Shown: positions 1-51,655 of the stretch, piece after piece
Numbering within the stretch: the stretch's first letter is position 1
Layout: each line of letters begins with the position of its first letter
Source of the DNA: Elusimicrobiota bacterium
GTDB taxonomy: Bacteria > Elusimicrobiota > Elusimicrobia > Elusimicrobiales > UBA9959
Reading direction: 5' to 3'
Length of the DNA: 51,655 bases
Assembly: GCA_037137395.1 (NCBI GenBank)
Contig: JBAXKK010000006.1
Coordinates: 1 to 51,655 of the forward strand
Notes under the pieces: generated by a model
The model's input: only the letters and a program-made list of their open reading frames with translations
What the model was told of the DNA's origin: nothing
Databases searched by the model: none
Program-made: the position numbers and the translations under genes

Positions 1-66
1 TATTTAAGGAACTCCTGATAACTCTTTACGCTTTCCGGCTTACGCTTCACGGTTTTAAAGGAACTT

Positions 67-222
67 ATGGCTGATAGAATTACAATCACGATGGGCTGCA
101 CGGTCTGTAAGAATAAGAACTATCATTTTTCCAGAGGCAAAAAAAAGGAATTCAAGATAGAGATTTCTAAATTCTGCAGGAACTGCGGCAAACAGACCGC
201 GCATAAAGAAGTTAAGAGCTAG
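67..222 (+). CDS. rpmG: 50S ribosomal protein L33 (Zn-binding type)
   Basis: Hand-translated, not in ORF track: MADRITITMGCTVCKNKNYHFSRGKKKEFKIEISKFCRNCGKQTAHKEVKS; two CxxC pairs; canonical position before tRNA-Trp/secE. Confidence 0.95.
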   Translation: MADRITITMGCTVCKNKNYHFSRGKKKEFKIEISKFCRNCGKQTAHKEVKS

Positions 223-305
223 TGTATAGTGATTGGTGAATAGTGGTTAGTGACGGAGTTCCTTTACCTCACGCTAGCCACTCAACACCAACCACGAATC
301 ACTGT
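220..305. repeat. Inverted heptamer array (TAGTGNN / NNCACTA family)
   Basis: Left arm TAGTGTA TAGTGAT TGGTGAA TAGTGGT TAGTGAC; complementary CAC-periodic right arm; loop contains GGAGTTCCTTTAC. Confidence 0.8.
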
Positions 306-315
306 TGTTTTTACT

Positions 316-387
316 GGGAGCGTCGGTTAACTGGTAAACCAGCGGTCTCCAAAACCGCAACTGAAGGTTCGAGTCCTTCCGCTCCCG
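316..387 (+). tRNA. trnW: tRNA-Trp (CCA)
   Basis: Acceptor stem GGGAGCG/CGCTCCC, anticodon arm GCGGT-CTCCAAA-ACCGC, T-loop GGTTCGAGTCC; 3' CCA not encoded; canonical rpmG-trnW-secE synteny. Confidence 0.96.
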
Positions 388-498
388 GAGCAAAATATAG
401 CTGGGCGGATGTCGGATCGGACCCGGGTGCGCAGTGGCGGTGTGTGTCTGCCGAATATAAACGCTCCCCGGACCGACGGATATAAAGGTGAACGCTTT

Positions 499-687
499 AT
501 GGGAAAAATAACGAGTTTTCTTAAGGAAGTATATCAGGAATTGACCAAGGTTACCTGGCTGACACGCAGCGATGTGGTGCGTTCCACCTTCGCCGTCAGC
601 GTGGTCGTAGTCATCGTGGCGCTATATGTCAGCGCCGTGGATTTCGGGCTTTCGATTGTATTGGGCAGTATTCTGGGAGGTCGCTAA
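499..687 (+). CDS. secE: Preprotein translocase subunit SecE
   Basis: FLKEVYQELTKVTW motif plus one TM helix; ATG at 499 after AAGGTG; upstream of nusG. Confidence 0.95.
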   Translation: MGKITSFLKEVYQELTKVTWLTRSDVVRSTFAVSVVVVIVALYVSAVDFGLSIVLGSILGGR

Positions 688-1218
688 ATGGCAAAAGGGT
701 GGTATGTTATACACACGCGTACCGGTTTTGAAGAGCGCGTTAACAAAATGCTCCAGCAGAAGATAGACAACAACGAGCTTACGGGGAAGCTTTTCCAGAT
801 CCTCATACCTACCGAGGATATTATCCAGGTAAAGCATAATAAAAAAGCCGTCAGCAAGAGGAAGTTTTTCCCGGGCTACGTGCTTGTAAGTCTTGAACTG
901 GACAACCAGACCTACTGGGCCATAAGAGGCATCCAGGGCGTCTCAGGATTTTTGGGCGATCCCAAGCCCGTCCCTATGGACGAGGGCGAGGTTCAGCAGA
1001 TTCTTGAACTGGTCAACGCCGCGGGTCTTGAGAAACCGAAACCCGCCGTGCAGTTCGAGAAAGGCGAGAACGTTCGCATCATAGAGGGGCCGTTCAAGCA
1101 TTTTATGGGAGTTGTGGAAGAAGTGAACGAGCAGAAGGCCAAGATAAAGGTAACGGTTACCGTTTTCGACCGCCCCACTCCCGTGGAACTCGACTTCCTG
1201 CAGGTGGAGAAGGTTTAA
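688..1218 (+). CDS. nusG: Transcription factor NusG
   Basis: WYVIHT, FFPGYVLV, KOW motif IIEGPF, C-terminal TPVELDFLQVEK. Confidence 0.98.
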   Translation: MAKGWYVIHTRTGFEERVNKMLQQKIDNNELTGKLFQILIPTEDIIQVKHNKKAVSKRKFFPGYVLVSLELDNQTYWAIRGIQGVSGFLGDPKPVPMDEGEVQQILELVNAAGLEKPKPAVQFEKGENVRIIEGPFKHFMGVVEEVNEQKAKIKVTVTVFDRPTPVELDFLQVEKV

Positions 1219-1263
1219 CGGAAAGCGGTTGCTCTAAAGTTACAATTCAGGAGAACACATATT

Positions 1264-1698
1264 ATGGCTAAAGTAAAAGCGGTAAAGACAATGATAAAGC
1301 TGCAGATCCCCGCAGGATCCGCCAATCCTGCACCTCCCGTGGGTCCCGCCCTCGGTCAGCACGGCGTGAATATAATGGACTTCTGCAAGCAATTTAACGA
1401 GAAGACCAGAAAACTTGAGCAGGGCGTGCCGATTCCTGTGGTCATCACGGTTTTTGAGGACAGAACCTTCACGTTCATCACCAAGATGCCTCCGATGGCC
1501 GCGCTCATTAAGAAAGCGGCTGGCCTTGCCAAGGGTTCAGGCGAGCCAAACAAGACCAAGGTCGGAAAAATGACTCTGAAGCAGGTGGAAGAAGTGGCCA
1601 GGCAAAAGCTGGTTGACCTCAACACCAAAGATATCAAACAGGCCATGGAAATGGTGAAGGGTACCGCGCGCTCAATGGGCGTGGATATAATCAGTTAG
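1264..1698 (+). CDS. rplK: 50S ribosomal protein L11
   Basis: [33 protein letters not shown]. Confidence 0.99.
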
Positions 1699-1780
1699 GG
1701 TTCAGGGGTTGGGGTACAGGGTCAAGGGTAAGCGGCTTTTCCGACTTTACTCTACCCTCTTCCCTATACCCTCAACCCTT
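1696..1780. repeat. Inverted heptamer array (NAGGGTN / NACCCTN family)
   Basis: TAGGGTT CAGGGGT TGGGGTA CAGGGTC AAGGGTA ... TACTCTA CCCTCTT CCCTATA CCCTCAA CCCTT. Confidence 0.8.
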
Positions 1781-1786
1781 CGGCAA

Positions 1787-1826
1787 GAGGGAGCAAAGCC
1801 CCGCGAGGGGATTGCGTTTGAACCTC
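1787..1826 (+). promoter_or_regulatory. Putative L1-binding autoregulatory RNA element
   Basis: GAGG-GAG-CAA...CCCC-GCGA-GGGG...TTGC...AA-CCTC; GAGG/CCTC closing stem with GGAG...AACC core, adjacent to the rplA AGGAG SD. Confidence 0.6.
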
Positions 1827-1840
1827 AAGGAGACAACACA

Positions 1841-2524
1841 ATGGGTAAAAGAATAGAGAACATAAAGAAAGGTCTGGACCTTATCAAGAAATATAAAGTC
1901 GAAGAAGCCGTGGCGATCATCAAAAAGAACGCCAGCGCCAAATTCGACGAGACAGTTGAGGTGCACCTGAAGCTCGGTATTGATGTGAAACATTCCGATC
2001 AGCAGGTCCGCAGCACAGTCAGCCTTCCCCACGGCACAGGAAAGACCAAAAAGGTCGCTGTTATAGCCAAGGGCGAAAAAGTGAAGGAAGCTGAAGCCGC
2101 CGGAGCCGATCTGATCGGCGGAGCGGAACTCATTGAGACCATATTTAAAGGCGCCATGGACTTCGACGTTCTTGTCATCACCCCGGACATGATGAAAGAC
2201 GCCGCCAAGCTCGGTAAAGTGCTTGGTCCCAGGGGCCTTATGCCTAATCCGAAGAGCGGCACTGTGACCTTTGAGCTGACCAAGACCGTGAAAGAGCTTA
2301 AGGCCGGGCGCATAGAGTTTAAAGCCGATCCGCAGGGCATCGTGCACGCGCCGGCAGGCAAAGTGTCCTTCCCTGAGAAGAATCTTGCCGAGAATGTGCA
2401 GACTATTATCGACGCGGTCCTTAAGGTGAAGCCGTCTTCTTCAAAGGGCGTGTATATGCAATCCGTGTATGTGTCGTCCACGATGGGCCCCGGGTTGCCG
2501 ATAGATGTCTCAGTTAAGGCGTAA
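1841..2524 (+). CDS. rplA: 50S ribosomal protein L1
   Basis: AKFDETVE, LGPRGLMPNPKSGTVT, SSTMGPG; ATG at 1841 after AAGGAG (ORF-track start at 1709 too far upstream). Confidence 0.99.
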   Translation: MGKRIENIKKGLDLIKKYKVEEAVAIIKKNASAKFDETVEVHLKLGIDVKHSDQQVRSTVSLPHGTGKTKKVAVIAKGEKVKEAEAAGADLIGGAELIETIFKGAMDFDVLVITPDMMKDAAKLGKVLGPRGLMPNPKSGTVTFELTKTVKELKAGRIEFKADPQGIVHAPAGKVSFPEKNLAENVQTIIDAVLKVKPSSSKGVYMQSVYVSSTMGPGLPIDVSVKA

Positions 2525-2575
2525 TTTTTGCCAAGGCAGAAATTACAGTTATAAATTATATGCGGTTATTTCAGC

Positions 2576-2654
2576 CGCGCCATAGGCCGTAAGCTATACG
2601 CTATTAAGGAAATTCCTAAAGAGCATGTGGCCTACGGCTTGTGGTTTACGGCGG
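2576..2654. repeat. Inverted heptamer array (GCCRTAN family) with AGGAAATTCCT loop
   Basis: GCCATAG GCCGTAA GCTATAC GCTA - TTAAGGAAATTCCTAA - GCATGTG GCCTACG GCTTGTG GTTTACG GC. Confidence 0.75.
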
Positions 2655-2691
2655 TATAAGTTCCCATATTCACTCTAAAGAGGAGTAAAAC

Positions 2692-5139
<2,448 letters not shown>

Positions 5140-5142
5140 CAT

Positions 5143-5270
5143 CAGTGGTCAGTGAACAGTGTTTAGTGGACAGTGAGCAGTGGATAGTAAAAAATACACT
5201 ACCAGCGGTCACTAATCACTAATCACTAACCACTAACTACTAACCACTGCCCACTAATCACTACCCACTG
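5143..5270. repeat. Inverted heptamer array (YAGTGNN / NNCACTR family)
   Basis: CAGTGGT CAGTGAA CAGTGTT TAGTGGA CAGTGAG CAGTGGA TAGT ... TCACTAA TCACTAA TCACTAA CCACTAA CTACTAA CCACTGC CCACTAA TCACTAC CCACTG. Confidence 0.92.
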
Positions 5271-5275
5271 TCGTT

Positions 5276-6031
5276 ATGTTCCTATTTAAAAAACTTCTGA
5301 CCCCGTTCCTGCTGCCGCCTGGAATATTCTCGGTGCTGGCTCTCTGCATGGCTGTCCTGAGGTTTAGAAAAGACCGCAAGCAGGCGCTAGTCTGGGCCGG
5401 TTTCGCCCTGCTGATCTGGGGCGCGTCAATAACACCCATAGAAGATTTCGCGCTCACCAAACTTGAGTACGCCTATCTCCCTCCGTCGGAACTGAAGGCC
5501 GACGCTGTGGTGCTCCTTGGCGGGGGGATACGGGAGGGGGCCCCTGAGCCCTTCGGCATACCGGAACTTTCCTGCGTGTCGCTTGAAAGGGCTCTGGTGG
5601 CCTCCCGGATATACCATCGGTATAAACTGCCGGTGATTGTGACCGGGGGGGCGTTGTTCTCAAGCGGGTCGGAGGCCGTAGCGATAAAAAAACAACTTAT
5701 AAGTCTGGGTGTGCCACGGGAAAATATTTTTACCGAAGAGTTTGCCCGCGATACCAGGGAGAACGCTGTCTTCTCAAAAAAGATCTGCGATGAGAAAGGT
5801 TATACAAAAATAGCGATAGTAACTTCCGCGTACCATATGAGGCGTGCCGTGTGGAGTTTTAAAAACGCGGGCTTCAAAGACGCAGTTCCTTATCCTGCGG
5901 CATATAAAACCTCAAAACTTGCTAAGTACTATTATGTGGATTTTCTGCCCGGGAGTCTTGAACACCTCAGGATCGCGATGCAGGAATGCTTAGGACTGGT
6001 TTTTTATAAGATCAGTTATCGGGATAATTAA
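5276..6031 (+). CDS. YdcF/DUF218 (SanA/ElyC-like) envelope protein
   Basis: N-terminal TMs, AVVLLGGG, IVTGG, SEA, DTRENA, VTSAYHMRRA. Confidence 0.9.
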   Translation: MFLFKKLLTPFLLPPGIFSVLALCMAVLRFRKDRKQALVWAGFALLIWGASITPIEDFALTKLEYAYLPPSELKADAVVLLGGGIREGAPEPFGIPELSCVSLERALVASRIYHRYKLPVIVTGGALFSSGSEAVAIKKQLISLGVPRENIFTEEFARDTRENAVFSKKICDEKGYTKIAIVTSAYHMRRAVWSFKNAGFKDAVPYPAAYKTSKLAKYYYVDFLPGSLEHLRIAMQECLGLVFYKISYRDN

Positions 6032-6116
6032 TAATGCACATGCTGCCATTGGCCGCTTGATGATTGTTGAGTCTGATGCGTGGCGTGGGGTATGTGGGGT
6101 AAAAATGTCGGGCCCA

Positions 6117-6145
6117 TTGACTGGCAGGGGGAAAGTTTGTAGATT
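6117..6145 (+). promoter_or_regulatory. Putative sigma70 promoter for infC
   Basis: TTGACT-N17-TAGATT. Confidence 0.55.
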
Positions 6146-6173
6146 ACATAGTGTCCGGACGATTTTAAGCCGT

Positions 6174-6319
6174 TAATCTGAATCCTGATTGTTATGCAGG
6201 ATTCCCCGCGTAGCGGGCTGAGAGCCCAGCGCTATGCGCGCCCGGCCCGAAGAGATGTATGCCTCCCGAATGGGCGCCCGCTATGCGGGCGGAAAGGTGC
6301 AACAGCAACTTTCAGGCTA
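6174..6319. mobile_element. Multi-hairpin MITE/REP-like element, short copy (family A)
   Basis: Ends TAATCTGAA...TTCAGGCTA; colinear with 38812-39171 over shared blocks. Confidence 0.75.
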
Positions 6320-6438
6320 ATCTGAAATATTTTAGTGACAACTAGGCCCGCGCTTTAAGTCGCAGCAGGCGCGGGGTGCGGGTGGACTGAGGCGTTGTTA
6401 AATTTTGCTTTGGTGCACAATAAACAAGGAGGACGTTC

Positions 6439-7023
6439 TTGTATCACGATAATAAAAGGGTAAGAATAAACAGGTTTATAAATGTGGCGCAGGTGAGATT
6501 GATCGCGACCGACGGCACCATGATAGGCGTGAAGCCCATCCTGGAGGCGCAGAATATGGCCAGATCCGCCGGGATGGATCTGGTGGAAATCGCCCCCATG
6601 GCCAATCCGCCGGTCTGCAAAATAATGGATTTCTCCAAGTATCTTTACGAACTGGATAAGCAGGCCAGAGAGAACCGCAAGAAACAGAAAGCGGGCGTCC
6701 TGAAAGAGATACGCTTTAATCCGAGGATAGCCACGCACGACCTTGAAACTAAAATAAAGCACATAGAAGAGTTTCTCAAAGAACAGAATAAGGTGCGCGT
6801 TACAGTCGTGTTCCATGGCCGGGAGAATCAGCATCGGAACCTGGGTGAAGATATACTTATGAAGGTGAAGAACACGCTGCTTCCGGTGGGTACGGTAGAG
6901 GGGCGCACGCAGATGATGGGAAACAGGATGAGCATCATGCTTACCCCCGTCGCTCCGACCGCGGCAAAAGCCCCGGCGGCGAAGGCGCCGTCCGCGCCTA
7001 AGCCGGTCAATCCGGCTAATTAA
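6439..7023 (+). CDS. infC: Translation initiation factor IF-3
   Basis: RINRFI, VRLI, DLVEIAPMANPPVCKIMDFSKYLYE, KEIRF, FHGRE; TTG start after AGGAGG. Confidence 0.98.
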   Translation: MYHDNKRVRINRFINVAQVRLIATDGTMIGVKPILEAQNMARSAGMDLVEIAPMANPPVCKIMDFSKYLYELDKQARENRKKQKAGVLKEIRFNPRIATHDLETKIKHIEEFLKEQNKVRVTVVFHGRENQHRNLGEDILMKVKNTLLPVGTVEGRTQMMGNRMSIMLTPVAPTAAKAPAAKAPSAPKPVNPAN

Positions 7024-7035
7024 AGCGCCGCTTTT

Positions 7036-7065
7036 TTGCAAGAGAGCCGTTTTATTTAATATAAT
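7036..7065 (+). promoter_or_regulatory. Putative sigma70 promoter for rpmI-rplT-pheST
   Basis: TTGCAA-N18-TATAAT. Confidence 0.55.
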
Positions 7066-7141
7066 ATCACCAGAGGTCAAACCGGGCTGACTAGGGTCAC
7101 CCTGTCACGATTTGTCTGCGATACTACATGAGAGAAATATT

Positions 7142-7345
7142 ATGCCTAAAATGAAAAGTCACAGCGGCGCGAAAAAAAGATTTCGCAAAACCAAAAGCGG
7201 CAAGTGGCTGCACCGGAAAGCGGGGCTCCGTCATCTTTTAACCGGGATGTCTGCTAAAAGAGGCCGTCAGCTCCGAACCGCTAAAGTGGAAGAGCCCACC
7301 AGCGTAGAGGGCAAGCTTCTTAAAAGTTATCTGCCGTATGAGTAG
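7142..7345 (+). CDS. rpmI: 50S ribosomal protein L35
   Basis: MPKMKSHSGAKKRFRKTKSGK...RHLL; between infC and rplT. Confidence 0.97.
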   Translation: MPKMKSHSGAKKRFRKTKSGKWLHRKAGLRHLLTGMSAKRGRQLRTAKVEEPTSVEGKLLKSYLPYE

Positions 7346-7348
7346 TAG

Positions 7349-7416
7349 CAAGTGATGAGAATTAAACAGTAAGGTTTCAGAACTTAATTCTTAGCGCCTA
7401 ATCCTTAATCCTCTTA
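7349..7416. repeat. Degenerate inverted heptamer array (TAAGNNN / NNNCTTA family)
   Basis: CAAGTGA TGAGAAT TAAACAG TAAGG ... CTTAATT CTTAGCG CCTAATC CTTAATC. Confidence 0.65.
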
Positions 7417-7430
7417 GAACGGAAATTATC

Positions 7431-7793
7431 ATGAGAATAAAATACAGCGTAGCAAGAAATAAAAGAAAGAAAAAAATATTTAAGCTCGCCAAGGGTTACT
7501 ACGGCGATAAAAAGAATCGTCTCCGGATGGCGACACAGCAGGTCAAGAAGGCCCTGACCTCCGCTTACACCCACCGCAAAGACAAGAAAGGCGATGTCCG
7601 CCAGCTGTGGATAGTCCGGCTTAACGCCGCCACCCGCGAAGAGGGCATGACCTACAGCACCTTCATAAACGGGCTCAAGAAAGCCGACATCCTGCTCAAC
7701 AGGAAGATGCTTTCCGAGATAGCCATAAAGGACCCTGGTTCTTTCACGCGGCTCGTTGAGCTCGCCAAGGCTTCTTTAACCAAAACCTCATGA
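7431..7793 (+). CDS. rplT: 50S ribosomal protein L20
   Basis: KLAKGYYG, RQLWIVRLNAA, LNRKMLSEIAI. Confidence 0.98.
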   Translation: MRIKYSVARNKRKKKIFKLAKGYYGDKKNRLRMATQQVKKALTSAYTHRKDKKGDVRQLWIVRLNAATREEGMTYSTFINGLKKADILLNRKMLSEIAIKDPGSFTRLVELAKASLTKTS

Positions 7794-8836
7794 ATCAGGA
7801 TGATTGGAAGGCGAAACTATCCCTTATCCGGGATAGTTTCCTTTCCACGCTTGGAAAAACTGATGTCGCCGCAATCGCGGAATTTGAAACACATTATCTG
7901 GGCAGGAAGGGTGAATTAACCCTGCTTCTGAGGGACCTCAAGGACTTTCCGATAGAAGAACGGAAAATTCTCGGTGCCCTTGGCAACGCCCTGAAGACGG
8001 AACTTTCCGGCGCTCTGGACGCGCGCAAGACCGAAACCGGCGCCGGCGTCGTTAATCTCAACAAATCCCAATTCGACCTTACTATGGCGGGGTATCCTTT
8101 CCCCAAGGGCAGCCTGCACCCGCTCACTGTTACTGCCAATAAAATGTATGACGGCTTTCAGAAGCTGGGTTTCTCCATAGCCGAAGGCCCGCTGATAGAG
8201 GAAGATTATTTTAATTTCGAGGCGCTTAATTTCGCGCCTGACCATCCCGCGCGCGACATGCAGGATACCTTCTATGTCGACCTCAAGGACGCCAGGGGGA
8301 AAGACCTGCTGCTGCGGACCCATACCTCGCCTGTCCAGATACGCACGATGAAGAGCCAGGAGCCGCCGTTGCGCGTGGTTTCCGCCGGTCGTGTGTTCCG
8401 TTCAGAGGCGGTGGACGCGAGTCATTCCTTCGCTTTCCACCAGATGGAAGGTTTTTACGTGGATAAAAATGTCACCATGGCCGACCTCAAGTGGACGCTT
8501 GAGGCTTTTATGAAGGATCTCTTCGGCGGCCAGGCCAAAATTTCTTTTTCTCCTTCGTTCTTCCCCTTCGTGGAACCCGGAGCGCAGGTCGCGGTTTCCT
8601 GCGTGTTCTGCAAGGGTTCCGGCGCCTGTCCGGTCTGTAAGGGAACGGGCTGGATAGAACTGCTGGGAGCCGGCGTCATTCATCCAAATGTCATAAAAGC
8701 CTGCGGCTATGATGCCGAGAAATGGAGCGGTTTCGCTTTCGGCGCCGGCATAGAGCGTTTCGCTATGTTGCTGTACGGCATCCGTGATATGCGCATGCTT
8801 TACGAGAACGATTTGAGGATACTTAAGCAGCTATGA
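7790..8836 (+). CDS. pheS: Phenylalanine--tRNA ligase alpha subunit
   Basis: HPARDMQDTFY, LRTHTSPVQIR, FHQMEG, FPFVEP, GFAFGAGIERF. Confidence 0.99.
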   Translation: MNQDDWKAKLSLIRDSFLSTLGKTDVAAIAEFETHYLGRKGELTLLLRDLKDFPIEERKILGALGNALKTELSGALDARKTETGAGVVNLNKSQFDLTMAGYPFPKGSLHPLTVTANKMYDGFQKLGFSIAEGPLIEEDYFNFEALNFAPDHPARDMQDTFYVDLKDARGKDLLLRTHTSPVQIRTMKSQEPPLRVVSAGRVFRSEAVDASHSFAFHQMEGFYVDKNVTMADLKWTLEAFMKDLFGGQAKISFSPSFFPFVEPGAQVAVSCVFCKGSGACPVCKGTGWIELLGAGVIHPNVIKACGYDAEKWSGFAFGAGIERFAMLLYGIRDMRMLYENDLRILKQL

Positions 8837-11220
8837 AAATACAGCACTCCTGGCTGATGGAATTTATCGGCGCTCCCCTGGAGGTTGATGACCTCATCGG
8901 CAAGCTCACCCGTCTGGGTTTTAATATCGAAGAGGTCACGCGCACCGGAGCCTCTTTCTCCGGCGTGGTCGCGGGCCAGATCTTAGCCATAGATAAACAC
9001 CCGAACGCCGACAAACTTTCTCTTTGCGACGTGAACGACGGAACTGTCGTTATGAAGGTCGTCTGCGGCGCGAAAAATATCGTCGTCGGGCAAAAAATAG
9101 CTTTCGCTAAGGTTGGCGCCGTTCTGGCCGAAGGCGTGCTGAAGAAGGCAAAAATACGCGGCGTTGAATCGGAGGGGATGATCTGCGCCGCAGGGGAACT
9201 GGGCCTTGAGGGTTATGACAATTCCGGTATCCTGATCCTGCCGGAAAACACTCCGCTGGGGGCGGACGCCTCCACGCTTTTTGCCAAGCCCGACTGCGTT
9301 CTGGAAGTTGAGATCACGCCTAATCTGGCCTATTGTCTGTCGCATTACGCCCTGGCCCGCGAACTCTGCGCTTTCTATAATCTTCCTTTTAAAAAGCCGG
9401 TCGTGCCCGAAGTCGCGGCTGCCGCGACTGTCGTGCCCATTAAAATTGAAGACCCGAAGCTCTGCCGCCGGTATACCGGCATAGTTTTGGAGAATCTCAC
9501 CGCGTCCAAAACTCCGGAGTGGCTGGCCAGCCGTCTGCGCGCCATGGGCGCAAATCCTAAAAACAATATTTTAATAGATGTTTCCAACTATGTGATGTTT
9601 GAGCTGGGTCAGCCCGCTCACTGTTTCGATCTTGCAAAACTCGCCGGTCCTGAGATAATAGTCCGCCCCGCGGTATCGGGGGAAACGCTCAGATCGCTGG
9701 ACAATCAGGAATTGAAACTTGATGAAACCATGCTGGTTATCGCGGATCGGGACCGCCCCGCCGCCCTTGCCGGAGTGATAGGCGGAATGGCGTCGGCGGT
9801 CTCGGAAACTACAACGGCGGTCTTGATAGAGTCCGCTTCTTTCAACCCCTCCGCGGTCAGACTTTCTTCAAAAAAATCCGGCGTCAAAACCGAATCTTCA
9901 TACCGTTTTGAGCGCGGCACCGATCCTGAACTGACAGTTTACGCGGCGCGGCGCATGGCGCAGATAATACTTGAAGCCGTCCCCGGCGCGAAAGTAACGC
10001 AGGTTACGGATAACTATCCGTCAAAGTATCAGCCCAAGGTCATAGAGGTCCGCCCCGAGCGCGTGAACGCTATTCTGGGAGCCGACATTTCCGAGAAAGA
10101 TATATTCGCCTGCCTGAAAGCCATACAGCCGGGGCTTCTTGACGCCAAGCCCTGGCAGTTTTCGGTGCCGAGCTATCGCCAGGATATTGACAGCGTTTGG
10201 GATATAGCGGAAGAAGCGGCCCGATATATAGGTTACGATGTCATTCCCGCCAAGTCTAACATGCCGATGATGCGCGCCGCCGCCGCGCCGTCATATGAAG
10301 TAACTACGGAACTCAAGAACCGCTTGGCCGGTTTGGGCTTTTCCGAGGTCTACAACTACGACTTTATCGCCCTGAAGGATTTTCGCAACTGCCTGCTTAA
10401 CGAGGAGGAGGCGGTGCCGCTCAAGAACCCGCTTTCAGCCGATTATCAATTTATGCGCACAGCCATGGTGGCGGGCGTGCTTAAGACTTTAAAGTACAAT
10501 TTGAATCGCGGCCGGAGCTCGGTTTCTATCTTTGAGGTCGGTAATGTTTTCAGGAAGACTGAAAAAGGCCATTTTGAAGAGACGATGTGCGCGGGTCTTA
10601 TGTATGGATCCTTCCCGGCTTCGGAGTTCTGGCGCGGGGGTACCGCTTGCGCTGATTTTTACCATCTAAAAGGTGTCATGAGCGCCGTGTTCGCCGGTTA
10701 TGGCGGCTTCAGGTTCGAGCATTCGAAGGCCCCGCCGCCTTATTTGCATCCGGGCGCGGCCCTTGAGATGCGGCTGGGAAATTCGCGGGCCGGCTGCCTG
10801 GGTTTAATAAATCCGATGACGGCGCGGAACAGCGATTTCAAGGATAATCAGATTTGTTATTTTGAACTACCTGTCGCGGCGCTTGTCGCGGCTTATAAGC
10901 CTGAGTTCTGGTCCCGATTGACCCAGATAAAACCGGTGTCGTCGTTCCCTAACACCTGGCGGGATCTGTCGGTGGTTATAGAAGATAAGTTCGAATGGGG
11001 AGATATCGAGAGAGAGATCTCCAAAGCTCCGGATCTGGCGGCCGTTAAACTTATCGATGTATACAAAGGCAAAAGCATAGGCGAAAATCTGAAGAGCATC
11101 ACTATCAGGTTCACTTTCTCCTCGATGGACAAGACGCTGACCGACGAAGAAACAAATACGCGCATCGCCGCCATCCTGCTGAAGCTCTCCATGAACTTCG
11201 GCGCCAAAATAAGAAGTTAA
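8833..11220 (+). CDS. pheT: Phenylalanine--tRNA ligase beta subunit
   Basis: HPNADKLSLC, VCGAKN, IRGVESEGMIC, SSYRFERG, C-terminal FDX-ACB (RDLS, KTLTDEE). Confidence 0.98.
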   Translation: MKIQHSWLMEFIGAPLEVDDLIGKLTRLGFNIEEVTRTGASFSGVVAGQILAIDKHPNADKLSLCDVNDGTVVMKVVCGAKNIVVGQKIAFAKVGAVLAEGVLKKAKIRGVESEGMICAAGELGLEGYDNSGILILPENTPLGADASTLFAKPDCVLEVEITPNLAYCLSHYALARELCAFYNLPFKKPVVPEVAAAATVVPIKIEDPKLCRRYTGIVLENLTASKTPEWLASRLRAMGANPKNNILIDVSNYVMFELGQPAHCFDLAKLAGPEIIVRPAVSGETLRSLDNQELKLDETMLVIADRDRPAALAGVIGGMASAVSETTTAVLIESASFNPSAVRLSSKKSGVKTESSYRFERGTDPELTVYAARRMAQIILEAVPGAKVTQVTDNYPSKYQPKVIEVRPERVNAILGADISEKDIFACLKAIQPGLLDAKPWQFSVPSYRQDIDSVWDIAEEAARYIGYDVIPAKSNMPMMRAAAAPSYEVTTELKNRLAGLGFSEVYNYDFIALKDFRNCLLNEEEAVPLKNPLSADYQFMRTAMVAGVLKTLKYNLNRGRSSVSIFEVGNVFRKTEKGHFEETMCAGLMYGSFPASEFWRGGTACADFYHLKGVMSAVFAGYGGFRFEHSKAPPPYLHPGAALEMRLGNSRAGCLGLINPMTARNSDFKDNQICYFELPVAALVAAYKPEFWSRLTQIKPVSSFPNTWRDLSVVIEDKFEWGDIEREISKAPDLAAVKLIDVYKGKSIGENLKSITIRFTFSSMDKTLTDEETNTRIAAILLKLSMNFGAKIRS

Positions 11221-11327
11221 TAACGGGGGCCAGGTAAGAGTTTTGTTTCCTTCACTAACCTGAATCCTTCCTTGCTCTGTGATATTGCGCCGGTGTAGCG
11301 CAAAATAATCTTAAAAAAGAGGGTGTC

Positions 11328-13562
11328 ATGAAAAGACTTCGTATCTTACTTGCGTGTCCGGCTATATTGGCGGTTGCCTCAATATCCTCCCAAGCCGCGG
11401 CGTCAGGTCCTGTTTATAAAAATGCCGGGGCTTCCGTGTCGGAGCGCGCATCCGACCTTCTTGGCAGAATGACCATTGAAGAGAAACTTGGGCAGCTTCA
11501 GCAGCTTGACGGCCATGCCGACGGGGCATACCGCGAGGAGCATCTTAAACTGGCCCGCGAAGGCCGCCTCGGTTCCACGCTAAACGTTCGTTTCGCCGGG
11601 AATGTTAATAAATTGCAGAAGGAGGCCGTTGAGAATTCACGCCTTGGCATTCCAATACTTTTCGCTTTTGATGTGATCCACGGGTTCAGGACTATTTTCC
11701 CTATTCCTCTCGGGGAAGCCGCGCAGTGGGACCCGGAACTGGCGGAGAGATCCGCCTCTGTCGCCGCGGCGGAATCTTACGCGGCCGGACTTAAATGGAC
11801 ATTCGCGCCGATGATAGATATCGCCAGAGATCCGCGCTGGGGCCGCATAGCGGAAAGCGCCGGAGAAGATCCGTATCTGGGGTCGGCTATGGCGGTCGCC
11901 AGAGTGCGCGGATTTCAGGGCTCGGATTTTGGCGCGCAGGGCAAAGTGATGGCCTGCGCGAAGCATTGGGTGGGATACGGAGCGGCGGAGGGCGGCAGGG
12001 ATTATAACAGCACCGACCTCTCGCAAACAGTTCTGCGCAATATTTATTATCCGCCTTTCAAAGCGGCCTTTGCGGCCGGCGCGGCTACCGTGATGAGCGC
12101 GTTTAACGATCTGAACGGCGTTCCGTCCAGCGCCAATAATTCAACTATCGGCGGTGTTTTGCGCGGGGAGTGGAAATTCAGCGGTTTTGTCGTAAGTGAT
12201 TATACTTCCGTAAAGGAGCTTATCGCCCACGGCCTTGCCGAAGACGGGGGCGACGCCGCTTTAAAAGCGCTGCGCTCCGGAATTGATATGGAAATGGTGA
12301 GCACTCTTTACCGGGACACAATTCCGGCGGCTCTGTCAGGGGGAAAGATTCCCGCTAAAACTCTTGATGATTCAGTGCGGCGCGTGCTGGAAGCCAAGTT
12401 CAGGGCTGGAATATTTGAGAATCCTTATATTGACCCGAAGCTGGAAGCGTCAGTCCTTAAAACCCCGCAGGCCCTTGAGTTAGCGGAGGAGGCAGCCCTT
12501 AGCTCTCTGGTACTCCTGAAGAACGAAGGCGGTTTGCTGCCTCTTAATCCGGCCGTAAAAAAGGTAGCGGTGATCGGCGCCCTAGCCGGCAGTCGGATTG
12601 ATATGTTGGGAAGCTGGTCAGGAGACGGTAAGGCGGAAGACGCTGTCACCCTGCTGGAAGGTATTAAGGAGACAGTGTCACCCGGCACCATCGTGGTTTA
12701 TTCCACTGGTTGTCCCGTAAACGGAGGGACCGATAAAGAATTGGAACAGGCGGTGGCCGCGGCCTCCGATGCTGATGTTATAGTCGCCGCCGTTGGAGAA
12801 TCAGCGGATATGAGCGGAGAGGCCGCTTCCCGCGCTTTTCTCTCTCTGCCGGGCCGGCAGCTGGAACTGCTTGAGCGGCTTAAAAAAACCGGGAAGCCGG
12901 TAGTGGTCGTTCTCTTTAACGGCAGGCCTTTGGAACTGGGCTGGCTGGACGCGAATGTTCCCGCTATTCTTGAGGCCTGGTATCCCGGAATCCGGGGTGG
13001 ACGGGTGGTGGCGCGGACCCTTTTCGGGCTGGCGAATCCGGGCGGAAAACTGCCTGTGACATTCCCACGCACGGTCGGCCAGGTTCCGCTTTACTATAAT
13101 CACCGTAGCACCGGGCGGCCGACCAGCCCCTCCGATAAATACACTTCCAAATATATAGATTCGCAGGTAGAGCCGTTATATCCCTTCGGTTATGGGCTTA
13201 GTTACAGTTCCTTCACGCTTTCCGGCCTTTCTCTGTCATCCGCTAAAATCGGCCCGGCCGGCGCCGTTGCCGTGAGAGTTGATATCTCAAATATATCGTC
13301 AAAGGCCGGAGACGAGGTCGTGCAGCTTTACATCCGCGATATCGCCGGTTCTGAAACCAGGCCCGTGCGCGAGTTGAAAGGGTTTAAGCGCGTGACGCTT
13401 GCTCCGGGTGAAAAGAAAAATGTGACATTTGATCTGGGGCCGGCCGAGTTAGGCTATTATTATTTTGGCGGCTTCGCCGTTGAACCCGGGGTGTTTAAGA
13501 TCTATGTAGCTACATCTTCCGCGGGGGGGCTTGAGGCTATGCTGGAGGTTTCCGATAAATGA
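11328..13562 (+). CDS. Secreted/periplasmic GH3 beta-glucosidase (BglX-like)
   Basis: Signal peptide; DVIHG, ARDPRWGR, KHW, VSDY nucleophile, SGEAASR, YPFGYGLSY, Fn3-like EVVQLY/ELKGF. Confidence 0.93.
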   Translation: MKRLRILLACPAILAVASISSQAAASGPVYKNAGASVSERASDLLGRMTIEEKLGQLQQLDGHADGAYREEHLKLAREGRLGSTLNVRFAGNVNKLQKEAVENSRLGIPILFAFDVIHGFRTIFPIPLGEAAQWDPELAERSASVAAAESYAAGLKWTFAPMIDIARDPRWGRIAESAGEDPYLGSAMAVARVRGFQGSDFGAQGKVMACAKHWVGYGAAEGGRDYNSTDLSQTVLRNIYYPPFKAAFAAGAATVMSAFNDLNGVPSSANNSTIGGVLRGEWKFSGFVVSDYTSVKELIAHGLAEDGGDAALKALRSGIDMEMVSTLYRDTIPAALSGGKIPAKTLDDSVRRVLEAKFRAGIFENPYIDPKLEASVLKTPQALELAEEAALSSLVLLKNEGGLLPLNPAVKKVAVIGALAGSRIDMLGSWSGDGKAEDAVTLLEGIKETVSPGTIVVYSTGCPVNGGTDKELEQAVAAASDADVIVAAVGESADMSGEAASRAFLSLPGRQLELLERLKKTGKPVVVVLFNGRPLELGWLDANVPAILEAWYPGIRGGRVVARTLFGLANPGGKLPVTFPRTVGQVPLYYNHRSTGRPTSPSDKYTSKYIDSQVEPLYPFGYGLSYSSFTLSGLSLSSAKIGPAGAVAVRVDISNISSKAGDEVVQLYIRDIAGSETRPVRELKGFKRVTLAPGEKKNVTFDLGPAELGYYYFGGFAVEPGVFKIYVATSSAGGLEAMLEVSDK

Positions 13563-14863
13563 AAATATTTTTATTGACCATGTTATTTATTCCCGCGGCC
13601 TTATCGGTTCCCTCAGAGGCTTCCGGTGAGCCTGTATATGGCAAGACTTCAATTTCAAGCGCCGCCGCCGTGGAATCTGACGACGCGTTCCTGGAAGATT
13701 TATCCCGCCGCTCTTTCCGGTTTTTTATAGATAATGCCGATCCCAAAACAGGTCTTGTGCTGGATCGGGCCCGCGCTGACGGCTCATCCGGTGATACAAA
13801 CCACGCTTCCGCGGCCAGTATCGCTTCCACAGGCTTTGGCCTCTCGGCTCTGTGTATCGGGGCGCAACGCGGCTGGATGGATCCCGGCGAGGCCGCGTCC
13901 CGCGCGTCTAAAACTCTGGAATTTTTTGCCGAAAAAGCTTATAACACGCACGGCTGGTTTTATCACTGGATGGACGCGGGTACCGGCGAAAGAATATGGG
14001 GCAGTGAAGTATCGTCCATAGATACGGCAATCCTTCTGGCCGGAGTTCTGACGGCTAAACAATGTTTTTCCTCCGATAGCAGGGTTGGCGCGCTGGCCGA
14101 TAAGATCTACCGGCGCGTGGATTTTAAATGGATGCTGAACGGCGATAAAAATATACTTTCGCACGGTTGGAGGCCGGAAACCGGATTTATTCCCCATAGA
14201 TGGGAAATCCATTCGGAAGCGATGCTCTTATATTTGCTGGGAATCGGTTCTCCTTCTTTTCCGTTATCAGCCTCATCCTGGCGCGCGTGGAAACGCCCTG
14301 TGCTGGAATATGGGGATTTCCGGTATATAAGCGGAGCCGAGCCTCTTTTCATTCATCAATACTCCCAGGCGTGGATAAATTTCAGGGGCAGAAAGGACAA
14401 AGGGACGGACTGGTTTGATAATTCAGTCAGGGCTACGAAAGCTAACCGGCAGATGTGTCTTGATTTAGCGATCCGCTTTCCGGGTTATACCGCTGATATC
14501 TGGGGCATAACCGCGTCCGACGGCGCTTCCGGTTATATGGTCTGGGGCGGGCCCCTTCCCACCTCCAATATTGACGGGACGGTGGCACCTAGCGCTGCGG
14601 GTGGCTCTCTCATGTTAACTCCGGAGATAGCCCTTCCCGCGCTTAAAGCGATGAAGAATACTTATGGGGACCGTCTCTACAATATCTACGGTTTTACCAA
14701 CGCTTTTAATCCGTCCAACGGCTGGTTTGACGCTGATGTTATAGGGATAGACACCGGTATTATACTGCTAAGTGCCGAAAATCTCCGTTCCGGTTCGGTG
14801 TGGATGTGGTTTATGGCTAATCCCGAGGTAACAGCCGCGTTGAAAACTGCCGGTGTGAATTGA
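13559..14863 (+). CDS. Secreted GH144 / glucoamylase-like protein (putative endo-beta-1,2-glucanase)
   Basis: Signal peptide; SIASTGFGL, GWFYHW, EVSSIDTA, LFIHQYS, WGITASD, IGIDTG; ATGA-coupled to the GH3 gene. Confidence 0.8.
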   Translation: MKIFLLTMLFIPAALSVPSEASGEPVYGKTSISSAAAVESDDAFLEDLSRRSFRFFIDNADPKTGLVLDRARADGSSGDTNHASAASIASTGFGLSALCIGAQRGWMDPGEAASRASKTLEFFAEKAYNTHGWFYHWMDAGTGERIWGSEVSSIDTAILLAGVLTAKQCFSSDSRVGALADKIYRRVDFKWMLNGDKNILSHGWRPETGFIPHRWEIHSEAMLLYLLGIGSPSFPLSASSWRAWKRPVLEYGDFRYISGAEPLFIHQYSQAWINFRGRKDKGTDWFDNSVRATKANRQMCLDLAIRFPGYTADIWGITASDGASGYMVWGGPLPTSNIDGTVAPSAAGGSLMLTPEIALPALKAMKNTYGDRLYNIYGFTNAFNPSNGWFDADVIGIDTGIILLSAENLRSGSVWMWFMANPEVTAALKTAGVN

Positions 14864-14926
14864 CAGATTTTTTTATACAATCTGAATATTGTGCATGCAG
14901 TGTGGCGAGATCTGGCCGACAAATAA

Positions 14927-15349
14927 AAATATGATAAAAAGCCAAATCCTTCCGTCGGCGGGCTTTTGCGGAGCATCGGAGGCCTGATTAATATTGCCCG
15001 AAAGGCGGACGAGAGAGAGATGTTTGACGATCGAATCCTGGGCAGCGGTGAATTTGTCGAGAGTATTATTAAGGAAGTTGGTGGCGAGCAATTCCGTGTC
15101 CAGATAACAAAAGAAGATGTCTTGCGCGAAGTGGAGCGCGTTACGGGAGTAACCAAGGCAGATTTGCTTAGTACCGGCAGGCAGCCGCGGATAGCGCGCG
15201 GGAGGGCATTATATTGCTATCTGCGCAAAACGGCGGGCGGGGTGAGCGGCGCGGCATTAATGAGAGAGCTTAAGATAAGCTCCGGCGCCGCTTCATACCT
15301 TGCGCATAAGGGCCGGGAGATAGCAAAGCAGGAGCAATTAAGCGTTTAA
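14927..15349 (+). pseudogene. C-terminal remnant of a REP-associated tyrosine transposase (RAYT, IS200-like)
   Basis: GGLLRSIGG...DDRILGSGEFVESI plus C-terminal HTH; in-frame TAA at 14924; no HUH/Y1 N-terminal domain; followed by AACGTCCCC. Confidence 0.7.
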
Positions 15350-15419
15350 GCAACGTCCCCTAAGGCCCCCCCTTAATTACGTCCGCTGCAACATACTCTT
15401 CTGAAGCCCCCCCGCGTAT

Positions 15420-15454
15420 AGTCATATTGACATGACTTTACAAATTGGTAGAAT
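15420..15454 (+). promoter_or_regulatory. Sigma70 promoter with overlapping palindromic operator-like site
   Basis: TTGACA(15427)-N16-TAGAAT(15449) with extended -10 TG; AGTCAT-N6-ATGACT straddles the -35. Confidence 0.7.
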
Positions 15455-15459
15455 AAGGT

Positions 15460-16632
15460 ATGCCTGAAAACACTCATGATCCCAAACACCCTCTCCGCCG
15501 CTATCTGTGGGCGTCCGTGAATGAAGATTTATCCAAGAAGATGGTATTCATCGGCGGGCCGCGCCAAGTCGGTAAAACCACCTTCGCCCTCAGCTTCCTG
15601 AAGACCCCGCCGAAAAACGAGACGCATCCGGCTTATCTGAACTGGGATCGGAGCGAACATCGGGAACGGCTATTAGGCGGAGAGCTGCCCGCCAACGAAA
15701 AGATTATACTTCTCGACGAAATCCATAAGTTTGCGCGCTGGCGCAATCTTGTTAAAGGATTTTACGACACGCGAAAATCAAAGCGCTCCATTATCGTCAC
15801 CGGCTCCGCCCGGCTGGATTATTATCGCAAAGGCGGCGATTCCCTCCAGGGGCGATACCACTACTACCGGCTGCATCCCATCTCACTGCGCGAGTTGGAT
15901 CCGTCAGCTAACGCCAAGACGGTTCAGCAGCTGCTCCGCTTTGGCGGTTTTCCTGAGCCGTTGTTCGCTGGCAGCGACCGGGAACATCGCCGCTGGCAAA
16001 AAGAGCAGCAGGATCAGGTTCTCCGCGATGATTTGCGTGACCTGGAGCGGGTTAGGGAAGTGTCCCTGATTGAACTCCTCGTTCATCATCTTCCGAACTG
16101 TGTGGGCTCCCCCCTTTCGGTAAAGAATTTAAGCGGGCTTCTGCAGGTGTCTTATGACTCAGCAGAACGCTGGTTGACAATTCTTGAAAGACTTTATGTT
16201 TGCTTCCGCATCTCCCCCTACGGAAGCTCGCGGATTCGGGCGGTGAAGAAAGAACGCAAGCTCTATCTATGGGACTGGTCCCAGGCGCCGGCGGGAGGGC
16301 CGCGCTTTGAAAATATGGTTGCCTCACAACTCCTTAAATATTGCCACTGGCTGGAGGACACACGGGGTCTGCGCATGGAATTGCGTTATCTGCGCGACAC
16401 CGATAAGCGCGAGGTAGACTTTGTGGTTCTGCGCGACGGTGTGGCGGAGTTCGCCGTAGAATGTAAGACCGGCGAACGTGCGGTATCGCCGGCATGTATT
16501 TATTTTAAGGAACGCACTGAAATTCCTGCCTTCTATCAGGTGCACATCGGGTCCAAGGATTTTACGCACGCCAGCAGCGGCGTACGAGTCCTTCCTTTTG
16601 AGCGTTTTTGTAAGGAACTGGATCTCCCGTAG
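15460..16632 (+). CDS. AAA+ ATPase (AAA_14) with C-terminal DUF4143 / PD-(D/E)xK-like domain
   Basis: GPRQVGKT, LLDEIHK, VTGS, DSLQGR, FGGFPEP, FENMV, EVDFVV...AVECK. Confidence 0.9.
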   Translation: MPENTHDPKHPLRRYLWASVNEDLSKKMVFIGGPRQVGKTTFALSFLKTPPKNETHPAYLNWDRSEHRERLLGGELPANEKIILLDEIHKFARWRNLVKGFYDTRKSKRSIIVTGSARLDYYRKGGDSLQGRYHYYRLHPISLRELDPSANAKTVQQLLRFGGFPEPLFAGSDREHRRWQKEQQDQVLRDDLRDLERVREVSLIELLVHHLPNCVGSPLSVKNLSGLLQVSYDSAERWLTILERLYVCFRISPYGSSRIRAVKKERKLYLWDWSQAPAGGPRFENMVASQLLKYCHWLEDTRGLRMELRYLRDTDKREVDFVVLRDGVAEFAVECKTGERAVSPACIYFKERTEIPAFYQVHIGSKDFTHASSGVRVLPFERFCKELDLP

Positions 16633-16686
16633 CGCGCGGTCGTTATAGACGGCGTCGGATGTCCGTTTTTTAATATAATAAGTATC

Positions 16687-16956
16687 GTGCATACCAAGAT
16701 AAAACAGCTTGAAGAACTGGTGGATGGCTCGATCGCCCTCATAAAGAAGCTTGAGGACGATAACGCCGTGTTAAAACAGCAGGTGGATGCGCTAACCGCC
16801 GACCGCGGGAAGATATTAAAAAATTCAGCTGGCGTCAGGGAGCTGGCGGAGTTTAAGAGCCGGATAAAAAAGAAGCTTTCCCGGTTGACCGCCAGGATAG
16901 ATAAAGCCATAACTTTACAGGACACGCTTTTCCCGGAGGATTCGGATGCAGAATAA
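16687..16956 (+). CDS. Coiled-coil protein, ZapB-like
   Basis: Heptad-rich 89 aa directly upstream of and overlapping zapA. Confidence 0.65.
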   Translation: MHTKIKQLEELVDGSIALIKKLEDDNAVLKQQVDALTADRGKILKNSAGVRELAEFKSRIKKKLSRLTARIDKAITLQDTLFPEDSDAE

Positions 16957-17245
16957 CGAAGTCGTAATAAAGATCCGGGGACGCTCTATCAGTATGGCAG
17001 TGGACGGCCTCACGGAACTGGAGGTCGGCGGTATTGCAGACCAAGTTGGGGAAAAAATGGAGGCAATAGAGGAGAAAACCAAGATTGCCGACACCTCCAA
17101 GCTGTCCATTCTGGCCGCCATGGAATTTGCCATAGAATTACACAACCTGAAACAAAAATCCGAGAACACTACCGAAGCCGACTCGCGTAAAATATCGGAT
17201 CTGGTCGCCAAGCTTGAAGGCGCCATGGACAAACAATTGTTCTGA
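16946..17245 (+). CDS. zapA: Cell division protein ZapA
   Basis: VVIKIRGRSI, IADQVGEKM, LSILAAMEFAIEL, C-terminal coiled coil. Confidence 0.85.
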   Translation: MQNNEVVIKIRGRSISMAVDGLTELEVGGIADQVGEKMEAIEEKTKIADTSKLSILAAMEFAIELHNLKQKSENTTEADSRKISDLVAKLEGAMDKQLF

Positions 17246-17280
17246 TTCCGGCGCTTCGTGCCGAAATCAGAAGCAATTGT
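17233..17280 (+). terminator. Long hairpin overlapping the zapA stop (possible terminator)
   Basis: ACAATTG-TTCTGATT-CCGGCGC-TTC-GTGCCG-AAATCAGAA-GCAATTGT; no clear U-tract. Confidence 0.4.
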
Positions 17281-17459
17281 CATAGGCCGTATGCGATAAG
17301 CAGTGTGCCATAGGCCGTAGTTTTAACGCCGTTAGCCGTTCGCCATTGGCCATACGCAGAATAACAGCCGCCATTTGCTTTATGCCATTAGCCATCAGCT
17401 TAGTAAGGAAGTTCCTTTACGGTTTCTGCGAATGGCATAGAGCAAATGGCGAATAGCAA
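17281..17459. repeat. Inverted heptamer array (GCCRTNN family) with GTAAGGAAGTTCCTTTAC loop
   Basis: GCCGTTA GCCGTTC GCCATTG GCCATAC ... GCCATTA GCCATCA ... GCGAATG GCATAGA GCAAATG GCGAATA GC. Confidence 0.8.
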
Positions 17460-17488
17460 TAAAATATTGGTTGTCTTAAATTATAATT

Positions 17489-18814
17489 ATGCCCGATTCT
17501 CTTTTTGAGGAAACCACCGGAGCCGCGCCCGCAGAAGAGGCCGCGCCGCTGGCGGCCAGGTTAGCCCCTCTGGAATTGGATGAGTTCTCCGGGCAGGAAC
17601 ATATCCTTGGTCCCGGCAAACTTCTGCGCCGCGCTATTATGGCGGACAGCCTTCAGTCAGCGGTGTTCTACGGCCCGTCAGGTTCGGGCAAGACCGCGCT
17701 CGCGGGCTATATCGCCTCCAGGACTAAAGCGCGCACTTTTGAGTTGAACGCGGTTACGGCAGGCGTGGCGGAGCTTAAAAAAATACTGGAATTTTCAAAA
17801 GGCCTGACCGGCGGCTTTGCCAAAAAACAGCGAGTCCTTCTTATCCTGGACGAGATACACCATTTTAACCGCACCCAGCAGGATGTGCTGTTGCCCTCTG
17901 TGGAAAAGGGCGATGTCATACTTATCGGTATGACCACGGAAAACCCTTTTTTCTACATAAACGGGGCGCTGCTTTCGCGGTCCATAGTGGTGGAATTTAA
18001 AACTCTGGATGAAGGTCATCTGCGCAAGATCCTGGACCGCGCTCTGGCGGAAGAGAGGGGACTTAAAAGCTTTAATGCTGAACTGAGCAAAGAGGCGGCC
18101 GATTATCTGGTGTCCAATTCCATGGGAGACGCCCGGCGGCTGCTGAACGCTCTTGAGCTAGCCGTAGTTACTACCGAGCCTGACGCGGGCGGAAAGCGCT
18201 CCATAGATTTGGATACCGCGAGGGAATCCATACAGCGGCGCAGCCTGCGTTACGATAAGAGCTCAGACGAGCATTACGACCATATTTCAGCCTTCATAAA
18301 ATCCATGCGCGGCTCCGACCCCGACGCCGCGGTCTACTGGCTGGCCAGGATGCTGGAAGCCGGCGAGGATCCCCGCTTTCTCGCACGCCGGATACTCATT
18401 TGCGCGTCCGAGGATGTCGGCAACGCCAATCCCATGGCTCTGCTGGTGGCGCAGAGCGCTTTTAAGTCCGTGGAAATGCTTGGCATGCCGGAAAGCCGCA
18501 TTACGCTGGCCCAAGCCGCCATCTATGTGGCGGTTTCGCCCAAATCCAACGCCTCTTACATGGCCATCAATAAGGCCATGGCTGAAATAACCAACGGCCC
18601 GGAGCGGCCGGTGCCCATGCATTTGCGCGACGCGTCCCGTGACGGCGAAGCTCTGGGGCATGGCAAGGGCTACAAGTACCCGCACGATTTCCCCAACCAT
18701 TATGTTAAGCAGGAGTATATGCCCGAGCCCAGAAGATTTTACAAGCCGACCGAGCAGGGGTTTGAGGCTGAGATAGGCAAAAGGCTGGCCCGGCTCAGGG
18801 GAGAAGACAAGTAG
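17489..18814 (+). CDS. rarA: Replication-associated recombination protein A (RarA/MgsA)
   Basis: PLAARL, GPSGSGKT, LDEIHHFNRTQQD, TTENP, HYDHISAFIKSMRGSDPDAA, YKYPHD. Confidence 0.97.
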   Translation: MPDSLFEETTGAAPAEEAAPLAARLAPLELDEFSGQEHILGPGKLLRRAIMADSLQSAVFYGPSGSGKTALAGYIASRTKARTFELNAVTAGVAELKKILEFSKGLTGGFAKKQRVLLILDEIHHFNRTQQDVLLPSVEKGDVILIGMTTENPFFYINGALLSRSIVVEFKTLDEGHLRKILDRALAEERGLKSFNAELSKEAADYLVSNSMGDARRLLNALELAVVTTEPDAGGKRSIDLDTARESIQRRSLRYDKSSDEHYDHISAFIKSMRGSDPDAAVYWLARMLEAGEDPRFLARRILICASEDVGNANPMALLVAQSAFKSVEMLGMPESRITLAQAAIYVAVSPKSNASYMAINKAMAEITNGPERPVPMHLRDASRDGEALGHGKGYKYPHDFPNHYVKQEYMPEPRRFYKPTEQGFEAEIGKRLARLRGEDK

Positions 18815-18815
18815 C

Positions 18816-18891
18816 TAGATGTAAAGCCGCTTGGAGGTAAAGCAGTTTAGCTTGAGGACTTTGCATCCTTACCTCCAGATCGCTTTGCCTC
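18816..18891. repeat. Inverted 8/16-nt period array
   Basis: TAGATGTAAAGCCGCT TGGAGGTAAAGCAGTT ... TTTGCATC CTTACCTC CAGATCGC TTTGCCTC; shares AGATGTAAAGC with 30381-30472. Confidence 0.7.
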
Positions 18892-18900
18892 TTAATTATC

Positions 18901-20115
18901 ATGGAACCTAAAATTTATTCCGTCGGCGAACTCAGCCAGGGCATAAAGTGCCTGCTTGAAACTTCTTTTCGCGAGATCTGGGTGGAGGGGGAAATTTCAG
19001 GTCTCAAGATCTCGTCCCTGGGCCATACCTATTTCGATCTGAAAGACGCCGTTTCAAATATCTCGGCCGTGATGTTCCGCGGCTTTGCCACGGGCCTCAA
19101 GTTTGACCTGGAAAACGGCCTCCTGGTGCGAGTGCGCGGCAACATAACCACTTACGACAAGCAGAGCAAGTATCAGCTTATGGCTCGCGAGATACAGCCC
19201 GCGGGCCAGGGACCGCTGCAGCTTGCCTTTGAGCAGTTAAAGAAGAAGCTGCAGAGCGAGGGCCTGTTCGATGCCGCCAGAAAGCGCCCCATTCCCGCTC
19301 TGCCGCAGAAAATAGGAGTGGTCACTTCTCCCACGGGGGCCGCCATAAGGGACATACTTTCCATACTCAAACGCCGCTACGCCAATCTGCACATAATAAT
19401 AGCGCCGGTAAAGGTTCAGGGTGCTGGTTCCAAAGAAGAGATAGCCCAGGCCATAAAAGATCTGAATGAAATACCTGATATAGATGTGATGCTGGTGGGC
19501 CGCGGTGGCGGCTCAATGGAAGACCTATGGGCGTTTAACGAGGAAATAGTGGCCAGGGCCATCGCTGGTTCAAGAATACCAGTTATCTCCTGCGTGGGGC
19601 ACGAAACCGATTTTACCATAGCCGACTTTGTCGCAGATTTGCGCGCGCCCACCCCTTCGGCCGCGGCTGAGCTGGTGGTTAAAAGCAAGGTGGAGCTGGC
19701 CGCCAGCATCGCCGGGCTTGAAAAGCGTCTGCTGCAGTCGCTGCGAATTTATTATGAAAATCTCTCCGGCAAGTTCAGGCGCCTGGCCGCAAGCCGGGCG
19801 CTTGTAAACCCGCTGTATCTGCTTGAAAGGCCGGTGCAGCGGCTTGACAGGGCTGCTGAAGGACTATTTGACGGCGCCGCCGACAAGATACGCCGCTGCG
19901 AAGAAAAACTTAACTTGGCCAGGGAAAAACTTAAGGCCCTGAGTCCGCTTTTCCCTCTTAAAAAGGGTTACGCCATAATTAAAAAAGCAGACGGCAAGGC
20001 TGTTAAAAAAGCGGCCGACCTGAGCGTCGGAGACCGGCTTTCGCTGCAGTTCGCCGAGGGCAGGGCGGTGGCAGAAGTCGTGAGCGCGGCGGAAGTCGTG
20101 AAGCGGGAAGCGTAA
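18901..20115 (+). CDS. xseA: Exodeoxyribonuclease VII large subunit
   Basis: WVEGEIS, YFDLKD, VTSPTGAAIRD, RGGGSMEDLWAFNEE, GHETD, APTPSAAAE. Confidence 0.98.
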   Translation: MEPKIYSVGELSQGIKCLLETSFREIWVEGEISGLKISSLGHTYFDLKDAVSNISAVMFRGFATGLKFDLENGLLVRVRGNITTYDKQSKYQLMAREIQPAGQGPLQLAFEQLKKKLQSEGLFDAARKRPIPALPQKIGVVTSPTGAAIRDILSILKRRYANLHIIIAPVKVQGAGSKEEIAQAIKDLNEIPDIDVMLVGRGGGSMEDLWAFNEEIVARAIAGSRIPVISCVGHETDFTIADFVADLRAPTPSAAAELVVKSKVELAASIAGLEKRLLQSLRIYYENLSGKFRRLAASRALVNPLYLLERPVQRLDRAAEGLFDGAADKIRRCEEKLNLAREKLKALSPLFPLKKGYAIIKKADGKAVKKAADLSVGDRLSLQFAEGRAVAEVVSAAEVVKREA

Positions 20116-20203
20116 AGCGGAAAGAGTATCAGGCGAGAATTAAAGATTTAAGATTGACTATTGACTATTTACGCTTCCCGATTTACGCTTTACGATTCAC
20201 GAT
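20074..20203. repeat. Inverted heptamer array (CGTNAAG / CTTNACG family) overlapping the xseA 3' end
   Basis: CGTGAAG CGGGAAG CGTAAAG CGGAAAG ... ATTTACG CTTCCCG ATTTACG CTTTACG ATTCACG. Confidence 0.82.
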
Positions 20204-20222
20204 GTAAGAAAGAGGAGACTTT

Positions 20223-20483
20223 ATGGTAAAAAAAGAAAAGACCGCCGGTTTTGAAGAAAAACTGGGCAAACTTGAAGAAATCGTGGGCAAGCTTGAAGAC
20301 GAAAGCACGCCTATAGAAGAATCACTGGCCATTTTTGAGGAAGGCGTAGTGATCTCAAAGGAACTTTCAGAAAAGCTGGAAGAGATCAGGCGTAAGATAG
20401 AAGTTTTAAAAAAAGACGCCGAAGGCAAATTAAAGCTCAGTAAGTTTGAAGACGAGGAAGAGAACGAAGACCGCTTGAAATAA
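20223..20483 (+). CDS. xseB: Exodeoxyribonuclease VII small subunit
   Basis: FEEKLGKLEEIVGKLE...IEESLAIFEEG; follows xseA; GAGGAG SD. Confidence 0.95.
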   Translation: MVKKEKTAGFEEKLGKLEEIVGKLEDESTPIEESLAIFEEGVVISKELSEKLEEIRRKIEVLKKDAEGKLKLSKFEDEEENEDRLK

Positions 20484-20520
20484 TCACTCGCGGCCTTATC
20501 GGCGTAAATATTATTCAATC

Positions 20521-21261
20521 ATGAAAACACGTCTGGACATCGCCTGCGTTGAGCGGAAATTGTTTGAATCCCGCGTAAAAGCGCAGGCCTGCATAATGGC
20601 CGGGATGGTAAGGGTTAACGGCGCTCCGGCCGATAAAGCAGGCAAGACGGTAAAGGAGACCGACATCATAGAAATTGTCAAATCCGATTGCCCTTATGTT
20701 TCCAGAGGCGGACTTAAACTTAAAGGAGCCATTGACAGTTTTAAGATAGAAGTGAAAGGCCAGATCTGTTTGGATATCGGCACGGCCACCGGTGGTTTTA
20801 CTGACTGCTTTCTGCAGGAGGGCGCTGAAAAAGTTTATGCCGTTGATGTCGGTGAGGGCCAGATACATGAAAAAGTCAGGAACCACCCCAAAGTGGTATT
20901 CATGCCGCAGACCAACGCCCGGTTCTTAAAGCCCGAGATGTTTCCGGAACCGGCCGTCCTGGCCGCCATAGATGTTTCCTTTATATCCCTGAGGCTCATA
21001 CTTGGCCCCGTTTTCAATTCCGTCGCCCCGATGGCGCGTGTTATCGCCCTTATAAAACCGCAGTTTGAGCTCCAGCCGCAGGACCTGAAAAAAGGCATAG
21101 TCAGATCTGATGAGACCCGCCTGAAGGCTGTGGAATCGCTAAGGGTTTTCGTAAAAGAAAATTTAAAAAATGTTGAAGAAGCCGGACTTATTGAGTCGCC
21201 GATAAAAGGCGCCAAAGGCAATGTCGAATACCTCTGGCTGCTCGCGAAGACGGCTCGTTAA
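20521..21261 (+). CDS. tlyA: TlyA family rRNA 2'-O-methyltransferase
   Basis: S4 domain RLD, YVSRGGLKL, LDIGTATGGFTD, DVSFISL, IKPQFE, GNVEY. Confidence 0.95.
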   Translation: MKTRLDIACVERKLFESRVKAQACIMAGMVRVNGAPADKAGKTVKETDIIEIVKSDCPYVSRGGLKLKGAIDSFKIEVKGQICLDIGTATGGFTDCFLQEGAEKVYAVDVGEGQIHEKVRNHPKVVFMPQTNARFLKPEMFPEPAVLAAIDVSFISLRLILGPVFNSVAPMARVIALIKPQFELQPQDLKKGIVRSDETRLKAVESLRVFVKENLKNVEEAGLIESPIKGAKGNVEYLWLLAKTAR

Positions 21262-21313
21262 CACGCCGCCGGATCTTTGTATGAAATGGGAATGAAACAG
21301 CTTGTGAAAAAAT

Positions 21314-22846
21314 ATGAAATACAGAAATATGCTTAAAAAATTTAAGAAGCCGGCCGCTCTCCTGCCTCTGCTGATTTTTTGCGGCTGCGGTAATTACTAT
21401 TCCGTGCGGATCCCGTATTTTCTTCCGGAAAACAGCAATATTATTGAGACAAGAAAAGCATTATCCTCTCTGTATATTGCCGTCAAAGCTCCGCCCGAGC
21501 CGGAAGAAAGTGCCATGGGCGATATAATCGGCGGCATTATGAACAGCCGGCGCGTGGAACTGGATACTTATGAATTTATAAGAAGGACGGCGCTTGCGTT
21601 CTCAAAGCCGGGCATAAAAGTGCTGGCTCACAGGGTTTTCCGCACACAGGAGGAGAGCGATCCGTACATACGCTATTTTAATCCTTCCGGAATTTTAGAA
21701 CTTGATATATCTGAGCCTGAGGTTTCAGCCAGGAAGGAAAGCCGGTCAAGCGTATATTACGACAAGAATAAGGCCAGGCAGACCGTCAAAAGCGACGTCT
21801 GGGTTTATTCGGCTTCTATCAGCGCTGATATCAAGCTGCGCGCCGGCGCTGATTGGAAGGTTCTGGATAAAATGTCCGATACTTTTGTCTATACCGAAGA
21901 GAGGCCAGACAAGGGTAAAAGCGCCGCTGACTGGTACGCCGAGAATGAGGCTAAGCTGTTTGGCGCGGTCACGGCCAGGCTATCCGATCGTTATATCGGC
22001 CGGTCCGTACTCCGGGCCCGGCCTCTCTTCAGCAAAAAGGACGATTCTGAATCCGCCAGGGCGGCGGATCTGGCCAGGCGCGGGAAATGGACCGAGGCGG
22101 AAAACATCTGGTCCTCTCGCGCGAGGGATCATAAGGACTGGCGGGATATGACGGACCTGGCAGTCGCCGCTGAAGTGCGCGGGGACTATTCCGCGGCCAA
22201 AAACTATTACCTGAGCGCCCGCGAGGCTGCCGCGGGGGATAAGGAATCCAAACCGGCGAAATGGGACGAGATCCTGGGCGACTTAGACATAATGCTGTCT
22301 ACCGGATCAGCTGTCAGGTCAGAGGGAGATGACTGGTTCGCGGGGTCCGTAGCCATCCTGCCTTTCACCGATCAGACTACCAGTATAGACGGGCCGCCTA
22401 TGCTCCGGACCCTTATACGCGAGGCGCTGAGTGACGCCGGCTACCGGATCCAGCCGCTTGAAGCTACCGATAAGCTGCTGCTCTCGCATGGCTTTACGCA
22501 GGGAGGGCAGCTCGGCGCGGCCGATCAGGCGGAGATCTGCAAATGGCTCGGAGTTGAAAGGCTTTTTTACGGAGACATAAATGAATTCGGGGAAGTAATG
22601 GCAGGCGTCTATAACCGCCGCATGATAAAAGGCAGGGTAATGCTGTGGGACCTTAAATCCGGGAATTATATCTGGAGCATGGACGCGGCGGTGATTAAGG
22701 CTGAAATGTCTAAAAGTTTTCTGGGGGGCATGTTCGCCCAGCTGGCGAAAGGCCTTGTGGAGCGCATTAAAAATAAGCCGCTGGCCTACGAAGCGTCCGT
22801 CTTTTCCGCCAAAATAGTAGAGGCCCTCCCGAACAAACCCAGGTAA
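21314..22846 (+). CDS. Lipoprotein with TPR-like helices and C-terminal DUF799/GNA1162-like domain
   Basis: Lipobox-like LIFCGC; helical repeat DLAVAAEVRGDYSAAKNYY; VAILPFTDQT...GPPMLR; start could be 21329. Confidence 0.6.
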   Translation: MKYRNMLKKFKKPAALLPLLIFCGCGNYYSVRIPYFLPENSNIIETRKALSSLYIAVKAPPEPEESAMGDIIGGIMNSRRVELDTYEFIRRTALAFSKPGIKVLAHRVFRTQEESDPYIRYFNPSGILELDISEPEVSARKESRSSVYYDKNKARQTVKSDVWVYSASISADIKLRAGADWKVLDKMSDTFVYTEERPDKGKSAADWYAENEAKLFGAVTARLSDRYIGRSVLRARPLFSKKDDSESARAADLARRGKWTEAENIWSSRARDHKDWRDMTDLAVAAEVRGDYSAAKNYYLSAREAAAGDKESKPAKWDEILGDLDIMLSTGSAVRSEGDDWFAGSVAILPFTDQTTSIDGPPMLRTLIREALSDAGYRIQPLEATDKLLLSHGFTQGGQLGAADQAEICKWLGVERLFYGDINEFGEVMAGVYNRRMIKGRVMLWDLKSGNYIWSMDAAVIKAEMSKSFLGGMFAQLAKGLVERIKNKPLAYEASVFSAKIVEALPNKPR

Positions 22847-22955
22847 ACTCCGTGCCGAGTTGTCCTTTGCTCAATGCGCCGCGGGTGGAGCGAAGCGACA
22901 CAATTCAACGGTATCCACAAGATGCCCAGTCGGTATAGCAGTTGGCTGCCAGTTC

Positions 22956-23075
22956 GGGGTCCTGCCGGGGTCAGGCCTTTTCGCGTTCCCGAACCCAGTG
23001 TCCGCAGCAAAACTTAACGGCAGCGTAGTCCACTCGGAAACCTGCGGGTTCGAAAAGGCCTGGCCCCGTCACCCC
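22956..23075 (-). repeat. 120-nt structured dispersed element, family B (copy 1, inverted)
   Basis: Reverse complement GGGGTGAC...GGCAGGACCCC aligns end to end with 49093-49212. Confidence 0.9.
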
Positions 23076-23240
23076 TCCAACGCCACCCTCGCCACCCCCC
23101 CATTACACTTACACATATTAACTTCCTACAGATTAAGTCCTTAGCGCTTCTTTCCTACAACATAATGAAACATGGACTGGTGGTTTAAAGGAACACCGGG
23201 TCATAAAGCCGCGCGAACATAACCCGCGTAAGTTTTACGC

Positions 23241-23317
23241 GGGGTGACGATGGGTAGCCTTTTTGACCCAGCAGGCCGCCGATGGAACGCAAAAAGGCTA
23301 CCCGTCGGCAGGACCCC
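23241..23317 (+). repeat. Family B element, internally shortened 77-nt copy
   Basis: GGGGTGACGATGGGTAGCCTTTTTG...GAACGCAAAAAGGCTACCCGTCGGCAGGACCCC; arms near-identical to the 49093 copy. Confidence 0.9.
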
Positions 23318-23388
23318 GCTTTGCTATCCTGCGGCGCTAAACCCAAAGCCGACTGGCCGGTGTTACTTTATACTTACGGATTACCTTA

Positions 23389-24672
23389 TTAGTCCTTTTC
23401 AAAGACCAGGAGGGTTTCCACGTGGGGGGTGTTGGGATAGAAGTCGAAGGCCGCTGAGCGGACCAGTTTGTATTTCTCAAGGAAGAAGGCCGCGTCGCGG
23501 CCCTGGGTTATAGGGTTGCAGGACAAATAGATTATCCTTTTGGGCAGCAGTTCCATTATATTTTTTACCACTCTCTGGTGCAGGCCCGCCCTCGGCGGGT
23601 CCAGCACCAGGATATCGGCTCCGGCAAGCAGGGCGGCGTCGGCTTTTTCCATCATCGAGCAGAGTATCTCAAAATTACCAGCGTTATTCTGCGTCGCGTT
23701 AAGCGCGGCGTATTTGACCGCGTTGGGTACGCATTCCACGGCGTAAATCTTGTCCGCAAGATCCCTGAGCGCCAGGCCTATGGCGCCCACGCCGGAATAC
23801 AGGTCTATGATCTTTCCGCACTTGAACGCCGCGCCCCGTATCTCATTAAGCGCTTCTTCAAAAAGTTCCATGTTGTTCTGAAAAAAACAGTCGAAGCCGT
23901 AGGACAGGACGGTGTTGCAGACTTTTTCGGTCACAAAATCATTTCCCCAGGCGCTGATGATCTCGTCGGCGGAGCTCATGGGGCTCAGGGGATTGGAATA
24001 CGCGGCTATAAAGCCGTTCAGTCCTTCCAGCCTGAATTCCGGCAGGACGATGTCCTTTCTTTTCAGGAACAGGACCGCTATCCGTTCGCCGGTATTCTTG
24101 GCCTCGCGGAATATGAGCGTTTTTAGATCGGCCGGGGTCAGGCCGGCCTCATTAAGCTTAGCCAGTATCTCAAGGGCAAGGGCGTTGGTCTTCTCGCTCA
24201 TGAGCGCGCAGCCTTTTGGCATCACGTACATATCGCGGTAATTGCCGCGCTTATGGAATGCGAAGGCCAGTTTCCCGTTGTCACTGGTAAAACTGTACTC
24301 TATCTTCGTGCGGTAGCCGAAGAGAGTCTTTGCCTCATAAAATTTGTCCAGTCTTATGGTTTCCTTCGTTGTCTGGTAAAGCAGGTCTTCGACCAGGCCT
24401 TTCTTTGTCTCTGCCTGGAGGGGGTAATCCATGATCTGCCATGGCGAGCAGCTGATATAATGGTCTTCTTTCGGTTCTATCCTTCTTGAGGAGGGAGTGA
24501 GGATTTCCAGAAGCTCTGCCTCCATGAAGTTGCGCTTTTCCATGGTTACGCGCACGCGGGCAGTTTCACCGGGAAGAATGCCGTAGGCGAAAACAACTTT
24601 TCCCTCGTGGCGGCCCAGGGCCTTACCTTCGCCGACTATCTTTTTAAATTCAAGCGTTATTTCTTTATGCAT
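23389..24672 (-). CDS. RlmD/TrmA-family RNA (uracil-5)-methyltransferase with TRAM domain
   Basis: TRAM N-terminus, FFQNN, DLYSGVG, LDPPRAG, YLSCNP, FDFYPNTPHVE; start placed at MHKEITL. Confidence 0.92.
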   Translation of the reverse strand: MHKEITLEFKKIVGEGKALGRHEGKVVFAYGILPGETARVRVTMEKRNFMEAELLEILTPSSRRIEPKEDHYISCSPWQIMDYPLQAETKKGLVEDLLYQTTKETIRLDKFYEAKTLFGYRTKIEYSFTSDNGKLAFAFHKRGNYRDMYVMPKGCALMSEKTNALALEILAKLNEAGLTPADLKTLIFREAKNTGERIAVLFLKRKDIVLPEFRLEGLNGFIAAYSNPLSPMSSADEIISAWGNDFVTEKVCNTVLSYGFDCFFQNNMELFEEALNEIRGAAFKCGKIIDLYSGVGAIGLALRDLADKIYAVECVPNAVKYAALNATQNNAGNFEILCSMMEKADAALLAGADILVLDPPRAGLHQRVVKNIMELLPKRIIYLSCNPITQGRDAAFFLEKYKLVRSAAFDFYPNTPHVETLLVFEKD

Positions 24673-24808
24673 AGGGTTATCGCTATGAGGCTCTTTCAGC
24701 GGGCGGTCCATCCGTCCGGGGCGTGTAAATTTCGCTACTACATTTAATATAATTTGGAAGGCGAGAACCACTACTATTTAAGATACATTTACGAGACAAG
24801 GTGAAACT

Positions 24809-25747
24809 ATGCGCGTTAATAAATATAAATTTGTGGCGGCGGTGGCGTTTATGTTCCTGCTGCCGTTCCTTATCCTCGCCCGTCATTTTATGACCGGCAA
24901 CAAGGAACTTGAAAAAAAAGACGCGCTCGCTTATATGGAGATGAGGACCAGGATCGTGGCTAATATCGCCGACGACCTGCTCAGGCTTAATTACGATATC
25001 TCCAAATTATCTTCGGCTGAGGATTTTATTAACGCGTCCCGGGAAGTCAGGAAAAAAAAGCTGGAAAACAGGATAAAGGAGAACCCCAGCATATACTCAG
25101 AGTTTTCTGTTCTGGACGCTTCCGGGAGAGAGGTTCTTAAAATCGGACCGGCGGCCTCTAAAGATCTTAAAGATTACTCAAAGTCGGAACTCTTTAAGAC
25201 CGCCGTTTCCGAACACTCGTCATCGGGCGCGGTAGAATACAGCGAATATACACCGCCGGCTCTCGTTCTTGTGGCGCCGCTTACTAGCGGGCGCGGCGAT
25301 AGCGCCAAGGGGTTTCTTCTGGCCCGCATGAGCCTGGCCTACATCGGGGAGATTGTCCGCGTTATGGGGCGCAATTCGCCGGGGAATATGGGTTTTGTAG
25401 ACGCCGGCGGTCAGTTGATAAGCGATTCGCTGGGGCATTCGATAATCAGTCCCGGCATAAAGGCGCCAGCTGAAGTTTTGCGCGCGGTGGATGCCGCCTC
25501 CGCTAAAGGTCTGGATGATTTTAAAAACGAAGTTTCGCTCAAAGGCCGTCCTTATCTTGTGTCCGTCGCGAATATAAACGGCACCCGTTGGTGGGTGTTT
25601 GAGGTCGTGGACGCCGCCAAGCCGCTGAACTACACCGCCTCTTTCTGGGCTAAGCGCGTAATCCTTATCGGTATACTGCTAATACTAATATTCTCGTTCA
25701 TTTCTTATAAATTAGCCCAGAGATGGCTGGTATCCGGGCGAGAATAA
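24809..25747 (+). CDS. Membrane protein with extracytoplasmic Cache-like domain and no cytoplasmic output domain
   Basis: TM - (SVLDASGREV, DYSKSELF, LVLVAP, FVDAGGQLI, TRWWVF) - TM, then about 12 residues to the stop. Confidence 0.7.
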   Translation: MRVNKYKFVAAVAFMFLLPFLILARHFMTGNKELEKKDALAYMEMRTRIVANIADDLLRLNYDISKLSSAEDFINASREVRKKKLENRIKENPSIYSEFSVLDASGREVLKIGPAASKDLKDYSKSELFKTAVSEHSSSGAVEYSEYTPPALVLVAPLTSGRGDSAKGFLLARMSLAYIGEIVRVMGRNSPGNMGFVDAGGQLISDSLGHSIISPGIKAPAEVLRAVDAASAKGLDDFKNEVSLKGRPYLVSVANINGTRWWVFEVVDAAKPLNYTASFWAKRVILIGILLILIFSFISYKLAQRWLVSGRE

Positions 25748-25843
25748 CAGTAGTGGTTAGTGGTCAGTGATAAGTGATAAGTGATAAGTGATTAGTGATT
25801 AGTGATTAGTGACTATCCACTATCCACTAGCCACTGGTCACTA
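25748..25843. repeat. Inverted heptamer array (WAGTGAT family), purest example
   Basis: TAGTGGT x2, CAGTGAT, AAGTGAT x3, TAGTGAT x3, TAGTGAC then TATCCAC x2, TAGCCAC, TGGTCAC. Confidence 0.95.
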
Positions 25844-25897
25844 TTCTGTTGATGGCCGCATAGGCCTTTTGGCAACGGCAATCTGGGTCTTTTGCTC

Positions 25898-25926
25898 TTG
25901 AATCCCTTCTGTATTTCTGTTATAAA
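25898..25926 (+). promoter_or_regulatory. Putative sigma70 promoter, leaderless geometry
   Basis: TTGAAT-N17-TATAAA with extended TG; ATG 6 nt downstream. Confidence 0.5.
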
Positions 25927-25932
25927 TTGAAT

Positions 25933-27930
25933 ATGCGATTTAATCACCTTTCGATTATCAGGTTCTTGGCGGCCTTATTCCTTTCACAGCTCCTGGCCCT
26001 GCCGCAGGTCCGCGCGGGCATAGAGGATGAACGTCAACAGGCCGCCCGTCTCTTCGACGGGAATATGCCGGCCGCGCCACTGGGCTTTGAGCCGTCGGAA
26101 GAGGGAAAGGCTTCAGCCTCTTTTGAATTTCTTCAACAGGCAAAAGAAGTCCTCTCGTCCGGCCATTGGGACGGCAGCATTCCCACTGTCAGGCAGTTTA
26201 TGTTCAGGAACGCTGGCGAGGGCTGGACAGCGCAGGCACAGAGCGTCGGACTTGAAGGTTTCCTCTGGACCAAAAAAGAGTTAGAGGGGAAATACGGGGA
26301 AGGACAATTCATAGGGCAGCTTGACGATTATTTTACTTATCTTGATACCATGCTTGCCCCGGTTTCCTGGACCCAGGAATTGCGCGACTCGCTCACCGAA
26401 CTGAAGAACTCAGATCTTACCGCTTCGCAGAAAAACGCCCGCCTGAATCAGATGTTGGAATACTATGTGTCCGGCCTGCAGAGCAATATGGCGAAATACG
26501 ACCAGGCTGACTGGTCCAAGAAAGCCCGCATCTATGAGTTGTTCCCCAGGGCTTATAACCTTGCCGGCAGACGGGAAGCACAGGGTTTCAAGTCTCCCTC
26601 CGACCCGGCTAAAACCCTTTTCTTCAGGGATTTTAAGAGTTCGGATTTTGACGTCATAAAGCGCATGGGCTTTGACACGATTTGGCCTATGGGCATACTT
26701 CCGATAGGCGTTCTGGGACAGACCGGAACCGGAGGCGGCTCGCCTTATTCCATCAGCGACCACGGCACGGTTAACCCGGACCTCGGCACCGAAGGAGATT
26801 TTAAGGAATTCGTGAAGAAGGCTCACGCGTCCGGCTTGAGGGTTATAGTTGATTTCGTGGTCAACCATACTTCGCTGGACTCCAAACTTCTCAATGAGAA
26901 TCCTGATTATTTTATAAGTTTTCGCGAAGCCGGACCCTGTCCGCGCGACGGTTTTTTTGAGCATTATCAGGGCGGCGTGAAGTATTGCGTGAGCAACGGC
27001 GGTTTCGAATATGGCGGCGGCGTATCTACCTGGATAGACACTGCGCAGATAAATTATTCCAACCGCGCTCTGCGGGCTCGCATGACTGAAATAGTCAAAG
27101 GCTGGGTGACCAAATTTGACGTGGACGGGTTCCGCGTTGATATGGCTTATCTGGCGCTGAATAATGTTTTCTCGCGCACCTGGCGCAAGTCTATGCCAGC
27201 CGATGAATTCTATCGCCAGCTGATATGGACTGTTAAGGCGGTCAAGCCCTCGGTGGCTTTTATGGCCGAGGCCTATGCATTTCAGGAAGACCTTTCGGCC
27301 TGCGGTTTTGATTCTATCTATAGCAAGCACGAAACGGCACGCCCGGAAGGTCAGACCGGCTGGTATAACGCGACCGAATCCGGGAATTACGGCGAGATCC
27401 AAAGTACCGTCAATCGGGTAGCCTATCTGGCCTGGCAGAAAGGCGGCGCCGGCTCGGTGGTTTTTATCGGCAACCATGATGAGTCAGCCCCGGAGAAAGT
27501 TTATGGCCGCCGCCTGCCGGCCGCCCTCATTCTTACTATGCTTTATCCCGGCGCGGTGCTTATGTACTCCAGCGCCGAGATCGGCTACGACGCCGCCATT
27601 CCCGGCGGCGAACCCAAGCCCCTGCCTTTCAGCGTGCCGGCACAGATAGATTGGAACGCCGGCAGTCCGTGGGTCAGGCAAACCTATCAGGAGATCCTTG
27701 CGGAGACTAAGAAAGTACGGGCCGAGATGGGCGATTACGATATGGCTCCTCTCTGGCCGGCTAACGGCGAAAAATGGGCGGGTTATACTCTTACGTCAAA
27801 GACCAACCCAGGTCTTAAAAAAGCCGTTTTCGCCAACGTGGCTGTGGACGGGACCGCTGTCAGCATTCCCGCGTACGGTGTCAACTCCTGGCTTGCCCCC
27901 GGGGATTACCGGATAATCAATATTAAATAA
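25933..27930 (+). CDS. Secreted GH13 alpha-amylase-family glycoside hydrolase
   Basis: Signal peptide ending VRA; GSPYSI, DFVVNH, DGFRVDMA, FMAEAY, GNHDE catalytic regions. Confidence 0.88.
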   Translation: MRFNHLSIIRFLAALFLSQLLALPQVRAGIEDERQQAARLFDGNMPAAPLGFEPSEEGKASASFEFLQQAKEVLSSGHWDGSIPTVRQFMFRNAGEGWTAQAQSVGLEGFLWTKKELEGKYGEGQFIGQLDDYFTYLDTMLAPVSWTQELRDSLTELKNSDLTASQKNARLNQMLEYYVSGLQSNMAKYDQADWSKKARIYELFPRAYNLAGRREAQGFKSPSDPAKTLFFRDFKSSDFDVIKRMGFDTIWPMGILPIGVLGQTGTGGGSPYSISDHGTVNPDLGTEGDFKEFVKKAHASGLRVIVDFVVNHTSLDSKLLNENPDYFISFREAGPCPRDGFFEHYQGGVKYCVSNGGFEYGGGVSTWIDTAQINYSNRALRARMTEIVKGWVTKFDVDGFRVDMAYLALNNVFSRTWRKSMPADEFYRQLIWTVKAVKPSVAFMAEAYAFQEDLSACGFDSIYSKHETARPEGQTGWYNATESGNYGEIQSTVNRVAYLAWQKGGAGSVVFIGNHDESAPEKVYGRRLPAALILTMLYPGAVLMYSSAEIGYDAAIPGGEPKPLPFSVPAQIDWNAGSPWVRQTYQEILAETKKVRAEMGDYDMAPLWPANGEKWAGYTLTSKTNPGLKKAVFANVAVDGTAVSIPAYGVNSWLAPGDYRIINIK

Positions 27931-28023
27931 TTTGCTACAATAAGAGCAGTGGTGGGGGTGCAGTTTCCCGTATTTCGTTCATATTTTAACCCAGGGCTGT
28001 CAGACGGCCCGGGAGAGGCTATA

Positions 28024-29520
28024 GTGCTGCGTTCAAATCCGCATCTCATAGAGATTAACGCCAGGTTGTGGCTAAAGACGCTAAGGAAGAAGTATTCCCT
28101 GGCGGAGATGACGCTTTCCTCTATTCCGGAGGAAGAATGGCTGGAGTTGAAGCATCTGGGGTTTGATATCGTGTGGATGATGGGCGTATGGAATCCCAGT
28201 CCGGAGGCCGCCGCTATAGCGCGCGCCGATGTGCGGCTTCAGGCTGAAATAAAAAAGATTTCTCCGGAGTTAGGCGTTGACGCCATCGGCTCATCCCCGT
28301 ACGCCATCCAGGGCTACAGACTTAACCCGGAACTCGGCTCTGAGTGGGAACTTAAAGCGCTTAAGGAGAAGTTGAATTCCCTGGGGATGAAGCTCCTGCT
28401 GGATTTTGTTTCCAACCACACCGCCAGGGATAACCCCTTTCTGCATAAATGCCCGGAGTGTTTTATAACGGGTTCCGAAGAGGATTTTAAGGCCCATCCC
28501 GACTGGTTCTTTGAGACGGATATAGACGGAAAGAAAACCTACGTGGCTTATGGCCGCGACCCCAATTTCCCGGCCTGGACGGATTCGGCGCAGTTCAACT
28601 ATTTTAACCCTCAAACACGCGAGAAGAGGCTTGAGCTGCTGCTTGAGCTGGGCGAAGTATGCGACGGAGTGCGTTGCGACATGGTGATGCTCACGCTTAA
28701 CGATATTCATGAGAGCACCTGGGGCTGGCTGCTTAATAAAAAAGGTTTCAAAAAGCCGCATGAGGAGTTCTGGAAGCATGCGATCAGGACCGTGCAGGAA
28801 AAGCATCCCCAATTCATATTCCTTGCCGAAGTTTATTGGGGGCTTGAGTGGCAGGTTCAGCTGATGGGTTTCGATTATACTTACGATAAGATAACATACG
28901 ACCGCCTGCGCTTTATGGGCGCCGAAGAGGTCCGGGGCCATCTGCGCGCCGAAAAACTTTACCAGAAGCGTTCAGTGCGTTTTATTGATAACCACGATGA
29001 GATCCCGTCTATAGAAGCTTTCGGACGTGCTAAGGCTTTCGCTGCCGCCGTCATAATCTCCACTATAAAAGGACTCAGGTTCTACAACGATTCGCAGCTG
29101 GAGGGATTGCGTCACAAGGTGCCGCTGCAGCTCAAAGAGATATGGGAGCACGTTCCTGACATGGCCGTGTGCAAGTTTTATGAGAAGCTTTTAAAGATTG
29201 TGGACCATCCCGCTTTCCACGGGGGAGAATGGAACCTGCTGGACGTGCGCCAGTGCGACCCGCAGAACCATTCCAACAAGAATATTATGGCCTGGAGCTG
29301 GGCCCAGCGCCGCACGATAAAGATCGTGGTGGTCAACTATTCAAACACGCCGTCCTGCGGCACGGTCAACATCTCCGTGAAAAGCACCGGAGAAAGCACC
29401 GCTTTATTTGAAGAGCTTTCGGACCGGTTCTTCACTTTCGAGGCTGAAGATCTCGCTGAAGGTCTGCGCCTCCGTGAAATGGCTCCCTACGCCGCCACTA
29501 TCTTCGACGTGGAATTCTAA
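28024..29520 (+). CDS. Cytoplasmic GH13 alpha-amylase-family protein
   Basis: GSSPYAI, LDFVSNH, DGVRCDM, FLAEVY, DNHDE; GTG start after GGAGAG (alternative start 27949). Confidence 0.88.
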   Translation: MLRSNPHLIEINARLWLKTLRKKYSLAEMTLSSIPEEEWLELKHLGFDIVWMMGVWNPSPEAAAIARADVRLQAEIKKISPELGVDAIGSSPYAIQGYRLNPELGSEWELKALKEKLNSLGMKLLLDFVSNHTARDNPFLHKCPECFITGSEEDFKAHPDWFFETDIDGKKTYVAYGRDPNFPAWTDSAQFNYFNPQTREKRLELLLELGEVCDGVRCDMVMLTLNDIHESTWGWLLNKKGFKKPHEEFWKHAIRTVQEKHPQFIFLAEVYWGLEWQVQLMGFDYTYDKITYDRLRFMGAEEVRGHLRAEKLYQKRSVRFIDNHDEIPSIEAFGRAKAFAAAVIISTIKGLRFYNDSQLEGLRHKVPLQLKEIWEHVPDMAVCKFYEKLLKIVDHPAFHGGEWNLLDVRQCDPQNHSNKNIMAWSWAQRRTIKIVVVNYSNTPSCGTVNISVKSTGESTALFEELSDRFFTFEAEDLAEGLRLREMAPYAATIFDVEF

Positions 29521-29523
29521 CTA

Positions 29524-29621
29524 CAGTGGTTAGTGCTCAGTGGCCAGTGGTCAACAACCAATGGCTAAAGATTATTAATTTGGTTTTTTTACTATCCACT
29601 AACCACTGTCCACTGATCACC
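29524..29621. repeat. Inverted heptamer array (YAGTGNN family)
   Basis: CAGTGGT TAGTGCT CAGTGGC CAGTGGT ... ACTATCC ACTAACC ACTGTCC ACTGATC. Confidence 0.85.
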
Positions 29622-29646
29622 GCAAAAGGAGCTGGCCTCCTTTTGC
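29622..29646. terminator. Bidirectional intrinsic terminator candidate
   Basis: GCAAAAGGAG-CTGGC-CTCCTTTTGC between convergent genes. Confidence 0.6.
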
Positions 29647-30380
29647 TATGGTTCTCTTGCCAGGGTGAAAACCGCTGTGCCGGCTGCCTCTGAGTTTTCA
29701 AGTGCCCGGGCAAGTTCATCGGTTGTGGCAAGCGTTGTGGCTACATCGTCCACTATTAGTATTCGCCGGCCCTTAACCAGTTCGGGTTTGACTACCTTAA
29801 AAGTTTCTTTGACGTTTTTTAGCCGCTCTTTTTTTGATAATCCTGTCTGCGACGGTGTATTCTTCACCTTTTCCACCGCCCCCTTAAGCACAAACAGATT
29901 CTTCTCACGCGCCAGAACTTCGGCCAGTAGTTCCGACTGGTTGAAGCCGCGTTCGCGCTCTTTCGCCCTGAAAAGCGGGACGGCTATGACGAAATTATAA
30001 TCCTTGAGTTCAGGACATCTGTCATAAGCACGAACCAGTTCCATGCCCAGAGATTCAGCCAGATCCTTCCTGCCGCGGTATTTGAAAGCGTGTATGAGCG
30101 ACCTAAGCTCGGGATTGAAGGCGAAAGCTGAGCGCACCAATTCCACCTTCAGCCGGGCGCTCTTCTGGCCGCGACAACTAAAGCAGTACTCGCCGCCGGA
30201 ATCCAGCGGCAGGCCGCATTTTATGCAGCTTGGCCCGGTTATCGGTTCAAGCGAGCCCAGGCAGGCCGGACAGAGAGGTCCTGTGTCCAGGTAATGCAGA
30301 TCCTCTTTGCAGTGCGCGCAGGTTTTAGGTAGTAAGACATGAAGCAGATATTTTCCGATACTTTTAATGTTTAGAGGCAT
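29646..30380 (-). CDS. comF: ComF family protein (double zinc ribbon + phosphoribosyltransferase domain)
   Basis: CxxC pairs, LIHAFKY, VPL, ERGFNQSE, LIVDDVATT. Confidence 0.92.
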   Translation of the reverse strand: MPLNIKSIGKYLLHVLLPKTCAHCKEDLHYLDTGPLCPACLGSLEPITGPSCIKCGLPLDSGGEYCFSCRGQKSARLKVELVRSAFAFNPELRSLIHAFKYRGRKDLAESLGMELVRAYDRCPELKDYNFVIAVPLFRAKERERGFNQSELLAEVLAREKNLFVLKGAVEKVKNTPSQTGLSKKERLKNVKETFKVVKPELVKGRRILIVDDVATTLATTDELARALENSEAAGTAVFTLAREP

Positions 30381-30472
30381 AGCGGTTCAGATGTAAAGCA
30401 ATTTAGAGGGTGGTATTCCTTAATTTTATTCTCCGCTTCCTTGCGTCTAAACTGCTTTGCGTCTTTGCATCA
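30381..30472. repeat. Inverted 8/16-nt period array
   Basis: CAGATGTAAAGCAATTTAGAGG ... CTTGCGTC TAAACTGC TTTGCGTC TTTGCATC; fills the whole spacer between the SprA-like gene and comF. Confidence 0.7.
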
Positions 30473-33400
30473 TTAAAATTGGAACGTCAGCGTGCTGCCG
30501 GCCTGATAGGAGATATATTCCTCCTGTTTGAGGAAGTTGTGCCAAAGCCGCTGGAGTCCGGCGTTGAAGGTAAGGCGCAGATTCTTGGCGGCTTCATAGT
30601 CGGCGCTGGAATTAAGCGAGAAAAGCCTGTTATTATCCGCCACGGTCACGGGAGATTTTTTGATGGCGTAGTTTAAAGTGGTCGTCCAGATAATGCGGTT
30701 AGTGAACACGAATACCTGTTTCATGAAGGGGAGCTTAAGGCCTTTGGGCAGCTGGAGGTCCGTTTTTATCAGCAGGCTTGGTGTAATCGTTTTCGTGTTC
30801 TGTGTCACGATGCCGAGGCCGCCTTTGGAAATATCATAAACATAATCCACTTTAGGCGTGAAACGGAATTTTTTATAGTCAAAGGTGCTTTGAAGCGTGG
30901 CGTCATAGTGCCGCGTGCTGGAAACTTTCTGGTTTAGCCGCAGGTCTTTGCGGTCGGTCAGCCTGGTGTTGTAGCTCATGGCTGTATCAAAATAATTCAA
31001 AACTTTTAAGCGCAGGTCCAGGCCGTAGGTGTCCGAGAGGTCCAGGCTGATCTTCTTGGTCTCATTGGTATTCTTTGAATACTTCAGATTGACGGTGGCG
31101 TTCTGCGCCCACTTGGCGGTGCGTGTCAGTATCTCAAGCTGGGACATGGAAAGGATCATGTCGGGGAAGGTCCTGTTAAGGCTGGTCGTCTTGGTGCCGG
31201 TGACCTCGGATTTCTGCAAAGAATTTGAGAAGCTATTGGTGACGCTGACAGTGTTAAGAGGGGTTGCCGCGCCTTTAAGAGCGAAACCTTCAAAAGGCTG
31301 CCAGCGCTGGGAGGAATTTATGGTGTCGCGCAGCGTTACAGAATTCCTCTGGGCTAGCTGGCTCTTCGGTTTAAGGGAGTCACGTATCCAGAGGCTTTGC
31401 TTGGCGTCCAGGCCTTTTTCCACGTTAGCCCAGGAATCTCCGTCCTGGATCTGGTAGTTGGAAGAGATGACCATTGAGCGAAGGAGGCGGTTCTTCGGCA
31501 TAAGATCGTTCACGTTTAGGGTAAGGTTGACGGCGCCCTGGGAGTTGCGGGTTATGGTCTTTATTTCACCCACGTTGAAAACGGCGCTTGTTGACAGCAC
31601 CGTGATCGTTGTGACATTCAGATTATTGTTTTCCATGGTGGTTATGGAATAGTTGAATCCGGGATTCAGCCAGGAGAAGAACATCAGGTTGGAATTGAAC
31701 TCCGCGGTCTGCTGCATGGATTTGGGATAACGCAGCATATTAGCCGTAGAGGCCGGGTTAACGCGCGTTTCCCTGACCTGAGACAGGGCGTAGCCGGGGT
31801 TAAAGGAAGAGCCGCGCCATGGGGTGAAGGCGAGCTTGGCGCCGTAAGTGTCGGTTCTCTCATCCGTGGCGAAAAGGCCTGAGGCGGCCGTTGTTGTGAG
31901 CTTGACTGCATTATAGGCCACTTTATTCCTGCCCAGTGAATAATTCAGGGTTATATTGTTGGGCAGGATGAAAACATTGAGAGGCACCGCGTAGGAGAGG
32001 TTGCCAGTGTATACATCCCTGTCGTCCCGGCGCGCCATGAGCGTGTAGTCGGTGCGATTTTTTGCGTAGTTGAAGCCCAGACGCGGTAGAGAGCCCATGG
32101 TAAAATTACCGGCCGCTGTGCCGTCGAAGCGCTTTACCTGGCCCTGCTGCAGGGAGTTGACCAGGTTGTTGGCGCCGGTGATAGCGGTGTTTGGTGTAGT
32201 GACCATCTGGCGCGCGGCCGTGAAGTTAAGCGGCAGAAAGGCCAGGCGCGTGATATTCAGGTAGCCGGTCTGCTGCTCATTGTCCTGGTTTGCGATGGCT
32301 GTCACCGGGGTCTGAAAATTTCTATCCATGTATCGGTGCTTTCCGCCGAAATTGACCCAGCCCGGGATTTCGAACGAACCTTCCACTTTTCGGGCGTTGC
32401 CCACCCGGGTCAGAGGTTTGGCGACATGTATCTCGTTCACATAGACCGTGCCGTTCTGAGTGGTTCCGCCTTTGGCGGCTACACCCAAGATGATCTGCGG
32501 CACCTGCTGCAGGCTCGGAGAGCCCTTTGAGGAGATGGTGACGGTATAGTTGGATCCGTTCACCCAGCGTTCCGGGATTCCGTCCTTATTCAGGTCCAAC
32601 TGGTCTATAGTGATGAGCCGCCAGCCGGTAAAGTCCAGCGGAACTTCGGCCCGGAAATTATTGTTTTCGTCGCCAAGCTGAAGGAAAAAGTCCGCGTTGA
32701 GATAAGTCGCGCTGCTGTAAAGAAGGAATTTAAATTTTTCGTGTTGCGAGATATCTATCGGCTGAGTGAATTTGCGGTAGACATAGGCGGTTGAGCTGGA
32801 CGTTATGTTCGTAAAGTTGACGGCCAGGGCCTGCTCAGAAAGATTCTGGGAATTGGTTTTACTTTTTTGGTCCGAGACCGAACCGTAAAGCTTGTTGAAT
32901 ACATCGGTTGCGTCGCCGCCGGCGGAGAAAATAGGGGGGTAGCCGGGGTTGTCTATGTTGTTTACAGCCTGGAGCTGCATAAATCCAGTGTTAGCTGTTG
33001 TGCTCTGGCTGACGGCCCAGGTATTGCCCACGGCGGCTATGCGGGCGAATTTTATAACTCCGGAGGTCGGCCCGCCGTTATATTTAAGTGAAATGCGGAC
33101 CTGTTTAACGGCATTCCAGCGGTAGGTGTCAGTGGAAGTTATGGGGATGGGCGTATAAAGCGTGTGCCAGCCAGTGAAATCTATATTATTCGTATCAACG
33201 CTGTCGTTATCAGTGTTGTCCTTGAATTTGGAGGAAGTGATATAGCCGAAGTCGCCTCCGGTGAAATCCTGGGGGTCCAGGCGGCCGTTTTTGTTGAGGT
33301 CCTCGGAGTCCATGCGGCCGTTGCCCGCGCCATAACGCTTTTCGCCCTTTCCGGCCGGTTTGTAAATCCAGCCGGTATCTTCGGCTGGCGCCAGCTGGTT

Positions 33401-35803
33401 GTCGCAGTTCGTGTCTTCGTTCTTTGGGGCGTTATTGAGAGTGAGGCCCTTTTCGCAGACGAAGTTTTGGCCCCCGGTGCCGTCCGCGTCTTCGTTTATC
33501 TGCCCAAGATGGATATTGAATAAAGGGCCGTTGACATTGTCGCCGTAGACAATCATCTCCAGCCCCGTTTTTTGCGAGAAGTCCAGGCCGGTGGGCGAGA
33601 GAGGGTAAGCTATGGAAATTTCTGAGGAAATGCTGAAATCGTAGTTTACGCTTAAAACCTGCTGGGTGCCATCCGAGGTTGATCCGGCGTTTATGTCCTG
33701 CTCTTTGACGTCCTGGCTGTTCCAGTTTAATGCGCGAGGGTCCGCCGGTCCGTAGAGTGAACCGAGCGGGTTGGCGGCTATCTGCCAAAAATTGGCGTCC
33801 AGGGAAGGTGAGTCGTCCTGCTTGATTCCCTCCATGTTATCTACAAGCGCGTTGTCGTTGAGGTTGGGGTTAAGCCGCGACTGCGCCACTTCGCCGCCAA
33901 GCGTGGTCCTTAAACCGAATATGTTAAGCGCTTTTAGCTGGGCGTCGCCCTCATAGACCAGCATGCTGTTTGTGAGATCGGTGACATTGGGTACGGTATT
34001 AGATTTTATGCCCCCCTGGTAGAGCAGTGTGCTGCCGACCGAGAAATGCTGGCTCAGATCGTAAGAAACGCGGCCGCCGACCATGGATTGGTTGCCTATG
34101 CCGCCGAAGGGGGAGACTTCGTAAACGATCTCGATCTTAGAGTCCTGCCTTATTCGGTCCGGGTAATAAAAGGTAATGAAGCCTGAGTCGTAGTCTATGA
34201 AATATTCTTCATTGCGGTTTATCTTGACTCCGTCCACGCGCACGTTTTCGGATTGCACTACGATACTGGGTTCCAGTATGAAGGTCTTGAATCTGTAGGA
34301 ATACTCCACGCGGAATATGCGTTTAGAGACCGGTGCGGCCGAATATATCTGCGCATCAGGCTGGATGCCGTCCGAGGTGAAGATCTGCTTCAAATTAAAT
34401 ATGCCCTGCTCAAAGTCCACTTCTATGGTGTCGGGATATTTCGGCATGTTGTTGGCAAGAGTGGATAAGACTTCGTTGCGGTTCAAGTCCTGCACCTTCA
34501 GCGTGAAATTTCCGCGCCCGTCGTCGCGCACTATATTTGTCTGTCCGATGGGGTAGTATGTTTTAAGCTCTCTATTCCATCCCGCTTCCTGGGAATTGGG
34601 CACGATCTGGATGTCGTTGGGCGTTTTGATGAGTTTGTAAAGATTGGTGCCGCCGATGGTGAGAGTTGTGGAGGATGTATTCTGGGAGAGCCGGGTCCCA
34701 TTGCCGTTCTCAAAGTCTATAATTACCACATCCTGCGGGTTCAGAGTTCGGTTGAAGGTTACGATACCCTTGATATAATCCATGACATAGTCTATGCCGG
34801 GGTTCATAATCTGGAAGCGCCCGGTGTAGGATGAGGAGGGCACGGCCAGGTCGTCCGCGCCCATGCCGAACACCGTTACGCCATCGACTATCGCCTGGCT
34901 TTGCTGGTCTATGTAAATGCGCTCCGACCCGGACTGTATGGGGAGACGGTTCAGATTTCCGAAAGTGACATCGTAGTATTTGCGCCGGAGATAATTGGTG
35001 TCAAGTATGTCCACGCTCTGGAACTGTGTGTTGCCGGTAAACTGTTTGGTTTTGGTCAGACCTTTGGTGCGCGAGCCGACGAAGGTGAATTTGAAACGGC
35101 TGGTCTTTAGGTCGGCGCGGATGCCGAAAAGCTGCTTGTTATATGAGACGAATTCGGTGGCGGGCAGCGACAGGTCTATGTCGCCGAAGGAAACATTCTG
35201 GACCACTTCGTTCGGATCGCCCTGGTAAACCACGGAGATATCCTGCTTGTCCAGCTTCGTGTCGTCGTAGTCTACGTTCACGGAGATCTTTTGTCCGACC
35301 TTGCCCTGCATGCGCACCTGCATCTGCTGCGTGATCTCAAAAAGGCTGAGCGCGCGCGGCCGGCTGACCGCGGTTTGGTCGTTCACGTAGCGCTTAGAGC
35401 TGTAATTGAGTGATATCACCTTGCGGCCGGTGACGGAAAGCGAGGTTCCCGAATCCTTAAACTCCAGCTCGGGCTGCGGGCCGAGCGGGGTTTCAGTTGA
35501 TATGGCGACTTCCTGGATGGGCTTAAGTTCAACGCGGTTGAAGCGCCCTGTTTCTATCTGTTCCCTGACGTCATTCCATGAATCGGAGGAGTAGCCGATT
35601 GGCATGATGGCGTCCAGATTTGGTCCCTCTCCAGCCGCGTCCTCTTCCTCACCCGCGCTGAGCAGCCGGTCGGGGGTAGCCCGGTCCAGAAGGAGAAAGC
35701 GCGCGGTGCCGGTTGAAGGGGTGGCGAGGTAGGACTCCTCTGACCAGGCTAAGCCGGGCAGGAGCGTCAGAGATATAAATAAAAGGCTTAAGCTTTTTTT
35801 CAC
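30473..35803 (-). CDS. Giant outer-membrane beta-barrel protein, SprA/Sov-like (type IX secretion translocon homologue)
   Basis: Signal peptide; QQMQVRMQGKVGQKISVNVDYDD...YQGDPNEVVQNVSFGDIDLSLP...LFGI resembles the SprA N-terminal domain; EDLNKNGRLD, GTVYVNEIHV; amphipathic C-terminal strands ending in Phe. Confidence 0.75.
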   Translation of the reverse strand: MKKSLSLLFISLTLLPGLAWSEESYLATPSTGTARFLLLDRATPDRLLSAGEEEDAAGEGPNLDAIMPIGYSSDSWNDVREQIETGRFNRVELKPIQEVAISTETPLGPQPELEFKDSGTSLSVTGRKVISLNYSSKRYVNDQTAVSRPRALSLFEITQQMQVRMQGKVGQKISVNVDYDDTKLDKQDISVVYQGDPNEVVQNVSFGDIDLSLPATEFVSYNKQLFGIRADLKTSRFKFTFVGSRTKGLTKTKQFTGNTQFQSVDILDTNYLRRKYYDVTFGNLNRLPIQSGSERIYIDQQSQAIVDGVTVFGMGADDLAVPSSSYTGRFQIMNPGIDYVMDYIKGIVTFNRTLNPQDVVIIDFENGNGTRLSQNTSSTTLTIGGTNLYKLIKTPNDIQIVPNSQEAGWNRELKTYYPIGQTNIVRDDGRGNFTLKVQDLNRNEVLSTLANNMPKYPDTIEVDFEQGIFNLKQIFTSDGIQPDAQIYSAAPVSKRIFRVEYSYRFKTFILEPSIVVQSENVRVDGVKINRNEEYFIDYDSGFITFYYPDRIRQDSKIEIVYEVSPFGGIGNQSMVGGRVSYDLSQHFSVGSTLLYQGGIKSNTVPNVTDLTNSMLVYEGDAQLKALNIFGLRTTLGGEVAQSRLNPNLNDNALVDNMEGIKQDDSPSLDANFWQIAANPLGSLYGPADPRALNWNSQDVKEQDINAGSTSDGTQQVLSVNYDFSISSEISIAYPLSPTGLDFSQKTGLEMIVYGDNVNGPLFNIHLGQINEDADGTGGQNFVCEKGLTLNNAPKNEDTNCDNQLAPAEDTGWIYKPAGKGEKRYGAGNGRMDSEDLNKNGRLDPQDFTGGDFGYITSSKFKDNTDNDSVDTNNIDFTGWHTLYTPIPITSTDTYRWNAVKQVRISLKYNGGPTSGVIKFARIAAVGNTWAVSQSTTANTGFMQLQAVNNIDNPGYPPIFSAGGDATDVFNKLYGSVSDQKSKTNSQNLSEQALAVNFTNITSSSTAYVYRKFTQPIDISQHEKFKFLLYSSATYLNADFFLQLGDENNNFRAEVPLDFTGWRLITIDQLDLNKDGIPERWVNGSNYTVTISSKGSPSLQQVPQIILGVAAKGGTTQNGTVYVNEIHVAKPLTRVGNARKVEGSFEIPGWVNFGGKHRYMDRNFQTPVTAIANQDNEQQTGYLNITRLAFLPLNFTAARQMVTTPNTAITGANNLVNSLQQGQVKRFDGTAAGNFTMGSLPRLGFNYAKNRTDYTLMARRDDRDVYTGNLSYAVPLNVFILPNNITLNYSLGRNKVAYNAVKLTTTAASGLFATDERTDTYGAKLAFTPWRGSSFNPGYALSQVRETRVNPASTANMLRYPKSMQQTAEFNSNLMFFSWLNPGFNYSITTMENNNLNVTTITVLSTSAVFNVGEIKTITRNSQGAVNLTLNVNDLMPKNRLLRSMVISSNYQIQDGDSWANVEKGLDAKQSLWIRDSLKPKSQLAQRNSVTLRDTINSSQRWQPFEGFALKGAATPLNTVSVTNSFSNSLQKSEVTGTKTTSLNRTFPDMILSMSQLEILTRTAKWAQNATVNLKYSKNTNETKKISLDLSDTYGLDLRLKVLNYFDTAMSYNTRLTDRKDLRLNQKVSSTRHYDATLQSTFDYKKFRFTPKVDYVYDISKGGLGIVTQNTKTITPSLLIKTDLQLPKGLKLPFMKQVFVFTNRIIWTTTLNYAIKKSPVTVADNNRLFSLNSSADYEAAKNLRLTFNAGLQRLWHNFLKQEEYISYQAGSTLTFQF

Positions 35804-36006
35804 TTTAACCGGGGGCTCTCATCATCGCGTCAAAATAGTAAACTATATTATAATATAGTGTAATATACGCAGGTTACGGATTTATTAGCAAACCAAGCGG
35901 GTAGACTGCGTCAAGAAAGGCCATTATACTGAAGAAAGAGCGGGCCGAAGGCAAATCAGCCTGAAAAGGCGGACCTGATAAACTTCAGCCGAACGGCATA
36001 TCTTGC

Positions 36007-36027
36007 TAACCCGAAAGTTGCAGTTGC
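36007..36027 (-). repeat. Isolated right-end fragment of family A element
   Basis: Reverse complement GCAACTGCAACTTTCGGGTTA matches 39151-39171 at 20/21. Confidence 0.7.
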
Positions 36028-36071
36028 CCGCAGCTTAAATAATCCGGCAGATATAATAATAGAATAATAAG

Positions 36072-37184
36072 ATGCGCATTCCTATATCCCAAAAATACAT
36101 CCTCCAGGTCTTTTCGCGTTTCCTGGCCCTTTCGCTTTTCGTTTTTGCTTCCATTTTCGTGATGGTCAACTTCGTGCAGATAGTCATCCAGGGGGCTTTG
36201 AGCGGGTTTTCCTTCTATTTCCTTTTCAAGAGCATCATCTATCTCCTGCCCAATATACTCTCAATGTCGCTGCCGCTCTCCTTCCTGATGGCCGTGCTGC
36301 TGAGCCTGGGCCAGCTTTCCCAGGAAGGCGAAATCGTGGCGCTCAGGGCCGGAGGATTCTCTTTCACCGAGATCATGGCGTCTATTTTCTGGGCCTCTGT
36401 AGCCGCTTCAGTAATATTGCTGGCGGTAAATAACTGGTTCGGGCCGAAAACGCTGAAACGCTCCACCGATTACACGCTCTCAATGATAAACCGGGTGACC
36501 AGAGTGGAACTGAGGCCCCGCACTTTCCAGAAGGTTTCCGACTGGGTGATATATTCGGATGAAGTGGACGCGCTGTCAAGCGGGCTTAAGGGTGTCAAGC
36601 TTATCCGGCGCGTGAATGTGAATAGCGATCCCGCTTTCGTGACCAAGATTAACGCGAAGGAGGGAAATTACTCGGTTCTGCGCGAGCGCGGCATAGCCAT
36701 CGAACTCCGGGACGGCCAGTTCAGCCAGACGGATTATAAAGACGATAATAAGGTTATTTACGGGGATTTCTCATCGTACCGGACGATCATACCGTTCTTT
36801 TCTGGCAGCGCGGATTCGCGCAAGCTGAGTCCGCGTGAGATCTCCTCCTCGGGGCTTCTGCGTAAAATATCGAAGGGGGCGCTTGACGCCGAAACCAGGG
36901 CCAAATACCGCATAGAGATAGCCTCGCGCTTTGCAATGGCGCTTACGCCGCTGGTGTTTTTCCTCATCGGCGCGCCGCTGGGAGTGGTGCTGGAGAAAAA
37001 AGGCCGCTCGGCCGGCTTTGCTGTAAGCCTGGTGATCATCTTTTTTTATTACGGCTTAAGTATAACTTCCATGGTTTTGACCAGGAAATACGCCTGGCTG
37101 TTCCCCTGGGCGATGTTCGCGCCTGCCGCGGCGGGCGCAGCGCTGGGGCTTTGGATGTGGAAAAAAAGGCTGTATGCGCGCTAA
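36072..37184 (+). CDS. lptF: LPS export permease LptF (LptF/LptG family)
   Basis: LPLSFLMAVLLSLGQLSQEGEIVALRAGG, LIGAPLG; 3+3 TM layout; first of pair. Confidence 0.85.
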   Translation: MRIPISQKYILQVFSRFLALSLFVFASIFVMVNFVQIVIQGALSGFSFYFLFKSIIYLLPNILSMSLPLSFLMAVLLSLGQLSQEGEIVALRAGGFSFTEIMASIFWASVAASVILLAVNNWFGPKTLKRSTDYTLSMINRVTRVELRPRTFQKVSDWVIYSDEVDALSSGLKGVKLIRRVNVNSDPAFVTKINAKEGNYSVLRERGIAIELRDGQFSQTDYKDDNKVIYGDFSSYRTIIPFFSGSADSRKLSPREISSSGLLRKISKGALDAETRAKYRIEIASRFAMALTPLVFFLIGAPLGVVLEKKGRSAGFAVSLVIIFFYYGLSITSMVLTRKYAWLFPWAMFAPAAAGAALGLWMWKKRLYAR

Positions 37185-37292
37185 TAGCGGAGTGTAGTAA
37201 GGATTAAGTGATAAGAATTAAGCATTATGTTAAAAGACGCTTATTTTTGGCACTTCTTATCACTTAACACTTACTTCTTAATTCTTAAATTG
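37185..37292. repeat. Inverted heptamer array (TAAGNRW / WYNCTTA family)
   Basis: TAAGGAT TAAGTGA TAAGAAT TAAGCAT ... TTCTTAT CACTTAA CACTTAC TTCTTAA TTCTTAA. Confidence 0.88.
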
Positions 37293-37294
37293 CT

Positions 37295-38386
37295 ATGAAC
37301 AAAGTTTTCTTCAAATATATAGCCGGAAGTTTCTGGGGCCCATTTTTCTTCGGCCTCGGAGTTTTTGTGTCGCTGCTTCTTTTTGGCAGTCTTTTCGACA
37401 AGATAAGTTTTTTCATGAAGAGTTCTTCCGGCTTTGATACTTTTCTAAAGTACCTCATCTACCAGTTGCCCTACTTTATCGTAAAAATGATGCCTATCGC
37501 CACCCTCCTGGCGGTTCTGTTCGCTCTGGGGGGGATGATTTCAAGGGGCGAGTGGAAGGCGGGGATGGCCGGCGGCTGGCGGCCGTTTGAAATGGTTCTG
37601 CCACTGCTGGCCTGTTCGGCAGCCGCGGCCATGCTGCAGCTGGGGGTGCAAGAGACGGTGGCTCCGCCATTTTTTATGAGGTCAGAATACATCTTTGAAG
37701 GGAAGATGCGGGGCCGAGACGATTGGAAGCGCCTTGTGCGCCGGGAGGTGTCGTTCTCGGCCGGGCCGGATGTCTTCGTCACCGCCCAGATTTTTGACGG
37801 CGGCAGGGAAACGATGGAACGTGTGCTGGTAAATATTTATTCCGGCGGCAGGATATTAAAGGAGATAAATGCTCTGAAGGCCGTGTGGGACAGGACCGCG
37901 GGTGTATGGGTTTTTGAGAACGGGGTGCTGATACAATATGGGCCTGACGACGGGGCAAGGCCGGTGACCTCATCTTTTACGAGTTATTCCGGCCCTCTTA
38001 ACAGCCCGCCTGAGACGCTGATACTGGAGCGGCTGGTGCCGGACGGCGTCAGCATACTTGATATATCCGACCGGATAAGGCGGCTTGAAGCCATAGGCGC
38101 GCCCGTCGTGGCCGAAAAGGTCCAGCTTTATTCAAAGCTGGCTGGTCCGCTGGCGAATATCGTGTTGGCTGTCACCGGGCTTACGCTGGTGTTGATAGTG
38201 CGGATGAACCGCGTGCTTAGTTTTGGTATCGCGCTGGCCACAGGCTTTTTTTTCTGGGTGTTTATGACGATGGGGCAATACGCGGGGGAGGCGGAAATGG
38301 TGCCGCCGGTGGTGGCGGGCTTCGGCCCCGCCCTTGTTTTCCTTACAATATCCTTTTTAGGACTCCGTAAAGCCAGGATATTTTAG
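37295..38386 (+). CDS. lptG: LPS export permease LptG (LptF/LptG family)
   Basis: MPIATLLAVLFALG, GEWKAGMAGG, AVWD...WVFENG jellyroll; second of pair. Confidence 0.82.
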   Translation: MNKVFFKYIAGSFWGPFFFGLGVFVSLLLFGSLFDKISFFMKSSSGFDTFLKYLIYQLPYFIVKMMPIATLLAVLFALGGMISRGEWKAGMAGGWRPFEMVLPLLACSAAAAMLQLGVQETVAPPFFMRSEYIFEGKMRGRDDWKRLVRREVSFSAGPDVFVTAQIFDGGRETMERVLVNIYSGGRILKEINALKAVWDRTAGVWVFENGVLIQYGPDDGARPVTSSFTSYSGPLNSPPETLILERLVPDGVSILDISDRIRRLEAIGAPVVAEKVQLYSKLAGPLANIVLAVTGLTLVLIVRMNRVLSFGIALATGFFFWVFMTMGQYAGEAEMVPPVVAGFGPALVFLTISFLGLRKARIF

Positions 38387-38475
38387 TAAAAAACTATGTT
38401 TTTTGTCTGCGCGGCAGGGCGGCAGCAAGACAGCGCGGCAGATACAGCCCATAAACAAGACGGAAGTAATTATAT

Positions 38476-38814
38476 ATGGAAACAGAATTAAACAATAGTG
38501 CTTTCAACGAGGCTAAGCCTTATGCTTGCTGGTCCTGCGGAGCGCACATATCGGCGCGGGATAATTACTGCAGCAGATGCGGTAAGGGGCAGGGTTCGTT
38601 CGTGGACTGGTATTACAAACATCTGGGTATACTCGTTCTTATCTTCGGCGCCGGACCTTTCGCGCTTTATTTTGTCTGGCGGTCCCCGGTATTGTCCCGG
38701 AACGCGAAGTGGATCTATACCGCTGTCATAGCCCTCTTCACCTGGTATGTCGGAAGAGTTTTTTATAATGCATGGGTGTTCTTTCATAATATACTGGGAG
38801 CAATGCCGCTTTAG
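38476..38814 (+). CDS. Small zinc-ribbon membrane protein
   Basis: CWSCG...YCSRCG followed by two hydrophobic helices. Confidence 0.7.
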   Translation: METELNNSAFNEAKPYACWSCGAHISARDNYCSRCGKGQGSFVDWYYKHLGILVLIFGAGPFALYFVWRSPVLSRNAKWIYTAVIALFTWYVGRVFYNAWVFFHNILGAMPL

Positions 38815-39171
38815 CCTGAATCCTGCAGTTCAAGATAGATTTCATTTAGGAAATAGGGGAACAGAATTATTCTGCAGGATTCCCCGCACAGCGGGCTGAG
38901 GGCCCAGCGCAAGGCTATGCCAGTGCCGTATCAGGGCCTATGGCCGACAAACGGCCTATGCGTGCCCGGCCCGAAGAGGTGAGGCCCGGCTTTAGAACGA
39001 GGCATAATTTTATGCCTCGCGTCCGGGCCGCAAGGCCGCAGGTGTTTCCCTGCGCAGCGAAAACACCGAGGCGGGGTCGCGCAAAACCGCTATGCGGTTT
39101 ATGCGTGACTATGCCTCCCGAATGGACGCCCGCAGTGCGGGCGGAAAGTTGCAACTGCAACTTTCAGGTTA
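38812..39171. mobile_element. Multi-hairpin MITE/REP-like element, long copy (family A)
   Basis: Ends TAGCCTGAA...TTCAGGTTA; same backbone as 6174-6319 plus three internal expansions. Confidence 0.78.
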
Positions 39172-39197
39172 GTAATATCCATGATGAGTATATTCCT

Positions 39198-39230
39198 TTG
39201 CCATACGCCGTACGCCATATGCCATACGCA
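39198..39230. repeat. Single-arm heptamer array (GCCRTAY)
   Basis: GCCATAC GCCGTAC GCCATAT GCCATAC GCA. Confidence 0.75.
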
Positions 39231-39252
39231 GAAATTGACTGATCAATAATTC

Positions 39253-40032
39253 ATGGAAAATATTTCCATAAAAATAATCCTGGCGAGACCCAGGAATCCG
39301 GACAATATCGGCGCCGCCGCCAGGGCCATGGCCAATTTCGGATTGAGCGAGCTGGCGCTGGTCGCTCCGCATATCCCAACCTGGAGAGAAACCGCCCAAA
39401 CCGCCGCCACAGCCGGAAGCGGGGAGCCGATATGGCTTATGGAAAGGGCCAGGGCCGCCGTGGGCGCCGCTGACATTATAAGAGCGGCAAAAATACGCGA
39501 TACTCTGGCCGAGGCCGCTGCGGATTGTGACCTCCTTCTGGGCACTTCCGCGCTTCAGCGCCGCACGCCTGACAGGGATGTCATACCTCTCGGTGGCGCG
39601 CTTGAGTTCCTGGCGGAAAGGCTCCCGGCGGGAAAGAAGCATAAAGTGGGCGTGCTTTTTGGCTCAGAGAGGACAGGCCTCACAAACGAAGACCTTTCCC
39701 ATTGTCATGCGGCGCTTAATATTCCTACCAGTGAAAAACAGCCTTCTATAAATCTCGGGCAGGCCGTGGCGCTGGTTTGCTACGAGCTGGCCGGCCAGTC
39801 CTCCACAGTCTCTCCACGCGCGAAGCGTCCGGAGGCGGCCGTCCCGTCTGTTCAGGAAATTGAGCGCGTGGTCTCGGAGATATGTGCTTTGCTGGATGAG
39901 AAAAAAGTTGCCGGAACCGGAGGGGAGAATTACGAGTCCGAGATACGCAGGTCTGTTCTGGACGCTCGTCTGACGAAGGGCGCTATGGGTATTCTTAAAA
40001 CTCTGTTGCGGCGCGCCCGCCTGCCGAAATAA
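39253..40032 (+). CDS. TrmJ/LasT-family SPOUT RNA methyltransferase
   Basis: PRNPDNIGAAARAMANFG, LFGSERTGLTNEDL, SINLGQAV. Confidence 0.92.
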   Translation: MENISIKIILARPRNPDNIGAAARAMANFGLSELALVAPHIPTWRETAQTAATAGSGEPIWLMERARAAVGAADIIRAAKIRDTLAEAAADCDLLLGTSALQRRTPDRDVIPLGGALEFLAERLPAGKKHKVGVLFGSERTGLTNEDLSHCHAALNIPTSEKQPSINLGQAVALVCYELAGQSSTVSPRAKRPEAAVPSVQEIERVVSEICALLDEKKVAGTGGENYESEIRRSVLDARLTKGAMGILKTLLRRARLPK

Positions 40033-40094
40033 TTATCAAAAATTATCTGGTATCTCTCCCCGGCCCCGCCGTCCGCTGTCGGCCGGATATTTAT

Positions 40095-41354
40095 TTACTT
40101 GGGCCAGAGTGAGGTGTCCTTATAATTCGCCGGAGTGAGTTCGGGTATATGCGGCGCGGCCAGCCCTTTCTTTACCAATCCGCTGAAAGCCGTGTTGGGC
40201 ATAGCGGCTTGCGGATTGTACAGTGACGGGTTATAAAACAAGGGTATCCGAGACGCTTCGGGCAGCACTTTATTCAATAACTGGATTAGCGTTATAATGC
40301 AGTTGTTTGTGATAGTGTGGTAGTATTCTCCGCGGCGGTTTACAACCGCCTGCGTGATAGCGTCTTCAAGCAGGGCGCGCTTCTGGCCGGGGCTGAGCAG
40401 TAGCTCGTACGGAAGAAGCTTTTTGTTTTCCACTCCACAGGTGAAATTTATGTAATCTTCTTCCGTAGTCAGCAGCCAGAGTATATGGAATTCTTTTTTA
40501 AGACTGCTGATCAAATCCACCGGTTTGTCTTTGCGGAGCATCGCCTCCACTGAAAGCAGGAGGCCGCGCGAAGCGTTGCCGTTAGAATCCATGACGCCGC
40601 CGGCCTTGAACGTGAACAGCATGACGGCGTGAGAAGCTATGATTTCGGGAGGAAATGGTTTTTGTATGATATAAACGTTTTCAACCAGAGCTGGGTTGAT
40701 TACAGCCGTGCGCCAATCATACGCGTCTCCTCCGGCAGTTTTGCCCCAGCGGACATTGTTCACGGTAAACGCGCCGGCGCCGCCGGACGCGAGGTCAGGC
40801 TCGCGCTGGGTCTTGTCTCTCCAGGTCTGCGTGACATTTGACGCGGGGTCAAGGAAAGCGTCCGCGCGCATCGCCGACAGATCATCCAGCCGCCGAGACC
40901 AGCCATCCAGCGTTACGGAAGCGCCCGTCTGGGCCAGCTGCTCGGCTTTCTTCTGTATTTCCAGGCTCGCGGGCAGTAGTTTGAATGTTCGGCCGTCGGC
41001 AACTACGAACGAAAAACCTTCGCCTTCTTTTTTAACGGTGCCCGTTACGCGGTAAGGCACAGCGAAGCTGTCCTTCTTTTTATCGGACGCCTTGGCGTCG
41101 GTGGCTGAAATTGCGGACGGGTCGGCATTCAGCGCCGGAGAGGGGATAGGATCATAAACGTTTTGCCCGGCAGGTTCAATGGCCGGGATCCCGGTCTCAA
41201 AATCGGCCGATTTCAGACTTTCGTCGGAGTCAGACATTACCGCGTCCCTGAAATCTCCGGGATGCGTGACAAGGTCCGTATTTCGGGCCCGACCAAGGGC
41301 GACCATGGATATCGTCAGCGCGGTAATAACCGTGAAGATAATTTTTTTGTTCAT
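40095..41354 (-). CDS. Exported protein with C-terminal DUF4105 (Lnb N-terminal-like) domain
   Basis: Signal-like MNKKIIFTVITALTISMVAL; SHAVMLFTF, LLSVEA, YHTITNNC; start uncertain (41354, 41369 or 41384); ORF-track start at 41642 runs through promoters. Confidence 0.7.
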   Translation of the reverse strand: MNKKIIFTVITALTISMVALGRARNTDLVTHPGDFRDAVMSDSDESLKSADFETGIPAIEPAGQNVYDPIPSPALNADPSAISATDAKASDKKKDSFAVPYRVTGTVKKEGEGFSFVVADGRTFKLLPASLEIQKKAEQLAQTGASVTLDGWSRRLDDLSAMRADAFLDPASNVTQTWRDKTQREPDLASGGAGAFTVNNVRWGKTAGGDAYDWRTAVINPALVENVYIIQKPFPPEIIASHAVMLFTFKAGGVMDSNGNASRGLLLSVEAMLRKDKPVDLISSLKKEFHILWLLTTEEDYINFTCGVENKKLLPYELLLSPGQKRALLEDAITQAVVNRRGEYYHTITNNCIITLIQLLNKVLPEASRIPLFYNPSLYNPQAAMPNTAFSGLVKKGLAAPHIPELTPANYKDTSLWPK

Positions 41355-41391
41355 AATGGTGTCTTTCATAGCTCCTAGAATCATTAAATAA

Positions 41392-41420
41392 ATTTTACAC
41401 TGAGCCCGGTGAAATGTCAA
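41392..41420 (-). promoter_or_regulatory. Sigma70 promoter (leftward)
   Basis: Minus strand TTGACA-N17-TAAAAT; in-frame ATG 7 nt downstream at 41384. Confidence 0.75.
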
Positions 41421-41471
41421 GGGCCTTTTCCCACCAAAAATTCCGGCGCGCGGCCGGAACCCGCGCGGAGA

Positions 41472-41500
41472 TTGATAAGACGCGCTTATAAATATAAAAT
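41472..41500 (+). promoter_or_regulatory. Sigma70 promoter (rightward) for the radical SAM operon
   Basis: TTGATA-N17-TAAAAT; ATG 7 nt downstream at 41508. Confidence 0.7.
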
Positions 41501-41507
41501 GAGAGTC

Positions 41508-42968
41508 ATGGAATACGCTAGGAAGATCGTTTTTGTGAATCCGCCGCTGTCTATCCAGGACCGTTACGGGGTTAAGTCCCAGAGCGGGGGGCAGACCCCG
41601 CCTTTGGGCTTGCTGTGTCTGGCTACGATGACGCGCGCGCATGGTTTTGAAACCACTATCCTTGACGCCGCCGCGCTAAAACTGGGGTATGCGGAGTGCG
41701 TAAGTTTTATATTGGATAATGATTTCCATTATGTCGGTATTACCGCCGTTACCATTTCAATAGCGCATGCAGCTGAACTGGCGGCTCGACTGAAAAAGGC
41801 CGATCCCGGAATCACTATTATTATAGGCGGTCCTCATCTCACCGCTTTACCTTCGGAAACAATGGCAATGTTCCCGCAGTTCGATATAGGCGTCATCGGC
41901 GAAGCCGACTACGCGATCGTGGAATTACTATCGGCATTGGAAGATAAAAAAGATTTGGTTACCGTCGGGGGACTGATCCTCAGAGGCGAGAGTGGATTAA
42001 TGAAAACGCAATCTCGGCCGCGCATTGATGATCTGGACAGTCTGCCTATGCCCGCCTGGGATTTGCTGCCGGATTTGGCGCGTCATTATTGCCCTCCGGT
42101 GCACACTCTGAAACGAATACCAGCGGCTTTGCTGGTAACTTCGCGCGGTTGCCCGGGAGAATGCGTTTTTTGTGACCGCAGCGTTTTCGGTAATGTGCTG
42201 CGGGCTTATAGCGCCGAATACACTTTTAAGATTATAAAGGAACTTTATCATAAGCACGGCATTCGCGAAATACAGCTGCGCGACGATAATTTTACGGCCT
42301 ATCGCAAACGGATGCTGGAATTATGCGCTATGCTCAAGGCCGAGAAGCTGGATATGGTGTGGACCTGCGCCTGCCGGGTGGACATGGTCAACCCTGATAT
42401 ACTCAGGATAATGAAAGAAGCGGGCTGTTGGCAGATCTGGTACGGAATTGAGAGCGGTTCGGACGTGATATTAAAACAGATAAAAAAACATACCACCACG
42501 CGCCAGATCCGGGAAGCCGTGCGGATGACCCGCGACGCCGGGATCAGTCCCTGCGGGTTCTTTATCATCGGCAGCCCCGGAGAAACCAAGGGAACCCTGG
42601 AAGAGACAGTGCAATTCGCTCTGGACCTCCCGCTTGACGAAGCCCATTTTTCCTTTATGACGCCTTTCCCCGGCTCGCAATTGTACGCGCGGGCGCTGGA
42701 ATACGGGTCATTCGACAATAATTGGAGCAAGCTCAACGGCTGGCTGCCGGTATTCCTGCCGCACGGCCTGACAGCCCGCGACCTGGAGATGTATTCAAAG
42801 CGGGCCTTCCGTAAATTTTACTTCCGGCCGCGTATTATTTTTTCGTATATAAGAAAAATACGCAGTTTCAGGCATGCCGCGATATACTTCCGCGGGTTTT
42901 TGGCGCTAGTGGAATGGCTTGTGAAAAGCAGGGCGAATAAAGTCAGGCTCCGGCAGCCGAAAGAGTAA
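41508..42968 (+). CDS. B12-binding domain radical SAM protein 1
   Basis: PPLGLLCLA, GGPH, GEAD, SRGCPGECVFC, DDNFT, GIESGS, FIIGSPGET. Confidence 0.92.
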   Translation: MEYARKIVFVNPPLSIQDRYGVKSQSGGQTPPLGLLCLATMTRAHGFETTILDAAALKLGYAECVSFILDNDFHYVGITAVTISIAHAAELAARLKKADPGITIIIGGPHLTALPSETMAMFPQFDIGVIGEADYAIVELLSALEDKKDLVTVGGLILRGESGLMKTQSRPRIDDLDSLPMPAWDLLPDLARHYCPPVHTLKRIPAALLVTSRGCPGECVFCDRSVFGNVLRAYSAEYTFKIIKELYHKHGIREIQLRDDNFTAYRKRMLELCAMLKAEKLDMVWTCACRVDMVNPDILRIMKEAGCWQIWYGIESGSDVILKQIKKHTTTRQIREAVRMTRDAGISPCGFFIIGSPGETKGTLEETVQFALDLPLDEAHFSFMTPFPGSQLYARALEYGSFDNNWSKLNGWLPVFLPHGLTARDLEMYSKRAFRKFYFRPRIIFSYIRKIRSFRHAAIYFRGFLALVEWLVKSRANKVRLRQPKE

Positions 42969-42976
42969 GCAATCTG

Positions 42977-44398
42977 ATGGCTAAACTTCTTTTTTTGCAA
43001 AACCTTGAATACGAGTTCCTGGGCCCGATGTATATCTCATCGATGGTCAAGGCGCGCCATGAATGTACGCTCGCGGTCGGGGCCGCTGCAGAGGATTTTG
43101 CCGCCGTCATGGAAACGTTCAAGCCGGATGTGGTAGCGTTCTCTATAATGACTGGTTCCCACCGCTGGGCGCTGAATATCGCGAGAATTTTGAAAGAAAA
43201 GTATAACGTGCTCACGCTTTTTGGCGGCGCGCATCCCACCTTTTTCCCCGAGTTCATAGAGGAAGAGGGGGTTGACATAATCTGCCGGGGGGAAGGGGAG
43301 GCCGCGACTCTGGACCTCCTGGACGCGCTGGATGCCGGCAAAGATTTCAGCGGCATCGGAAATCTGTATGTGAAACAGAAAGAATTGATAAGCAGGAACC
43401 CCGTACGGCCGCTAGATAAAGAACTGGACGCGTATCCGTTCCCGGACCGGGAACTCTATAAGGCGCTGGGGCTCGGAACGGACAGGAGCGTAAGGAATAT
43501 TATAACTTCGCGCGGCTGTATGTTTCACTGCTCTTTTTGTTTTGAGGACAGCATCAGGGAACTATATAAAGACAAAGGACAGCATGTGCGCGTGCGGAGC
43601 ATTGAGAAAGTAATTGAAGAACTGCGCGAGCTGAAACTAAAACACAACGTTAAAACCGTTTATTTTTGCGACGATGTGTTCGGAATAAACCGGAAATGGC
43701 TGTATGAATTCCTTGATGTGTATAAAAAGGAGATAGGTCTCGACTTCCTCTGTCTGGTGCGCGCGGATATCATGTGCTCGGACGAAAATTACGCCGTAAA
43801 ATTGAAGGAAGCGGGCTGCAAGAGCGTTTTTTTCGGCATAGAATCCGGGTCTGAGCGCCTGAGAAACTCCGTCCTTAACAAGAATCTTAAAGATAAGGAT
43901 ATTTACGAAGCCGCCCGAATGCTGCATAAAGCGGGGTTGCCGTTTAGGACCTATAATATCGTAGGCCTTCCGGATGAAACGCTTGAAGACGCCTTTAATA
44001 CTGTGAAAATGAACATCGCAATCAAAGCCGATTACCCGTGGTGCTCCATCTTTTCGCCCTATCCCCGCACGGCGTTAACTCTTTACGCACAGCAGCAAGG
44101 CTATCTTGCCAAGGATTTTAGTCCGGACGCCATTTCCGGCTCTTTTTTTATTGATTCACAACTGACGATTCCAGATATACGCCGGATAGAAAATTTGCAT
44201 AAATTCTTCCAGACTGCGGTGCTGGCCCCATGGACGCTGCCTTTGGTGAGGATACTTATCAAATTTCCGCCTAATCTCATGTTCCGGTTATGGTTTGGTA
44301 TAATATATTTTTACGTGTTCCTCAAAAGCGAAAAAAGAAGTTTTTTCAAGACGCTCGGCTTCGCTCTTAAGAGTTATAAACACGTGTTAAAGAAATAG
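42977..44398 (+). CDS. B12-binding domain radical SAM protein 2
   Basis: GGAHPT, GEGE, SRGCMFHCSFC, DDVF, GIESGS, IVGLPDET. Confidence 0.92.
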   Translation: MAKLLFLQNLEYEFLGPMYISSMVKARHECTLAVGAAAEDFAAVMETFKPDVVAFSIMTGSHRWALNIARILKEKYNVLTLFGGAHPTFFPEFIEEEGVDIICRGEGEAATLDLLDALDAGKDFSGIGNLYVKQKELISRNPVRPLDKELDAYPFPDRELYKALGLGTDRSVRNIITSRGCMFHCSFCFEDSIRELYKDKGQHVRVRSIEKVIEELRELKLKHNVKTVYFCDDVFGINRKWLYEFLDVYKKEIGLDFLCLVRADIMCSDENYAVKLKEAGCKSVFFGIESGSERLRNSVLNKNLKDKDIYEAARMLHKAGLPFRTYNIVGLPDETLEDAFNTVKMNIAIKADYPWCSIFSPYPRTALTLYAQQQGYLAKDFSPDAISGSFFIDSQLTIPDIRRIENLHKFFQTAVLAPWTLPLVRILIKFPPNLMFRLWFGIIYFYVFLKSEKRSFFKTLGFALKSYKHVLKK

Positions 44399-44440
44399 GG
44401 TCGACAGCCCGTGACGCGGCGCCGCCTGAAGACGAAATAA

Positions 44441-45613
44441 ATGAAAATAGATTTCCTTAAAATCCTGGATAAATACATCGGATTTGCGGTTTGTCTCGTG
44501 CTTACTTTCCTGAGCAAGCTGTTCGGCTCCGGTGAAACTCCGGTCAGGAAAGAAAATATCAAAAAGACGCTGGCGATGAAATTCCTGGGTTTGGGGAGCA
44601 TACTTCTTCTGTCCCCTACCATAAAAGAATTCAGGAAAACTTATCCCTCCTCGAAACTGGTATTCTTAACACTCAACCGGAATAAAGAAATATGCGAATC
44701 CCTGAAGCTTTTTGACGAGGTTATAACCGTAAATATCGATAAAGGCTGGCTGGTCTTTTCGCGGACTTTCCTCAGGGTCCTCTTATATTTATGGCGCGAG
44801 CGGTTCGATCTGGTGCTGGATTTCGAGTTCTTTACCCGGTTCTCATCTATCGTTACTTTTCTTACATTCGCTAAAGTGAAAATTGGCTACCATGCCTGGG
44901 AGACATGGCGGGGCGATATTCACAGCGTCAATGTTCCATTCAACCGGTATTGGCACATCATGGATAATTTTTACAACCTCGGTATCCATATCGGTCTCGA
45001 TAAGCAGGTCCAATTAAAGATTGTGAAACCCTTTGTGGAGGCTGCGGACAGGGATGTGGTGGCTAAGCTCCTGAAAGAAGCGGGTGTGAAGGATGGTTAC
45101 ATCGCGGTGCATGTTAATGCCAGCGACCTGAGCGTGGAGCGCAGGTGGCCCGCCGGCAATTTTATCCGCTTAGTAGGTAAGATTCTTGAGAAACATGATC
45201 TAAATGTGGTGTTTATAGGCTCCAAGGCGGATCAGCCTGTAGTGGGGGAGGTATGCCGCCGGATAGCTCATCCAAGAGCGGTGGACCTTTCCGGAAAGAT
45301 ATCCATAACGCAACTTGCCGCCCTGTTCGAAAACTCTAAACTCGTGATATCGAATGACGGCGGTCCGCTGCACCTGGCGGTGGCTATGGAAGCTCCCACA
45401 GTCTCTTTTTTCGGTCCTGAAACACCCATGATGTACGGCCCCCGGGGATCCGGCCATGCCGTCTTCTTCAAAAATATCGAATGCAGCCCGTGCATCAATG
45501 TGCACGACCGCAAATCCGTGCGCTGCTACTGGCCCCGCCCTAAATGCATGGAAGCTATCACGGTGGAGGAAGTGTTCGATACTATAGAGAAGAAGCTGGC
45601 GATATCGCAATGA
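44441..45613 (+). CDS. Glycosyltransferase family 9 (heptosyltransferase-like)
   Basis: LGLGSILL, RRWP, DLSGK, ISNDGGPLHLAVA, FFGPE, C-terminal CSPC...C...CM. Confidence 0.9.
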   Translation: MKIDFLKILDKYIGFAVCLVLTFLSKLFGSGETPVRKENIKKTLAMKFLGLGSILLLSPTIKEFRKTYPSSKLVFLTLNRNKEICESLKLFDEVITVNIDKGWLVFSRTFLRVLLYLWRERFDLVLDFEFFTRFSSIVTFLTFAKVKIGYHAWETWRGDIHSVNVPFNRYWHIMDNFYNLGIHIGLDKQVQLKIVKPFVEAADRDVVAKLLKEAGVKDGYIAVHVNASDLSVERRWPAGNFIRLVGKILEKHDLNVVFIGSKADQPVVGEVCRRIAHPRAVDLSGKISITQLAALFENSKLVISNDGGPLHLAVAMEAPTVSFFGPETPMMYGPRGSGHAVFFKNIECSPCINVHDRKSVRCYWPRPKCMEAITVEEVFDTIEKKLAISQ

Positions 45614-47007
45614 AAAAAGTGCTTTTGCTCAATCCGCCGGGAAAACGCCTTTATATCCGCGACTATTTCTGCAGCAAGGTTTCGCAGGCCGATTACCTCA
45701 CACAACCCGTGGACCTTCTGATGCTGAGCGGCATCCTGTCGCAGAGTTTTGAAGTGCATTTTATTGACGCCATTGCCGGGAAGCTTCCCATTGAGTCGGT
45801 TCTTAGGGAAATAAGGCGCATAGATCCGTTTGCGGTTATAAGTCTTTTCGGAGCGGTAAGCCTTGCCGAAGATATGGATTTCGCGAGACGGGTCAGGCAG
45901 GCCGGCGGCGACGTCAAAATAGTTGGAATCGGTGATGCCTTCAGGGCCGGCGGAGAAAGATATCTCGGGGAGGGTTCCCCTCTGGACGCGCTTCTTTTGG
46001 ATTTTACCGGGCCGGATATAGTGAACTATCTCAATGGCGATTATGGTGCGGTAAGCGACATGATCATCCGTGATGGTGCTAATATCCTCCCGGCTAAAAT
46101 TGCGCGGAAATCTAATCTCTTCAGTATTCCTCTTCCGTTGCATCATCTTTTTACCGGATATAATTACCGTCACCCGTTTATCAAAAGTCAAAAATTTGCC
46201 ACGGTGCTGGCTGATTACGGGTGCCCCTATCCCTGCAGTTTTTGTGTTATGAGCACGCTTGGATTTAAGGTAAGACCGGTCGATCAGGTGATAACTGAAT
46301 TAAAACTTGTAAAATCACTGGGCATAAATGAAGTCCTCTTTCACACCCAGACCTTCGGCGCGAACCCGGAGTGGGCGAAAGAACTTTGCCGTAAAATAGT
46401 CGCGGAGAATCTGCTGATCGGGTGGATATGTTTTTCCAGAGTGGATGTGGCGGACCCTGAGTTGCTTAACGTGATGAAGAAGGCCGGCTGCCATACGATA
46501 ATTTTTGGCGTTGAATCCGGCTCCGACTTGATACTTGAAAAATACCGGAAAGGATATACGAGGGAACAGATAGTTTTGGCTGTGGACTATTGTGATAAGA
46601 TCGGTATCGAAACTGTGGGAACTTTTATCATCGGTCTGCCGGAAGAGACTCATGAAACCATGGCGGCTACGCTGCGGCTCCTGAAGACCATCAAGCTTGA
46701 TTATGCGTCGTTCAATGTCGCCGTTCCCCGGATCGGGACCGTTATGAGAGAAGATGCCGTATCTCTGGGAATGGTGGATAGAAGTTTTGACACTATGGAT
46801 CAGTCCGGCAGCGATATCGCTATGCCAAGCCGGAATCTGACAAAAGAGGAGATAGCCGGGTATCGGCGGCAGGCTGTTTTCACTTTTTATTTTAACGCGC
46901 GGTATATTCTCCGGCGGTTGATGAAGATAAGATCCTTGTACGATTTTACGCGCCAGTTGAATCAGGCTGTGGCGCTGGCGATAAATACCTGGTTCGGGAA
47001 ACGCTGA
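45610..47007 (+). CDS. Radical SAM protein 3 (divergent B12-binding-like N-terminus)
   Basis: LLNPP, YGCPYPCSFC, GVESGS, FIIGLPEET; ATGA overlap with the GT9 stop. Confidence 0.88.
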   Translation: MKKVLLLNPPGKRLYIRDYFCSKVSQADYLTQPVDLLMLSGILSQSFEVHFIDAIAGKLPIESVLREIRRIDPFAVISLFGAVSLAEDMDFARRVRQAGGDVKIVGIGDAFRAGGERYLGEGSPLDALLLDFTGPDIVNYLNGDYGAVSDMIIRDGANILPAKIARKSNLFSIPLPLHHLFTGYNYRHPFIKSQKFATVLADYGCPYPCSFCVMSTLGFKVRPVDQVITELKLVKSLGINEVLFHTQTFGANPEWAKELCRKIVAENLLIGWICFSRVDVADPELLNVMKKAGCHTIIFGVESGSDLILEKYRKGYTREQIVLAVDYCDKIGIETVGTFIIGLPEETHETMAATLRLLKTIKLDYASFNVAVPRIGTVMREDAVSLGMVDRSFDTMDQSGSDIAMPSRNLTKEEIAGYRRQAVFTFYFNARYILRRLMKIRSLYDFTRQLNQAVALAINTWFGKR

Positions 47008-47012
47008 CAAAT

Positions 47013-48227
47013 ATGAATAAAAAAATATGTCTCGCGGTTTTCCTCGCGGCGTTCGTCCTGCGGCTGGGCCTGCTATTGGGCTATAAAGGCATAGCGGAAA
47101 CTTATGAAAAATTCGACGCGCAGGCTTATGAGGCCGTCGCCGTAAACCTTACGCAGGGCAACGGTTTCATTGAGGGTCCTGGGAAGCCTACCGACGGCCG
47201 TCCGCCGGTATATCCGTTGTTTCTCGCGGCGGTGTATTCCGTTACCGACCACAGCCAGTTCACTTTCAGGCTGCTTCAGTGCCTGGTAGACTCCGGGAGC
47301 GCCGTCCTTCTTATGATGATAGCGGGGTTAATATTCACCCCCGCCATAGCCATGCTTTCCGGCGCGCTGGCGGCGGTTTATCCGCCGTTCATCCTTTACA
47401 GCAATATGAAAATGACGGAGTGCCTGTTCATCTTCTTTTTCCTCTGGGAATGCTACTACCTGACCAGGGCGTTTAAGGATCGTGATAATAAAAGTTTCGC
47501 TTATTCTGGAATATTCCATGGGGTTTCCGTGCTGGTGCGCGCCCCGACATTAATGTTCCCGGTGTTCCTGCTGCCGATAATTCTATTTGCCGGATTTCGC
47601 AAACAGCTTTTCAAGGGCTTCATGCTGTATATGGTTATAAGCAGCGCGATTATTTCGGTGTGGACCGTGCGCAATTATTACGCGCTTAATGATTTCCTGG
47701 CGGTGAACACCGGCAGCGGGTGGCTGCTTTGGTATGCTATTCAGGATGACGCCTGGGATGGTGATAAAATAGTGGAACTCAGTCCTTTGCGGGAGTACCC
47801 GGAGCTGAAAGATCTGCCACGCTCTAAAATGGAAAGCATCGTCGGCCGGAAGGTCGTTATATACGCTTTAACGCATCCGGCTGCTTATTCACGCAAGATG
47901 GTGAGGAATTTATGGCGTCTGTGGACGCTGCCTATAGGAAAAGTCATGCTTTCCAAGATTTCAAAAACCTGTGCCGTGCTGTACCAGATGGCGCATTATC
48001 TGCTGCTGGCGACGGCCCTTTGCGGTTTATTTTATATTTCCAGGAGTAACTTTATTTCGTCACTCCCGTCGCTGTTATATTTGTTGTATGCTTCGCTCAT
48101 GCATAGCGTGATAATCGGGACTCCCAGATACCGTCTGCCTTATGACCATCTGCTTTTGATGCTTTGCGCCGGCGGACTGGTGTATTATTATAACGCCGTT
48201 AAAACGAAGACTATAAACGCTTTATGA
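47013..48227 (+). CDS. GT-C fold membrane glycosyltransferase (ArnT/PMT-like)
   Basis: D..Y..A.NL..G.G loop, RPPVYPLFLA, MTE, WTVRNY, PRYRLP; many TMs. Confidence 0.8.
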   Translation: MNKKICLAVFLAAFVLRLGLLLGYKGIAETYEKFDAQAYEAVAVNLTQGNGFIEGPGKPTDGRPPVYPLFLAAVYSVTDHSQFTFRLLQCLVDSGSAVLLMMIAGLIFTPAIAMLSGALAAVYPPFILYSNMKMTECLFIFFFLWECYYLTRAFKDRDNKSFAYSGIFHGVSVLVRAPTLMFPVFLLPIILFAGFRKQLFKGFMLYMVISSAIISVWTVRNYYALNDFLAVNTGSGWLLWYAIQDDAWDGDKIVELSPLREYPELKDLPRSKMESIVGRKVVIYALTHPAAYSRKMVRNLWRLWTLPIGKVMLSKISKTCAVLYQMAHYLLLATALCGLFYISRSNFISSLPSLLYLLYASLMHSVIIGTPRYRLPYDHLLLMLCAGGLVYYYNAVKTKTINAL

Positions 48228-49084
48228 CTTGTACAGTTTGCGGATCCGATACCTGTAGCACAGCCTTGATCACCGGTCAAATGGCCATTTACCGGTGTTT
48301 AAAATGCGGCGTTAGTTTTGTTCACCCGCAGCTGACCGACGGGGAGCTGCATGAGTTATACGGGGAAGCTTATTACAAGTCCTGGGGATTGGCCGGCCGG
48401 GCCGGAAATAAAGCGGTGCAGCGGATGAAGACGGACACCTTCGATCTCCGCCTGGATCTTATCGCGGAGTATAAATGTTCGGGAAATATCCTGGATGTGG
48501 GCTGCGCGACCGGGTATTTTCTTGAAGCTGCTGCGAGGAGAGGATTTCAGGTCTACGGCGTTGAAATTTCTGATTATTCCTGCGCCATCGCAAAAAGAAA
48601 TTTTGGTGACGACAGGGTTTATCAAGGCGTGCTTGAAAACTGTCCTTTCCCGGAAAAACATTTTGATGTGATAGCCATGTCCGATCTTCTCGAGCATGTT
48701 CGAGATCCCATTAAAGCCCTGCGGGCTGCGCGCAGGTTTTTAAAAAATGACGGCATAATTATGATAATGACCCCGGACACGGATGCTCTTACCCGCAGAC
48801 TAATGAGGGGGAAATGGACCCATTACAAAGCCGAACATTTTTTTTACTTTAACAGACGCTCCATTAGCTATCTCGCCGACCTGGCCGGTCTTGCGGCTGT
48901 TTATTTTGAGGCCGCGAAAAAATCCATGAATCTTGAGTATGTCTATACGCAGTTTAAAGCGTATCCGCATTGGCTGCTGTCGCCTGTTTCCGGTCTTCTT
49001 CACCATATCCTTCCCCGCGCGCTTCGCGCGAGAAACTTCCATATAACCATGGGCGAGATGGTCGTTATCCTGAAGAATAAATAA
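48224..49084 (+). CDS. Class I SAM-dependent methyltransferase with N-terminal CxxC pairs
   Basis: CTVC...CLKC, ILDVGCATG, GVEIS, LEHVRDP. Confidence 0.9.
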   Translation: MTCTVCGSDTCSTALITGQMAIYRCLKCGVSFVHPQLTDGELHELYGEAYYKSWGLAGRAGNKAVQRMKTDTFDLRLDLIAEYKCSGNILDVGCATGYFLEAAARRGFQVYGVEISDYSCAIAKRNFGDDRVYQGVLENCPFPEKHFDVIAMSDLLEHVRDPIKALRAARRFLKNDGIIMIMTPDTDALTRRLMRGKWTHYKAEHFFYFNRRSISYLADLAGLAAVYFEAAKKSMNLEYVYTQFKAYPHWLLSPVSGLLHHILPRALRARNFHITMGEMVVILKNK

Positions 49085-49092
49085 ACACATTA

Positions 49093-49212
49093 GGGGTGAC
49101 GATGGGTAGCTTTTTTGACCCCGCAGTCGGATGCGTGGAATACACTGAAGTTAAGTTTTGTTACGGACACGGGGCCCGAGAACGCAAAAAGGCTACCCGT
49201 CGGCAGGACCCC
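49093..49212 (+). repeat. 120-nt structured dispersed element, family B (copy 3)
   Basis: GGGGT/ACCCC closing stem plus 18-bp stem CGATGGGTAGCTTTTTTG / CAAAAAGGCTACCCGTCG. Confidence 0.9.
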
Positions 49213-49257
49213 GTACTATCCTGCTCCACTTCCATAGTGACTGGTTTAATTCCAATT

Positions 49258-49293
49258 AAAAACGGGCGAAGCTTTTAGGCTCCGCCCGTTTTT
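49258..49293. terminator. Bidirectional intrinsic terminator
   Basis: AAAAACGGGCGAAGC-TTTTAG-GCTCCGCCCGTTTTT between convergent genes. Confidence 0.8.
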
Positions 49294-49308
49294 GTCGGGT
49301 TTCTGTTG

Positions 49309-51276
49309 TTACTTGCCCAGGAATTCTTTGACCTTCGCGGTGACGGCTTCGGGGGTGAAGCCGAAGTGCTTCATAACTTCATGCTCCGGCGCCGACACAC
49401 CGAAAGATTCTAACGATATCGTCAGCGAGCGCCCGGCGGCCAATTCTTTCCAGCCGGAACCGCATCCGGCTTCAATGAAAACTTTCGGCAGATCTTTCTC
49501 CAGCGCGGCGCCGCGATGCTCCGGGGTCTGCGCGGTGAAAACTTCAACGCATGGCATTGAAATAACCTTGGCCATTATTCCCTCTTTTTCAAGGCTCGCC
49601 GCCGCGGCAAGCGCCAGCGGCACTTCGGAGCCGGTGGCGATTAGTTCCACGTCAGGCCTGCCCGATGTCCCTTTGATAACATATCCGCCTTTTTTCACGC
49701 CCTCTTTTATTCTGTCCTTATGGGCCGCCTGTATCGGCAACTTCTGCCTTGAAAGCAGGAGGCAGGCCGGCTTTCTGTTCTTTAATATCTGCTCCCAGCA
49801 ATAGAAAGTCTCGTAAGCGTCGGCGGGCCGCCATACCGCTATGTTCGGTATCAGGCGCAGGGACATTGTTTGCTCCACCGGCTGGTGGGTCGGGCCGTCC
49901 TCGCCCAGGGCCACGCTGTCATGCGTGAAGACGAACGTTGCGGGGATGTTCATAATGGCCGCCATGCGTATGGCAGGGCGCATATAATCAGAGAAGGTCA
50001 GGAAAGTGGAGCCAAAAGCCCGAAGTCCGCCGTGCAGCGTCATGCCGTTCACTATTGCGCCCATGGCGTGTTCCCTGATGCCGAAGCGCATGTTGCGTTC
50101 CGGCTTTCCGGCGAAGTTGGTCTTGGTGGAGGCGGCCAGATCCGCCGACCCGCCAATGAGGTTCTCCACCCGTTCCGCCAGCACATTCAGCGCTTTACTT
50201 GAGGCGTCGCGCGTGGCCAGCGCCTCCGGGAATACCAAATCCTCGTCTCTGATGATATTGTCCGGCAGCTCCGGAGAGAAAAAATTGCTGAGCCTTGCTG
50301 CCAGCTCCGGTTTCTGTTCCCGGTAGGATTTGAGAAGTTTAAGCCATTTCTTCTCGGCCTTAAGGCCTTCCTGGTTAAGCGCTTCAAAGTGGGGGATGAG
50401 TTCCTCCGGATATTTAAAGGACTCTTCCCATGGCCAGCCGAGAGCTTTTTTTGTGGCCAAAACTTCGTTATGCTTTAGTGGTTCTCCGTGAACGCCCGCA
50501 GTATCCTGTTTGGGGCTGGCGAAGCCTATATGGGTTTTGGCGATAATCAGCGTCGGCTTTATCGCGCTTTTTTTTGCTTTCCTGATGCTGCGGTCAAGCT
50601 CCTCCAGGTCGTTGCCGTCCATAACTTCAAGGACGTCCCATTCAAGGGCTGAAAATCTTTTTTTTACATCCTCGGTGAAAGAGAGGGAAGTTGAGCCGTC
50701 GATGGTGATGCCGTTGGAGTCGTAGACGCAGACCAGTTTATTGAGCTTCAGGTGTCCAGCCAGTGAGGCGGCTTCGTTGCTTACGCCCTCCATCAGGTCG
50801 CCGTCGCCGGCGAAGACATAGGTGTGATGGTCTATCAGAGGCAGCTCGGGAGTGTTGAAGACGGATGAAAGATGTTTTTCAGCCAGCGCCATGCCCACCG
50901 CGTTGCCGAAGCCCTGGCCCAGCGGGCCGGAGGTTGTTTCCACGCCCTTAGTGTCCCCGTATTCCGGATGCCCCGGGGTTTTGCTGCCGAGTTGACGGAA
51001 GCGTTTTAGCTCGTCCATAGAGAGACCATAGCCGAAAAGGTGCAGCATGGCGTAAAGCATGGCCGAGCCGTGTCCGGCGGACAGCACGAAGCGATCCCGG
51101 TTCAGCCACTCCGGATTAGCGGGGTTATGTTTGAGGTGGCGGCTCCATAAAGCGTAGGCGGCCGGCGCCAGACCCAGCGGCAGTCCGGGATGGCCGGAAT
51201 TTGCTTTCTCCACCATATCAATGGCCAGCGCCCTGATAGCGTTTACCGCCAAAGTATCTGTTTCGTTAAAAGGCAT
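49309..51276 (-). CDS. tkt: Transketolase
   Basis: SGHPG, NRDRFVLSAGH, TPGHPE, GPLGQG, GDGDLMEG, FGIREHAM, THDS..GEDGPTHQP. Confidence 0.98.
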   Translation of the reverse strand: MPFNETDTLAVNAIRALAIDMVEKANSGHPGLPLGLAPAAYALWSRHLKHNPANPEWLNRDRFVLSAGHGSAMLYAMLHLFGYGLSMDELKRFRQLGSKTPGHPEYGDTKGVETTSGPLGQGFGNAVGMALAEKHLSSVFNTPELPLIDHHTYVFAGDGDLMEGVSNEAASLAGHLKLNKLVCVYDSNGITIDGSTSLSFTEDVKKRFSALEWDVLEVMDGNDLEELDRSIRKAKKSAIKPTLIIAKTHIGFASPKQDTAGVHGEPLKHNEVLATKKALGWPWEESFKYPEELIPHFEALNQEGLKAEKKWLKLLKSYREQKPELAARLSNFFSPELPDNIIRDEDLVFPEALATRDASSKALNVLAERVENLIGGSADLAASTKTNFAGKPERNMRFGIREHAMGAIVNGMTLHGGLRAFGSTFLTFSDYMRPAIRMAAIMNIPATFVFTHDSVALGEDGPTHQPVEQTMSLRLIPNIAVWRPADAYETFYCWEQILKNRKPACLLLSRQKLPIQAAHKDRIKEGVKKGGYVIKGTSGRPDVELIATGSEVPLALAAAASLEKEGIMAKVISMPCVEVFTAQTPEHRGAALEKDLPKVFIEAGCGSGWKELAAGRSLTISLESFGVSAPEHEVMKHFGFTPEAVTAKVKEFLGK

Positions 51277-51278
51277 AA

Positions 51279-51655
51279 TCAGTTCTCCTTTACCTTCGAG
51301 CTGTTTCGCAGCGCGAAGGCCTGTATCGCTATGATTGTTTTTGCGTCCTTAATTTTGCCGGTTTTAATCAGGCTGACGGCCTTTTTGAACGCTATGTGCT
51401 CCACATTTATAAATTCGTCTTCATCCGGAGCCGCCTTGCCGGCTTTGAGGCCGGTCGCCAGATAAACATGCAGGACTTCGTTTGAAAAAGCCGAAGTGGG
51501 CCAGAAAGCCGATAATTTCTCCAGCCTGGCCGCCGTATATCCGGTTTCTTCCCGGAGTTCAGCGCGTGCTCTGGCGGGAAGGGGATCGTTTTTTGAGTGC
51601 AGTTTCCCGGCCGGTATCTCAAGTGTTATCTCCTGCACAGGGTAGCGGTATTGGC
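51279..51655 (-). CDS. NUDIX hydrolase (ADP-ribose pyrophosphatase-like), 5' end outside window
   Basis: QYRYPV..TLEIPAGK, Nudix box ARAELREETG, DEDEFI, IKDAKT; frame open to the window edge. Confidence 0.9.
   Translation of the reverse strand, partial: QYRYPVQEITLEIPAGKLHSKNDPLPARARAELREETGYTAARLEKLSAFWPTSAFSNEVLHVYLATGLKAGKAAPDEDEFINVEHIAFKKAVSLIKTGKIKDAKTIIAIQAFALRNSSKVKEN

Follow-up and report, generated by a model that had tools for sequence, protein, structure and literature searches.

A probable SprA-like outer-membrane translocon of the Elusimicrobiota and its proposed PorV-family carriers and tailed cargo

The window, by which we mean the whole stretch of 51,655 nucleotides that was analysed, carries a gene on the reverse strand that begins with a GTG codon and encodes a 1776-aa protein ending in Phe (Table 1). 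An earlier note on this DNA had proposed that the product is a SprA-like translocon with a signal peptide; indeed, the N-terminus, read by eye, has a basic start and a hydrophobic core with probable cleavage after residue 21. Residues 22–117 are poorly conserved (mean 30%, compared to 46–66% in the other parts), and the SprA counterpart of this tail is described as binding SkpA (PMC10994853). The best conserved block (66%) comprises residues 118–258, the counterpart of about residues 134–267 of SprA. From strand parity in the fold models, we infer that insert 1 is an extracellular cap. Insert 2 holds both copies of the repeated DFTGW motif (residues 875 and 1057), D-x-N-x-x-G at 835 and 1070, DTNCDN at 797, and the only two cysteines of the protein (783 and 800); thus, the motifs listed in the earlier note are all present. 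The first of the D-x-N-x-x-G/DTNCDN set, putatively Ca-binding-like, aligns with SprA from residue 1158 in a 24-sequence profile, and the CBM11-like sandwich predicted in insert 2 has a VIA Z of 15.4 over 152 residues aligned to 6r31 (rmsd 2.5).

Table 1. Coordinates in the window of the SprA-like gene, the predicted parts of its product and the neighbouring genes
Feature	Coordinates	Strand	Basis or position
SprA-like outer-membrane translocon, 1776 aa	30473..35803	(-)	family profile and modelled fold
Probable Sec signal peptide, residues 1-21	35741..35803	(-)	sequence read by eye
Putative N-terminal periplasmic tail, residues 22-117	35453..35740	(-)	poorly conserved
Predicted barrel strands 1-7, residues 118-258	35030..35452	(-)	profile, fold model, conservation
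Insert 1, predicted beta-rich, residues 259-570	34094..35029	(-)	fold model and profile match
Predicted barrel strands 8-11, residues 571-650	33854..34093	(-)	fold models
Insert 2, residues 651-1130, predicted CBM11-like beta-sandwich	32414..33853	(-)	VIA, profile, motif positions
Predicted barrel strands 12-38 (27 long strands), residues 1131-1776, terminal Phe	30476..32413	(-)	fold model
comF	29646..30380	(-)	downstream, co-oriented neighbour of the SprA-like gene
lptF-lptG	36072..38386	(+)	upstream, divergent neighbours of the SprA-like gene

The protein has 298 homologues at E≤1e-5, with identities of 49–100% among the 120 matches listed, and the terminal Phe that had been pointed out is found in 109 of 110 aligned homologues, which argues that the likeness is not due to chance. 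The order of the neighbouring genes is also conserved: comF is found beside the SprA-like gene in 37 and lptFG in 49 of 81 loci, counts that are lower bounds because many loci end early and shadow ORFs were sometimes kept, and both neighbours are present in genomes G030, G064 and G021. This arrangement recurs even in another class of the phylum, so the SprA-like gene is not contamination. We regard the neighbourhood as conserved synteny, from which we draw no functional link to the gene. No type IX secretion system (T9SS) gene was found among the 35 ORFs scanned in the window, as the earlier note had remarked, and no recurrent T9SS partner lies beside the gene in 80 related loci; the partners lie elsewhere in the genome. 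Farther along the window, positions 41409–49084 hold a GT9 and a PMT-type glycosyltransferase gene, a methyltransferase gene and three genes for radical SAM proteins, two of which have B12-binding domains, a cluster that probably serves envelope glycolipid modification.

The assignment to SprA was examined with profiles and with models of the fold. TIGR04189 (NCBIfam) matches the ORF with E 1.4e-32, best over residues 113–276, but the 112 bits obtained do not reach its curated cut-off of 200 bits, while PF14349 (SprA_N) does not match this copy and the Pfam search as a whole returned nothing. Orthologues score similarly (101 and 114 bits), and two of six more distant homologues exceed the cut-off. 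A single-sequence search of PDB sequences gave 0 matches; ESM Atlas features match at 0.98–0.99 to clusters in which 20–86% of members carry PF14349. The 24-sequence family profile matches F. johnsoniae SprA (6h3i_A) with E 2.9e-34 in collinear segments (136–250/150–267, 335–420/438–543, 502–581/701–780 and 814–1186/1158–1597), with a further weak C-terminal segment (1705–1727/2349–2371).

The chain was folded as two overlapping halves from 44-row alignments, residues 101–1300 (pLDDT 82.0, pTM 0.55) and 577–1776 (pLDDT 86.9, pTM 0.50). Four SprA structures rank first in Foldseek for both halves, with best E values of 6.3e-55 and 1.2e-40, respectively, compared to 6e-9 and 1.6e-5 for the next unrelated structures. 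VIA places model residues 118–1298 on SprA 134–1745 (896 residues, rmsd 19.7, Z 22.0) and 577–1776 on SprA 760–2401 (1021 residues, rmsd 9.3, Z 16.7); for the C-terminal half, other barrels equal SprA if Z is taken by itself (17.8 for a FhuA model), but their alignments span only about 414 residues. The profile match and the two models indicate that the 1776-aa protein is, as the earlier note had supposed, a true SprA homologue, with a predicted SprA fold along its whole mature length.

The architecture is collinear with that of SprA of Flavobacterium johnsoniae (6H3I, 6H3J, 8GL6, 8GL8) and Sov of Porphyromonas gingivalis: N-terminal strands, an insert, four strands, a second insert, and a long C-terminal barrel that ends in Phe. 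The gene also resembles sprA in being mostly single copy and in being found with PorV-family barrels and type A tails. It differs from SprA in length (1776 versus 2403 aa, SprA being the longer, as had been stated), in a structural identity of 12–18%, in a score under the TIGR04189 cut-off, in its short and variable N-terminal tail, in a host outside the FCB group, and in that no GldL, GldM, GldN, PorG or PorU was detected. According to the models, the protein is shorter than SprA because of smaller inserts and loops, not fewer strands. A distant SprA homologue, P0244 (2486 aa), has an N-terminal small barrel that matches the PorG model (E 2e-11, below cut-off), and is a possible PorG-SprA fusion.

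The number of barrel strands may even exceed that of SprA. Counted over the half-models, there are 7 + 4 + 27 = 38 long strands whose up-down parity is consistent, and at least 90% of the 110 homologues (1553–1950 aa) have residues in each of these strands. SprA is described as having 36 strands (PMC12365241), a published number that is here compared to our own count over two half-models. The model extends beyond the end of SprA in three of the four structural alignments (with 6h3j, model residue 1164 of 1200 falls on SprA 2403); the 6h3i alignment reaches the end, and the weak C-terminal profile segment sets the last strands of both proteins in register. The early end of SprA and the register of the last strands both fit one extra hairpin. 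A strand alternation score did not separate the barrel strands from controls, and so lends no support to the count. On balance we lean slightly towards a barrel of 38 strands, two more than SprA; if the count holds, this barrel would be larger than the 36-stranded one of SprA. Both half-models are unclosed.

The host does not look like a member of the Bacteroidota, a point already raised together with the suggestion of Elusimicrobiota. All 20 of the taxon-named proteins among 120 listed homologues come from Elusimicrobiota, as do 72 of the best 80 genome loci; the other eight are named only ‘bacterium’, and the closest locus has 95% identity. We therefore take the host to be a member of the Elusimicrobiota, as judged from sequence. 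A SprA profile match and a predicted SprA-like fold were found in a host that is not an FCB-group organism with a canonical T9SS. The genome that carries the SprA-like gene, G000 (2.70 Mb, 98.9% complete, 7.7% contaminated), has one such gene.

To place the gene in the phylum, we used a sample of 121 Elusimicrobiota genomes, which include kin and are not independent. The pore profile matches 116 of the 121, with ORFs mostly of 1700–1900 aa and mostly in single copy; five genomes have no match, and in G021 all that remains of the gene between comF and lptF is a stretch of about 750 bp with a frameshift. PorV-family carriers are found in 117 genomes and TIGR04183 tails in 87; the four genomes without carriers (G021, G087, G113 and G115) belong to one genus, and none of the four has a usable pore. 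Of the 115 genomes whose pore is usable, 112 have tailed cargo, compared to one of the six others. The exceptions are three genomes with a pore and no tail found (G023, G002 and G111) and two that keep 2 carriers with no pore found (G040 and G012). The genus g8 might have been considered tail-less, with TIGR04183 in 0 of 22 genomes, but this was ruled out: an orthologue of the multi-FlgD-Ig protein at G000 C3:41138-44299, a core cargo, is present in all 22, and the copies read in G068 and G064 have a divergent tail followed by the orthologous carrier. The SprA-like gene is thus, as far as sequence matches tell, a near-universal single-copy gene of the phylum and not a local oddity.

The 1.1-Mb genome G021 has eroded pore, PorV-like carrier, Tad, Tol-Pal, LptE and lipid A genes (remnant locus C1:944000-963999), and keeps lptF/lptG ORFs and two LptD-like matches. 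Because lipid A, LptE, Tol-Pal and Tad genes were lost or broken there too, the joint loss of pore and carriers is not specific. Similarly, a subtractive comparison was too unspecific, with 194 of 505 G030 ORFs common with G000 being lost or broken in G021. A secreted protein of about 245 aa that ends in Phe and has no Pfam or NCBIfam match (G000 C67:9706-10485; L184:8459-9193) was considered as a co-lost partner and ruled out, since it occurs in 117 of 121 genomes, including four without the pore; this core protein, as yet uncharacterised, may be a small barrel of the outer membrane.

The genome scan for PorV and sorting-domain proteins that had been suggested gave matches to both. NF033709 detects 17 PorV-family genes in G000, 13 of them over the cut-off; one carrier matches F. 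johnsoniae PorV (6h3i_F) with E 1.2e-8, and another has no PDB match. TIGR04183 detects 12 tailed proteins (11 over the cut-off) and our own tail profile 18, although 15 of the 18 are found by construction, the profile having been built from 15 tails. Against the PDB, the tail profile matches PorZ (5m11, 6.6e-10), PorU (6za2, 6.3e-8) and the translocon-bound tail 8glj_D (7.8e-4); flagellar FlgD matches nearly as well (2.5e-6) and ranks after PorZ and PorU. The cargo proteins include products of 4825 (open), 3100, 3096, 1991, 1909 and 1644 aa, with Kelch/Fn3, TIG and carboxypeptidase-regulatory repeats and a subtilase among their domains. Fusions with TPR or caspase-like domains are seen in some carriers; at C27:4224-7295 and C112:1480-4536 lie PorV-family barrels of about 1020 aa, of which the C27 copy has a C-terminal caspase-like (C14) domain.

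The carrier genes are paired with the cargo genes. Fourteen of the 17 carriers come after a tailed gene on the same strand, 13 of them directly (gaps of 9–465 bp) and one with an ORF in between, and one further carrier sits at a contig start. Over these 14 pairs, similarity between tails is correlated with similarity between carriers (rho 0.45, p 0.0006; rho 0.38, p 0.024 without two recent duplicates), a result that joint duplication of neighbouring genes would likewise give. In a modelled complex, the tail of C3:66623 and the carrier C3:65632 score 0.94, compared to 0.01 for the best of 3 controls; runs agree in at least 99% of contacts, partner pLDDT is at least 90, and the calibration mark is reached by 116 of 157 solved pairs and 2 of 215 mismatched pairs. 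PorV-tail complexes have already been solved, so this model shows likeness, not binding.

Both the carrier family and the tail motifs resemble the PorV shuttle and the type A CTD cargo (NF033709, TIGR04183). However, one PorV is described as common to all type A tails in Bacteroidota (PMC12618676), whereas G000 has 17 paralogues, 14 of them behind a cargo gene. In its order, a cargo gene and then its own carrier gene, the arrangement is like that of type B CTD cargo with PorP/SprF shuttles; for type B shuttles, PorZ-PorQ and PorU-PorV, a carrier that is not recycled is described as serving as the anchor (PMC12618676, PMC12365241). It differs from these in that the paired genes encode type-A/FlgD-like tails and PorV-family barrels. 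Neither a gliding track nor a sortase was found with them.

A search for GldKLMN had also been proposed in the earlier note. GldL, GldM, GldN and PorG were found in 0 of 121 genomes, even at E 1e-4 to 1e-6, and GldM and GldL gave no match in G000 at E 0.1; these searches used Bacteroidota-trained models with no T9SS control genome, and the result is thus ‘not found’, not ‘absent’. The GldK model gave three partial matches of the FGE-sulfatase fold in G000, in unrelated contexts. There is no C25 domain (PorU sortase) in G000, while C25 sortase-like domains in 2 of 121 genomes show that this search can detect them. Skp-like genes were found in four of five genomes, and one TPR protein gave a generic PorW match (82 of 250 bits).

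Taken together, the evidence favours, with a probability of about 0.75, the reading that the protein serves as outer-membrane translocon in a type-9-like export system of divergent form, in which each cargo travels on its own carrier, which stays as the anchor. As judged from sequences and models, the system works like the SprA-PorV-CTD core of T9SS. By analogy with F. johnsoniae, the cargo would cross the inner membrane by Sec and then fold, its C-terminal Ig-like tail would enter the barrel from the periplasm and bind a PorV-like carrier docked at a lateral gate, and carrier and cargo would leave sideways. Because the genes are paired and a sortase is lacking, the tail would stay uncut and the cargo would be held on the surface by its own carrier, in the manner of PorZ with PorQ, PorU with PorV and type B cargo with SprF-like shuttles. 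We do not class the system as a canonical T9SS because the TIGR04189 score is under the cut-off, the sortase test is negative and a motor was not found; the notion of a divergent or minimal T9SS-like core does fit, in the sense of a system reduced in energy chain and sortase, but expanded in carriers.

As to how release is powered, our preferred guess, to which we give a little less than an even chance, is a passive one-way ratchet, in which the arrival of an empty carrier would push out the loaded one. Release would need no recycling of carriers because every cargo would come with a carrier of its own that is used once, as has been proposed for type B shuttles (PMC12618676). In F. johnsoniae, the motor is described as needed to release carrier and cargo from the pore, cargo being trapped on the translocon without it (PMC10994853), which argues against passive release; the motor is thought to act probably via PorG linked to GldK (PMC12635249). 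As a tentative second choice, carrier and cargo would be pulled out by a general proton motor (5:2) like TolQR/ExbBD or MotAB; TolQR and ExbBD-TonB sets are present in G000. An ‘orphan’ ExbBD-TonB set was rejected as such, given that the one TonB-dependent receptor in G000 could be its client, and is still a possible motor. This set lies at C58:6345-13777, where a 1100-aa TPR protein is encoded directly upstream of exbB-exbD-exbD-tonB and a secreted 324-aa protein; it was not found in the 77% of G030 that was read. It is unlikely, in our opinion, that an unrecognisably diverged Gld chain pulls the carrier and cargo out.

A rival reading takes the system for an ordinary T9SS, with a motor, a ring and PorG that have diverged beyond the reach of the family models. 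Some carriers and the pore itself (112 of 200 bits) already score below cut-off, so a diverged motor could be missed in searches that had no positive control, and Skp-like genes and GldK-related FGE-sulfatase-fold proteins do exist. However, the matches of the three GldK-like genes to the model are partial and their surroundings unrelated, GldL, GldM, GldN and PorG are unmatched throughout the 121 genomes, with GldL and GldM unmatched in G000 even at E 0.1, and a comparison of G000, G030 and G021 (77% of G030; 20 candidates scanned) gave no unknown inner-membrane pair. We consider an ordinary T9SS improbable. The pore might instead be powered by, or be part of, a FliF-FliG/MotAB module or a Tad pilus ATPase, as two gene arrangements would suggest. 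At C40 and C55 of G000, two copies of a row comprise a giant cargo, a PorV-TPR fusion, a histidine kinase and a FliF_C-FliG fusion, and a separate motA-unknown-motB cluster lies in C31. Likewise, the core pair, the single cargo-carrier pair that small genomes of the order keep (the multi-FlgD-Ig protein and a PorV-like barrel), heads a Tad/Flp operon, flp-flp-tadE-cpaB-secretin-cpaE/F-tadB-tadC, in G000 (C3:26000-44299), G064 and G068. Distribution rules out both as universal motors, since neither tracks the pore: in a single-protein query, FliF-FliG occurs in 43 of 121 genomes and in none of the 37 and 34 genomes of f2 and f11, the two largest families of the sample, which both keep the pore; Tad RcpC, found in 101 of 121 genomes, is missing from 19 genomes that have the pore, and five of the six that lack the pore do have RcpC; and G060, G102, G110 and G067, with pore and many tails, have neither. 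We consider this reading highly improbable; a lineage-specific role may exist.

A role of the barrel in LPS insertion or DNA uptake might be suggested by the neighbours lptFG and comF, by their synteny across two classes and by the loss of the pore in G021 along with lipid A genes. Against this, there is a separate LptD-like gene, of 715 aa in G030 with weak OstA/LptD_N matches and with a homologue at G000 C124:1417-3492 (E 2e-32), and the two LptD-like matches persist in G021 while its pore is eroded, which rules out the barrel as an LptD replacement. Furthermore, the fold is far closer to SprA than to LptD (E 1e-40 versus 3e-5), and the presence of cargo tracks the pore. This role seems to us barely credible, and the reading of a type-9-like translocon with one carrier per cargo is retained.

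T9SS and its tails are described in a review as restricted to Bacteroidota (PMC10202324), and abstracts describe the system as restricted to the FCB superphylum. We found no published report of SprA or T9SS in Elusimicrobiota; subscription papers and supplements could hold a distribution survey. An export route thus seems to run, powered otherwise, in a phylum where reviews do not place T9SS. With pore, carriers and tails and no recognisable motor, the phylum makes the claim that ejection needs a motor testable with three components, and the set bears on the origin of T9SS. One can speculate that motor-independent type 9 export with one carrier per cargo, via a 38-stranded single-chain barrel that by its strand count would be wider than SprA, is the ancestral core, and that the Gld/Por motor, the ring and the sortase came later, in Bacteroidota, a scenario that we consider rather unlikely. 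The system also predicts the surface proteome, giant adhesins and proteases, of a poorly known phylum.

Some smaller features of the cargo genes may be mentioned. The secretin in the Tad/Flp operon headed by the core pair is very short (240 aa), and the cargo of that pair may be a pilus-associated adhesin. At C52:18547 to the contig end in G000, the QTDR tetrapeptide repeat with which a partial cargo ORF starts could be an error of the assembly. At C16:29519-33557, among lipid A genes, a 178-aa protein consisting almost entirely of a signal peptide and a type A tail is followed by a 1146-aa fibre-like gene without a tail; tail ORFs of 150–220 aa are found in other genomes too, and the 178-aa protein is possibly an adaptor in trans.
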